A DNA stretch of 64,000 nucleotides from Macrostomum hystrix (lineage: Eukaryota > Animalia > Platyhelminthes), in assembly GCA_950097015.1 (NCBI GenBank), contig CATNEN010000003.1, positions 10,168,001 to 10,232,000 on the forward strand. The letters are read 5' to 3'. Position numbers and translations under genes: made by a program. Of this stretch, positions 1 to 64,000 are shown piece by piece. Position 1 is the first letter of the stretch; the number at the start of each line of letters is the position of its first letter. A model generated the notes under the pieces. The model was not told the DNA's origin. It saw nothing but the letters and a program-made list of their open reading frames with translations, and searched no databases.

Positions 1-155
1 GTCCTACCCCCAGTGTACACACCCTCTCAACCAACCCCCAATTTCCTTCCCCCAATGCACACACCCTCCCAACCAACCCCCAGTTTCCTACCCCCAGTGT
101 ACACACCCTCTCAACCAACCCCCAATTTCCTACCCCCAATGCACACACCCTCCAA
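1..155. repeat. ~42-bp tandem repeat; same family as the IARS1 intron-9 repeat, inverted
   Basis: Unit cctacccccagtgtacacaccctctcaaccaacccccaatttc; its reverse complement matches 3005-3165. Confidence 0.8.
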
Positions 156-279
156 TCTTAGCCCAAGGGAAGCAAGTTCCGTGAAACAATTTATTATTAC
201 GGTTAATGATACAAATTAATAGCACACAATACTTTACGCAGGCACCATTGCTCTTTGTCTTGCAGTGTAAAAGCCTTAC

Positions 280-360
280 TGTACCTTGGAGATGGGTCTT
301 TTAGGGCCTAAATTGCACAACAAGCACCCCAAGCTTTCTCTCCGCTGCTGCGCGGTGGGT
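280..360 (-). mobile_element. 3' fragment of tRNA-derived SINE family A
   Basis: Minus strand cagcagcggagagaaagcttggggtgcttgttgtgcaatttaggccc matches the copies at 12840-12890 and 27640-27690. Confidence 0.7.
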
Positions 361-504
361 GGGTGTAGAGGCCTTACAACTGGAATCACGGTGCAATTTC
401 TATAATTTTTTTCTACGAATGCCTCTGGTTGAACCGATTCTTTGATTTGCTCAAACAACAGATCGCGAGTGTCACTTTCAGGTCAGCATAGAATTCCTCG
501 ATGA

Positions 505-1614
505 TCAGAACAATGCCCCGCCGCCAGAAAGCTCGTGACGTTTCGGGATCTCAATGAATGACAGCCAATCGGATTCGTATGTTGGCAGAAGGCCCATGCC
601 GTGGCACTTGTACAGAGCCAGAGCCAGTGCGGCAACATTGCCAAGCAGGTAGACAAACTTCTGCAGCAGGGCCTGATCTCCCTGGATCATGGCGAAGGTG
701 GGGCGCAGTGAGAATAGGGCCCTAACTGGCGATAGGAACATCATGACAATCATCATGATGGGAAATATCGATATGGAGCTGCCGGCCATCCACATGATGA
801 AGAAGTTCATTGGCAGCTGTCGTAGCGGGCCCAGGGCCACGTCCCAGCCGCGTTTGCTGATTAAACTGGCACCGTCGGCATCCTCGACGCGACCGACCGG
901 AGCCTGTACGGAAAGGAATGGTGTGCAAGAATAAGTGCGGATTTATGATATGATGAGGGACTATGATATATAGTCACATTTTATATGGTCACAGAAAAAT
1001 GGTGGTCTCGAAAATTTGAACGTCTCCGAAGAATAGAGGGTCTGGAAAATTTCAAGGAGACGGAGAATCGAGGGACTGGAAAATTTCAAGGTCATATAGA
1101 ATCGAGGGACTGGAAAATTTCACGGTATTAGAGAATCGAGGGACTGGAAAATTTCAAGGTCGTAGAGAATCGAGGGACTGGAAAATTTCACGGTCATAGA
1201 GAATCGAGGGACTGGAAAATTTCAAGGTCATAGAGAATCGAGGGACTGGAAAATTTCAAGGTCACGGAGAATCGAGGGACTGGAAAATTTCAAGGTCACG
1301 GAGAATCGAGGGACTCGAAAATTTCAAGGTCACGGAGAATCGAGGGACTGGAAAATTTCTGAATGTCCAGCTAATAATAATCTGGCTAGATAATTTTCGC
1401 ATTTATTAACCTGCTGATCGGAAAATCCTGGCGGTTTCTCTAGCTGCTGCTGCTGCTGCAGCTGCTGACCGGAGGAAGAAACCAAGGCAGAGCTTTGGCC
1501 ATTCATTCTCATAGCCCAACGACGGTGACTAGCGTTTAGTACGGCCACTACGGTTTCGGGACCCTGGGAGGCGGCCGGTGAGGCAACGGCCCCAGACGAA
1601 GAACGGTTGGCAGA
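505..1614 (-). CDS. EMC4: ER membrane protein complex subunit 4 (EMC4/TMEM85); exons 1614-1411 and 903-505
   Basis: Spliced translation ...HRRWAMRMN...PPGFSDQQ|APVGRVEDADGASLISKRGWDVALGPLRQLPMNFFIMWMAGSSISIFPIMM...GLLPTYESDWLSFIEIPKRHELSGGGALF matches the EMC4 family. Phase-0 GT/AG intron 904-1410. 5' end uncertain (first in-frame ATG at 1512). Confidence 0.93.
1010..1360. repeat. 34-bp minisatellite in the EMC4 intron
   Basis: gagaatcgagggactggaaaatttcaaggtcata repeated. Confidence 0.9.
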
Positions 1615-1649
1615 CTAGAAGAACATTATTTACAGTTTTTATATTTAAA

Positions 1650-1990
1650 GGTAATTATAAAGGAATAACAGGTGATGATAAAGGAATGACAGGTGATGAT
1701 TAAGGAATGACGGGTAATGATAAAGGAATGACAGGTGATGATTAAGGAATGACAGGTGATGATTAAATAATGACAGGTGATGATTAAATAATGACAGGTG
1801 ATGATTAAATAATGACAGGTGATGATTAAGGAATGACAGGTAATGATTAAGGAATGACAGGTGATGATTAAATAATGACAGGTGATGATTAAAGAATGAC
1901 AGGTGATGATTAAAGAATGACAGGTGATGATTAAGGAATGACAGGTAATGATTAAGGAATGACAGGTGATAATTAAAGAATGACAGATAC
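1650..1990. repeat. 21-bp minisatellite between IARS1 and EMC4
   Basis: aatgacaggtgatgattaagg repeated. Confidence 0.9.
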
Positions 1991-2775
1991 ACAGATTATC
2001 TAAGCAAGTGTCTTATCTGACTAATCTAGTCTTAGCATAAAACCTTCGTTGAATTAGTATTTTCTATTCACAATTAAAGAAATATTGTTCTAATCAAAGT
2101 GCTTTTAAATTTTATTTTCTTATATTTCAGTACTCAAAATAAAATAATTAATGTAAAAGTGGGAAAAAACAAAGACATGTCAATAATTAAACTTAGGAGT
2201 AGCTTTTTCTATCCAATAAATTTCGTCAATCTTTTTATTAGCAACACTTGAAGAGCAATGACCAAGGTTTGATAGGCTACAGAACAACTTGCAGTTTTTT
2301 AATTATTATATATCGATATGGGAGCAAATTTTCGGTTGCTGATAAAACAATTTTTGTTAATTATTTATCTCAAATAAGTTTTTTAATCGTAGGCTTTATT
2401 TTCACATTTTAAACAATTTTCAGCAGTGAAAGCTGTTTTAACCAGTCTGTCAGATTGGCTAACTAGACCGGGTTGCTAATGACATCGAAATTCGTTGCTA
2501 AGCAGTTAAATTTGATTTCTCTTAATAAAAGTTGAACTTTTTAAAACCAGAAAAACATTGGAACAAAAACAAAAGGAAAAGTTATCGAAATAGTAAAGAC
2601 AAAAAACCCGATTAATTCTAGGAAAACGGAGTTAAAATTGAATTTTTTCAATTTAACTTTTAGTTAAATAACACACACACACACACACACACAGACAAGT
2701 GTCCATTGTCTTGAAGCTGTTCCGCAAAAAAAAACTACAACAATCGGCGCTAAAGCAACTCGCAAAGCTTAGAAA

Positions 2776-5700
2776 TCATTTTAGGCCAACGTAGACCACT
2801 TTCTGGCTTAGCTCCTCGGTGGAGTTGCAATTGTGCGCGTTCAACAGCGTCTGCAGCTCAGCGTCCCGATAGAGACGAACGTCGCGTCCGGCCTCGATCA
2901 GGTTGAAGAGAACCTCCGCCTGGATGGAGGGTAGGAGAGAATCCCTGGTTAGAAAATCAGGGGTTGGGTTGGGAGTGAGGGAGGGTGGGGAGGAGGAAGG
3001 AGGGAGGAGGGTGTGTACATAGGGGGCAGGAAATCGGGGGTTGGTTAGGAGGGTGTGTACATAGGGAGCAGGAAATCAGGGGTTGGTTAGGAGAGTGTGT
3101 ACATTCGGGGTAGGAAATCGGGGGTTGGTTAGGAGGGTGTGTACATTGCGGGTAGGAAATCAGGGGCTAGTTGGGAGGGGCTTTCATCGGAGGCATTGTA
3201 CACTGTGATTAAATATCGCACCTCCTTCAGCAGTCTATTCATGCTGATCAGCGATCCATCGGACGGATCTCGCAGGCGCACAGCACGCTCCTCCTTTCCG
3301 TAACGCAGACGCAGTTCATCCTTATTGCCGCCCGATAAAGCAGCGACAGATTTAGCCCCGACTTGACTGGCCTGCTTTTGCTGATGACTCGAAGCATTTT
3401 CGGCAGCCGAAAAAATCCACAAATCCAAATTGCCAGCCTCTTTTATGCTGCACTGCTCGTGCACAATAGCCTGTTGCAGATTTACCTTCTGCGGTGTGAT
3501 AGCACAATGAGTCAGTCGAACCTTCGGCAAGTTAGAATACTTATCTCTACTTACCTCTCCTATCCCTAGCTTCCTTTCCTTTATCTAGCTATAGCCTATC
3601 CCTCTCTACCTATTTCTGCCGACTACCGCCTCTGCCCTCTCCCTTATCAACCTACCTCTCCCTTATCAACCTACCTCTCCCTTATCAACCTACCTCTCCC
3701 TTATCAACCTACCTCTCCCTTATCAACCTACCTCTCCCTTATCAACCTACCTCTCCCTTATCAACCTACCTCTCCCTTATCAACCTACCTCTCCCTTATC
3801 AACCTACCTCTCCCTTATTAACCTACCTCTCCCGTGTCAACCTACCTCTCCCGTGTCAACCTACCTCTCCCGTGTCAACCTACCTATCCCATGTAAACCT
3901 GTCTCTACCGTATCAACCTACGTCCGTCTAATCAACCTACCTCTCCTGTATCAACCTACCTCTCCCTTATCAACCTACCTCTCCCGTGTCAACCTACCTA
4001 TCCCATGTAAACCTGTCTCTACCGTATCAACCTTCCTCTCCTGTATCAACCTACCTCTCCTGTATCAACCTACCTCTCCCTTATCAACCTACCTCTCCGT
4101 TATCAACCTACCTCTCCCTTATCAACCTACCTCTCCCTTATCAACCTACCTCTCCCTTATCAACCTACCTCTCCCGTGTCAACCTACCTATCCCATGTAA
4201 ACCTGTCTCTACCGTATCAACCTACCTCTCCTGTATCAACCTACCTCTCCTGTATCAACCTACCTCTCCTGTATCAACCTACCTCTCCTGTATCAACCTA
4301 CCTCTCCTGTATCAACCTACCTCTCCCTTATCAACCTACCTCTCCGTTATCAACCTAACTCTCCCTTATCAACCTACCTCTCCCTTATCAACCTACCTCT
4401 CCCTTATCAACCTACCTCTCCCTTATCAACCTACCTCTCCCTTATCAACCTACCTCTCCCTTATCAACCTACCTCTCCCTTATCAACCTACCTCTCCCTT
4501 ATCAACCTACCTCTCCCTTATCAACCTACCTCTCCCTTATCAACCTACCTCTCCCTTATCAACCTACCTCTCCCGTGTCAACCTACCTCTCCCTTATCAA
4601 CCTACCTCTCCCTTATCAACCTACCTCTCCGTTATCAACCTACCTCTCCGTTATCAACCTACCTCTCCCTTATCAACCTACCTCTCTCTTATCAACCTAC
4701 CTCTCCGTTATCAACCTACCTCTCCCTTATCAACCTAGCTCTCCCTTATCAACCTAGCTCTCCCTTATCAACCTACCTCTCCCTTATCAACCTACCTCTC
4801 CCTTATCAACCTACCTCTCCCTTATCAACCTACCTCTCCCTTATCAACCTACCTCTCCCTTATCAACCTACCTCTCCCTTATCAACCTACCTCTCCCTTA
4901 TCAACCTACCTCTCCCTTATCAACCTACCTCTCCCTTATCAACCTACATCTCCCTTATCAACCTACCTCTCCCTTATCAACCTACCTCTCCCTTATCAAC
5001 CTACCTCTCCCTTATCAACCTACCTCTCCGTTATCAACCTACCTCTCCCTTATCAACATACCTCTCCGTTATCAACCTACCTCGCCCTTATCAACCTACC
5101 TCTCCGTTATCAACCTACCTCTCCCTTATCAACCTACCTCTCCCTTATCAACCTACCTCTCTCTTATCAACCTACCTCTCCCTTATCAACCTAGCTCTCC
5201 CTTATCAACCTACCTCTCCCTTATCAACCTAGCTCTCCCTTATCAACCTAGCTCTCCCTTATCAACCTACCTCTCCGTTATCAACCTACCTCTCCCTTAT
5301 CAACCTACCTCTCCCTTATCAACCTACCTCTCCCTTATCAACCTACCTCTCTCTTATCAACCTACCTCTCCCTTATCAACCTAGCTCTCCCTTATCAACC
5401 TAGCTCTCCCTTATCAACCTAGCTCTCCCTTATCAACCTACCTCTCCCTTATCAACCTACCTCTCCCTTATCAACCTACCTCTCCTGTATCAACCTACCA
5501 TTCCCGCCTCAACCGACCTCTTCCGCCTTAAAATACAATTCTTTACTCACTCAACCTCTCTCCAAAAAACATTTCTCCCTAATTGACAAAGCAGGCCAAC
5601 CAACCTGTCCCGCCTCGTCAACATTGAGCATTGGCTGTCGCACAGTCTCGAAGATGAATTCTGCAAAGTCTTTGACAACGCTGGCCAGATCTCCGCTGCC

Positions 5701-8700
5701 ACCGCTGCCTCGATAATAGATTTGAATGGCATCGCTAGGCTGCAGGCCGGCTCGCTTCCTTAGCTTCTGCACCCGGTTGACAACTTCGCGAGCCAGTCCC
5801 TCCCGCTGCATGCTGGCATCCGGCGTGATGTCCAACAGAACCAGAAGGTTCAGCGACTGATCGACGTGGCAGTCCAGGCCGCCACTGCCACCGTCGCCGC
5901 CTTCAGCTCTCAAGGACACGGACATTTCAGCTAGGACGGGACGGGGAAAGCTACTTGAGAAAGTGATTTTAAGGATCGCTCATTTACCCGCTTTTCCCCT
6001 TTGTTGTCTTACGAAAGTGTTTTTATCCTAAAGTCTCTGTCCTACTAACCAATGTGTTTTTATCCCAAACTCTCTCCTACTAACCAATGTGTTTTTATCC
6101 CAAACTCTCTCCTACTAACCAATGTGTTTTTATCCCAAACTCTCTCCTACTAACCAATGTGCTTTTATCCCAAACTCTCTCCTACTAACCAATGTGTTTT
6201 TATCCCAAACTCTCTCCAACTAAAGAACGCCCACTTACAGGCATCGATCACGTGACCACCCGGCAGCACCAGGGTGCCGGCGCGTTGAAATTCCTCCAGC
6301 GCGGAGGCAGGCAGAGATCTCAGATTCTCCTGAATCTGCTTGTAGGCGCCGCGAAATTTGGCGCCTAGTAGCTTGTGATTCGGCTCGGCACGCAGGCTAA
6401 CTTTGTATGCCTCCTTATCTTTGGTCACAACCAGCTGGCGAACATTCAACTCCTGGTGGTTTGAGTCGATGGTGAAAGGAGAATCAATTCGAGATTGGTG
6501 GAACACTAGGAAAAATATTTAGACTTATCGACAATCTCCAGGATAAAATAAGATTAAGATCGATAATCACTGATCCCATTAGGGTCGATAATCAACTGAT
6601 CCCATTAGGGTCGATAATCAGTGATCAAATTAGAATCGATAATCAGTGATCCCATTAGAATCGATAATCAATGATCCCATACGAATCGATAATCAGTGAT
6701 CAAATTAGAATCGATAATCAATGATCCCATTAGAATCCATAATCAGTGATCCCATTAGAATCGATAATCAGTGATCCCATTAGAATCGATAATCAATGAT
6801 CCCATACGAATCGATAATCAGTGATCAAATTAGAATCGATAATCAATGATCCCATTAGAATCCATAATCAATGATCCCATTAGAATCGATAATCAACGAT
6901 CCCATTAGAATCCATAATCAGTGATCCCATTAGAATCGATAATCAGTGATCCCATTAGAATCGATAATCAATGATCCCATACGAATCGATAATCAGTGAT
7001 CAAATTAGAATCGATAATCAATGATCCCATTAGAATCGATAATCAATGATCCCATAAGAATCGATAATCAGTGATCAAATTAGAATCCATAATCAATGAT
7101 CCCATTAGAATCCATAATCAGTGATCAAATTAGAATCGATAATCAATGATCCCATTAGAATCGATAATCAATGATCCCATAAGAATCGATAATCAGTGAT
7201 CAAATTAGAATCCATAATCAATGATCCCATAAGAATCGATAATCAGTGATCAAATTAGAATCGATAATCAATGATCCCATTAGAATCCATAATCAGTGAT
7301 CAAATTAGAATCGATAATCAGTGATCCCATTAGAATCGATAATCAATGATCCCATAAGAATCGATAATCAGTGATCAAATTAGAATCGATAATCAATGAT
7401 CCCATTAGAATCCATAATCAGTGATCCCATTAGAATCGATAATCAGTGATCCCATAAGAATCGATAATCAGTGATCAAATTAGAGTCGATAATCAATGAT
7501 CCCATTAGAATCCATAATCAATGATCAAATTAGAATCGATAATCAATGATCCCATAAGAATCGATAATCAGTGATCCCATAAGAATCGATAATCAATGAT
7601 CCCATTAGAATCGATAATCAATGATCCCATTAGAATCGATAATCAGTGATCCCATTAGAATCGATAATCAGTGATCCCATTAGAATCGATAATCAGTGAT
7701 CAAATTAGAATCGATAATCAGTGATCCCATTAGAATCTATACTTACTCATCATCATCGATCTCATTCTTACTGATCAATACTGAGCAGTATTCCAGGTTC
7801 ACAGGTTATTTATACTACTATGAGTAGGCACAGTGAGTAGCAATCAGCTCACCTCGAGAATGTAAGTCTCCATCGACTGAACAGCCTGCAGCACCCGATC
7901 GTCCGTGTGCACCACAATGACCCTACTAAGCGGATACTTCACTGGCAGGGTGTTTCGGTCGCGCACAATGCGACCCAGAGAGATCACCGACTGCATGTGG
8001 GTGACGCAGAACTCGATTTCATCGTCAATGGCGGATTCACTTAAGAGATTAAATATAGTAGAGTTTGTTGCAACAATGATGATTAAGGGGATTGATCTAA
8101 CTTATTTTAAACAAAGTTGATATTAAAAAGCAGACCGTCTCAGAATCCCAAGCGGGGATCAAAGACCACAATACTGTTTCAGAATCCCAAAAGGGGATCA
8201 AAGACCACATACTGTTTCAGAATCCCAAAAGGGGATCAAAGACCACATACTGTTTCAGAATCCCAAAAGGGGATCAAAGACCACATACTGTCTCAGAATC
8301 CCAAGCGGGGATCAAATATCACATACTGTCCCAGAATCCCAAAAGGGGATCAAAGACCACATACTGTTTCAGAATCCCAAGCGGGGATTAAAGACCACAT
8401 ACTGTTTCAGAATCCCAAAAGGGGATCAAAGACCACATACTGTTTCAGAATCCCAAAAGGGGATCAAATATCACATACTGTCTCAGAATCCCAAAAGGGG
8501 ATCAAATATCACATACTGTCTCAGAATCTCAAGCGGGGATCAAAGACCACATACTGTCTCAGAATCTCAAGCGGGGATCAAAGACCACATACTGTCTCAG
8601 AATCTCAAGCGGGGATCAAAGACCACATACTGTTTCAGAATCCCAAAAGGGGATCAAAGACCACATACTGTCTCAGAATCCCAAGCGGGGATCAAATATC

Positions 8701-11700
8701 ACATACTGTCCCAGAATCCCAAAAGGGGATCAAAGACCACATACTGTCTCAGAATACCAAGAGGGAATTAAAGACCACATACTGTTTCAGAATCCCAAGC
8801 GGGGATCAAAGACCACATACTGTCTCAGAATACCAAGAGGGAATTAAAGACCACATACTGTCTCAGAATCTCAAGAGGGGATCAAAGATTACATACTGTC
8901 TCAGAATCCCAAAAGGGGATCAAAGACCACATACTGTTTCAGAATCCCAAAAGGGGATCAAAGACCACATACTGTCTCAGAATCCCAAAAGGGGATCAAA
9001 TATCACATACTGTCCCAGAATCCCAAAAGGGGATCAAAGACCACATACTGTCTCAGAATACCAAGAGGGAATTAAAGACCACATACTGTCTCAGAATCCC
9101 AAAAGGGGATCAAAGACCACATACTGTCTCAGAATCCCAAAAGGGGATCAAAGACCACATACTGTTTCAGAATCCCAAGCGGGGATTAAAGACCACATAC
9201 TGTTTCAGAATCCCAAAAGGGGATTAAAGACCACATACTGTCTCAGAATCCCAAGAGGATTAAAGACCACATACTGTAGAATCCCAGGAGGGGATTAAAG
9301 ACCACATACTGTCTCAGAATCCCAAGAGGGGATTAAAGACCACATACTGTCTCAGAATCCCAAGAGGGGATTAAAGACCACATACTGTCTCAGAATCTCA
9401 AGAGGGGATTAAAGACCACATACTGTCTCAGAATCCCAAGAGGATTAAAGACCACATACTGTAGAATCCCAAGAGGGGATTAAAGACCACATACTGTCTC
9501 AGAATCCCAAGAGGGGATTAAAGACCACATACTGTCTCAGAATCCCAAGAGGGGATCAAAGACCACATACTGTCTCAGAATCTCAAGAGGGGATCAAAGA
9601 CAGTCAAGAAAAATATGGGATAATTTCCGAATCACAAAAGGGGATCAAATTCGGGGTCAATTCAGAAATTCGGGGGGGAAATAAGGAATATTGTTATGAA
9701 TCACTCACTCAGCGCAAGGCAAGTCCAGAAAGTGCACACTAGCAGCCTCCTCTGATGGCGCCTTCTCCAGAAAGGTGACCAGCCGCTGATAGAAGAACTC
9801 AGCAGTGAATGGCACAAATGGAGCCAGCAGGCAAGATAGCTCGTACAGCACGTAGAACAGTGTGTTCAGAGCGGCTGGCTCAGCATCGCGCAGTCGTTTC
9901 CGGTTCATCCGGATGTACCAGTTGGTGAGGTTGTCAACAAAGGTCACCAGACGGGGCAGCACGGTGTACAGACGGTAGGCTGCCATTTCTTCGCGCAGAT
10001 AGCGAACAACAGACTGCGAGTAGGATAGAATCCACCGATCCATGACATTGTCGGAGTTCGGGTGACCCTGGCCGGAGCTGCCCGGCTGTTGAAAATCACT
10101 CCTGGACCCGGCGTTCTGATCGAAGAAACGAAGAGCATTGTAAAGCGGCAGGAAGACATCCTTGACAACGTCCTTTACTCCGGCTTCGTTGAAGCGCAAA
10201 TTTTCCGCACGCACAACTGGCGAGTTGATTAGATACAGTCGGAGGGCATCGGCTCCGTGGCTCTTCACAATCTCCATGGGATCTGGATAATTCTTCTTTC
10301 GCTTCGACATCTTCTGCCCGTCGGCGGCTGAGGGGGTTGGAGATGCAGTTAATTGATTATCACAGCTATGGGATTACTGATGAGCACAGCAATGGGATTA
10401 TAGATGAGCACAGCTATGAGAACATATTTGAGCACAGCAATGGGATTATAGATGAGCAAAGCTATGGGATTATAGATGAGCAGAGCTATGGGATTATAGA
10501 TGAGCACAGCTATGGGATTATGTACAGATGAGCTCAGCAATGGTATTATAGATGAGCACAGCTATGGGATTATGTACAGATGAGCACAGCTATGGGATTA
10601 TAGATGAGCACAGCTATGGGATTATAGATGAGCACAGCTATGGGATTATGTACAGATGAGCACAGCAATGGTATTATAGATGAGCACAGATATGAGAACA
10701 TATTTGAGCACAGCAATGGGATTATAGATGAGCACAGATATGAGAACATATTTGAGCACAGCAATGGGATTATAGATGAGCACAGATATGAGAACATATT
10801 TGAGCACAGCAATGGGATTATAGATGAGCACAGATATGAGAACATATTTGAGCACAGCTATGGGATTATAGATGAGCACAGCTATGGAATTATAGATGAG
10901 CACAGCAATGGGATTATATATAAGCACAGATATGAGAACATATTTGAGCACAGCAATGGGATTATAGATGAGCACAGCTATGGGATTATATATAAGCACA
11001 GATATGAGAACATATTTGAGCACAGCAATGGGATTATAGATGAGCACAGATATGAGAACATATTTGAGCACAGCAATGGGATTATAGATGAGCACAGATA
11101 TGAGAACATATTTGAGCACAGCAATGGGATTATAGATGAGTACAGCTATGGGATTATAGATGAGCACAGCTATGGGATTATGTACAGATGAGCACAGCTA
11201 TGGGATTATAGATGAGCACAGCTATGGGATTATAGATGAGCACAGCTATGGGATTATGTACAGATGAGCACAGCTATGGGATTATAGATGAGCACAGCTA
11301 TGGGATTATGTACAGATGAGCACAGCTATGGGATTATAGATGAGCACAGCTATGGGATTATAGATGAGCACAGCTATGGGATTATAGATGAGCACAGCTA
11401 TGGGATTATAGATGAGCACAGCTATGGGATTATAGATGAGCACAGCTATGGGATTATAGATGAGCACAGCTATGGGATTATGTACAGATGAGCACAGCTA
11501 TGGGATTATAGATGAGCACAGCTATGGGATTATAGATGAGTACAGCAATGGGATTATAGATGAGTACAGCTATGGGATTACAGATGAGCACAGCTATGGG
11601 ATTATAGATGAGCACAGCAATGGGATTATATATGAGCACAGATATGAGAACATATTTGAGCACAGCAATGGGATTATAGATGAGTACATATATGAGAACA

Positions 11701-14700
11701 TATTTGAGTTCCAAAGTAGGTGCACTCACCCAGCACAATGCCATTAACAATTAGGTTGCGAAATGGCGGTTTGCCAAACAGTGCGGTAGAAATAACCAAC
11801 AGGGTATAGAACCAGCCTCTAGTCTGGTCGATGCCTTCGGCTATGAAATCAGCTGGGAAGGCATCTTCGAAGTCCTTGGCCCGTTCGAACGGATAGTGAC
11901 TCTGAGCGTAGGGCATGCTGCCGGATTCGAACCAGCAATCAAACACTTCCGGAATGCGGCGCAGCTTGCCCTTGCCCAATTGGGACGGGATTTCGATATT
12001 GTCAACACTCTCACGATGTAGATCGGTGACGCGAACTCCGGACAGCTCGGCCAGTTCGTCTATGGAGCCGATGCAGACCACCTGACAATGAGGTTAAATT
12101 GATCTCAATCCTTGCTTCATAATAAACTAATCAAGGTTTATCCCACAATAAAAAATCCTCATCATCATTTCATCATTCCTATCCCATTTCTCCCCACCCT
12201 CTGATCCCATTTCTTGCACTCTGTTTATATTTCTAACATACCACCTTTGATCCCATTTCTTCGTACCCTCCGCCTTCACACCTTCAGATCCAATTAGTCC
12301 CACCGTCTCAAAGATCCCATTTCTACCACAATCTCTCAGATCCCATTTCTCCCACCCTCTCTCAGATCCCATTTCTCCCACCCTCTTTCAGCTCCCATTT
12401 TTCCCACCCTCTTTCAGATCCCATTTCTCCCACCTTCTTTCAGATCCCATTTCTACCACCCTCTTTCAGATCCCATTTCTCCCACCTTCTTTCAGATCCC
12501 ATTTCTACCACCCTCTCCTAGATCCAATTTCTCCCATCCTCTATCAGATCCCATTTCTCGCACCTCTTCGCCGTCTTCGCTAACCCACAGCGGTATTGGA
12601 GTGCCCCAGTAACGGTTGCGCGAGATGGCCCAATCCCGGGCGCCGGCTAGCCAATTGGCGAAGCGCTTCTCTTGAACGTACTTTGGCACCTGCAGCGGTG
12701 GATTTTAAGAATGCTCATAGTTATTGAAAGTGTAATTACATTTTCTGGAAACGCTGAGGGCACTAAAAAGTGGCCTCTCGCACCAAGATCCCTGAGTTCG
12801 ATTCCGCGGCGAGGCCACATTTATTGCGGCGTGGCGCAGCAGCGGAGAGAAGGTTTGGGGTGCTTGTCATGCAATTTACGCCCTTAATGGCTAAACTCAA
12901 AGGCACAGCGAGAGTGTACACTGCTTGAGAAAGTCAGGGCAGATGTAACACACCTGCGTGTGTTTGTGCTCAGGAGTCAGCGAAATGGGCAGAATTGCCT
13001 CCTCGCTGGCTGCGGGTCTAGTGTCATCAAATTTGCCATTGCCTGCATCCCTCCTGCAACAATTATATTTATTATCAAATTACTATTTATATTAACTGAT
13101 TACACCAGTAGCAATCGGGCCATATATGCATATATATATATATATGAAGGCGGCGCCACATCCACCCTCAATTAGCCCCAACTGAAGCTGCTACTCATTT
13201 AACAGCTGGGTGAACTGAAGCAATGCGGAGTTAAAAAGTCTAGCTAAATCGAACCCCCGACTTTCAAGTCGTACGCATCAAACGAATGTGGCCTCGCCGC
13301 GGATTCGAACTCGAGGCTTTTGTTGCAAGTGTCGGACGTGTTACCACTTAATAAATAATAATAAATAATAATTGATTAAATCTGCCCCAATTGGGTCAGA
13401 TGTGCAGCCGACAGCACAGCCGCAGCTAATGCGCGGCGCATCTGAAGGCTGCGTACAGCTGTTCAGTCCACGGACTGGGGGGACGCCCAACCCACCTTTA
13501 ACTATCCCAGCTGATGCTGGTACCCATTTAACAGCTGGGTGAACTGAAGCAATGCAGAGTTAAGTGTCTTGCTAAAGGACGCAAATTGTTCGAGTGGAGT
13601 CGGGAATCGAACCCCCGACCTTCAAATCGTGAGTCCGACGCCCTAACCACTAGGCTACAACCTCTACCACTTAAAAAACACCAAATCTCACCCAGTAGCT
13701 CTTCTGATTATTGTCCAACAGTTGCTGGGCAATGTCTTCGACTCGAACAAACCAGCTGGGCACAGCTTTATAGATCAACGGCGTATCCGAGCGCCAGCAG
13801 AACGGATAATTATGTCCGATGCTGGAATGGCTGATCAGTCGGCCCAGCTTCTTCAACAATTCGCAGATGTGCTTATCAGCCTCTTTGACGTGTTGGCCAT
13901 GAAAGTCGGGCACTTCCTCTGTGAAACGGCCGCTCGCGTCCACTGGACAGACTAGGCGACTGTCTCTGGCGATGATGCCATACCTCAGGCAGACTCTGTA
14001 ATCGTCCTCGCCGTGATAAGGAGCCTGGTGTACAACACCGGTGCCGCTATCGTCAGTGACGTAGGTGTCGCACAGTACCCGAAAAGCGCCACGCTCAGCT
14101 TTCAGACTGGCAAAGTAGGGCAACAATGGCTTATAGGTTTTGCCTTCCAGTTTGCTGCCGGGAAATTTTTCTTCAATTTCGTAGGCGCTCGAGTCTTCCG
14201 GTTTGTACAAGGCGCAGAGCCTGGCCTCCATCATGATGTAGACTGAACCAGATTTGGCATCACGCACTCGAACATAATTCATCTCCGGATGAACGCATAG
14301 AGCCAAATTGCTAGGCAATGTCCAAGGCGTTGTTGTCCATGCCAACAGGGCAACGCTAGGTTCATCGTCTAGCGGAAATGACACAACAATGGCCGGATCA
14401 TCAACCATCTTGTAGTTCTGACCGGCTTCAAAGTTAGATAGAGGCGTACTGCAAGCCGTGCTATATGGCATGACTTTGACGCCGCGATAAACTAGGCCTT
14501 TGTGATAGAGCTGGCTGAATACCCACCAGACACTTTCCATGAAGCTGGGGTACATTGTTTTGTAGTCGTTCTCGAAGTCAATCCAACGACCAATTCGTTT
14601 CACGATGCGCTGGATGGTGCCATGAATTGTATAGCGGGGAATAATGATCTGGTTTGCTAATTAGACTTCTCACCTGCGTGACTCTGGTCATAATTAGACT

Positions 14701-15398
14701 TTTTATCTGTGTGATTCTGATTCTAATTAGACTTCTTATCTGTGTGATTCTGATTCTAATTAGACTTCTTATCTGTGTGATTCTGATTCTAATTAGACTT
14801 CTTATCTGTGTGATTCTGATTCTAATTAGACTTCTCACCTGTGTGACTCTGATCAAAATTGGATTTCTATCCGTATGATTTTTAAACTAAAAATCAGGTA
14901 GGAGCCTACCTTCGTCAGAAATCATTTTATTTATAGTTAACATTTTACTAAGAAAAGTTACTAACAAAGCCTCACCTCCCATTCGGAACAGTAGCGGGTG
15001 ACAATGGCCCGGCACTGATCATTATAGGCCTTAATGCCCATCTTTTCAATATCCTGCGGTCCGGTGATGCCCAGAGATTTATCAATCTCATATTCGACTG
15101 GCAAGCCGTGGCAATCCCAGCCGAAGCGTCGCTCAACATGATGTCCAGTCTGGTGGGCCCACCTGGTCACAATGTCCTTGATAGTTCCAGCTAGGATGTG
15201 GCCATAATGTGGCAGGCCAGTAGCAAACGGTGGACCATCATAGAATGTGTATCGTTTTCGACCCTTGGACTGGGCTAAACTAGTTTTGAATGCGTCGATT
15301 TTGTCCCAGAAGGCCAGAACCCGCTCCTCCATCTCCGGGAAGCTGATGCTGGCATCCAAAGGAGCCCTATCAGCTGCTGACGTGGCTACTAGCGGCAT
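2776..15398 (-). CDS. IARS1: Cytoplasmic isoleucine--tRNA ligase; coding exons 15398-14976, 14609-13692, 12689-12564, 12081-11730, 10327-9709, 8039-7853, 6452-6239, 5930-5605, 3488-3222, 2919-2776
   Basis: HIGH-like motif ([14 protein letters not shown]), WTTTPWTLP and GTGVVHQAP editing-domain motifs, [29 protein letters not shown], and C-terminal [20 protein letters not shown] boundaries are phase-compatible; the last two exons are less certain. Confidence 0.96.
3005..3165. repeat. ~43-bp repeat in IARS1 intron 9
   Basis: gaaatcgggggttggttaggagggtgtgtacat.. x4. Confidence 0.8.
3640..5500. repeat. 19-bp minisatellite (IARS1 intron 8)
   Basis: tatcaacctacctctccct tandem array. Confidence 0.97.
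6041..6216. repeat. 35-bp minisatellite (IARS1 intron 7)
   Basis: cctactaaccaatgtgtttttatcccaaactctct x5. Confidence 0.92.
6558..7740. repeat. 25-bp minisatellite (IARS1 intron 6)
   Basis: tagaatcgataatcagtgatcccat tandem array. Confidence 0.96.
8137..9601. repeat. 38-bp minisatellite (IARS1 intron 5)
   Basis: cagaatcccaaaaggggatcaaagaccacatactgtct tandem array. Confidence 0.96.
10361..11708. repeat. 24-bp minisatellite with a local 48-bp higher-order alternation (IARS1 intron 4)
   Basis: gagcacagctatgggattatagat alternating with gagcacagatatgagaacatattt. Confidence 0.95.
12178..12560. repeat. 26-bp minisatellite (IARS1 intron 3)
   Basis: cagatcccatttctcccaccctcttt repeats. Confidence 0.88.
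12770..12965 (+). mobile_element. tRNA-derived SINE family A, 5'-truncated
   Basis: B-box gttcgattcc followed by a body shared with 27600-27785 and 32857-32970. Confidence 0.8.
13170..13350 (-). mobile_element. Degenerate SINE fragments (CORE-like family B plus a family A head)
   Basis: aacagctgggtgaactgaagcaatgc shared with 13530-13560; minus-strand gttcgaatccgcggcgaggccacatt head. Confidence 0.6.
13430..13660 (-). mobile_element. tRNA-derived CORE-like SINE (family B)
   Basis: Minus strand has A-box tagcctagtgg and B-box gttcgattcc, then gtcctttagcaagacacttaactctgcattgcttcagttcacccagctgttaaatgggtacc (resembles the CORE domain). Second copy at 38134-38345. Confidence 0.75.
14655..14852. 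repeat. 33-bp minisatellite (IARS1 intron 1)
   Basis: ctaattagacttcttatctgtgtgattctgatt x6. Confidence 0.9.
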
Positions 15399-15751
15399 TA
15401 GCAGTTGCAGATTCTGTTAATAAGCTAGCTGAAAGAATATAATAAACAGCAGGCTACAGAAATCATTAAGAAACTGCTTAGTTAGCTCTTTTTTATATAG
15501 CTGAGACTAAATGACGAAACTGGACAGAAATAATGATTTAACTAGCTAAGTAGAGTGCATAGCCCAACAGTACGAGCACTGTACGTGTAGTCTAAATTTA
15601 GAAACAGGCATGTCTTTCTTAGCTACTGGTGTAGCGACTGAACAATGTAAGAAACACCGACCAAAAAACTGACAAAGCCTTTATAGGGTGAGTCTGATAA
15701 AGGAACTTCAGTAAGAAATACAGAAAGTTGCTAGACTCAAGCAGGGTCTAT

Positions 15752-16110
15752 GAGAATTTCCCGCCGAGCTTTTCCCGCACGAGATTTTCCCGCACAGACT
15801 TTTTTCCCGCAGAAAGATTTTCGCGCAAGAAATTTCTCGCGATGGCCTGTTTACCTTCCTACCTGTCTGTCCGTCTGTCTGTCTGTCTGCCTACCTGGCT
15901 GGCTGGCTACCTGTGTCGACAGACAGACAGGTAGGGGAAAATTCTGAGCGGGGGAAAATTCGTGCGGGAAAATCTCGGCGCGGAAATTTCCTGGGGGAAA
16001 CTCTCGCTGCGGGAGAATCTCGTGCGGGAAAACCTCGCTGTGGGAAATTTTCGTTGGGAAAAACTCGTGCGGGAAAAGCTCGGCGGGAAAAACTCCTGCG
16101 GGAAATTCTC
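15752..16110. mobile_element. Foldback/MITE-like element with inverted arrays of (t)ttcccgc / gcgggaaa
   Basis: Termini gagaatttcccgc ... gcgggaaattctc; facing short subterminal repeats; central (tgtc)n. Confidence 0.6.
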
Positions 16111-16769
16111 GTGCTCCCCTTAAGCAAGCGCTATTATGAGAGTCTCAGGGTTTTAATTGGTCTTATTTGACCTAAAGATTTTTAGGTTCCTTATTGGTTC
16201 AGTGACCCAACTGTAAAATGGTTATAAGGGTGTGTGGCGTCCGTCACATGGCCTAGTGCAGCCTTTGGTGAAAGCACACTTATTAGGTAAAATAATATAC
16301 TTTTAATGGATTACATTACACTAATTAAATTGAAAGAAAGCGGTAACCAATTAATAAAATAACAAATTTAACGTTTTACTTTTAACCACTGAACACGACG
16401 GGTTAAGCTGCAAACATTTAGTCTAGATACGAAACACTTGTTTCACTTTTAGGCATTTTTTTCATCCTGAAAATGCATGCATGCGAGGCTACTTATAAAA
16501 GAGTAGAAAGTTGCATTGAATATGCTGCAAGAAAAAATACTTTACCACAACAAACTTATAAAAGTAGCTCACATGTTCATAATTGTAGTTGATAAGCAAA
16601 ATATAGCAAAAACTTAATGCCACTAAGAGAAGATAAGCTAAATATTGATTACAAGCACAATAAACGACACGACTTAAAGACTAAAGAGAAACACTTGGCT
16701 TTTAAAACTGCATTTCTGTGATCCTAGATCTGATGTTGCTAAATCGTTTGATGTTAAAAAGCTCTTCAA

Positions 16770-18356
16770 CTAGTCCTGGCACTTGAACGGCTTCTCACCG
16801 CTGTGGATTCGACAATGATCAGTGAGTTTATCGGACCTTGCAAAGCACTTGCCACACTCTTGGCACTTGAATGGCTTCTCACCGCTGTGGATTCGACAAT
16901 GAACAGTGAGATCACGGGACCTTGCAAAGCATTTGCCACACTCTTGGCACTTGAATGGCTTCTCACCGCTGTGGATTCGACAATGAACAGTGAGATCACG
17001 GGACCTTACAAAGTACTTGCCACACTCTTGGCACTTAAATGGCTTCTCACCGCTGTGGATTCGACAATGAACAGTGAGATCATGGGACCTTGCAAAGCAC
17101 TTGCCACACTCTTGGCACTTGAATGGCTTCTCACCGCTGTGGATTCGACAATGAACAGTGAGATCATGGGACCTTACAAAGTACTTGCCACACTCTTGGC
17201 ACTTGAATGGCTTCTCACCGCTGTGGATTCGACAATGAACAGTGAGATCATGGGACCTTACAAAGCACTTGCCACACTCTTGGCACTTGAATGGCTTCTC
17301 ACCGCTGTGGATTCGACAATGTTTAGTGAGTGTATCGGACCTTGCAAAGCACTTGCCACACTCTTGGCACTTGAATGGCTTCTCACCGCTGTGGATTCGA
17401 CAATGAACAGTGAGATCACGGGACCATGCAAAGCACTTGCCACACTCTTGGCACTTGAATGGCTTCTCACCGCTGTGGATTCGACAATGATCAGTGAGTT
17501 TATCGGACCTTGCAAAGCACTTGCCACACTCTTGGCACTTGAATGGCTTCTCACCGCTGTGGATTCGACAATGAACAGTGAGATCACGGGACCTTACAAA
17601 GTACTTGCCACACTCTTGGCACTTGAATGGCTTCTCACCGCTGTGGATTCGACAATGATCAGTGAGTTTATCGGACCTTGCAAAGCACTTGCCACACTCT
17701 TGGCACTTAAATGGCTTCTCACCGCTGTGGATTCGACAATGAACAGTGAGATCACGGGACCTTGCAAAGCACTTGCCACACTCTTGGCACTTGAATGGCT
17801 TCTCACCGCTGTGGATTCGACAATGAACAGTGAGATCACGGGACCTTGCAAAGCACTTGCCACACTCTTGGCACTTGAATGGCTTCTCACCGCTGTGGAT
17901 TCGACAATGAACAGTGCGATCACGGGACCTTACAAAGTACTTGCCACACTCTTGGCACTTGAATGGCTTCTCACCGCTGTGGATTCGACAATGATCAGTG
18001 AGTTTATCGGACCTTGCAAAGCACTTGCCACACTCTTGGCACTTGAATGGCTTCTCACCGCTGTGGATTCGACAATGAACAGTGAGATCATGGGACCTTA
18101 CAAAGCACTTGCCACACTCTTGGCACCTAAATGGCTTCTCTCTGAAGTGGACACGGCAGTGCACCTTTAGCAGACTTAGCCAAACGAAACTCTTGCCACA
18201 GTCCTTGCATTGATACCGCTTCCCACAAAGCGCTTTAGTCTGTTGACCTCGAGAGTGGCTCTGGCAGTGACGCCAGTACGCTGCGACCCTGAACACTGAG
18301 AACCTGCGAGGGCACATCGGACACGGCATGACAGTGACACTGAGCTGCCGCCTCAT
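16770..18356 (-). CDS. Tandem C2H2 zinc-finger protein (2 divergent N-terminal fingers plus 16 near-identical 84-bp fingers)
   Basis: Repeated [28 protein letters not shown]; first ATG at 18356; probable short 5'-UTR intron (gtatgt...ttccag) just upstream. Confidence 0.9.
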
Positions 18357-18835
18357 AGCGGATTGGCTGGAAGGAACGCATACAAAAAGGCTGTTCAATA
18401 CATACCAAGCGAAGCAAGTCTGAGGACGTTAAAGGCCTCCGAAACGAGCTAGTGAGAGAGGCTCAACAATATCAAGCGCTAAAGTAGCCACGAGTTGCAA
18501 GCGATCATTATTTAAGGCTAAGACATACTCGTACTACACAAGCGCATTATTCTATGGCCTAAACGAGTCCGGAATCATATCTCTCGTGTGCTTATATTAA
18601 ACACCAAAATTTCGTCTATGGTCAATCTTTGAAAATAACAATGAGCGGTACGCAATAATCGTGACGCAATGATTAGGCCTAAGTGAAAAATGGCCATAGA
18701 CTTTGCCAGGTAATTTATTCCGAGTAGATAATAGCCAATAATCGCCGGGTAAAACGCCTCCTCCAATAAGAATGGCGTACGTAAAGAGACAGCAAAAATA
18801 TCTATGGCACAATAACAGTAATACCCATGCATTAA

Positions 18836-19575
18836 CAGTAGAACTACCAAGGGTGGGGGGGAATTTCCCCCTGACAATTTTTTGCTGCACCCGAACGGAA
18901 CAATTCAAGCACACGAAACTCAGCAACACGGGCCAACTTTTTGTTGCGCATCTTCTGAAGCAAGAAACAAGTCGCCAGCTCTTCCGACCGTCGAGATATT
19001 CAATGTTTCTGGCCGAAGGTCCGATTTTTCCCATTAGAACTAGTGTATTTCATACACCCCTATACACGAATTTGCACTGCGCCTCAGTGCGGCCTTGCCA
19101 GGCCTTCAAACTTTATCAGCATGCCACCCGAATGTGCTTGCATCATCTCCGACTTCGGCGGTCACTGACCTTTATCTAGACGGAGCTGCTGGACCTTCAA
19201 CAAGTGGCACCAGCCGACTATGGAGTCCCTAAAGCGAATTTCTCTACTTTCGCTGATGAAGCCTCGACATTGGGCAACACTCAACTATGGACTAGAGAAG
19301 CATGTAAAGTAGTTGAGTGTTGCCCAATGTCGAAGGTGAAGGTCCAGCAGCTCCGTCTAGATAAAGGTCGGTGACCGCCGAAGTCGGAGATGATGCAAGC
19401 ACATTCGGGTGACATGCTGATAAAGTTTGAAGATGCGCAACAAAAAGTTGGCCCGTGTTGTTGAGTTTCGTGTGCTTGAATTTTTCCGTTTGGGTGCAGC
19501 AAAAAAATTGTCAGGGGGGAATTCCTCCCCCCTTGGTATAAAAACGGGCGGCAAAATGGCTTGGTAGTCCTACTG
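18836..19575. mobile_element. Palindromic foldback non-autonomous DNA element flanked by TTAA
   Basis: ttaa|cagtagaactaccaag ... cttggtagtcctactg|ttaa; arms 18860-18956 vs 19429-19530, 19104-19199 vs 19337-19432, 19264-19287 vs 19310-19333. Confidence 0.8.
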
Positions 19576-20673
19576 TTAATTCAATGGTGTATTTTTGCCA
19601 ACAGACACCCCCGACTAAAATAGTTTAAAATCTCAACAATGTTATTCTGTGATTTTGGAAGTTGTTTCATCGGATAGAGCGTAAAATTTTAACCCGGATT
19701 TTAATGGCGATTGGTTGAATATGTGGTCTTTCTACTGTTAAATATATGGCTGCAGTTTTGTTTCTCTCCACTCTACTTGTCTCTACAATTTTTTAATGAC
19801 AAATGATTGATATTTCACGATAGTAATTATAACTGAAACCAATCTAATTAGTTGAGAAGTTTATTTTGTCCATTTAACAAAAACAGAAATCAGAATGAAC
19901 ACAAAGTTTGATATGATTTATGAATAAGTGAGCAAAAACATGATGAAAACAGACAAGCTTTTAAGCATCATCGGTAATAAAAAGTTATGACCCTTTGAAC
20001 TACCTTCGGCTTTAGGTCGATCTTAAAGGAAATTTAGCTATGAATAGCAGGCATCATAATGTTCCTTGTTTAAACAACAATACTTGTATTGAGCAAATAC
20101 ACGATTCATAGAATCACTTTAAAAGAAAACTTCTAGATTAACAAAAAATTATGATAAAATTGAATCTACTGTGTGAACGCGACAAACGACACGTGCCTAT
20201 ATCTATGTACAAATAACACATCTTTGTTAACATTGCTTGACAAAATCAAGCAACACACCAATCAAATAATCGAACTCAGTGTTCAGTGTTTTTAGGGTCA
20301 GTTTTTTGCAACATTACTAATAGAACGAATAGGACGGAAGACATTAAGCTAGTACATGTTATACATAATTAAAATAGCTGCACTTTAAAGTTTTTGTGTC
20401 ATAATCTGTTTGCAATGGTGCCTTTAGAAAACTAGCTATATTCTAATGGTAAAAGCAAATAAGCATTCCCTGATAGCGAGAAAAATATCATCAATAAATC
20501 AACAATATCCTAATTAAAACAGTAAGCAAACAATTGTGGAGACAATGAATAACAAAGTCACAAGGCTAAAACTAAATTTTATAGTCTAAGGCACAATTTT
20601 ATAATTGAATGAACCGGAGTTGAAATAACTATGGAATCAAATATGAGTCGGCTGATCAGCGAGCACAATTTGG

Positions 20674-22198
20674 TTAGTTCTGGCTGCTCAGGAATCTATG
20701 CTGCTGCTGCTGCTGCTGCTGTTGCTGTTGCTGATAGTGAATAATGCGCTGATGGTGAGACAGGGTTGGCGGTGGGTAGACAGGCGGCATCTGATGATGA
20801 CGCAACTGCTGCTGCTGCTGCTGCTGGACAATCCCTTGGCCTAAAGCTGGCGCATTTGGCACAGTTCTAGTTGGCGTGTCAAAAGTCGCCCTATCGGAGC
20901 GGACTCGATCCAGCATGCCCAGCAGTTTTTTAATAGCACCCTGGGTGAATTGCTCAGCCTCCAAATTGTCGCGCGTCAAATTCAGCAGCTGATCGAAGCT
21001 GTACTTGCGTAGGCGATCAAAGTATTTGTGCATTCGGTGAGTCTTTAGCCACACTAGCAGCTTCCACTGATAATCTGGCTGCCTGCTTGTGGTTTGAAAA
21101 ATAATTTTGAAAATGAAACTTAATTAGCAAAATAATTGACAGACATTGTGTGAAACTATTTGTTTAAACACTCACCCAAATGAAACAGCTCGCGCACGAT
21201 TGATATCGAATGGATTTGCGTTGCTTCCTCCGGTGCCGCCGCCACCGCTGCAGCTGCTGCTACAGCTGCCGTTGCGACTGTTGCCACCGGTGCCATTGCT
21301 TAGCGCACTGACACTCAGGGCTTGAAAATGAAGAGCTAGACCTGCAATGCAATCGTTATTGATGAGTATTTAACACTGTTATTTTGCATAACTAGCAGTC
21401 AAATGTTTTAAACAAAGCGAGTCCTTAGGTGATGACTAATTGAATGAATTGAGTTTTCAAGTCTTAAACAAATCGTGTAATCTGAATCGGGCTAAGCTTA
21501 TTCAGCATTTACAAATACGCTCTCACGCCTGGCTCTCACAGCTTCCACGGGTAAATCAACACCGAGCTAAGCCTGTGAGGAGGCTGGGGCTTGAGAAATG
21601 GAAAACTATGCAAGGAAGTAGATGTGAGACGGTTCGTCTATTCACTCCAGAGGCCTCGACAACTAAACCTGAAACCCAAAGTACTGACACTGCTTTCTCT
21701 ACTCTTCTTGTTGCTGGGAGCGGCCAATGTGTGTAAAAATAGAGTCTAAAAACTACAAAAGTAAACAGAGCCATGCAGAGCGCACACTTCTAGTTGACTC
21801 ACTCGCTAGCACACAAACTGTCACAGGGGCGAGATGCTGAGAGAAAATCTTTGCGCGTGAAAGTTTAACAAGATAACATTGTAAAATCAATCGAGGACTG
21901 CATTGAAACACTAACCAGCCAGCTGTTGCTGCTGCTGGAAAAACATCAACAGCTGCTGCTGTTGCTGCTGATGCTGAGGTGGCGATCTAGGCGCCTGCCT
22001 CTGCTGCTGATGCTGCTGCTGCTGCTGCTGTTGCTGCTGCTGGGGTATGATCAGAGGGAAAGCAAAATAGGGATGCGGAGGCGGCGGCGGCGGCGGAGGG
22101 GGAGGCGGCGGCGGAGTAGCTTGGTTCAGAGGCGAATGTAAGGCCGAATAATGATAAAGCAGGTGAGGACCAACTGGGTGATAGTATTGGACTTGCAT
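20674..22198 (-). CDS. Smaug/Vts1-like SAM-domain RNA-binding protein with poly-Q/P tracts; exons 22198-21916, 21341-21176, 21082-20674
   Basis: WLKTHRMHKY...FDQLLNLTRDNLEAEQFTQGAIKKL resembles the Smaug SAM (WLKSLRLHKY...TKGARxK); splice phases 1 and 2 are compatible. Confidence 0.8.
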
Positions 22199-23245
22199 GG
22201 CGAAATCAATGCGCTAGATAACAAACGACCAGTTAAGTCGATTGATATAAGATAAAGAATCTAAACTAGAGTCCTAGAATCAGGTGTAGAGCAAACTCTT
22301 AGTTGCAGGTCGTATTTTTATTATTACAAAGTTGAGAGAGAAAAAGAGAGAGAAACAACTTAGCAGAAGATCCAGGCGTGGGCGCGAGTCGCGCAGATTT
22401 ATGCGCAGGAATGTCTGCTTGGCGAACACGAGGCAAGGGTGGAGGGGTTGAGTGAGAAACGAGACCGAGAGCTTGATTATTGGTTGCCACGGCAGGGCTT
22501 GCTGAGGTCAGGCTGACTCAGTTCTGCAAGCCTTCTTTCTATTCTATTGCCATTTCTAATTATTCCATTGAAGACTTTTCTATTTTCTATCTGGATTCTC
22601 TCTCACACTCATTCACGAGGCAAGCGGGCAGCGCATGGTGATTATTTTCATTCAGAAAGAGAAACAGACCCGCCCTATCGTCTCTAAGCCCTAGCTTCTA
22701 CTCGTAATGTCCAAGCCTTTCATAGCACAAAAAGCACGGCTTCTGTCCGCCATTTGTGTGTTGCATGAATGAGATTTCTCTTTTCATCCATCGCAGTTTA
22801 TGGATTGCGAATAATGTTAGTATTATGTCACCTTCTCGGCTAGTGTTGAAAAAAATCGGCTTTGAAGGGCCATTTGAACAGCCAGGGTTCTTCTATTGTC
22901 GCATGCAGAAGATGAATGAATGAAAGAAAATTAAAGAGAAATCTAAAACCAGAGAGGGCCTCGACGACTAACTCTTAATTCATTCATGCAACCACGAAAC
23001 TGAAATAAGTCAGAGACAATCTTTAATATGCCAAATAGACAGGCAGGCAACGTATGCGATTAGCTTACATTGGCGATATAAATTTATTGAAAAAAGCAAA
23101 TGGCATAACAAATGTTGTTAATTGACTATTCTAGACGGCTATAGGATTGTGTGAATTACAGATAATGTGTCTCATTTGATGCGTTCAAACAACCTGATGT
23201 ATTGGTTGACAGTGGTCAGCAACTGCTCCTATGTCGTCTCTGTTG

Positions 23246-23860
23246 CCTCATCACCCCATGTCTAATCTCTCCTTTCTTATCTCTCTCCTGCCTCATCACC
23301 CCATGTCTAATCTCTCCTTTCTTATCTCTCTCCTGCCTCATCACCCCATGTCTAATCTCTCCTTTCTTATCTCTCTCCTGCCTCATCACCCCATGTCTAA
23401 TCTCTCCTTTCTTATCTCTCTCCTGCCTCATCACCCCATGTCTAATCTCTCCTTTCTTATCTCTCTCCTGCCTCATCACCCCATGTCTAATCTCTCCTTT
23501 CTTATCTCTCTCCTGCCTCATCACCCCATGTCTAATCTCTCCTTTCTTATCTCTCTCCTGCCTCATCACCCCATGTCTAATCTCTCCTTTCTTATCTCTC
23601 TCCTGCCTCATCACCCCATGTCTAATCTCTCCTTTCTTATCTCTCTCCTGCCTCATCACCCCATGTCTAATCTCTCCTTTCTTATCTCTCTCCTGCCTCA
23701 TCACCCCATGTCTAATCTCTCCTTTCTTATCTCTCTCCTGCCTCATCACCCCATGTCTCTCCTTTCTTATCTCTCTCCTGCCTCATCACCCCATGTCTAA
23801 TCTCTCCTTTCTTATCTCTCTCCTGCCTCATCACCCCTGTCTCATCTCTCTCCTGTCTTA
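23246..23860. repeat. 45-bp minisatellite
   Basis: cctcatcaccccatgtctaatctctcctttcttatctctctcctg near-perfect array. Confidence 0.95.
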
Positions 23861-25309
23861 TCTCTCTCCTGCCACATCACCCGTCTCATCTCTCCCCTAT
23901 GTCGTCTCTTATCTGTCTGCTGTGTCGTCTCTACCCTGTCTCAACCCCCTCACTTTGTCTCACTTGTCTTATTTCATGTCTCATCTATTCTCTTATCCCC
24001 CTGTCTAATCTCACGAATGTATTATATTTTCACTGGTATAATCTCTCCAATGTATTTTCTTCTCTTTTGCCTGATCACCCGTGTTATCTCTCTAACGTCT
24101 TGTCTCGATAATGTCTCGTTTCTCGCTAAGTCTCATCTTTCCACTTTATCCTTTCTCCATCTCTGCCTTTCTCTTCACAGCCAATGAGACCGCTTGCTGA
24201 CCCCATTATGGATGAAAATATTCACAATTACAATTAACGTTATAAATCTATTAACATCAAGTGTTATAAAACTTAGCTTATTTTAATTTCTGCCTAAGGT
24301 TTATTGTTCCATTCTACAAAAAGTCTTTAAGTTCAGCCTTAGTTCGCGAGTTCTAGCGCCTGGCGAAATGGAAGACTAAAGAAGTTTAAAAAATAACCTC
24401 ACTAGCAAAAGCGAAAAATATTGAAATAGAATGGTAACACAACCTGACTTGATGACAGGTTGCACGCAACGCAGCACTGAAGCTTTTATCATTTTTTATC
24501 TTTGTGAGGGACTATGATAGAGTGAGAAAGAGAGGAATTGAGCAACTTTTTAGCAGCGCATTGTAATTGGTAGCATAATAGCTTTGAATACAGAGAAATT
24601 TACTAGAATGAATGAAATAGAATTAAAAGCCAGGAAATTGCTAGGACAATGAAAAAAATGAAATAAAGAGCAAAACTGAGGTTTACTTCGTCGAGAGGTC
24701 AGCAATATTGTGCAGCAACAGCAGCAGCAGCAGCAGCAGCTAGGCATAACTAATGTGGACAGGCATTCGCACACACCAGGTGCACAAAAGCGGTCAAATA
24801 TAGATTGGAATGCTGTGCTCACAGACAAGAAACTGGGTGCGTCAGTTGGTAGTGAAAAATTAGATTGCAAACGGAATCTAAGCATGCGCATTGATGAGCG
24901 GCAGCATTGGGCTAGTTAGCAAACTAGGCTAAAGCTAGCGGGGCTATTTGCTAGGGAATAATATTTACACTATGCTCCGCATCGAATATATATATATTAT
25001 ATGTTGAATATGTTTGCCATTAAGTTTTGTCTAACATTTACGAGCGTATAAAAATGTTAGCCTTGAAAAGGCTAGAAGAATCTATACGTTAAATTTAGAG
25101 GATCTATTTGCATATCTGAGATATAAAGTGCAACTAGTGACACAAGGTTCACAACGACCATGTCATTCCCTTGTTAGCAGGAAAATTATTTTTAACAACT
25201 ATTTTTAATGATTCTCAACTACTTTACTTAAGCCGTTTGTTTAGGTGTATTTGTTGCGAATATGAAATTCGGATTATCTGGGTCTCGTGGAATTCAAATT
25301 TCGGTGCAT

Positions 25310-26700
25310 AGAGATTTTGGTGAATAGGGATTTCGGTGAATAGGGATTTCAGTGAATAGGGATTTCAGTGAATAGGGATTTCAGTGAATAGGGATTTCAG
25401 TGAATAGGGATTTAGGTGAATAGGGATTTCAGTGAATAGGGATTTCGGTGGATAGGGATTTCGTGGAAAAGGGATTTCAGTGAATAGGGATTTCGGCTGA
25501 TAGGGATTTCGGTGAATAGGGATTTCAGTGAATAGGGATTTCAGTGAATTGGGATTTCAGTGAATAGGGATTTCGGTGGATAGGGATTTCGGGGAAAAGG
25601 GATTTCAGTGAATAGGGATTTCGGTGGATAGGGATTTCGGTGAATAGGGATTTCAGTGAATAGGGATTTCAGTGAATAGGGATTTCAGTGAATAGGGATT
25701 TCATTGAATAGGGATTTTGGTGGATAGGGATTTCGGGGAATAGGGATTTCAGTAAATAAGGATTTCGGTGGATAGGGATTTCAGTAAATAGGGATTTCAG
25801 TGAATAGGGATTTCGGTGGATAGGGATTTCGGGGAAAGGGGTTTCGGTGAATATGGATTTCAGTGAATAGGGATTTCAGTGAATAGGGATTTCGGTGGAT
25901 AGGGATTTCGGGGAATAGGGATTTCGGTGAATATGGATTTCAGTGAATAGGGATTTCAGTGAAAGGGATTTCGGTGGATAGGGATTTCAGTGAATAGGGA
26001 TTTCAGTGAAAGGGATTTCGGTGGATAGGGATTTCAGTGAATAGGGATTTCAGTGAAAGGGATTTCGGTGAATAGGGATTTCATTGAATAGGGATTTCAG
26101 TGAAAAGGGATTTTGGTGAATAGGGATTTCGGTGAATAGGGATTTCAGTGAATAAGGATTTCAGTGAATAGGGATTTCGGTGGATAGGGATTTTAGTGAA
26201 TATGGATTTCAGTGAAAGGGATTTCGGTGGATAGGGATTTCAGTGAATAGGGATTTCAGTGAAAGGGATTTCGGTGGATAGGGATTTCAGTGAATAGGGA
26301 TTTCAGTGAAAGGGATTTCGGTGAATAGGGATTTCATTGAATAGGGATTTCAGTGAAAAGGGATTTTGGTGAATAGGGATTTCGGTGAATAGGGATTTCA
26401 GTGAATAAGGATTTCAGTGAATAGGGATTTCGGTGGATAGGGATTTCGGTGGATAGGGATTTTAGTGAATATGGATTTCAGTAAATAAGGATTTCGGTGG
26501 ATAGGGATTTTGGTGGATAGGGATTTTGGTGGACAGGGATTTGGGTGGATAGGGATTTCAGTGAATAGGGATTTCAGTGAAAAGGGATTTTGGTGAATAG
26601 GGATTTCGGTGAATAGGGATTTGAGTGAATAAGGATTTTAGTGAATAGGGATTTCGGTGGATAGGGATTTTTGTGAATAGGGATTTTGGTGAATAAGGAG
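25310..26700. repeat. 16-bp minisatellite
   Basis: gtgaatagggatttca/cg array. Confidence 0.95.
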
Positions 26701-27594
26701 TTAGGTGAGTAAGGACTTTGTTGAATTGGAATTTTGGCACATGAGCGTCTTAGTACATCTAGAATTGCGAAATTAAAACTCTCAAAGGAGTTGCTGCAAA
26801 AGATAACGGAAGTTCGAATCTATTAAACCCATCGGTATTTTGTCTAGACATGGACAATCAGACAGCACTAGTTACATAGTCTAATTAGAATCTTAAAAAA
26901 TATCGTGTCGTAAAGAAAGAGAAGTACAAAGGTACTTTAAGCTACTATCTGCTAGGCTAGCCAAAAATATTGTAATTATAATGCTAAACACATTTTACGA
27001 CTTCGGACTGGGATCAGTTTTCAAGAACAAACGTAAATGCAGAAATGGAGAGTGCATTGCAAAACTCGCACACACTAACACAATGAGACATAAATATACA
27101 ATAGATCGGCTATTCCAAGAAGAAAAACTCATTTAAACCAAAATCTTAATTTCAGGCTTCAAACTAACTAGATGCGGGCAGTATTGTTTGAATAGATATT
27201 CAACACAATAGGAAAATTCATGGCATTAAATAGCATTGTCCACAAGAAGCCATTGTCCAGTAGAGTCACATTTCAAGCACAAATAGGCTTCTTACTGGTC
27301 AAATTTATTTAATTTCTCATACTGAGAACTATATTCTCTAGCAATAGAACTAGATCTAAAGTGGTCAAAAGCACACGATTAGACACTTTAGGGTCTTTAT
27401 CACCAGTAGAACTAACCATAAAATATCACAGCCATTTAAGAATGCACTAACGATACTACTTACAACAAGATTTAGAGAAGAATCCTTGCCAACTTCATAT
27501 AAAGCAATAAAGAATGACACAAAAATATTCATAACATCTAGTTGTAGAATAGGCCAGATAGAACAGTTACTCTACACAGGCATACACTCACACA

Positions 27595-27785
27595 GGTGTG
27601 TACATCTGCCCTGACTTTCTTATCGTCCTCAAGGTTGGCCCTCAAGGGCGTAAATTGCACGACAAGCCCCCAAGCCTTCTCTCCGCGGCTGAGCCCCAAA
27701 TAAATGTGACCTCGCCGTGGAATCGAACTTAGGGACCGTGGTGCGAGAGGCAAACGCAATAACCGCTCTGCCACCGACCCCCAAA
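27595..27785 (-). mobile_element. tRNA-derived SINE family A, near full length
   Basis: Minus strand ggggtcggtggcagagcgg (A box) ... gttcgattcc (B box), then a body shared with other copies in the window. Confidence 0.82.
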
Positions 27786-30700
27786 ACATGGCCAATGCAA
27801 TTATTCTGATTTGTCACTGAAGATAGCATTGTGTTGAGGCTAAAATCTACACCACCAATGTTACATGCTGTGACTTAGTTCAGGGAGATAAAGGAGAAAA
27901 TGGAAGCCAAAGCCAGGCAATAAGCTGTCACCTAGACTGCACTCTGAACAGAAACAAAGTCAGTAAGTGCATAAACACTAGAATTTCAAGTCATGGTTGA
28001 GAGGAATAACAACGAAAGTGAAAGGATTTTGATTCCTGCTATAACTGTGTAACAATACCCATACTGGACAAAATTGCTGGCCACCCTTGGTTACCAACAT
28101 TAATGCACTCAAAAATCATGCAGTATATATTATATTCATTAATAATTAGCTAAAGAAATTTTAATAAAACCACACCAACAGATACTAGATATTTACTGTA
28201 CCTAAAGAATGAAGCAAGCTACACAGTCCAAAAATGAACAAATTATTTGGACTAGATTGGCTCCAAAGTGTCAAAACAAAATTCTATATATAAATTTGAT
28301 GTAAATCCAAATATCAACTCAGAAGATTTGATATATTTTGCACTTCAATGCAGTTCCAATGCTATCTGACTATCTAACAACTGCAGTGTTTAACTGTAAA
28401 TTAAATTGAATGTCTAGATCATGCTAAGTGTATGCCAGAAAAAAATTGAAAGCTAGAGCAAGCAATAAAATGTTTATTTTGCACACGAAAAAGTAAAATA
28501 TAGCTCAGTATTGCATGATTAAACAGCCAACAGGCTAAAAAATGATAATGATATGCTCGTAAATGTCCAAAAGGCAGCAAAACATTTGAATATTTTCTCT
28601 TGCCAACAAACTTAAACACTTACTATTAGTGCTACTGCTATACATTATTAATCACATTGTCCTTAAACACAAAGTGTAGATATTGAAAATTATGTATGAG
28701 GAAATTGCATGCCGATTTTGGTAAGCAACCTCTTCATTACTAGATAAGTGCTTGTCTAACTGTTTATTTTTATTTTTTAGTAGTTACAAATTGCATCATA
28801 TGTTGTAATTATGCAATGTGGTATATTTTATACCATATGTCATATTTGGTTGCTGCCTAGTGCCCAAGCAGAATGCTAGTTAAGTTTTTGGAATTGGGCC
28901 TGCTACTGCAATTGCATTGTTGCATTGTACCTAGCCTTTTTAAGGAGGGGAGGATGGTATGCTGCCATTTTTGCTGTCTTTTTCACTTCTTGCAATCTTT
29001 CTATCTCTGTCTTGTGTGCATTCTTTCTCTTAACATCCTACAAAACCCAATTTTTATTGATTGCTTCATCAGTTAGCACAACCCTTAATTGATTGTTGTC
29101 AATTAACCCCTGTTTTGTTGTCTTTATGCCCTAGATTTTTATATATGCCTACCCAGCTATATCTAGATATGTCCAGCTGACTAGTTACTTAGCCCCACTA
29201 AGCTTGTCAGTCGACCTCTTACAAAGACTGTTTTAATCAGTGCAAATAAATGTGACCCATTGGCTACCATTGAATCAGTTGAGACACTATGAGTGTTTTA
29301 ATAAATATATCAGTTTAAGTTTTACTTTAACTGATAATAAATGACTATGAATCTGATTATGAAGCCAATTAACAATCTAACAATAATGGAGATAATAGCA
29401 AGTTGATACAATTCAGTTTTTCTGATATAATAACACCATAAGAACACCAAGCTAAGGCCAATGCAAGTGGATCTACTTCCACTTCTTTCAGCCACTACAA
29501 CTGCAATCAGCTGAAAAAAGAGATTTGGCACAGGGTGGCTGATCACCTGTCTCTGTAAAAAAGTTAGGACTAGCAAAACTATGAAACTCTAGTTTATGAA
29601 TTCTGGAAATCTAACTGCTCCAGTCTTCTAGAGCTAGCTAAGCTTGCCAAAAATGGAAACCTGAACACCACTAGCCAGAGGCTAGTCCCTAATAGAGCGA
29701 ATTTAAAAAAACTGTGGACACTCCTGCTAGGCGCGCAGGTGCGCAGTTGGTTTCAAGAAAAGAATGCAAATCCGCAATTGCTATATATCTTCAGTCTGAC
29801 TCAATGTAGTAATTGATTTCATGAAAAAATGTCAAAAGAACTTTTTTGATCTCTGTAGTGTATTTCTATAATTAGAACAGAACAGCTAAGGTTGTCTTTT
29901 CATACTCGGGCACTGCAGAGCAACGGCGCACTGTTTGTTATATATCTACATACTTATGACAACTTTACATACACAAGGCATGGCTGCGCGGACAGGAATT
30001 TTTTTCTGTGTAGCCACACAAGCAATTCTTCACAAGAATTGCGCCAGATGCTGTCTGCAAAAACCCCTAGGCCTATTGGCTCCAATAGGGAGGCTAGTGT
30101 GGAGTATTTTTCTTAGAAACCAGCAAATATGGGCAGGGAATCTGACATTTTAGGACTTCTTCATTTGTCTAAAAAAGTTATTTCATTCGAATTATGTTAT
30201 AAGAATGTTATTAGAATTAGAACATATTATTTTATTATGAGTTAGGCCCTAATAAACTGCCAGATCTGAACTGTCTGCAAGTTTTTGAAACTACACACTG
30301 AGCCAAAAGTACGCTGCAATGGCTCTCCCGCCCCTAGGAAAGTGGGCGGGACCAGCAAAGCTAGCTTATGTTAGGCCTAGTCTTGGTAGGCCTAGACAAG
30401 ATAAAATATTAACTGTCACTATATCTATATGGTAAGCCTAGCCATTCACATATTGTTGGAATTTTAAAGATAGCAATCTTGATATATACTTGATATGTAT
30501 TATTATTAATAACTAAGTAGTATAATATTATATTTAAAAAATTAATATAGCTCATGCCTATACTTTTTTCTACATAGAGGCTATGTTACCTATAGATGCC
30601 GATGTGGCTATGTCTATGTCTAACTGATGTCTATGACAACAACAGATTTAGATAACAACATTTATATAGACACAGCACACAGTCCTGAAGTGCTTACACG

Positions 30701-31710
30701 TGTTAGACATAAATATATATATATACGGGTCATCTTCTCGTCTTTCTATTCATCAGTTGACAATTAGCTTGATAATTTTTCATTATATGAATTAGCAGCT
30801 CGACGTGTTATAAATTTTCGGAAGAGTTTAACTTTAAACATATGGCAGCGTGGCCAATAAATTTTAACAAAAGCTTAAGAGCGTTTTCGCAATAGAGGAC
30901 TGAGCATCTAGAGACGTGATTAAAAATATTGGTAATATAACAGTCTATCTCTACATGCTTAGCTCAGTAACTTGTCAAGCAGCTTGATATTTCTTTACTT
31001 CTCTTAATTCACTTTCGTATATTCAAGGTGCTTAATATTTTTACTTTATTTTTTATGGTCGCTCGAAATCAATTTCCGCATCAATAGTGAACCAAATGAG
31101 AAGGGCCACTGGTTGTTAGTACTTAAAGTAATTAGTCTACTTTAGTAGTTCTTGTATAACGATTGAACAAAATGTACTTGTAATTAGATAATCTTACGTA
31201 TTTATATATTACCTAAAGATGATCTAATGTACATTGAAAGCTGAAATATTGGCATGTCGATCGCGGACCGCGGTAGAGATAGTAGTAGTCGCAGTAGAGG
31301 TAGTAGAGTTAGTGGTACGAGTGGCTGGATGAAGAAGATGAAGTTCTTTCATACATTTAATGATTTTATAAAATATCCATTCTTTAAACGATTTACTAAA
31401 ACATGAAAATGTATGAAATTACGTGGTTTTTCGAAACAATAATTGTTTATAAAAATCAAAGTCTAATAAAAAAATGCTGACAATCACAAAACCGTGATTA
31501 GTTCTAGTTTTTTTTAATGCTTAGCTGCGTGGTTACGCATACTGCAGCTGCAAGGTGAAATGATCTAAATCATTTTTATGAAGTCATCTCTATTTATTGG
31601 AAACTTGCCGACAAAAAAACAGAACCTTTAGAACTTACATAATTGCGCTACTATAAGTAATCAGATGGGTAATGCGATTCTTATTGCTGACGTAAGTCTA
31701 TAAATATGAT

Positions 31711-31834
31711 CAGTGGCGGCGCAGGGGGGGGGGCGGGGGGGGCGGGCTGCCCCCGGGTGACCACCCCTCACCACCCTCAGGGGGTGACCACCCAACCACC
31801 GCCCCCCGCAGCTGGAGGTCCTGCGCCGCCACTG
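31711..31834. mobile_element. hAT-like MITE, 124 bp
   Basis: 15-bp perfect TIR cagtggcggcgcagg/cctgcgccgccactg; exact 8-bp TSD aatatgat at 31703-31710 and 31835-31842. Confidence 0.9.
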
Positions 31835-32472
31835 AATATGATAAGCATCTGTAAGTTTCAAAAAGCTTTTGTGATTGCTAATTTGCTTCCGTGATTTGAG
31901 ACTGCATGCTTTCCGTATAGTGTAGAATTAGCTATTTGATCTGATTTCGCTAATCCATGCGACAACTACAAAAGCCTTCTGAATGCATTCGAAATTCCAA
32001 ATTTCGCGGGGTCATTTTGATAGCTCGATCGATCTGCACACAAATTAAATATGTGATATTAATTGTCATATAGTCATATTTAGCCCATGTGAAATAACAT
32101 TAGAGTGCAGTTGCATGTGAGTTATGAGGTATTAACTCTGCCATAAATTATTTTGTTATTACTACTATTACTACTACTACTATTTGTTACTACTATATTA
32201 ACTAACATTCTTCACTACTCGGAGTGAAAGTTTCGTTAAGGCAATTCTCCTCAGTTTACTAATGAGCGGATGACGTAATAATCACTAATACCCCAGTGCA
32301 TTGTGAAATGCAGCGAGTGGCCTCACTTTTGAGTTAATTATATAACATCCTAAAAGTTATTGGTAAAATATATACAGTCTATTATTCTTTAAAACTAATC
32401 AGTTTAAGTTCACTGAACCAGCCTCAACAAAATAGCCAGCAATTATCAAATCCGTAAAATCGGCTGCAAGAA

Positions 32473-34710
32473 TCAAGCACGCTCTGTTGTAGCCACCATC
32501 TGCAAATCGTGTCGCCCGCTTCGCTTGGCGCAGCACGCAGCAGTCGGCATTCGCATGCCCTCCATGTCGGCGATGCTGTCCGGCATGAGCCGTTTGTGCG
32601 TCTCGGGCAGCAACAGCAGTAGCAGGCCCGAGGCGACACAGAAACCGCCGTAGAAAAAGTTGGGCAAAGTTGGAAAACCGCTGGCTAGCAGGTTGGTCAG
32701 CTCTGGGGCCAGTGTCTGACCCAGTCGCATTGCCTGTTGGTTCAATGATTCGGTTACAATTATATGTATCAGTATAGCACTACAAGAATCAAGAAGGCTG
32801 AGTTATTCAAGGATTCGGACACAGTAAAGTGCACTTTTTTACCATGAAAATAAGGGGCCGTGTGGGGGGTCGGAGCGGTTAACGCTTTTGCCTCTCGCGC
32901 CAAGGTCCCTAAGTTCGATTCCGCGGCGAGGCGACATTTATTTAGGGCGCAGCATCGGAAAAAGGGCTGAAATTGGCCATTTTTTGGGGGAATCCTAATT
33001 GGGTACTAAAATTAATAGCTCTGAAAAGATAACTTCATTTATTTCTTGTACTTTTACAGATCTGTAAGGGTGTTAGGCCTACGATTTTTTCGTGTCTATA
33101 GCACTTTTAAGCTTGTATTATAGTCGTAAAATCCACAGATCCGTAGACTTGTTCCATTAACAATAGAAAGACCTCTCGCTCTCTATAATATTATACTACA
33201 TGAAGAGGGTAAACATGTATCTAACACTTTGAAAAGAAATCCTAAGTTGGAAAACAGAAATAAAAGTATACCTGAGAAGCCATGATGAAGGATGTAGCTC
33301 GAATGTTGGTCGGCAGACTCTCTGAGCCGTAAATGAGCACAATGCTAAATGAAACGGTGATCAGAAACTTGGACAGCAATGCGCAGGCGCTCCTGGCACC
33401 GAAGGTGACAAACTCCGGCTGAGGCACGTACGGCACCAGGATTAACAGCAGACCGGCCGGGATTAGCAGCAGCATGTTGCTGAGGCGCCTACCACAACGA
33501 TCAGTTAGCAACCAGGCTAGAAAGGCGGCGGGCAGCTCCAGGGCTCCGGAGATCACCACATTCAGATAGGGATTCTTTGTAATGAAATCACGTCGAAACG
33601 AAGATGAGAAGTAGGACATGGCGTTGGCCACAAACAGAATCGTGAACGCAATCTCAATGCTGAGGTACTTGGCCTGACACAGACTCTCCTTGGGCAGAAG
33701 CTGAGACAGGCGCTGACTGCTGCACTGCTTCTGGCGCTGACCATGTTTTGTCTTGACTTCTGTCCGTGGCTCCTCGGAGAGTTCGCGCAGCTCTTCCTTG
33801 ACAATGTCTGACTCGTCGGTGAAGTCATCGACTTTCATAGCTTCAACAGCGCTTGGATCAAGGCCGTGCCGATTGAACAGACGAAGCAGGCTGGCTTGAG
33901 CTGCTGACTGACGACCACTGGCGAACAGCCATTTCGGAGACTCGACTAGCGACCAGGGGTAGCTCAAGTATCCTGTGGCTGAATTAGGATGAGCTGGTTT
34001 TCTTGGAATCATGGCGTCGCTAAATTTAGAGTTCTAAAGTGCAATAATGTCAGTGTACTCGTGACAAAGCTGATTACTCTACGAGGGGAGCGAGTGGCTG
34101 AGCGGTACTGCGTAAGAAATTTCGCGCTAAAGTCCCCGAGCTTGACTCGATTTGCTTACCTATGGTTATGGTTTAGATAACCAGATAACCAGTTTAGATA
34201 TTGCTTACCTATGGTTACGGCCACAATCGCAATCTGAATTCGCCAATTCATCACCAGGTAGGCAATGACACCAGATGCTGCATAGCCAAGTACCCACAAG
34301 ATCCAGTAGAAATTGCCGTGAAGGCCGTGATAATCTTCAGCAATGAGCTCAGTTAGGAAGGCTACTCCGGTTAGTACAGCAGGTGAGCCGAAGCCCATGA
34401 AGAATCTGAGCACCATCTGGGCCTTGAGGCTGCGAACAAAGATCACTAGAACGGTGCTGGCTAAATCGATGTAGACGAAGAGGATGAACGGCAACTTCCG
34501 GCCGAATGCGTCGGACAGCGGAGCGAAGAAGCAGCTGACAAAAATTCCCGCCTGTGTTTAGCGATTGGAAATGGACCAGGACTGAGTTAAACTGGAATAA
34601 CACAGATTTTCTACTGTAAAAGTGTTTTTTAGAGGTTTTCTCTGACATAAATAAATGTCCTTTGAACACAAGAAAGACCACACTATTCTATTCAATTCCA
34701 CACTACATCA

Positions 34711-34741
<31 letters not shown>

Positions 34742-35247
34742 TGGTTAAAAATGGAAAAAAAACCAATCAACAAAAAATTTGAATGCTAAGCTCTCACCTG
34801 CATGATGGTCTGCATTCTATCAGCCAGGTAAGCTCTGTCGCAAACAAAGTCGTACTCCATCAGCATGTTGTGCCTGCCAGCCTCAGTCGGTGAATAAGTC
34901 CACGCTTGGCAGGGAACGCGACTTGACGTCGCGTTCTCGTTGCTTAGCAACGGAGCCAAGCGATTCGCTCCATCTCTGACAAACTTTGGCGTGAAACATT
35001 TGAAATCCGAAATTGAGAAATTGGCTTCGGGTGAGATTTGAGTGACGTTGAGACTCGACCAGGCTATGGTTACATTGTCAACGATTGCCTGAGCACAATG
35101 AAATGGCACTTCGGCGGTTGCCAAGTTTAGAATGAAAATGTCAAACGCAGCTTTCATTGTGACATAGGATAGCAGCATAGTCATTGACCAGCGATACACT
35201 GGACTGGCCTGGGATAGCTGGGCGATGAAAGTCGATACCTCAGACAT
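32473..35247 (-). CDS. SLC22/organic cation transporter-like MFS protein; exons 35247-34798, 34551-34209, 33972-33272, 32733-32473
   Basis: Cys-containing luminal loop with C..W.Y and EYDFVCDR; LSDAFGRK; VESPKWL; TDRCGRR; ESLPTNIRA; LLPETH; GT/AG phases are consistent. Confidence 0.92.
32857..32970 (+). mobile_element. tRNA-derived SINE family A, 5' part (SLC22 intron)
   Basis: gggtcggagcggttaacgcttttgcctctcgcgccaaggtccctaagttcgattccgcggcgagg. Confidence 0.78.
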
Positions 35248-35705
35248 GTTCCTTTGCGGCTGGCGATTCTACAAGGAGAATTTCCCGATCCGTTTATGTT
35301 TTCATTGCTTCTGTACTCACCAGCAATTGCAGTGAAAAGATTACGTTTTTTCCATAGGGAAAACCCACTGAATATACTTCACTATAGCTCCAAAAACGAA
35401 TGACCGATTTTCGTGAAAGTCCACCATATTAATTTTAACTTTTCGCCCCTTACAATGAACTAACTTTCAAGGCCGTCCAATGTCAACATCGGCGAGATAT
35501 TCTGCGATTCTTGTCAAAGACCCTCGTGCCAAGGACAACGAACATTGCTCGATCTGTATCAACATTCTATGGCGTATTACAATAACAATAAATTATATAT
35601 AATAATGCCCTTCGAATAATAAATAATGACATAATAGCTGTAATATAATCAGAAATAATAGTAATACTAACGACACCGTTACATGATAAAATTATATTGG
35701 TAGTT

Positions 35706-37135
35706 TATGCCACCAGACACCCCGACGAGATTATGCCACCAGACACCCCGACGAGATTATGCCACCGGACACCCCGACGAGATTATGCCACCAGACACCC
35801 CGACGAGATTATGCCACCAGACACCCCGACGAGATTATGCCACCAGACACCCCGACGAGATTATGCCACCGGACACCCCGACGAGATTATGCCACCGGAC
35901 ACCCCGACGAGATTATGCCACCGGACACCCCGACGAGATTATGCCACCAGACACCCCGACGAGATTATGCCACCGGACACCCCGACGAGATTATGCCACC
36001 GGACACCCCGACGAGATTATGCCACCGGACACCCCGACGAGATTATGCCACCAGACACCCCGACGAGATTATGCCACCGGACACCCCGACGAGATTATGC
36101 CACCGGACACCCCGACGAGATTATGCCACCAGACACCCCGACGAGATTATGCCACCAGACACCCCGACGAGATTATGCCACCAGACACCCCGACGAGATT
36201 ATGCCACCGGACACCCCGACGAGATTATGCCACCAGACACCCCGACGAGATTATGCCACCAGACACCCCGACGAGATTATGCCACCGGACACCCCGACGA
36301 GATTATGCCACCGGACACCCCGACGAGATTATGCCACCGGACACCCCGACGAGATTATGCCACCGGACACCCCGACGAGATTATGCCACCAGACACCCCG
36401 ACGAGATTATGCCACCGGACACCCCGACGAGATTATGCCACCGGACACCCCGACGAGATTATGCCACCAGACACCCCGACGAGATTATGCCACCAGACAC
36501 CCCGACGAGATTATGCCACCAGACACCCCGACGAGATTATGCCACCAGACACCCCGACGAGATTATGCCACCAGACACCCCGACGAGATTATGCCACCAG
36601 ACACCCCGACGAGATTATGCCACCAGACACCCCGACGAGATTATGCCACCGGACACCCCGACGAGATTATGCCACCGGACACCCCGACGAGATTATGCCA
36701 CCGGACACCCCGACGAGATTATGCCACCAGACACCCCGACGAGATTATGCCACCAGACACCCCGACGAGATTATGCCACCAGACACCCCGACGAGATTAT
36801 GCCACCAGACACCCCGACGAGATTATGCCACCAGACACCCCGACGAGATTATGCCACCAGACACCCCGACGAGATTATGCCACCAGACACCCCGACGAGA
36901 TTATGCCACCGGACACCCCGACGAGATTATGCCACCGGACACCCCGACGAGATTATGCCACCGGACACCCCGACGAGATTATGCCACCAGACACCCCGAC
37001 GAGATTATGCCACCGGACACCCCGACGAGATTATGCCACCAGACACCCCGACGAGATTATGCCACCAGACACCCCGACGAGATTATGCCACCGGACACCC
37101 CGACGAGATTATGCCACCAGACACCCCGACGAGAA
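35706..37135. repeat. 26-bp highly homogeneous minisatellite
   Basis: gagattatgccacc(a/g)gacaccccgac; only one variable site. Confidence 0.98.
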
Positions 37136-38133
37136 TCATTGAACATCTTGACAATGCCGAATTTCGTTGATTCCATAGAAATCATTTCATCGGAAAGAGC
37201 GGAAAATTTTCATGGGGATTGGATAACAAAAAATCTCAATGGAAACTTACCGATTGCAAATACTCAATGGACGAGTATATGCTGCCGAGTGTACCTCGAA
37301 TGTACTTTTATTTAAACTATCAAACACACCTACAAAATTCAATGCGAAGTGCTGATTCTGCTTAGTGCGCAGTCTCTGACGAGCCAATTTATACAGTTTC
37401 ACACCTGACTTTAAAATAATTTAGAAATCGGCTAAACAGTGCTTAAAACATGATTGAAAGCTGACACCTGACAATCACAAACACGCGACAACAATTTGGT
37501 CTGATTATGTATGTCAAGTAAACTTTGCTTCTAGTAGCAGCAAACTGAAATCTAATACTTGATTCGTATTTTGGCCTCTATAAATTATACAGAAGATTGG
37601 CTGAAGTATAGGAATTTTAGGCGCAACAAATGAGATTTGCTGCTTTGAATTCTTACTTAAAATCCAAGACACAAAGCTAGCGTGTGATATAAGCAAGATT
37701 AGCACTAAAACAATGTCAAAAACGTTTTATCAATTTTCCACTAGCCACAATACCTTTGCTTGCATTGGGTTCCCCGATAAGGACGCCAATTGAACCGGTT
37801 GCAAGCTTCTACTAATCACTAGACCTCAATGCAGTACTAGCTCGGATTATCTACAGTACGAGAAAAATATATCTCTTTAGAAATCTAACTGCTAGCGAGA
37901 TTCGATATAGCATATACGAGCTAGCATGAAGCCATTCTTGAGTTCCGAGTGTAGATAACTACACTACCACGACATATTGTTTTTCAGCTAAAATATCATT
38001 TAATCAAGTTAGATTATTGCCCAGTCTCGTAGACTACTTATAGTAGATTTAGAGAGCATGAACACAAATATGCATGCTCAGCTAATGCTGTAACTCAAGT
38101 TATAAAAATAAAAGGAATTTAGAATTGTAATAT

Positions 38134-38345
38134 TGCGCGGCGCACCTGAAGGCTGCGTACAGCTGTCAGTCCATGGACTGTTGAGACGCGTCACACTGCA
38201 CCATCAATCACCTCAGCTAATGCTGAAGCAATTCAGAGGTAAGTGTCTTGCTAAAGGGAATCGAACCCCCGATCTTCTATTAACTCAAAGAAAATATTCA
38301 AAGAAATTTTACTCTATCGTGGGTCCGGCACTCTAACTACACGGC
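38134..38345 (-). mobile_element. Degenerate CORE-like SINE family B
   Basis: gcgcggcgcacctgaaggctgcgtacagctg...aagtgtcttgctaaag...gaatcgaacccccga matches 13430-13620. Confidence 0.7.
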
Positions 38346-38629
38346 TAAAAATCCTATTTTTTAAGTAGAGTAAAATTTCTTTCAATGAGCCGTTCTTTTA
38401 AAATCAGCTCTTCAGTAGCTCTTTAGTAAAAGCTTTTGCGAGTGTATATTTTGTTTTAAACTAACGTTTTCACTCTTTTTTTTATTCAAAAATGTTATAA
38501 AAAGAACAAATAGTTTTCCAGCATTTCCTAGGTTATAATGTAAATCTGAGCCCCGGAAAAACTTTTTTACGCTCCGTTGCACTACTCATGCTCTCTATTC
38601 CCGTCACTCTCCTAATCTTCTTCCTCCCC

Positions 38630-39340
38630 CTCGCTGTCTTCCCTCTCCCTCTGTCTTCCCTCACTTCCGTCTGTCTTCTCTCTCCCCCTCTTTGTCTTCC
38701 CTCACTCCCGTCTGTCTTCCCTCACTCCCGTCTGTCTCCCCTCACTCTCGTCTGTCTTCCCTCACTCCCGTCTGTCTTCCCTCACTCCCGTCTGTCTTCC
38801 CTCATTCCCGTCTGTCTTCCCTCACTTCCGTCTGTCTTCTCTCTCCCCCTCTTTGTCTTCCCTCACTCCCGTCTGTCTTCCCTCACTCCCGTCTGTCTTC
38901 CCTCACTCCCGTCTGTCTTCCCTCACTCCCGTCTGTCTTCCCTCACTCCCGTCTGTCTTCCCTCACTCCCGTCTGTCTTCCCTCACTCCCGTCTGTCTTC
39001 CCTCACTCCCGTCTGTCTTCCCTCACTCCCGTCTGTCTTCCCTCACTCCCGTCTGTCTTCCCTCACTTCCGTCTGTCTTCCCTCACTCCCGTCTGTCTTC
39101 CCTCACTCCCGTCTGTCTTCCCTCACTCCCGTCTGTCTTCCCTCACTCCCGTCTGTCTTCCCTCACTCCCGTCTGTCTTCCCTCACTCCCGTCTGTCTTC
39201 CCTCACTCCCGTCTGTCTTCCCTCACTCCCGTCTGTCTTCCCTCACTCCCGTCTGTCTTCCCTCACTCCCGTCTGTCTTCCCTCACTCCCGTCTGTCTCC
39301 CCTCACTCCCGTCTGTCTTCCCTCACTCCCGTCTGTCTTC
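38630..39340. repeat. 20-bp pyrimidine-rich minisatellite
   Basis: ccctcactcccgtctgtctt array. Confidence 0.95.
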
Positions 39341-39483
39341 ACACTTCAACTTTTTTATCTCTCCTCCTCCTTTTCTATCTCTTCTCCCCTCTGCTCCAAG
39401 ATTATTATGCACTGACCAGACGGTCTGGCAAAGCGTCAGCTACGCTGATTCATCTCAAATCTAGCAACACAACATGTACTTTC

Positions 39484-40932
39484 TCAATACTCTATGGCAG
39501 CAAGTCCAGAATCATCCGTCATTTTTGGCTCAGTTTCCACCGCCGCTTCCTGACTGTCCTCGCCCCAGCCATCGTCAGCCGGCTCCTCGGAGTCGCCTCG
39601 CCAGGACGCTTCCCGCAGTGGCCAGGGTCTGCGTCCAAGAAACAGACAGCCGCCAGTTTTCGGCCTCCTTAAATGGCTGTAGAAATTCTCGGAGAAGCGT
39701 GGCAGCCGATCTGGCAGCTCGGGTGGCGCATTGTTCGGCGAAGACGCCAATGTCACCGCCGACTGAATCTGGCGACGATTCAATTCACGTGCAATGAACG
39801 CCTCAGACGCCAGACAGGCGTGGAAGGCGACAGTTGTTGCAGCGGCGTCGAATGCCGCATCGATGGAAGCGGCAGCCTCGGCGGCTGTCATTACCTTCAA
39901 CTCCGGAGCCGATGAATCTTCCTGATCTTCGCCTGAAGCCGGAGTCAACGCACTGTTCACTGGTCTGGGAGGCATCAGGGGCCGTAGCGGCCGAGTTCGG
40001 CCAGTCAGGCGACGCTTTTTTCGACGACCAGCGGCTTCCTCCGTCGCTGCGGTGAATGGACGCCTTTGATTCACCCCGCAGCTGCCAGAGCTGATGTCGC
40101 CAGAGACAGCCAGCTGGCTGATCAGACAGTCCAGTCTGGCCAGTCGCTGCCGATTGCGCATGCACAACGGACAGTCCTCGCATTTGTCGGATTGTTCGAC
40201 GGTGGTCAGCTGACTAGGCGGCGGAGGCGGCAGGGGCCGCGCCAGCAGGCAGTAGCTGGCTTCCAAAGGACTCGGCGCCGATGGCAGAGCAGCTGTTGCC
40301 GGTCTTGTTGTCGATGTTAGCCGAACAAACTGCGCCTGTCCGCTGTCAGACCGACGCTGTGTAGATCTCCCCGATGCCATTGGCTGCGGCTGCTGATGAC
40401 CTTGACGATCCAGGCCGACGCCGGACAGGCGGATGGCGTCGAGATCGGCGTCTAAGCAGGCTCGAGCGCGGGCTTGACGACGGATTTCGGCGCCGATGGC
40501 TCGCCCGACGCCTGCAGTCCCAACTGGAAAGGCTGCTGGCTGCTGAAGTGCCTGCGGCTGCAGAGCTGGCACCACCCGGCGGACTGCGCTGAAAGTCACG
40601 GACCTGCGCAGTCGATCGTCTCCTTCCGGCTTTGCGGACTCTTCGCAATCTGGACGCTGGGCATTGCGCAGAATTCCGCCGTTTGCGCCACCGAAGCCTC
40701 TGCCGCCGCTGCCGCTGCCGCTGCCGCTGCTGCCGCTGCCGCTGCTGCTGCTGCAACCGGCCAAGATTTTATTAAGACTTCCTCTGCCTCGGAGGCAGTG
40801 TGAGGCGTCCAATGAGACGTAGTGTGTGCGCACAGGTTTCTCGCTGCTGTCAGCCAAGCGCCGCGTTCGCTTCGGCTCGAGAACCCGCAGCTCAGTCAGC
40901 ACTGTTGGCGCTCTGCTTTGGGCGGCAATCAT
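39484..40932 (-). CDS. Uncharacterised low-complexity protein (482 aa)
   Basis: Long non-repetitive GC-rich ORF with ATG start and upstream TATA-like and X-box motifs; no recognisable domain. Confidence 0.6.
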   Translation of the reverse strand: MIAAQSRAPTVLTELRVLEPKRTRRLADSSEKPVRTHYVSLDASHCLRGRGSLNKILAGCSSSSGSGSSGSGSGSGGRGFGGANGGILRNAQRPDCEESAKPEGDDRLRRSVTFSAVRRVVPALQPQALQQPAAFPVGTAGVGRAIGAEIRRQARARACLDADLDAIRLSGVGLDRQGHQQPQPMASGRSTQRRSDSGQAQFVRLTSTTRPATAALPSAPSPLEASYCLLARPLPPPPPSQLTTVEQSDKCEDCPLCMRNRQRLARLDCLISQLAVSGDISSGSCGVNQRRPFTAATEEAAGRRKKRRLTGRTRPLRPLMPPRPVNSALTPASGEDQEDSSAPELKVMTAAEAAASIDAAFDAAATTVAFHACLASEAFIARELNRRQIQSAVTLASSPNNAPPELPDRLPRFSENFYSHLRRPKTGGCLFLGRRPWPLREASWRGDSEEPADDGWGEDSQEAAVETEPKMTDDSGLAAIEY

Positions 40933-41125
40933 TCCTGACTACGCAGCTGGAGATCGTGTTCCATAGGCCTCTACTTTATAATCCCAAGCAGGGCGCAGAC
41001 GTTAGGAAGAAAGCCTCCTCAGCTTGAGCCTCCTTTCATTGTTGCAACTTCCGGGAAGTCTGCAGACTGCAGCTGCACGGCACAATGACCGCCTATGGGG
41101 ATGCGTAACACATAGCCCAGTACTG

Positions 41126-41139
41126 GTTGCCATGGTGAC
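41126..41139. promoter_or_regulatory. RFX X-box motif
   Basis: GTTGCCATGGTGAC (reverse complement GTCACCATGGCAAC) fits the X-box consensus; ~200 bp upstream of the 40932 ATG; tataaa on the minus strand at ~40975-40980. Confidence 0.55.
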
Positions 41140-41309
41140 GGTGATACTGTGCGATGGCCACGATGGGAAGGAAATTCATTCGATGAGTGGAACTGCCTGT
41201 ACAGAGACATTCTGCGATTAGCATGGGATTTTGTGTTAAACCGGGTCCTAATTTTTCCTGAATTTTATGGCTGAATTATAACTTATAATGACTGCAGCAG
41301 GAATATAGG

Positions 41310-41760
41310 AATTGGAGATAGAATGTGGGAAGATGGGACAGAATGTGGGAAGATAGGATTGAATGTGGGAAGATGGGATTGAATATGGGAAGATGGGATT
41401 GAATGTGGGAACATGGGACAGAATGTGGGCAGTATGGATTGAATGTAGGAAGATGGGATTGAATGTAGGAAGATGGGATTGAATGTGGGTAGATGGGATT
41501 GAATGTGGGAACATGGGACAGAATGTGGGCAGTATGGATTGAATGTAGGAAGATGGGATAGAATGTGGGAAGATGGGATTGAATGTAGGAAGATGGGATA
41601 GAATGTGGGAAGATGGGATTGAATGTAGGAAGATGGGATTGAATGTGGGAAGATGGGATTGAATGTAGGAAGATAAGACAGAATGTGGGAAGACAAGACA
41701 GAATGTGAGAAGATTGGACAGGGTGTGAGAAATCGGTATTGAACTTGGGAAGATAAGACA
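41310..41760. repeat. 20-bp minisatellite
   Basis: gaatgtgggaagatgggatt array. Confidence 0.92.
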
Positions 41761-42923
41761 GATTCCTCATCAATTCATCATTACATTCGGCAAAACGAAT
41801 AATATTTTTGAAGCTACTTAAAGTAGACTAAAGGTGCACGAAATCTAGATTAACACAACACACTGTAAAGAGTACGAGGATGTGATAACTCGTATAATTC
41901 AATTACTTGAATTATTACTAGTATTACTAAGCGCATTGAAACCAATTATATTAGATTTATATTGTTCTTTGCATTGTCATTCTTCCTCGCAGACAGTTTC
42001 TGGGCTTCTGGGCCCGAGGCTGGGACAGATTGGAGGGAGGTCTCGTCAATGCGGAGGGAGGTGGGTGCCACGTGCTTGGCGCCTTCGCCTCTGTGCGGGG
42101 AGGGAGGGGGTTGGTGAGTCGCTGCCACGTGCGGGGAGGGAGGTGGGTGCGGCGGCCCCACCCAGGTTTCTCTTCTGCAGCTGCGAGAGCCGCCTCCATT
42201 CTACCCGCCTCAGTCCGCAGCTGCGCATTGTGGCTAGGCCAGTTTGAACTGGTTTTAACCACACCCCACAGCCTGTCAAACTAATTCGCATTGTGCTCAA
42301 CAACTCCAGCTTTTCATCGTTCGGAAACATCTTTCAAAGAATGCTTAAAGTGTGCTCAGAAGCCCCATTGAGCACAGAGTCTCTGGCTGAAGGCAGTGGC
42401 TTTCAAGACAATAGCGGGCTGTGTTAGGCACACTGGGCAGATACAAATACTATGTCATTTTAAAGCTAGGGAAAAAACTAAACAAAATTAGCAATATACA
42501 GCTCATTTTGCTGCTCTAGCTAGCAAATGGCCTCGCGGTGATGGCAAGAATTTAGAATAGGATTTAGGACAGGTTTTAGGACAGGGTTTAGGGCAGGGTT
42601 TAGGGCAGGGTTTAGGTTAACGGCAGGTTTAGGCAGGGTTTATGTCAGTGTAAAATGAAGGTATTGAAGGTCCAGACTCAAGGATCAATGTTGTTAGATC
42701 AGAGGAATCGAGTTCAGAATTTGCTCTAATTTCCAGCCTAATCATCTAGACTCAGGAGGTTTTAGTCCCACGGTTAGAGCTTCGATTTCTAATTGTATTT
42801 CTAATTGGAATACTTCGTATCAAATCGAAGTATTCGACAGTCAGAATCGCAGCAACCGACTGTTCTCAAAGTAATCTCAAACATTGTCTGAGCAGCGACC
42901 CCACTCAGTTTTCTTTGTATGAC

Positions 42924-43030
42924 ATTCTCTCTGTCTCCATCTGCCATTCTCTCTGTCTCCATCTGCCATTCTCTCTGTCTCCATCTGCCATTCTCTCTGT
43001 CTCCATCTGCCATTCTCTCTGTCTTCATCT
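42924..43030. repeat. 22-bp minisatellite (short copy of the 47.5-48.5 kb array)
   Basis: ctccatctgccattctctctgt. Confidence 0.85.
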
Positions 43031-43924
43031 CTCATTCGCAGCTTATCCAATGTGACACAATTCACAAATCGAGCAGTCAAAGCAGAGAATAGAGAGCAGA
43101 GGAGTGGAGTCTGTGAACAGCTGCAGCCTCATCACAGCGGAGGGAGGTGGGTGAGTCGCACAGGCCTATTGTGTCGAAGAAGGCAGGCCCGAGCTGGAGT
43201 CTGCGAGGTAACGTGCGAGTGGCCGCGGCTGCCACGGGCTCAGCGCCTTCGACTCCGTGCGGGGAGGCCCGTCAGGAGAGGCTGCGAATTGTTCAGAGAC
43301 TGCGGACCCTGCTCAGAGCCAGTGCACCCCATACAATGAGGCAGCCAGTTTACCTCTGTCTCAGCTTCATTGTGTTGCTAAGGCCCTTCAATTCAGTGAG
43401 TTCAGTGACTCAACTGTGCTCAACTCGGTGTCTGCTAATAAAATACTGCAGCTTTTTCTCGGCTTGCAACACGGCTTCTATGCCACACAATGCACTGAGT
43501 GTGCTCAGAAGCCCCTTGAGCACAGGGTCTCTGGTAGGAAGCGGTGGCTCTCTAAACAATAGCTTTGAATGTTCTCAAACTCATAAAATACATTACTCAT
43601 TCTCAGCCCAACTCAGTTAGTGTGTCTCTTGCTAAGGCCGGAGTTTGAGAAGCTGTGACTGCTCATTGTGCTCGGACAACCCGTCAGCACAATGTCTGCA
43701 CAATGGATGGGAGTGGGTTGGCTGACCCATTATTTACAGCCTCTCTGATTAATTGTGCACAGACAGGGCCATGCTCAACTCGATGTGAGCAGAATCCAGT
43801 CTGCTTTTTGGTTTTGACTTGCCCCGCCCCCCCAATTTTCTGAGGCTGCAAGTCCAAAAAATATCGAGTGCTCAAACAAAACTATAGCCTTTTTCTCACC
43901 TTTTCCGCATTATTGCTGACTGCT

Positions 43925-45250
43925 TTCTGTCTGCTTCTGTCCTCACCTCTGTCTGTTTCTCCCCTCATCTGTCTGTTTCTCCCCTCATCTCTGTCTGTTT
44001 CTCCCCTCATCTGTCTGTTTCTCCCCTCATCTCTGTCTGTTTCTCCTCTCATCTCTGTCTGTTTCTCCCCTCATTTGTCTGTCTGATTCTCCCCTCATCT
44101 GTCTGTTTCTCCCCTCATCTGTCTGTTTCTCCCCTCATCTGTCTGTTTTTCCCCTCATCTGTCTGTTTCTCCCCTCATCTGTCTGATTCTCCCCTCATCT
44201 GTCTGTTTCTCCCCTCATCCGTCTGTTTCTCCCCTCATCTGTCTGTTTCTCCCCTCATCTCTGTCTGTTTCTCCCCTCATCTCTGTCTGTTTCTCCCCTC
44301 ATCTCTGTCTGTTTCTCCCCTCATCTCTGTCTGTTTCTCCCCTCACCTCCGTCTATTTCTCCCCTCATCTCTTTCTGTTTCTCCCCTCACCTCCGTCTAT
44401 TTCTCCCCTCATCTCTTTCTGTTTCTCCCCTCATCTCTGTCTGTTTCTCCCCTCATCTCTGTCTGTTTCTCCCCTCACCTCCGTCTATTTCTCCCCTCAT
44501 CTCTTTCTGTTTCTCCCCTCACCTCCGTCTATTTCTCCCCTCATCTCTTTCTGTTTCTCCCATCATCTCTGTATGTTTCTCCTCTCATCTCTGTCTGTTT
44601 CTCCCCTCACCTCCGTCTATTTCTCCCCTCATCTCTTTCTGTTTCTCCCCTCACCTCCGTCTATTTCTCCCCTCATCTCTTTCTGTTTCTCCCCTCATCT
44701 CTGTCTGTTTCTCCCCTCATCTCTGTCTGTTTCTCCCCTCACCTCCGTCTATTTCTCCCCTCATCTCTTTCTGTTTCTCCCCTCACCTCCGTCTATTTCT
44801 CCCCTCATCTCTTTCTGTTTCTCCCCTCATCTCTGTCTGTTTCTCCCCTCATCTCTTTCTGTTTCTCCCCTCACCTCCGTCTATTTCTCCCCTCATCTCT
44901 TTCTGTTTCTCCCCTCACCTCCGTCTATTTCTCCCCTCATCTCTTTCTGTTTCTCCCCTCATCTCTGTCTGTTTCTCCCCTCACCTCCGTCTATTTCTCC
45001 CCTCATCTCTTTCTGTTTCTCCCCTCATCTCTGTCTGTTTCTCCCCTCATCTCTGTCTGTTTCTCCCCTCACCTCCGTCTATTTCTCCCCTCATCTCTTT
45101 CTGTTTCTCCCCTCACCTCCGTCTATTTCTCCCCTCATCTCTTTCTGTTTCTCCCCTCATCTCTGTCTGTTTCTCCCCTCACCTCCGTCTATTTCTCCCC
45201 TCATCTCTTTCTGTTTCTCCCCTCATCTCTGTCTGTTCCTTTCCTCATCT
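43925..45250. repeat. 20/22-bp pyrimidine minisatellite
   Basis: ttctcccctcatctctgtctgt and variants. Confidence 0.94.
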
Positions 45251-46491
45251 CTGAATTTGAAGAAGTTGAAGCTGTAGATAACATGAGCACACTCAGTATC
45301 TGGGCGCCAACCCAGCACAGCAATGAGACCCTCCCGCAGGTAAAAACGCAGCCAAAGGGTGCCCGAGAGGCAGAGGCTGGACTGAGAATAGACTCCAGTC
45401 TGTCCAAAGCGATCTAACGCAACCAATGCTCAGCCAAACCTGCAGTCTTTGAGCTTGTCCTGCATGCCAACCTGCCACTTATGCACATTTCAGCTATGCA
45501 AAGCAGATAAATGTGCTCCATTTAAATCATCATCTTTACTCACAAGCGTTGCTAACAACAACAAAACTGCAGCCCACCCTGCTGGATGAAAATACTCACA
45601 CAGAAACAGCAGACTTGCATATTACGAGCGTCAGAATGAAAGCATGCGAGATAAATTTACCAAATCAAAGTTTATCCTTTGAACTCAAATAAAAAACACA
45701 AAGCAAATTCTTACTGTAACATTGTTAAGAAGTGAGCACACTTGAGCATACATGTCGATTGGAACCTCATGGTGAATATCGCATTTAAAATAGTTAACAA
45801 CAATATTCATACTGATGTAATTATATATTTTATTAACAACTCGATACATTAGCAACTGTATACGAGTATATTTAAACTGTGCTCAACTCATTGTCTGCTT
45901 GAGAATGCTTTTTCGGGAGGCAATTCAAAGGCTCACAGTGTGCTCAGAATTGCCCTTTGAGACAAGTGTAGTGGTGCTCACTGAACAATAGCAGCTGCTG
46001 TGCCAATGACAAAACAAAACTAAAATCATTGGCTTTGTAAAGATCAGCAACTTCCGAAAAACTGATTGAAATAAAAAGGCAACACTGCTCAAATGTTAGC
46101 AGCCAGTTTAATTAGCATTTCAAGCAGCCGCATGAGCTGAAGCCTGGACGGACAGATAAGAGAAAATCACACTGCTTAGATAGGTTTAGCCATAGACAGA
46201 AAATTAATTGCAAAAAGCCAGTGCATTTTGGTCAGGTGATAACAGCTGCTGAAAGCCGTTTTCTGATAAATCTGCGAATGAATATGTTAAACAAATCCCA
46301 TTCAATATGGGTCACGAGGTCTGGGATCTTTTTGATTCAGATACAGGCTTCAGTTGAATGGTTGAGATCTGAGAGATTGAGCATATTTGGTGAGGAATAA
46401 GAAAGCTGTTGAGGATTCAGACTTCAGGATTCGGGATATGAAATAAGGGATAAAATTTTTTTTTTATTTCTAGGTTTTGTATGTTTATTTT

Positions 46492-46828
46492 GGGCTGTGG
46501 ATTCAGGGTTGTGGATTCAGGGCTGTGGATTCAGGGCTGTGGATTCAGGGTTGTGGATTCAGGGTTGTGGATTCAGGGTTGTGGATTCAGGGTTGTGGAT
46601 TCAGGTCTGTGGATTCAGGTCTGTGGATTCAGGTCTGTGGATTCAGGTCTGAGGATTCAGGTCTGTGGATTCAGGTCTGTGGATTCAGGTCTGTGGATTC
46701 AGGGTTGTGGATTCAGGGTTGTGGATTCAGGGCTGTGGATTCAGGGCTGTGGATTCAGGGCTGTGGATTCAGGGCTGTGGATTCAGGGCTGTGGATTCAG
46801 GGCTGTGGATTCAGGGCTGTGGATTCAG
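46492..46828. repeat. 14-bp minisatellite
   Basis: gtggattcagg(gc/gt/tc)t. Confidence 0.93.
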
Positions 46829-47507
46829 GATGGTGAAAGTCATTGGTCGACTTTGCAGGCAGGCCGGCTCACACTGTTCTCAAACTCATAAAATCATGAA
46901 CTCAGCAGCGGCCCCATCCATTGTTCTCAACCCATCTCAGCCTGCCTGTCTGCTGCTAAGGCCGCAGTTTGAGAAGCTGTGACTGCTCACTGTGCTCAGA
47001 TAAACCCCTCAGCACAATGCCTCTGTCTGGGAGTGGGGTGGCTGCCCCTTAGTTACAGCCTCTCTTGATAATTGTGTTCACACAGTACCGTGCTCAACTC
47101 GATGCTGAGCAGAATCTGGCCTGCTACACATCGGGCGGCGACCCCCTCCAGCCCTTAAAGTCGAGCTCTGACAGCAGGGAATAAAGGGGAGAGGACAGGA
47201 CAGAAGCGGAGAGACTGCGGTTCAGCCTCATCGGAGCGGAGGGAGGTGGGTGAGTCCACAGGCCCATTGTGTCGGAGAAGGCGGGCCCGAGATGCCTTTG
47301 CCTTCGCCTCGGTGCTTAGAGGGGCCATCAGGAGAGGCTGCGAAAATTGTATAGAATTCGCGAGCCCTGCTCAGAGCGGAGGGCGGAGGGCGGAGGGATG
47401 TGAGTACGGCAGCTCAGCTTGGCCCTGCAGTTTGGACTGGCTTTTGCCGCACCCGCGGCATCCCTAATTAACTGGCATTGTGCTCAGCTGCTGCTGTGCT
47501 CTCCGCT

Positions 47508-48537
47508 TCTGTCTTCATCTGCCATTCTCTGTCTCCATCTGCCATTCTCTCTGTCTCCATCTGCCATTCTCTGTCTCCATCTGCCATTCTCTGTCTCCAT
47601 CTGCCATTCTCTCTGTCTCCATCTGCCATTCTCTCTGTCTCCATCTGCCATTCTCTGTCTCCATCTGCCATTCTCTCTGTCTCCATCTGCCATTCTCTGT
47701 CTCCATCTGCCATTCTCTGTCTCCATCTGCCATTCTCTGTCTCCATCTGCCATTCTCTGTCTCCATCTGCCATTCTCTCTGTCTCCATCTGCCATTCTCT
47801 GTCTCCATCTGCCATTCTCTCTGTCTCCATCTGCCATTCTCTCTGTCTCCATCTCCCATTCTCTCTGTCTCCATCTGCCATTCTCTGTCTCCATCTGCCA
47901 TTCTCTCTGTCTCCATCTGCCATTCTCTGTCTCCATCTGCCATTCTCTCTGTCTCCATCTGCCATTCTCTGTCTCCATCTGCCATTCTCTCTGTCTCCAT
48001 CTGCCATTCTCTGTCTCCATCTGCCATTCTCTCTGTCTCCATCTGCCATTCTCTGTCTCCATCTGCCATTCTCTGTCTCCATCTGCCATTCTCTCTGTCT
48101 CCATCTGCCATTCTCTCTGTCTCCATCTGCCATTCTCTGTCTCCATCTGCCATTCTCTGTCTCCATCTGCCATTCTCTCTGTCTCCATCTGCCATTCTCT
48201 CTGTCTCCATCTGCCATTCTCTGTCTCCATCTGCCATTCTCTCTGTCTCCATCTGCCATTCTCTCTGTCTCCATCTGCCATTCTCTGTCTCCATCTGCCA
48301 TTCTCTCTGTCTCCATCTGCCATTCTTTGTCTCCATCTGCCATTCTCTGTCTCCATCTGCCATTCTCTCTGTCTCCATCTGCCATTCTCTCTGTCTCCAT
48401 CTGCCATTCTCTCTGTCTCCATCTGCCATTCTCTCTGTCTCCATCTGCCATTCTCTCTGTCTCCATCTGCCATTCTCTCTGTCTCCATCTGCCATTCTCT
48501 CTGTCTCCATCCGCCATTCTCTCTGTCTCCATCTGCA
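47508..48537. repeat. 20/22-bp minisatellite
   Basis: ctccatctgccattctct(ct)gt. Confidence 0.96.
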
Positions 48538-48745
48538 TGGGGATTTGTGATCGAGGGCCAGGATCAGGTTTAGGGATGACGCTTCGATAATCCGGATTCG
48601 GATAGGGAACTTCATTATCGTTTCGGGATCGGATTTTCAGCCTTTGGTGGCCAGGATTTTTTTAGGGATCAGGGTTGGTGATTAGGGTTGGGAATCAGTG
48701 TTTGGGATCAGGGTAAGGGATCTGGGTTGGGGAACACTGATACAG

Positions 48746-48976
48746 TCTGTGTTAGACTGTGTCTGTGTTAGACTGTGTCAGTGTTAGACTGTGTCAGTGT
48801 TAGACTGTGTCTGTGTTAGACTGTGTCTGTGTTAGACTGTGTCTGTGTTAGACTGTGTCTGTGTTAGACTGTGTCTGTGTTAGACTGTGTCTGTGTTAGA
48901 CTGTGTCTGTGTTAGACTGTGTCTGTGTTAGACTGTGTCTGTGTTAGACTGTGTCTGTGTTAGACTGTGTCTGTGT
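48746..48976. repeat. 16-bp minisatellite
   Basis: tgtgttagactgtgtc. Confidence 0.93.
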
Positions 48977-49304
48977 CAAACATTCATCTATTCTTATACA
49001 TGACGATTGTTTACCATTACATTTGTGGGGCTGAAGTGCTTGTTTCTATGGAAACAGAGCCAGAGAAAGGGTGGTCCAAGATATCTGGGTTTGAGGTCTG
49101 GATTTTGGAACATATTTCTATTTTTGTACGAGCTATTTAGGATTATGGGAAGGATTTAGGAAAACATTTTGGTATTCGAGATGAGACTCGGCATCCAGGT
49201 TTCGGATCTGATTAAGAAAGACTCGTGAGTGTTACCTTTGGGATCACATGGTTTGCTCTTGGCATTGTGATTAACAGTGAAAACAAATTCACTCAGCACT
49301 GGCT

Positions 49305-49616
49305 TTGCCTGAAGTTCGATGGTCACTGGCCTGAAGATTGATAGTCACTGGCCTGAAGATTGATAGTCACTGGCCTGAAGTTCGATGGACACTGGCCTGA
49401 AGTTCGATAGTCACTGGCCTGAAGTTCGATGGTCACTGGCCTGAAGTTCGATGGTCACTGGCCTGAAGTTCGATGGTCACTGGCCTGAAGTTCGATGGTC
49501 ACTGGCCTGAAGTTCGATGGTCACTGGCCTGAAGTTTAATGGTCACTGGCCTGAAGTTCGATGGTCACTGGCCTGAAGTTCGATGGTCACTGGCCTGAAG
49601 TTCGATGGTCACTGGC
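49305..49616. repeat. 22-bp minisatellite just downstream of the ANK-cGLR gene
   Basis: gatggtcactggcctgaagttc; the family recurs at 63918-64000. Confidence 0.92.
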
Positions 49617-49798
49617 AGGACTCACTCACAAAGCACGAGCCTAAAGTTCAATGTTTACTGCCCTAAATTTTGATAGTCACTGTCCTTAATTTCTGCAGGA
49701 TTTGAGGCCGTTTTCATATCCACATTTATCATCGCTTTGCAGTCGATCATGGAATTGCTGTTAAAATGTGTATTTTGGTTTGCTTTTGGTTGAATTGT

Positions 49799-52700
49799 CT
49801 ACTTGGCATCAACGTTAGGGTCACAAACACACAGCACCTGCAGCATTTTGATCCACAACAAGGTTTTTTTCTTGGTATACAATTGGTCTATGCGATCTTC
49901 ACCTTGGTCTTGGCGATCTTCACCTTGGTCTTGGCGATCTTCACCTTGGTCTTGGCGATCTTCACCTTGGTCTTGGCGATCTTCACCTTGGTCCTGGCGA
50001 TCTTCACCTTGGTCTTGGCGATCTTCACCTTGACTGCTCAGCCTCTCAATCTTCCGCTGCAGCCACTCCGGCAGCCGGCACAGCTCGTGAGTGATTCTTC
50101 TGCGCAGCAGCTGCAGCAGCTCCAGATCGCCGCAGATCGCCGCAGCAACCAGCAGCTCCTGCTCATCAGCATCCTTCGTCTGTTCCACATCCCGGATCCA
50201 TTTTTGGTCGCGCCCGTCTCCTGCTCTTGTCAGCTGATTGCGAAGAGCCCGCAGCAGAGCGTCAAAGTTCAGGTAGAACCAGTCTTCGTAGTTCTCCATC
50301 TGCAGCGGAAAGCAGCTAGTAAAGACTTCGCGCTCAATGGGCAGCTTCGGTCGCTCGTCAAACCTGAAGCAGAATTTCCAGGCGGAGTCTCGGCTCCTCA
50401 GGTGCTGCCACACAAAATCCGCAGTGGCCTCACTCGCCGACCTCTCAGCTCCCCAATCGATGCCTCTGCTCGCACTGAACGGCCCGCAGTCGCTTACAAC
50501 TCTCGCTGCACTGAGTCGGTCGCCGAACTTGAGGCAGGCCAGCGCTCTGAGAGACTCTCGCGCTGATCGGGCGCAGTCTGGCAGTTTGTCGATCAGCTCT
50601 GCGAGACTCTCTCGGGATTGCGGGCTGCGGTCTCCATCGGACAGACGAAGCACCAACTCTCTCACGATGTCGTAGATCTCGTGGAACTCGCATGTCTTGG
50701 CTTCTGACACGGGTCTGTCATAGAGTACAGGCAGGATGAGGAACGGGTGGAAGTGGAATCGGCCCGAGTCGGTGACAGGTCGCAGACTGTCCTCGAACTG
50801 CAACAGCAGCTGAGGCAGCTCAGCCATGGCGTCTCTCAATGCGCCGGCTGCCCGATTCAACGCTTCGCTCACACTCTCAGCTGATGTGGGCGACTTCAAG
50901 CCTCTCAGGTACACAGCGGCATCGCTCAGGAAGAAGTGCTCCAGGATCCGACCGTCAGGTGTGTCTGATCTGCAGCCGCTCTCCACACCGTCAAGCAGCA
51001 TCTGCAGCGAGCGCCTCGTGAGACTCACGAGATTCTCCGGCTTCCACTGCTCAGCCGGTGTCTCCTCCAGCATTCGGAACGTGACGGTCTTTGCGTGATA
51101 GGACTTGAAGCCGACGTTTGAGATTTTCTTCTTCAGCAGCCACTTGAGTGTGACGAACAGCTGGCCTTGCAGAGTGCTGAGACTCCGCAGCAGTCGCCTC
51201 TCCAGGAAGCTGCTGCTCACTCGGAGCTGCTGGCCCCCCATTCCGGGAGGAGCTGCGTGCACCACGTGACAGGGCGATGAGGCAGAGGTGAGGTCTCGCT
51301 GGAGCGACTGCAGCACGGACTGGGGGATGTTGGAGTTGGAGACTCTTGGTGGCTGCAGTGGCGCGATGGGAGGGTAGCGGCAGAGGCGGCGGGCGGTGAC
51401 TTCGTCCACAGCCGGTCTCAGGGCGGAGCCATTCCATGAATCGGCTGGGTTGGAGGCTGGAGGAATGGGAAGTGCGAAAAACATTGCAAATGCCACCAGA
51501 TTTCAATTAGATAGTAACAAAACTAATTCTCTACTTTATTTCATGATATCTGTTAGCAGGGCAACAATCCAAGCAGGAAAAAATGTGCCAAGATGGTTTT
51601 TGTAGTCTGAAAACTTTGGCTAGGGCTAACATTGCTAGTTAACTAACAGTTTGCTGGATTCATGCAAAGTGGCACGAGAAACAGTTCCTGTCAATGAGTG
51701 GTATAGTTGCGAGACGCTAAAATAGGACATGAAATAGAATAGGACATTAGATTTTGGCATATAAAAATAATTATGCACGACAAATTTTTAATTAAATCAA
51801 ATTTGGATTGTTTTCCCTGTTTGTTGTTTGCTTTAGAAAGCCAAAGAAGATGAGCAGGCCAAACACATGCTCAATTCTTGTCCCAGCCATCCCGACAGTC
51901 TCTGGCAGGAAATTCTCACCGAATCCGGAGCTCAGGATGTGGCCATTGCTGAGCTCCCCTGTCTGAGCAGCCTCCACTCGGTCGCACTCGCACACATCTC
52001 TCGGGTGAATCGGCCTTCCTGGAATCAGCTGAATAACATCGATGTCAGAGTCGATGTCAGTTCCGCCATCCAGAGAGACCAGGCTGTTGCCCCAGGCCTC
52101 AGAGAAGCTGCCCACAGCGAACCAGTTCTCAGAGTTCAATCTCTTCCTGAGAACATTCTGCAAGACGTCAGCCACAGCGATCTGCAAGGCGGCTCTGGAG
52201 TCCACGAATCCCGACTGAGAGAGCTTGGAGTGCAGCTGCTGGCTCAGCTCTGCGTCGCTGGGTGTGGCTCTGAAGGGTGAGAGGAGGCGGCAGTGCTGAG
52301 TTTCAGTCAGGCTGGGAGGCTCTGAAGGGTGAGAGGAGGCGGCAGTGCTGAGTTTCAGTGACGCTGGGAGGCTCTGAAGCCTATATCTGAAGACAATCAG
52401 TTCCGAACTTCAGCTCTCAGATGTCGAGTCTGATTACTCTGAGAATCCGAAGTCTCACATTATCTAAGAACACTGACTGTTCAGGTCACTTTGACAAGAA
52501 ACAGGAGCTCCTACCTGTTCTGCTTCTCAGGCAAAGGTGCGGAGGATCCACGGCCCAGCAGGTCAACCACTAGGTCATGGCCGATTTCCGTGGCGATTCG
52601 CAGAGCAGCTTCGAGCAAGTCAGGGCTATGAACGAACTCCATGAGTGACTCGACAACACTGAGGTGGCCGTTCTGTGATGCAATGTAGAGAGGTGACTCG

Positions 52701-54091
52701 CCAGCATTTCTTTTAAGATTGACGTCGGCTCGTGCTTTGATGAGTAAGTCGACCACCTCCTTATGGCCATTTTGTGATGCAATGTAAAGAGGTGACTCGC
52801 CAGTATTTCTTTGAAGATTGACGTCGGCTCGTGCTTTGATGAGTGAGTCGACGACCTCCATATGGCCTTGCTGTGATGCAATGTAGAGAGGTGACTGGCC
52901 AGTATTTCTTTGAAGATTGACGTCGGCTCGTGCTTTGATGAGTGAGTCGACCACCTCCTTATGGCCTTGCTGTGATGCAATGTAGAGAGGTGAGCAGCCT
53001 GCATTTGTTAGAAGATTGACGTCGGCTCGTGCTTTTATGAGCGAGTCGACCACCTCCTTATGGCCATTTTGTGATGCAATGTAGAGAGGTGACTGGCCAG
53101 TATTTCTTTGAAGATTGACGTCGGCTCGTGCTTTGATGAGTGAGTCGACCACCTCCTTATGGCCTTGCTGTGATGCAATGTAGAGAGGTGAGCAGCCTGC
53201 ATTTGTTAGAAGATTGACGTCGGCTCGTGCTTTGATGAGTGAGTCGACGACCTCCATATGGCCTTGCTGTGATGCAATGTAGAGAGGCGACTGGCCAGTA
53301 TTTCTTTGAAGGTTGACGTCGGCTCGTGCTTTGATGAGTGAGTCGACGACCTCCTTATGGCCATTTTCTGATGCAATGTAAAGAGGTGAGCAGCCATCGA
53401 CTTCGTGAAGATTGATGTCGGCTCGTGCTTCGATAAGTGAGTCAACGACCTCCTTATGGCCGTTGCAGGATGCAATGTAGAGAGGTGAGCAGCCATCGTC
53501 TTCTTGAAGATTGATGTCAGCTCGTGCTTTGATGAGTGAGTCGACGACCTCCTTATGGCCATTTTGTGATGCAATGTAGAGAGGTGACTGGCCAGTATAT
53601 CTTTGACGATTGACGTCGGCTCGTGCTTTGATGAGTGAGTCGACGACCTCCTTATGGCCATTTTGTGATGCAATGTAGAGAGGTGAGGAGCCAGTATTTG
53701 TTTGAAGATTGACGTCGGCTCGTGCTTTGATGAGTGATTTCACCAGTCGGTCGTGACCATCCATTGATGCAATATACAATGCTGTCGTCCCTCTCCAGTT
53801 CTGCTTATCTACATCCGCAATGGCTCGGATGAGTTTCACCAGAATTTCATGTCTTCCGAATTCACAAGCGAGCATTGCTGGAGTATAAAATGAGTCTGCA
53901 AAGGCGATGAAGGCATCGAGGCTCCCGCCGCTGACAATGAATCGCTCAACCGCCTCCACTCGGTCATCTCTGATGGCTGCCAGCAGCTCCTCGTCGGTGA
54001 GTTCTTGTGCGTCTTCTCGCTGCTGTGAGTAATGTACTGAGTTCATCAGGTACACCAGGACAGCCGTGAGTATTCTCAGCAAGGGAAACAT
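49799..54091 (-). CDS. Ankyrin-repeat / Mab-21 (cGAS-like) nucleotidyltransferase fusion, candidate cGLR (~1233 aa); exons 54091-52515, 52386-51920, 51456-49799
   Basis: Exon 1: 12 LYIAS..GH ankyrin repeats plus caps. Exon 2: VGSFSEAW...DSDIDV. Exon 3: [46 protein letters not shown] (Mab-21 C-lobe). Donor AG|gtagga with acceptor cttcag|A (phase 2), and donor G|gtgaga with acceptor ctccag|CC (phase 1), give one continuous frame. Confidence 0.85.
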
Positions 54092-54606
54092 TTTGCAGGT
54101 GTCTGCTTGTGGGTTGGGAAAGTGGCAAATGAGCTCGAGTAGGGCAGCTCAGCCTTTGGCCTGAGACTTTGCTTTTGCTGCCCGCTGAAGCCAACCAGAA
54201 GCCTTCCTTGCTGCTGGAGGCCCATTGGCTGCTGAGCTGCTCCGAGTGAGTTGCTTGCACGCACTGGCTGCGGAAAGGTGTAGGCCAACCTAATGCTAGT
54301 GCGCTAAGTTGGATTGTCAGTTAATCTTGTATTGGAAGAGAAAGATTGAAGCGAGTTGAAGAGAGAAAATGATTTCGTATTTGTTTACGCATTCTTGGTG
54401 TTGTAAGCTTTCTGAGCTACCACAAAGTTTACGCGAAGTTTTTTGGTTTCATAGTATAGACAAAGCGTTACTTATGCTTTGAGGGAGAGGAAGGGTGAGG
54501 CAGGTGGAGAGGAAGAGTGAGGCAGAGGGAGACGAAGAGTGAGGCAGAGAGAGAGGAAGAGTGAGGCAAAGGGGGAGAACGGAACAGAGAAGCAGCTGCG
54601 ACACTT

Positions 54607-55729
54607 GATCAGTTTGAGTGACACCATATCAGTTTGAGTGACACCAGATCAGTCTGAGTGACACCTGATCAGTTTGAGTGACACCAGATCAGTTTGAGTG
54701 ACACCAGATCAGTTTGAGTGACACCAGATCAGTTTGAGTGACACCAGATCAGTTTGAGTGACACCAGAACAGTTTGAGTGACACCAGATCAGTTTGAGTG
54801 ACACCAGATCAGTTTGAGTGACACCAGATCAGTTTGAGTGACACCAGAACAGTTTGAGTGACACCAGATCAGTTTGAGTGACACCAGAACAGTTTGAGTG
54901 ACACCAGATCAGTTTGAGTGACACCAGATCAGTTTGAGTGACACCTGATCAGTTTGAGTGACACCAGAACAGTTTGAGTGACACCAGATCAGTTTGAGTG
55001 ACACCAGATCAGTTTGAGTGACACCAGATCAGTTTGAGTGACACCTGATCAGTTTGAGTGACACCAGAACAGTTTGAGTGACACCAGATCAGTTTCAGTG
55101 ACACCTGATCAGTTTGAGTGACACCAGATCAGTTTGAGTGACACCAGATCAGTTTGAGTGACACCAGATCAGTTTGAGTGACACCAGATCAGTTTGAGTG
55201 ACACCAGATCAGTTTGAGTGACACCAGATCAGTTTGAGTGACACCAGAACAGTTTGAGTGACACCAGATCAGTTTGAGTGACACCAGAACAGTTTGAGTG
55301 ACACCAGATCAGTTTGAGTGACACCTGATCAGTTTGAGTGACACCAGAACAGTTTGAGTGACACCAGATCAGTTTCAGTGACACCTGATCAGTTTGAGTG
55401 ACACCAGATCAGTTTGAGTGACACCAGATCAGTTTGAGTGACACCAGATCAGTTTCAGTGACACCTGATCAGTTTGAGTGACACCAGATCAGTTTGAGTG
55501 ACACCAGATCAGTTTGAGTGACACCAGATCAGTTTGAGTGACACCAGATCAGTTTGAGCGACACCAGATCAGTTTGAGTGACACCAGATCAGTTTGAGTG
55601 ACACCTGATCAGTTTGAGTGACACCAGATCAGTTTGAGTGACACCAGATCAGTTTGAGTGACACCAGATCAGTTTCAGTGACACCAGATCAGTTTGAGTG
55701 ACACCAGATCAGTTTCAGTGACACCAGAT
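54607..55729. repeat. 20-bp minisatellite upstream of the ANK-cGLR gene
   Basis: gatcagtttgagtgacacca array. Confidence 0.97.
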
Positions 55730-55879
55730 TACTGAATTGAAATCGAATAGAATGCTCATGGATTGTGATGCGTGCCCGAGATCTGTCTGTCACCGGTCCG
55801 AAAAACATTTTTATATTTCGATTGGATTCCTGTTTGGCCAATAAATATTGTTCAATCTAGAGCCAATCACCGATAGTTA

Positions 55880-55907
55880 GTGTTGCTGTTGTTGTTGCTG
55901 TTGTTGC

Positions 55908-55951
<44 letters not shown>

Positions 55952-58900
55952 TTGTTGTTGCTGTTGTTGTTGTTGTTGTTGTTGGTGTTGTTGTTGTTGT
56001 TGTGGGCGGTCGGTAACAACCGGCACAAGAAGTAGCCGGCCATATCCGGATCCCCCAGTCCGTGGACCAAGCGAATCATCCGGCTGCAGCAAGGCACAGC
56101 CGGGCGTCGTTGTCCCGCCTATCCCAGCAAAACCCCCAGCAACTGCCGCCTCTGCATTAAAAGTAGAAACGGCAGCAAAAGGGTGCTGGCTCGGCTTGCG
56201 CATGGGTCCACTGGGTTCACCGGTCCAACCGTAATTCCGGACATTTTCGTGTCCACGGCCAATGGACCTTCCACCCGACACCTGACAGTCCAGCTCCGGC
56301 GGCCAGCTCCGATGGGGTCTTGCCGGAGTCTGGAGCTGCTCGGAGGTATGCCGGAAGTCGGGCTGTTGGTGTTGTTGCTGCTGCTGCTGCTGTTGTTGTT
56401 GTTGTTGTTGTTGTTGTGGGCTCGGTACTGCAGTCATCGTTGTCAGGCGATTGTCCGGCGTACAAACTCCTCCAGCATGATCCGACACTCCGCCGGTCTG
56501 CTGCTCATATCCGCAAGCGCGGTGATGCCAATGGTGCGCCTGATGCTATCTAACGTCGGGCAGTCCAGCAGTATATGTTCGATGTCCTCCGCCTGCCTCG
56601 CGCAGAGGCGACAGGTGGGGCTGTCATCCCAGCCGACTCTGTGTGCGTACGCTCGTAGCTGTAGCGAGTGGCCTGTGCGGAGACGGGTGTACTCGACGGT
56701 CTCCCGCCTGGTCCATCCGGCCATTTGCTGCCTGTTGATCTTGCGCCCTCCGTAAGTTTCTTCGGACCGTTTGTGCGTCCAGGTGCGGTCTGCCAGCGTT
56801 CTGCGCAGGGCATTGGTTGCCGCCTGGTGCGTCCACTGCCATGGGGAGTTTGCCTGGTCCATCAAGCTGCCTTCTTTGGCTAGCGCGTCCGCAGCCTCGT
56901 TGCCCGGCAATCCGCAGTGTCCTGGGACCCACACTAGGCTAATTTTTCTACCAATGCTGTTCCAGCTGTGGGCAATGCTAGTCGCAATCGGATCGTTCCA
57001 TCGCGCTCGCCGCCTGACGATCGTTGCCAAGGCTGCCGCGCTATCACACGCAATGGTAGCTGTGTTCCAGCCCTCCGTTCTGGCTAGCCATTTAAGTGCG
57101 TCGTCTATGGCTACCAATTCGGCTTGCGTGGAGGAGCATTCGATTCCGGCTGGCTGGCAGCTGCTGCCGATTTCGTTGTTGTCTTGGTCAAACGCGATCC
57201 ATCCCGCACCTCCTTTTTTGTCATCAGTCGTGGATCCGTCCGTGAACAGCGTGACATCAGCTGGCTTGTCTTTGAGCCTCTTCTCGGCTTCCTGCCGGTT
57301 GGCTTGGGCATTGTCCAGCTTGTGGATGGAGTTGCGGTCGAGCTCCAGCGGCTGATTGGTAGACCATGGGGGTGGAGGCAGATCGATGCTGTTTTTGCCT
57401 TCGGTGTTGGTTGGTTGCAGGATGTTTGCCGGCCAATTGCCACGGCACCAGTCTCGCCACGATGGGCGCCGGAGACGCTGCTGCAGGTTGCTTCTGGCTG
57501 CTTTGGCGCGATTGGTTTCCGGTTCGAGTCTGCTGTACTTGTCGTAGCGCGTGAGAGCGTCGAGCTTTCCCCGGCTCGCGATAGTTGTCAGGCCGGCTTC
57601 GGCTAGGAGGGCTTCTGCCGGTGTGCTGGCAAGTGCACCGGTTATGATGCGCGCCGCGGCGCGCTGGCAGCGCTCCAGTTTTTCAATTTGGGATTTTGCC
57701 GCCCATGGCATCCAGGCCGCGGCAGCGTACTCGAGCACCGGCCTGATGAGTGCAAGATAGGCTACGCGGATTGTGCTGTCGTCCATGCCCCATTCCGGGC
57801 CGCCGATGCGCCTAAGTAGGTGGAGTCTTTGCCTGGCCTTCTGGACGCATTTCCGGATGTGTTCCGCGAAGGTTAGGCAGCGGTCGTACGTTACTCCGAG
57901 GAAGCACTGGTGCGGGTTCACGCGGAGTTGCTTCCCATTGAGGTAGATCTCCGGGGCCGCCGACGCATCATTAGGATTCATGGAAAAGACTCCAATTTCG
58001 CATTTGTCCGGGTTGAGGCGGAGGAGCCATCTGCTGCTCCATTTGGCCACTCCGTCAAGCGCTGCCTGGAGTTTGCGCCGGGCTTCTAAAATGCTCCTCC
58101 CTTGGCTCCAGATGGCTAGGTCGTCCGCGAACAGGCTGAAGGCGACATCTCCCGGTATGGCACTCCGAACGTCGTTGATGTAGACGAGGAAGAGGATGGG
58201 CGATAACACGGCCCCCTGAGGCAGGCCCTGCTTCATGGTGACGTGCGCGCCTGTCTCTTGTCCAAGTCTGACCCAGGCCCGACGGTTTGCCAACCAGCTT
58301 TGGATCCACCGGATGAGACGGGCGTCGATGCCTAGGTTGTGCATTTTACTCAGTAAGCCCGCTCTCCACACCGTATCGTACGCTTTGGCATAGTCCAGCG
58401 TAAGCAGCAGCGTTTTAAGCCTGATCTGGAAGCCGTCGCTAATGGCCTGGCTGAGGAGCAGTGCCTGGTCCGTGGTGGCGCGGCCGCTGCGGAAACCGGC
58501 TTGCTCGTCTATGATGAGACCACGGCTCTCAAGCACGAACTTAAGGCGGTTGGCAAGAATTCGCTCAAACCATTTTCCGATAGCTGATGTCAGGCAGATA
58601 GGGCGGTAGGATGGGATCAGTTCCGGATCGGCTCCCTGCTTGAGCAGCGGGATGATTTCGCCCTTCCTCCAGTTTTGCGGCACGTCGGTTTCCGTCCAAG
58701 ATCGTTGGAATAGCCTGTGGAACGTAGCTATGGCACATTGTGGTAGCTCTTTGAGGAGTCGTGGATGGATCCTGTCCGGCCCAGGCGCTTTGGTGCCGTC
58801 CATGTCGTTCAGCGCAGCAATGGTTTCCCCCATGGTGATCTCGCGGCCTTCCGGTCCCAGGTTAGGCGTTTTCCTCAGCGCTTGATTGAGCTCCTTGCGC

Positions 58901-59019
58901 TGCCGGCGGTGCTCTTTGCCAATGATCAGGTTGCTGACTTCTGCGTACGTCTGTGCAAAGGCGGTGGCTTTGCTGGCCTGACTGATGAACTGCCTGCCCT
59001 TATGGGTTATGACCTCTAA
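55880..59019 (-). mobile_element. 5'-truncated non-LTR retrotransposon (RT + RNase H + CCHC; I/Ingi-like group) with (CAA)n tails
   Basis: Uninterrupted frame from ~59019 to 56443; no endonuclease domain; flanked on both sides by (GTT)n/(CAA)n. Confidence 0.92.
56443..58833 (-). CDS. Reverse transcriptase-RNase H ORF2 remnant (open frame extends to ~59019)
   Basis: KAPGPDRI, SYRPICL, QAGFR, DYAKAYDTV, GLPQGAVLSP, FADDL; RNase H FTDGS/AEL/CDS/WVPGHCG..GNEAADALAK; CRLC...HILLDC knuckle. Confidence 0.93.
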   Translation of the reverse strand: MGETIAALNDMDGTKAPGPDRIHPRLLKELPQCAIATFHRLFQRSWTETDVPQNWRKGEIIPLLKQGADPELIPSYRPICLTSAIGKWFERILANRLKFVLESRGLIIDEQAGFRSGRATTDQALLLSQAISDGFQIRLKTLLLTLDYAKAYDTVWRAGLLSKMHNLGIDARLIRWIQSWLANRRAWVRLGQETGAHVTMKQGLPQGAVLSPILFLVYINDVRSAIPGDVAFSLFADDLAIWSQGRSILEARRKLQAALDGVAKWSSRWLLRLNPDKCEIGVFSMNPNDASAAPEIYLNGKQLRVNPHQCFLGVTYDRCLTFAEHIRKCVQKARQRLHLLRRIGGPEWGMDDSTIRVAYLALIRPVLEYAAAAWMPWAAKSQIEKLERCQRAAARIITGALASTPAEALLAEAGLTTIASRGKLDALTRYDKYSRLEPETNRAKAARSNLQQRLRRPSWRDWCRGNWPANILQPTNTEGKNSIDLPPPPWSTNQPLELDRNSIHKLDNAQANRQEAEKRLKDKPADVTLFTDGSTTDDKKGGAGWIAFDQDNNEIGSSCQPAGIECSSTQAELVAIDDALKWLARTEGWNTATIACDSAAALATIVRRRARWNDPIATSIAHSWNSIGRKISLVWVPGHCGLPGNEAADALAKEGSLMDQANSPWQWTHQAATNALRRTLADRTWTHKRSEETYGGRKINRQQMAGWTRRETVEYTRLRTGHSLQLRAYAHRVGWDDSPTCRLCARQAEDIEHILLDCPTLDSIRRTIGITALADMSSRPAECRIMLEEFVRRTIA

Positions 59020-59020
59020 G

Positions 59021-59082
59021 GTTGTTGTTGTTGTTGTTGTTGTCGTTGTTGTTGCTGTTGTTGCTGCTGCTGCTGTTGCTGC

Positions 59083-59137
<55 letters not shown>
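59021..59137. repeat. (GTT)n microsatellite at the 5' junction of the LINE
   Basis: Direct reading. Confidence 0.95.
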
Positions 59138-59138
<1 letters not shown>

Positions 59139-59472
59139 GTAAAAGCGCCAGTTATTAGAGCTAATCGGAACTGATCTTATTGGGAATAAATTCGTCAGGT
59201 TTTAAATGCCAAGGTTTTGCACTATGTAGCCTTTAGGACTTTTTAAAAAGCAAATAACACTTCTCTGTCCGTCTGCCTCTGTCTGTCTGTCTCATAACTA
59301 TCGCGTCTCAAAAAAGCGCAGATGGTAACTTTCTCAGAAGAAAATTTTTTTCACTTTTCATACTTCAGCACTTATTATTGTAGTACTACTTAGTATATAC
59401 TTATACTAAAGTATAGAACTACCCCAGCTAACTGGAATTAAAAGACTCAATTAAGAAAACACTATTTTCCTT

Positions 59473-59540
59473 GGGTTAGGACTCGAACTCTCGACCTCCC
59501 GGTCAGATATCCGAAGCCCTAACTACCGTACCGGAGTAGC
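59473..59540 (-). mobile_element. tRNA-like SINE head fragment
   Basis: Minus strand ...gttagggcttcggatatctgaccgggaggtcgagagttcgagtcc (B-box-like). Confidence 0.45.
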
Positions 59541-59678
59541 TGCCATGATCACGTGGCGCAAATTTTCAGGCAAGCTGCCATGATCACGTGGCGCAAATTG
59601 TCAGGCAAGCTGCCATGATCACGTGGCGCAAATTGTCAGGCAAGCTGCCATGATCACGTGGCGCAAATTGTCAGGCAA
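59539..59678. repeat. 35-bp tandem repeat x4 containing CACGTG
   Basis: gctgccatgatcacgtggcgcaaattgtcaggcaa. Confidence 0.9.
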
Positions 59679-59744
59679 TGCGTCACACAAAAAAGCAAGC
59701 CGATGTCGCTTAGCTGTGTGGCCATGCTATGGGTAGCGTTTTTT

Positions 59745-60120
59745 GGGTTTGGGTGGCGCTTCCTTGTGTTTGGGTGGCGCTTCCTTGTGTTTGGGTGGCG
59801 CTTTCTTGTGTTTGGGTGGCGCTTCCTTGAATTTGGGTGGCGCTTCCTTGTGTTTGGGTGGCGCTTCCTTGAATTTGGGTGGCGCTTCCTTGAGTTTGGG
59901 TGGCGCTTTCTTGTGTTTGGGTGGCGCTTCCTTGTGTTTGGGTGGCGCTTCCTTGTGTTTGGGTGGCGCTTCCTTGAATTTGGGTGGCGCTTCCTTGAGT
60001 TTGGGTGGCGCTTTCTTGTGCTTGGGTGGCGCTTCCTTGTGTTTGGGTGGCGCTTCCTTGTGTTTTGGGTGGCGCTTCCTTGAGTTTGGGTGGCGCTTTC
60101 TTGTGTTTGGGTGGCGCTTT
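59745..60120. repeat. 21-bp minisatellite
   Basis: tttgggtggcgcttccttgtg. Confidence 0.93.
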
Positions 60121-60203
60121 CAGGGCAATGAACGACCTTCATGAGTGACTCGACAACACTGAGGTGGCCGTTCTTTGACTACATGTGGAGAGGTGACTTG
60201 CCT
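60121..60203 (-). pseudogene. Relic of the final ankyrin repeat of an ANK-cGLR paralogue
   Basis: atgaacgaccttcatgagtgactcgacaacactgaggtggccgttct...gagaggtgact matches 52629-52700; translates [26 protein letters not shown] vs [27 protein letters not shown]. Confidence 0.75.
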
Positions 60204-60407
60204 GTAATGAATGCATTTTTTTATTCTAACGACCGAATTAAATGGTCATAATATGCATGAAATACTACTTAAACAGCAGAATATGCGTCCAAGTTTGACA
60301 GATTTCACATAAATGAAGCAAAATGCTGTGCTTCAACTGTTTAGTGACGAATTCAAACAAACACATGAAACAAGGCGCTCCCAAATCCTCACAGAGTCTC
60401 ACATTGA

Positions 60408-61857
60408 CCTCCCCACTCACTCACCAACCACCTAGATCCTCACAATGGCCTCCCCACTCACTCACCAACCACCCAGATCCTCACAATGGCCTCCCCCCAC
60501 TCAATCACCAACCACCCAGATCATCACAATGGCCTCCCCACTCACTCACCAACCACCCAGATCCTCACAATGGCCTCCCCACTCACTCACCAACCACCCA
60601 GATCATCACAATGGCCTCCCCACTCACTCACCAACCACCCAGATCCTCACAATGGCCTCCCCACTCACTCACCAACCACCCAGATCATCACAATGGCCTC
60701 CCCACTCACTCACCAACCACCCAGATCCTCACAATGGCATCTCTACTCACTCACCAACCATCCAGATCCTCACAATGGCATCTCTACTCACTCACCAACC
60801 ACCCAGATCATCACAATGGCATCTCTACTCACTCACCAACCACCCAGATCCTCACAATGGCCTCTCTACTTACTCACCAACCACCCAGATCCTCACAATG
60901 GCCTCCCCACTCACTCACCAACCATCCAGATCATCACAATGGCCTCCCCACTCACTCACCAACCACCCAGATCCTCACAATGGCATCTCTACTCACTCAC
61001 CAACCATCCAGATCCTCATAATGGCATCTCTACTCACTCACCAACCACCCAGATCCTCACAATGGCATCTCTACTCACTCACCAACCACCCAGATCCTCA
61101 CAATGGCCTCCCCACTCACTCACCAACCACCCAGATCCTCACAATGGCCTTCCCACTCACTCACCAACCACCCAGATCATCACAATGGCCTCCCCACTCA
61201 CTCAACAACCACCCAGATCCTCACAATGGCATCTCTACTCACTCACCAACCACCCAGATCCTCACAATGGCCTCTCTACTCACTCACCAACCACCCAGAT
61301 CCTCACAATGGCCTCCCCACTCACTCACCAACCACCCAGATCCTCACAATGGCCTCTCTACTCACTCACCAACCACCCAGATCCTCACAATGGCCTCTCT
61401 ACTCACTCACCAACCACCCAGATCCTCACAATGGCATCTCTACTCACTCACCAACCACCCAGATCCTCACAATGGCCTCTCTACTCACTCACCAACCACC
61501 CAGATCCTCACAATGGCCTCTCTACTCACTCACCAACCACCCAGATCCTCACAATGGCATCTCTACTCACTCACCAACCACCCAGATCCTCACAATGGCA
61601 TCTCTACTCACTCACCAACCACCCAGATCCTCACAATGGCCTCCCCACTCACTCACCAACCACCCAGATCCTCACAATGGCCTCCCCACTCACTCACCAA
61701 CCACCCAGATCCTCACAATGGCCTCCCCACTCACTCACCAACCACCCAGATCCTCACAATGGCCTCCCCACTCACTCACCAACCACCCAGATCCTCACAA
61801 TGGCCTCTCTACTCACTCACCAACCACCCAGATCCTCACAATGGCCTCTCTACTCAC
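60408..61857. repeat. 41-bp minisatellite
   Basis: cacaatggcctccccactcactcaccaaccacccagatcct. Confidence 0.96.
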
Positions 61858-62637
61858 TTGGAATGTTTTCAGGAAACAGGAAAAACAAGAAAATAATTTT
61901 TGGAATGAGTCATGATGACTCATATGCGATTTTCAGAAACAAAGTCATGTGACTTGAAACTGGAGAACCGGTTTTCGACATGCTCACTTGAAAAACCCAC
62001 AAAATACAGCTGAACAGACAAGCTTGACCTCTGTGAGCAAACATGCATGGCCTAAGTAACACCCTGTCCTAAAAACCGGTTTTCCCCAAAAAATTACAAT
62101 AAATAAGCTCAAATCCGAGATGAACATTCAGACTCGGAGCAAACCCGGAGTTATTTATTGCAAGCAATCGCTGTTAAAATGAACAAAGTTTACGGGAGCC
62201 ACATATCGTTGATACATTTGAGATAGGCCTCCATGTGTCCTAGGATACATCCCTAGAGGATTATTGATTGATTGATTTGAGTTATCCGTTATCTTTCGGA
62301 GGTCAGGAGTCAAGAGCAACAGACAGGATCGACTAGCAACTGCCAAGAGACTAACACGCTACAAAGACTCAAGAAGTAATCGACCCAAAAATTCACGGTT
62401 GACCAACAACAACAATGAGAAGCAGAACCGCACGCCCCTCTGCAATAATACTGTCCACAACTAGCCACCAAGGAAAAAGAACATGCAACAGTAAGTGTCA
62501 CGTGACTTTTGTAAATTCCTCGGCCATTGTCCTCCATTGTCTAGAAGTGGAAGTTTTGTGTGTCTGATCAACACAACAAACTCTTCACACTCACAAGCCT
62601 CACACATCCTCAAAATGGCATCCCCAATCACTCACCA

Positions 62638-63588
62638 GCCTCCCAGATCCATCGAGTGCCTGAACAATGGCCTCCCAGATCCCATGACTGCCTCAACAAT
62701 GGCCTCCCTGATCCATCGACTGCCACAACAATGGCCTCCCAGATCCACCGACTGCCTCAACAATGGCCTCCCAGATCCATCGACTGCCTCAACAATGGCC
62801 TCCCAGATCCATCGACTGCCTCAACAATGGCCTCCCAGATCCATCGACTGCCTCAACAATGGCCTCCCAGATCCATCGACTGCCTCAACAATGGCCTCCC
62901 AGATCCATCGACTGCCTCAACAATGGCCTCCCAGATCCATCGACTGCCTCAACAATGGCCTCCCAGATCCCTCGACTGCCTCAACAATGGCCTCCCAGAT
63001 CCCTCGACTGCCTCAACAATGGCCTCCCAGATCCCTCGACTGCCTCAACAATGGCCTCCCAGATCCATCGACTGCCTCAACAATGGCCTCCCAGATCCAT
63101 CGACTGCCTCAACAATGGCCTCCCAGATCCATCGACTGCCTCAACAATGGCCTCCCAGATCCCTCGACTGCCTCAACAATGGCCTCCCAGATCCCTCGAC
63201 TGCCTCAACAATGGCCTCCCAGATCCCTCGACTGCCTCAACAATGGCCTCCCAGATCCATCGACTGCCTCAACAATGGCCTCCCAGATCCCTTGAATGCC
63301 TCAACAATGGCCTCCCAGATCCCTCGACTGCCTCAACAATGGCCTCCCAGATCCCTCGACTGCCTCAACAATGGCCTCCCAGATCCATCGACTGCCTCAA
63401 CAATGGCCTCCCAGATCCCTTGAATGCCTCAACAATGGCCTCCCAGATCTATCGACTGCCTCAACAATGGCCTCCCAGATCCATCGACTGCCTCAACAAT
63501 GGCCTCCCAGATCCCTTAAATGCCTCAACAATGGCCTCCCAGATCCATCGACTGCCTCAACAATGGCCTCCCAGATCCATCGACTGCC
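62638..63588. repeat. 32-bp minisatellite
   Basis: caatggcctcccagatccatcgactgcctcaa. Confidence 0.96.
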
Positions 63589-63917
63589 AGCTCAGTCAGT
63601 AATCAGCTCAGTCAGTGGGTGACACCATGGCCTGGTGCCATTGAAGCTCTGATCTGATTGATTCGATCAACTTTTCTGCCTGTTTTTGTCAGTTAAGCAA
63701 CAGTTAAGAAGGCCTGCTCCGATACGAAATAAAACAGTGAGATTTCAGCTAACAGATTTCAGTATGGGAGTAATCTAGGCTTCAGGGACATTGTGTGCAA
63801 TCAGATCTGGCACTGAGCATGCGTGAATAAGGTGCAAAATGAAAATATTTGTGAAACATTTTATGCGTAACTCGTGCTGTGCTCATAGTACGAATAATCA
63901 CCAAACCATTATTGCCA

Positions 63918-64000
63918 GGCCTAAAGTTCAATGGTCACTGGCCTGAATTTTGATGGTCACTGGCCTGCATTTTGATGGTCACTGGCCTGTATTTTGATGG
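63918..64000. repeat. 22-bp minisatellite, same family as 49305-49616; runs off the window end
   Basis: atggtcactggcctg.attttg. Confidence 0.85.

Follow-up and report, generated by a model that had tools for sequence, protein, structure and literature searches.

A locus on the minus strand of the analysed window, a 64,000-nucleotide stretch of the Macrostomum hystrix genome, runs from position 54091 to 49799 and is very probably a single protein-coding gene in which an ankyrin (ANK) array is fused to a cGAS-like (Mab-21/cGLR) nucleotidyltransferase, a grading that covers the gene model and the family assignment jointly. The gene consists of three exons separated by GT-AG introns and joined in phase. 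In its predicted product, about 14 ankyrin repeats are followed by a short linker, a nucleotidyltransferase domain and a family-specific helical C-terminal domain. With both parts in one polypeptide, the predicted protein belongs to the class of ANK-cGLR fusions. The initial annotation of this DNA had proposed one spliced protein of about 1233 aa; the in-phase joins into a single ANK-nucleotidyltransferase protein are upheld, but the product is probably 1194 aa long, as given by an intron 1 acceptor at 52270, and not the 1233 aa (1233 codons) given by an acceptor at 52387.

The three open reading frames from which the gene was assembled (526, 137 and 565 aa) are all present on the minus strand at those sizes, at 52511-54091, 51792-52205 and 49799-51496, and all features described below lie on the same strand. 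Exon 1 (52515..54091, 1577 nt) contains the start codon, a short N-terminal hydrophobic stretch and the ankyrin repeats, and ends in phase 2 at its donor. Exon 2, with a favoured extent of 51920..52269 and an alternative start at 52386 (467 nt with the corresponding acceptor), is open along its full length and supplies the N-terminal spine helix together with the first strands of the nucleotidyltransferase core. Exon 3 opens with 2 nt of a split codon, and the frames match across both joins. The first part of exon 3 (50786..51456) encodes the remainder of the cGAS-like catalytic domain, including the third catalytic Asp and the C-lobe (KSYHAKT...W, LEHFF), and the second part (50030..50785) encodes the family-specific C-terminal domain of about 250 residues, which is mostly helical and has no specific known fold. 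The C-terminal tail (49799..50032) is formed by a 21-bp in-frame tandem repeat of 7 copies (QGEDRQD, 49883-50032), followed by 27 residues and the stop codon at 49801-49799.

The donor of intron 1 is clear (GT at 52514-52513, in the context CAG|GTAGGA at 52514), as had been proposed, whereas the choice of acceptor is ambiguous, with nine in-frame, stop-free candidates. The intron had been drawn at 52387-52514, using an AG that ends at 52387. An acceptor ending at 52270 (...CTCCTCTCACCCTTCAG) is probably the correct one, which gives a favoured intron 1 of 245 nt (52270..52514). This acceptor has the best polypyrimidine tract of the nine (polypyrimidine 0.89), produces a junction peptide that agrees with the linker of homologues, and is the only strong candidate whose position and phase are kept in close paralogues. 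Two of these paralogues (L015 and L016) have an identical donor phase and an identical last acceptor, and their introns measure about 2.4 kb and 1.1 kb, respectively. Because acceptor 52270 is favoured, the Ser/Pro linker described earlier is probably largely intronic; a short linker lies between the ANK array and the nucleotidyltransferase. A 52-bp tandem repeat of 2.2 copies, identified with Tandem Repeats Finder at 52266..52379, carries a strong acceptor-like CCCTTCAG in each unit, and its copy number differs among close paralogues (2, 4 and 7).

Intron 2 (51457..51919, 463 nt) proved to be exact as first annotated. It extends from a GT at 51919-51918 (G|GTGAGA) to a pyrimidine-rich AG acceptor ending at 51457 and splits the codon G|CC, which encodes Ala. 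Homologues from Macrostomum lignano are continuous across this junction: in a tblastn search the protein PAA65091.1 (P0034) aligns over query residues 489-632 and then 632-1108, with zero residues lost. The exon 2/3 junction reads SGF-A-SNPA, as in M. lignano P0005 and P0008. In 19 of the 21 sampled paralogue copies the break coincides with this junction or lies within a few residues of it, and the exon-2 match ends earlier in the other two.

Three M. lignano proteins span the ANK array, N-lobe and C-lobe in that order: PAA65091.1 (BOX15_Mlig030155g1; 1117 aa), P0039 (1168 aa) and P0001 (871 aa). These proteins are collinear with the window protein over their full length, including the linker and the C-terminal domain. 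PAA65091.1 is 56% identical to the window protein over the ANK array and 69% identical over exon 3, and exon 2 is 61% identical to residues 1-110 of P0008. The N-terminal start is also shared, with the N-terminus and array aligning to P0001 and P0034 from residue 2-4. The homologues differ from the window protein in repeat number, the linker or intron region, which contains 52-bp repeats, is longer in the window gene, and the QGEDRQD tail is present in the window only, as the BLASTP alignment to P0008 ends before that repeat. The BOX15_Mlig... names of the M. lignano models suggest an origin in the transcript assembly that Wudarski et al. (PMC5730564) based on RNA-seq, a paper that does not itself mention BOX15 tags.

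The count of about 14 ankyrin repeats is borne out by Pfam (PF00023/PF12796), with matches above threshold for Ank in 13 stretches (E 1.1e-99) and for Ank_2 (E 5.9e-101), and by the repeat register, which comprises 12 perfect units at an exact 33-residue spacing plus degenerate caps. Identity between ANK arrays is only 58-75% in paralogues whose exon-3 products share 90-94% identity, and the ANK open frames of such close paralogues range from 380 to 1602 aa. The arrays vary in both sequence and repeat number (from a few to tens) and diverge much faster than the enzyme domain. When mapped onto the DARPin consensus, the variable repeat positions coincide with the usual target-contact positions of ankyrin repeats. 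The faster divergence of the arrays could be due to repeat instability instead of selection for new specificities.

The nucleotidyltransferase domain is, as judged from its predicted translation, complete and has intact catalytic residues. The G-S of the activation loop (G92-S93 in exon-2 numbering, codons 52112-52107) and the D-x-D motif (D114-x-D116, codons 52046-52038) are found in the window where the initial annotation had recognized them and are conserved across the family. The third acidic residue had been sought in AVDEVTA, and this assignment is supported by its alignment with the third-acid column of Mab-21 proteins and its retention in paralogues; the residue is D17 in exon-3 numbering (codon 51406-51404). 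In an alignment with 36 Pfam-positive Mab-21 proteins, the catalytic residues fall in the conserved G, D, D and D columns. In a survey of 21 sampled paralogue copies, one of which has no exon-2 read-out, G-S, D-x-D and the third acid are kept in 20 of the 20 readable copies, with Glu as the third acid in one.

Sequence searches with the enzyme were run exon by exon. Exon 3 scores 18.7 bits (E 0.0019) against Mab-21_C (PF20266), which is below the gathering threshold of 24.1, and the M. lignano orthologues P0007, P0010 and P0020 fall just above it (24.8-25.0 bits). Mab-21 (PF03281) has no match to exon 2 within a limit of E 1, nor to any of ten M. lignano homologues within a limit of E 0.01, and exon 2 alone has no match in Pfam or in a PDB sequence search. 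A family profile, however, matches cGAS in the PDB at E 1.6e-5 and, in a library of 1.84 billion proteins, matches at E 1e-10 to 1e-13 proteins in which PF03281 and PF20266 both exceed threshold. The Mab-21 and Mab-21_C assignment thus holds as profile-level homology to cGAS and Pfam-positive Mab-21 proteins, but not as Pfam-level matches of the window exons. The expected cGAS-like fold is seen in an AlphaFold model (pLDDT 93.6) of M. lignano P0008, which is 56-61% identical and stands in for the joined protein of the window. The model is bilobed, and its catalytic residues come after strand 45-48, at the beginning of strand 71-85 and inside strand 126-135. Human cGAS, human MB21D2 and Crassostrea virginica Cv-cGLR1 (PDB 7ftr, 7lt1, 8gjw) are 11-18% identical to the window family. 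Compared with these proteins, the window N-lobe has no Pfam-level match, the activation-loop region is longer by about 8 residues, the enzyme domain is near neutral (K+R 34, D+E 37), and an ANK array and the helical C-terminal domain are additionally present.

The 220-Mb genome contains at least 119 loci of this family. The order ANK, N-lobe, C-lobe is found on one strand in all 21 sampled copies, which span 26-94% identity. Values of dN/dS are 0.19-0.73 in the enzyme and C-terminal domains, where those for exon 2 between the closest paralogues rest on very few changes and are thus not meaningful. By this measure the enzyme domain is under purifying selection, as is the conserved extra C-terminal domain of about 250 residues. 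A transposon or pseudogene origin was rejected because the exons are all open and dN/dS is below 1.

The novelty implied for the fusion in the initial annotation does not hold, because ANK-cGLR fusions, including those of M. lignano, are already listed by Li et al. (2023; bioRxiv 10.1101/2023.02.22.529553; PMC9980059). There they are catalogued in the supplementary tables only, with entries that include Stylophora pistillata ANK-cGLRs and M. lignano PAA86972.1, PAA45980.1 and PAA68676.1. The likeness to the window gene is an ankyrin region N-terminal to a cGAS-like nucleotidyltransferase domain within one protein, and the M. lignano constructs of Table S3 share the motifs GSFAEAWGNSL...D-x-D, LR-STSFLER, GLKTYHAKT and FHPFLILP with the window (PMC9980059). 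The window locus differs from this set in being from a different macrostomid species, and its protein is about 70% identical to the best M. lignano match. The tests of Li et al. used enzyme-only constructs, and their paper discusses neither the flatworm expansion nor ANK variability. The family also resembles NLR and other repeat-based receptors in its apparent logic, in that a large, clustered and fast-diversifying set of genes combines variable repeats with a conserved signalling module. This likeness is a functional analogy and not membership: NLR output is oligomerization-driven signalling, whereas that of the window gene would be a nucleotide messenger, and no exon of the window gene has a Pfam match to NACHT/NB-ARC or LRR.

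A search of the genome for STING identified a candidate STING-like family of 14 matches, although its best score lies below the Pfam cut-off. The STING_LBD-like ORF scores 25.0-25.6 bits against PF15009 (E 1.4e-5; cut-off 27) and covers positions 3-145 of 182 (143/182). A profile built from its paralogues has STING chains as its top PDB matches (E 1.2e-3), mainly over the first helix. The ORF itself has no homologues in a database search at E up to 0.001 and no usable ESM Atlas match, and the two upstream exons of the gene match no Pfam families. The genome may hold a divergent, multi-copy STING-like family just below the Pfam threshold.

In the proposed mechanism, engagement of the protein by a ligand or partner would release the enzyme from an inactive state. 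The most likely contact would be the variable ANK surface, and the ligand would more likely be a protein than a nucleic acid. The activated enzyme would then make a nucleotide second messenger, which would be read by the divergent multi-copy STING-like receptor. The use of the ANK array as a sensor and the STING-coupled signalling step have together a chance slightly under even, and the explanation as a whole, including this mechanism, is evenly balanced between right and wrong.

Ankyrin repeats are general protein-interaction modules, so in the same fusion gene the array could serve as a scaffold or in localization, oligomerization or auto-inhibition, with the enzyme switched on in another way, for example by nucleic acid bound at the catalytic or C-terminal helical domain. 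This alternative is a possible but minority reading. It draws on the purifying selection acting on the C-terminal domain and on the statement of Li et al. (PMC9980059) that known active cGLRs sense dsDNA or dsRNA via the catalytic domain. The same paper describes the predicted surface charge of nucleic-acid-sensing cGLRs as more positive, whereas the enzyme domain here is near neutral. Since the arrays evolve fast and hold anything between a few and tens of repeats beside a conserved enzyme, a recognition module also fits them better than a fixed scaffold. A cGAS-like fold that makes no STING-activating cyclic dinucleotide, and instead yields a different nucleotide product, such as a linear one of the kind made by OAS, modifies a substrate or acts as a non-enzymatic Mab21-like adaptor, is unlikely. 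The spacing from G-S to D-x-D, which is about 8 residues longer than in mollusc relatives, and the sub-threshold score of the STING-like candidate would suit such a protein, as would the five M. lignano family members cloned as enzyme-only constructs, which the available text of Li et al. (PMC9980059) does not list as active. Li et al. also state, however, that for many cGLRs the lack of activity in vitro is due simply to their ligand being unknown. Conservation of the catalytic residues in paralogues down to 26% identity would be unexpected for a non-enzymatic adaptor, and a candidate multi-copy STING_LBD-like family is present in the genome.

It is highly improbable that the join itself is an artefact, with an ANK gene that stops at the TAG of 52511 next to an independent enzyme gene, or with the locus being a decaying copy of a repetitive family. 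The ANK ORF does have its own in-frame stop overlapping the donor, and tandem repeats are abundant in the region. Exon 2, however, contains no Met codon in its translation and so cannot initiate a protein by itself, for which reason two separate genes were rejected, and the first Met of exon 3 comes after the third catalytic Asp. The arrangement conserved in 21 of 21 copies, the open exons with dN/dS below 1, the M. lignano gene models that span both parts and are RNA-seq-based by their naming, and a paralogue (L019) with ANK repeats and N-lobe within a single open frame all argue against an artefact.

A single locus adds little alone, as flatworm members of the fusion class are already in the literature. 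The more useful points concern the family: at least 119 loci with a uniform ANK-to-enzyme architecture, ANK arrays that differ greatly in length next to exon-3 products of 90-94% identity, an additional conserved C-terminal domain without a known fold, and a possible co-expanded STING-like family. Platyhelminthes are otherwise described as having largely lost cGLRs. Most cGLRs have no known ligand, and those with one sense nucleic acids. A tentative and rather doubtful extension of the preferred reading is that macrostomids possess a receptor repertoire of more than 100 ANK-array cGLR genes, in which shuffled, hypervariable ANK surfaces would directly recognize pathogen or danger proteins and signal via a lineage-specific, multi-copy STING-like family. 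If true, this would be a protein-sensing cGLR system that works like an NLR or VLR repertoire. M. lignano, a relative of the window species, is a transgenic laboratory model, which makes the idea of protein-sensing cGLRs testable, and a conserved cGAS-like enzyme that appears to be wired to a fast-changing ankyrin surface would be a natural place to seek them.

Three minus-strand open reading frames, at 52511-54091 (526 aa), 51792-52205 (137 aa) and 49799-51496 (565 aa), were recovered with the coordinates and lengths of the initial annotation, which had spliced them into one protein combining ankyrin (ANK) repeats with a cGAS-like (Mab-21/cGLR) nucleotidyltransferase. This predicted fusion is upheld with a corrected intron 1 acceptor. 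ORF 1 closes at a CAG/GTAGGA donor that overlaps its TAG stop; intron 2 begins with a G/GTGAGA donor at 51919, and its pyrimidine-rich acceptor finishes at 51457. Exon 1 (1577 nt, phase 2), the originally annotated exon 2 (467 nt, no stop anywhere) and exon 3, which opens with 2 bases of a split codon, match in frame through both introns and sum to 1233 codons with those boundaries. By Pfam, exon 1 holds 13 ankyrin units (E 1e-99), 12 of them at an exact 33-residue spacing, and every motif quoted in the initial annotation is found in the exon translations. Exon 2 contains no Met codon, and in exon 3 the earliest Met comes after the third catalytic Asp, so an active enzyme cannot be translated from these exons alone. 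The C-terminal domain is followed by seven in-frame copies of a 21-bp repeat (QGEDRQD), a tail that is missing from Macrostomum lignano homologues. The protein N-terminus (54043-54091, minus strand) is a short hydrophobic stretch, that of the M. lignano homologue P0001 is MGFLQRLFSAVAACCL, with Gly2 and a Cys pair that are potentially lipidated, and a membrane anchor is possible at this end. Long minisatellites flank the gene (47508-48536, 48745-48976, 49307-49616, 54607-55729 and 55881-56003), with units of 22, 16, 22 and 20 bp plus a TGT run, and yield long spurious ORFs on both strands.

The acceptor of intron 1 is the part of the original gene model that changes, while its donor at 52514 and its intron 2 stand. 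The AG acceptor first chosen exists and ends at 52387, and with the donor held at 52514 it is among 9 AG acceptors between 52408 and 52243 that leave the frame open. The strongest polypyrimidine score of the nine belongs to the acceptor at 52270 (0.89, versus 0.61 for 52387), which also gives a peptide resembling the homologue linker APSDNDLSQQ. A 52-bp tandem repeat (52266-52379) fills the interval between these two candidates, and each of its units bears a strong acceptor-like site, CTCCTCTCACCCTTCAG, of possible use in alternative cis-splicing or spliced-leader trans-splicing. There are 2 copies of the repeat in the window and 4 and 7 in the paralogue loci L015 and L016, and since the unit length is not divisible by three, successive acceptors rotate through the three phases. 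Only the last acceptor, 22 nt ahead of the LSQQLH codons, sits at a constant position and in the right phase in each of the three genes, which also keep a phase-2 CAG/GTARG donor; intron 1 itself is 245 nt long in the window and about 1.1 kb and 2.4 kb in the paralogues. Polypyrimidine strength, linker likeness and conservation of the last acceptor together favour an intron 1 at 52270-52514 and a predicted product of 1194 aa. The Ser/Pro linker of the initial annotation would then probably be mostly intronic, and the predicted ANK-enzyme fusion holds with either acceptor.

Searched individually, the exons match the Mab-21 family weakly at best: exon 3 alone scores 18.7 bits with Pfam Mab-21_C, under the cut-off of 24.1, and exon 2 alone has no Pfam match. 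The window exons find cGAS in the PDB at E 0.05, and a family profile built from 13 M. lignano members finds it at E 1.6e-5. Searched exhaustively against 1.84 billion proteins, the same profile returns, at E 1e-10 to 1e-13, proteins in which Mab-21 and Mab-21_C each exceed the Pfam threshold; the only named one is P0137, from the bivalve Sinanodonta woodiana, which has TPR repeats too. A fold model was made on P0008, a 591-aa M. lignano homologue with 61% identity to exon 2 and 56% to exon 3, contiguous across the junction. The model (mean pLDDT 93.6, pTM 0.93) has a cGAS-like fold, with cGAS and oyster Cv-cGLR1 as its top Foldseek matches (E about 1e-7).

In this model G49-S50, equivalent to exon-2 G92-S93 (codons 52112-52107, minus strand), follows strand 45-48; D71 and D73, equivalent to exon-2 D114 and D116 (52046-52038, minus), start strand 71-85; and D128, equivalent to exon-3 D17 (51406-51404, minus), lies within strand 126-135. 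The modelled placement of G-S, D-x-D and third Asp agrees with what is expected of a Pol-beta-type arrangement. Every readable sampled paralogue keeps all four catalytic positions, one with Glu as the third acid, and in a 63-sequence alignment these positions share columns with the conserved G, D, D and D of 36 bona fide Mab-21 proteins. The catalytic residues predicted by the initial annotation are intact in the window and conserved across the family.

The best database matches of exon 3 are M. lignano proteins with at most 70% identity, many of which have ankyrin repeats as well as a Mab-21 C-terminal domain. P0034 (PAA65091.1, 1117 aa), P0039 (1168 aa) and P0001 (871 aa) are collinear with the window; residues 2-477 of P0034 correspond to the ANK exon, 489-632 to exon 2 and 632-1108 to exon 3. 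No residue is lost at the exon 2/3 junction, where the window reads SGF, a split-codon Ala and SNPA, and P0005 and P0008 read SGFASNPA. The M. lignano models are named BOX15_Mlig..., matching the gene naming of an annotation derived from RNA-seq-based transcript assemblies using StringTie/TACO/TBONE and TransDecoder (Wudarski et al., PMC5730564). BOX15 tags go unmentioned in that paper and the link rests on naming; if it holds, the sister species gives RNA-level support for the fusion. Three database entries are fragments of the same flatworm family, namely P0023 (NCBI, MAG Kangiellaceae bacterium, 1065-bp contig) and P0021 and P0024 (JGI metagenome contigs, about 1.7 kb), and are most likely eukaryotic contamination of metagenome bins. 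P0012 (UniProt A0A1I8JHA9, 'Terpenoid synthase') is a 371-aa M. lignano fragment with 63% identity to exon 3 over 65% of it, and that name was probably assigned automatically to a helical region rather than reflecting a real function.

A six-frame search of the 220 Mb M. hystrix genome (42 contigs) using exon-3 residues 1-351 as query gives at least 119 matches, the majority without an internal stop, which cluster on contigs 1 and 18 and at 10.6-11.9 Mb of contig 3. Sampling 10 kb around each of 20 loci, from 94% down to 26% identity, yields 21 copies, all with ANK repeats followed by an exon-2-like and then an exon-3-like segment on a single strand, the last two separated by 84 to 3503 nt. 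In 19 of the 21 the position of the exon 2/3 break agrees to within a few residues; in L032 and L033 the exon-2 match stops earlier and the break is not placeable. At L019 one 452-aa open frame holds both ANK repeats and N-lobe, a fusion formed there without any intron 1. At locus L023 (G000:C1:23580500-23590400) a 10-kb interval contains two members arranged head to head, with ANK exons that abut around 3940-3951.

Paralogue dN/dS values of 0.19-0.73 for the enzyme C-lobe part and 0.23-0.60 for the C-terminal domain indicate maintained genes. Four paralogues whose whole exon-3 products are 90-94% identical reach only 58-75% identity in their best ANK alignment, and ANK open frames vary in length between 380 and 1602 aa. 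The frames at L014:3076-7456 (plus strand, 1460 aa) and L017:1816-6622 (plus, 1602 aa), both in the 90-94% group, hold roughly 40 or more repeats, compared with 526 aa in the window and 380 aa in L016. Within the window's array the variable repeat positions are 3-6, 8, 16, 17 and 20, which, mapped on the designed-ankyrin (DARPin) consensus, we take to be the hairpin and first-helix residues through which targets are usually contacted. With K+R 34 and D+E 37 the enzyme domain is near neutral in charge, and nucleic-acid-sensing cGLRs are described as having more positively charged surfaces (Li et al. 2023, PMC9980059). ANK divergence, variable positions and near-neutral charge agree in fitting, not proving, a recognition role for the array as read from sequence; part of the divergence could come from repeat instability alone.

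A genome search for STING, the candidate downstream receptor, gives a divergent candidate family in place of a clear match. The single STING_LBD (Pfam) match, at G000:C2:9104529-9104996, is sub-threshold (25.6 bits); the ORF there scores E 1.4e-5 across profile positions 3-145 of 182 and matches no other Pfam family. This ORF has 14 genomic matches, 8 of them clustered at C2 8.97-9.10 Mb, and the top PDB matches of a ten-copy profile are STING chains (E 1.2e-3), chiefly via the first helix AW-F---FLRLILP-L. Homologue searches with the ORF found no annotated homologue, and no domain could be recognised in the exons that lie upstream in the L013 copy. The ORFs are about 320-390 aa long, with 8 copies within about 140 kb at G000:C2:8967261-9105035 (L013, L034-L042) and further copies at C39:4228060-4254083, C39:19157985-19158617, C38:7495203-7495865 and C7:13141615-13142574. 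By their sequences they are a probable but unproven divergent STING-like family.

ANK- and TPR-fused cGLRs are described as minor architectures in a survey of cGLRs that shows coral ANK-cGLRs and includes Ank_2 entries PAA67649.1, PAA58690.1, PAA68676.1, PAA86972.1, PAA45980.1 and PAA68216.1 in Table S2 (Li et al., PMC9980059). Three of the six are named M. lignano in Table S3, and the other three are taken to be so from their accession series. Five M. lignano enzymes (Table S3 rows 89-93) were cloned for the 140-enzyme screen as constructs that start at the enzyme domain and have the same motifs as the window gene; none is named active in the available text of Li et al. (PMC9980059). Both the gene and its assignment to this family are well founded, and an ANK sensor logic and a signalling output can reasonably be inferred. 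ANK-cGLR fusion is a known kind already catalogued by Li et al. The family as a whole is more interesting than the single locus.
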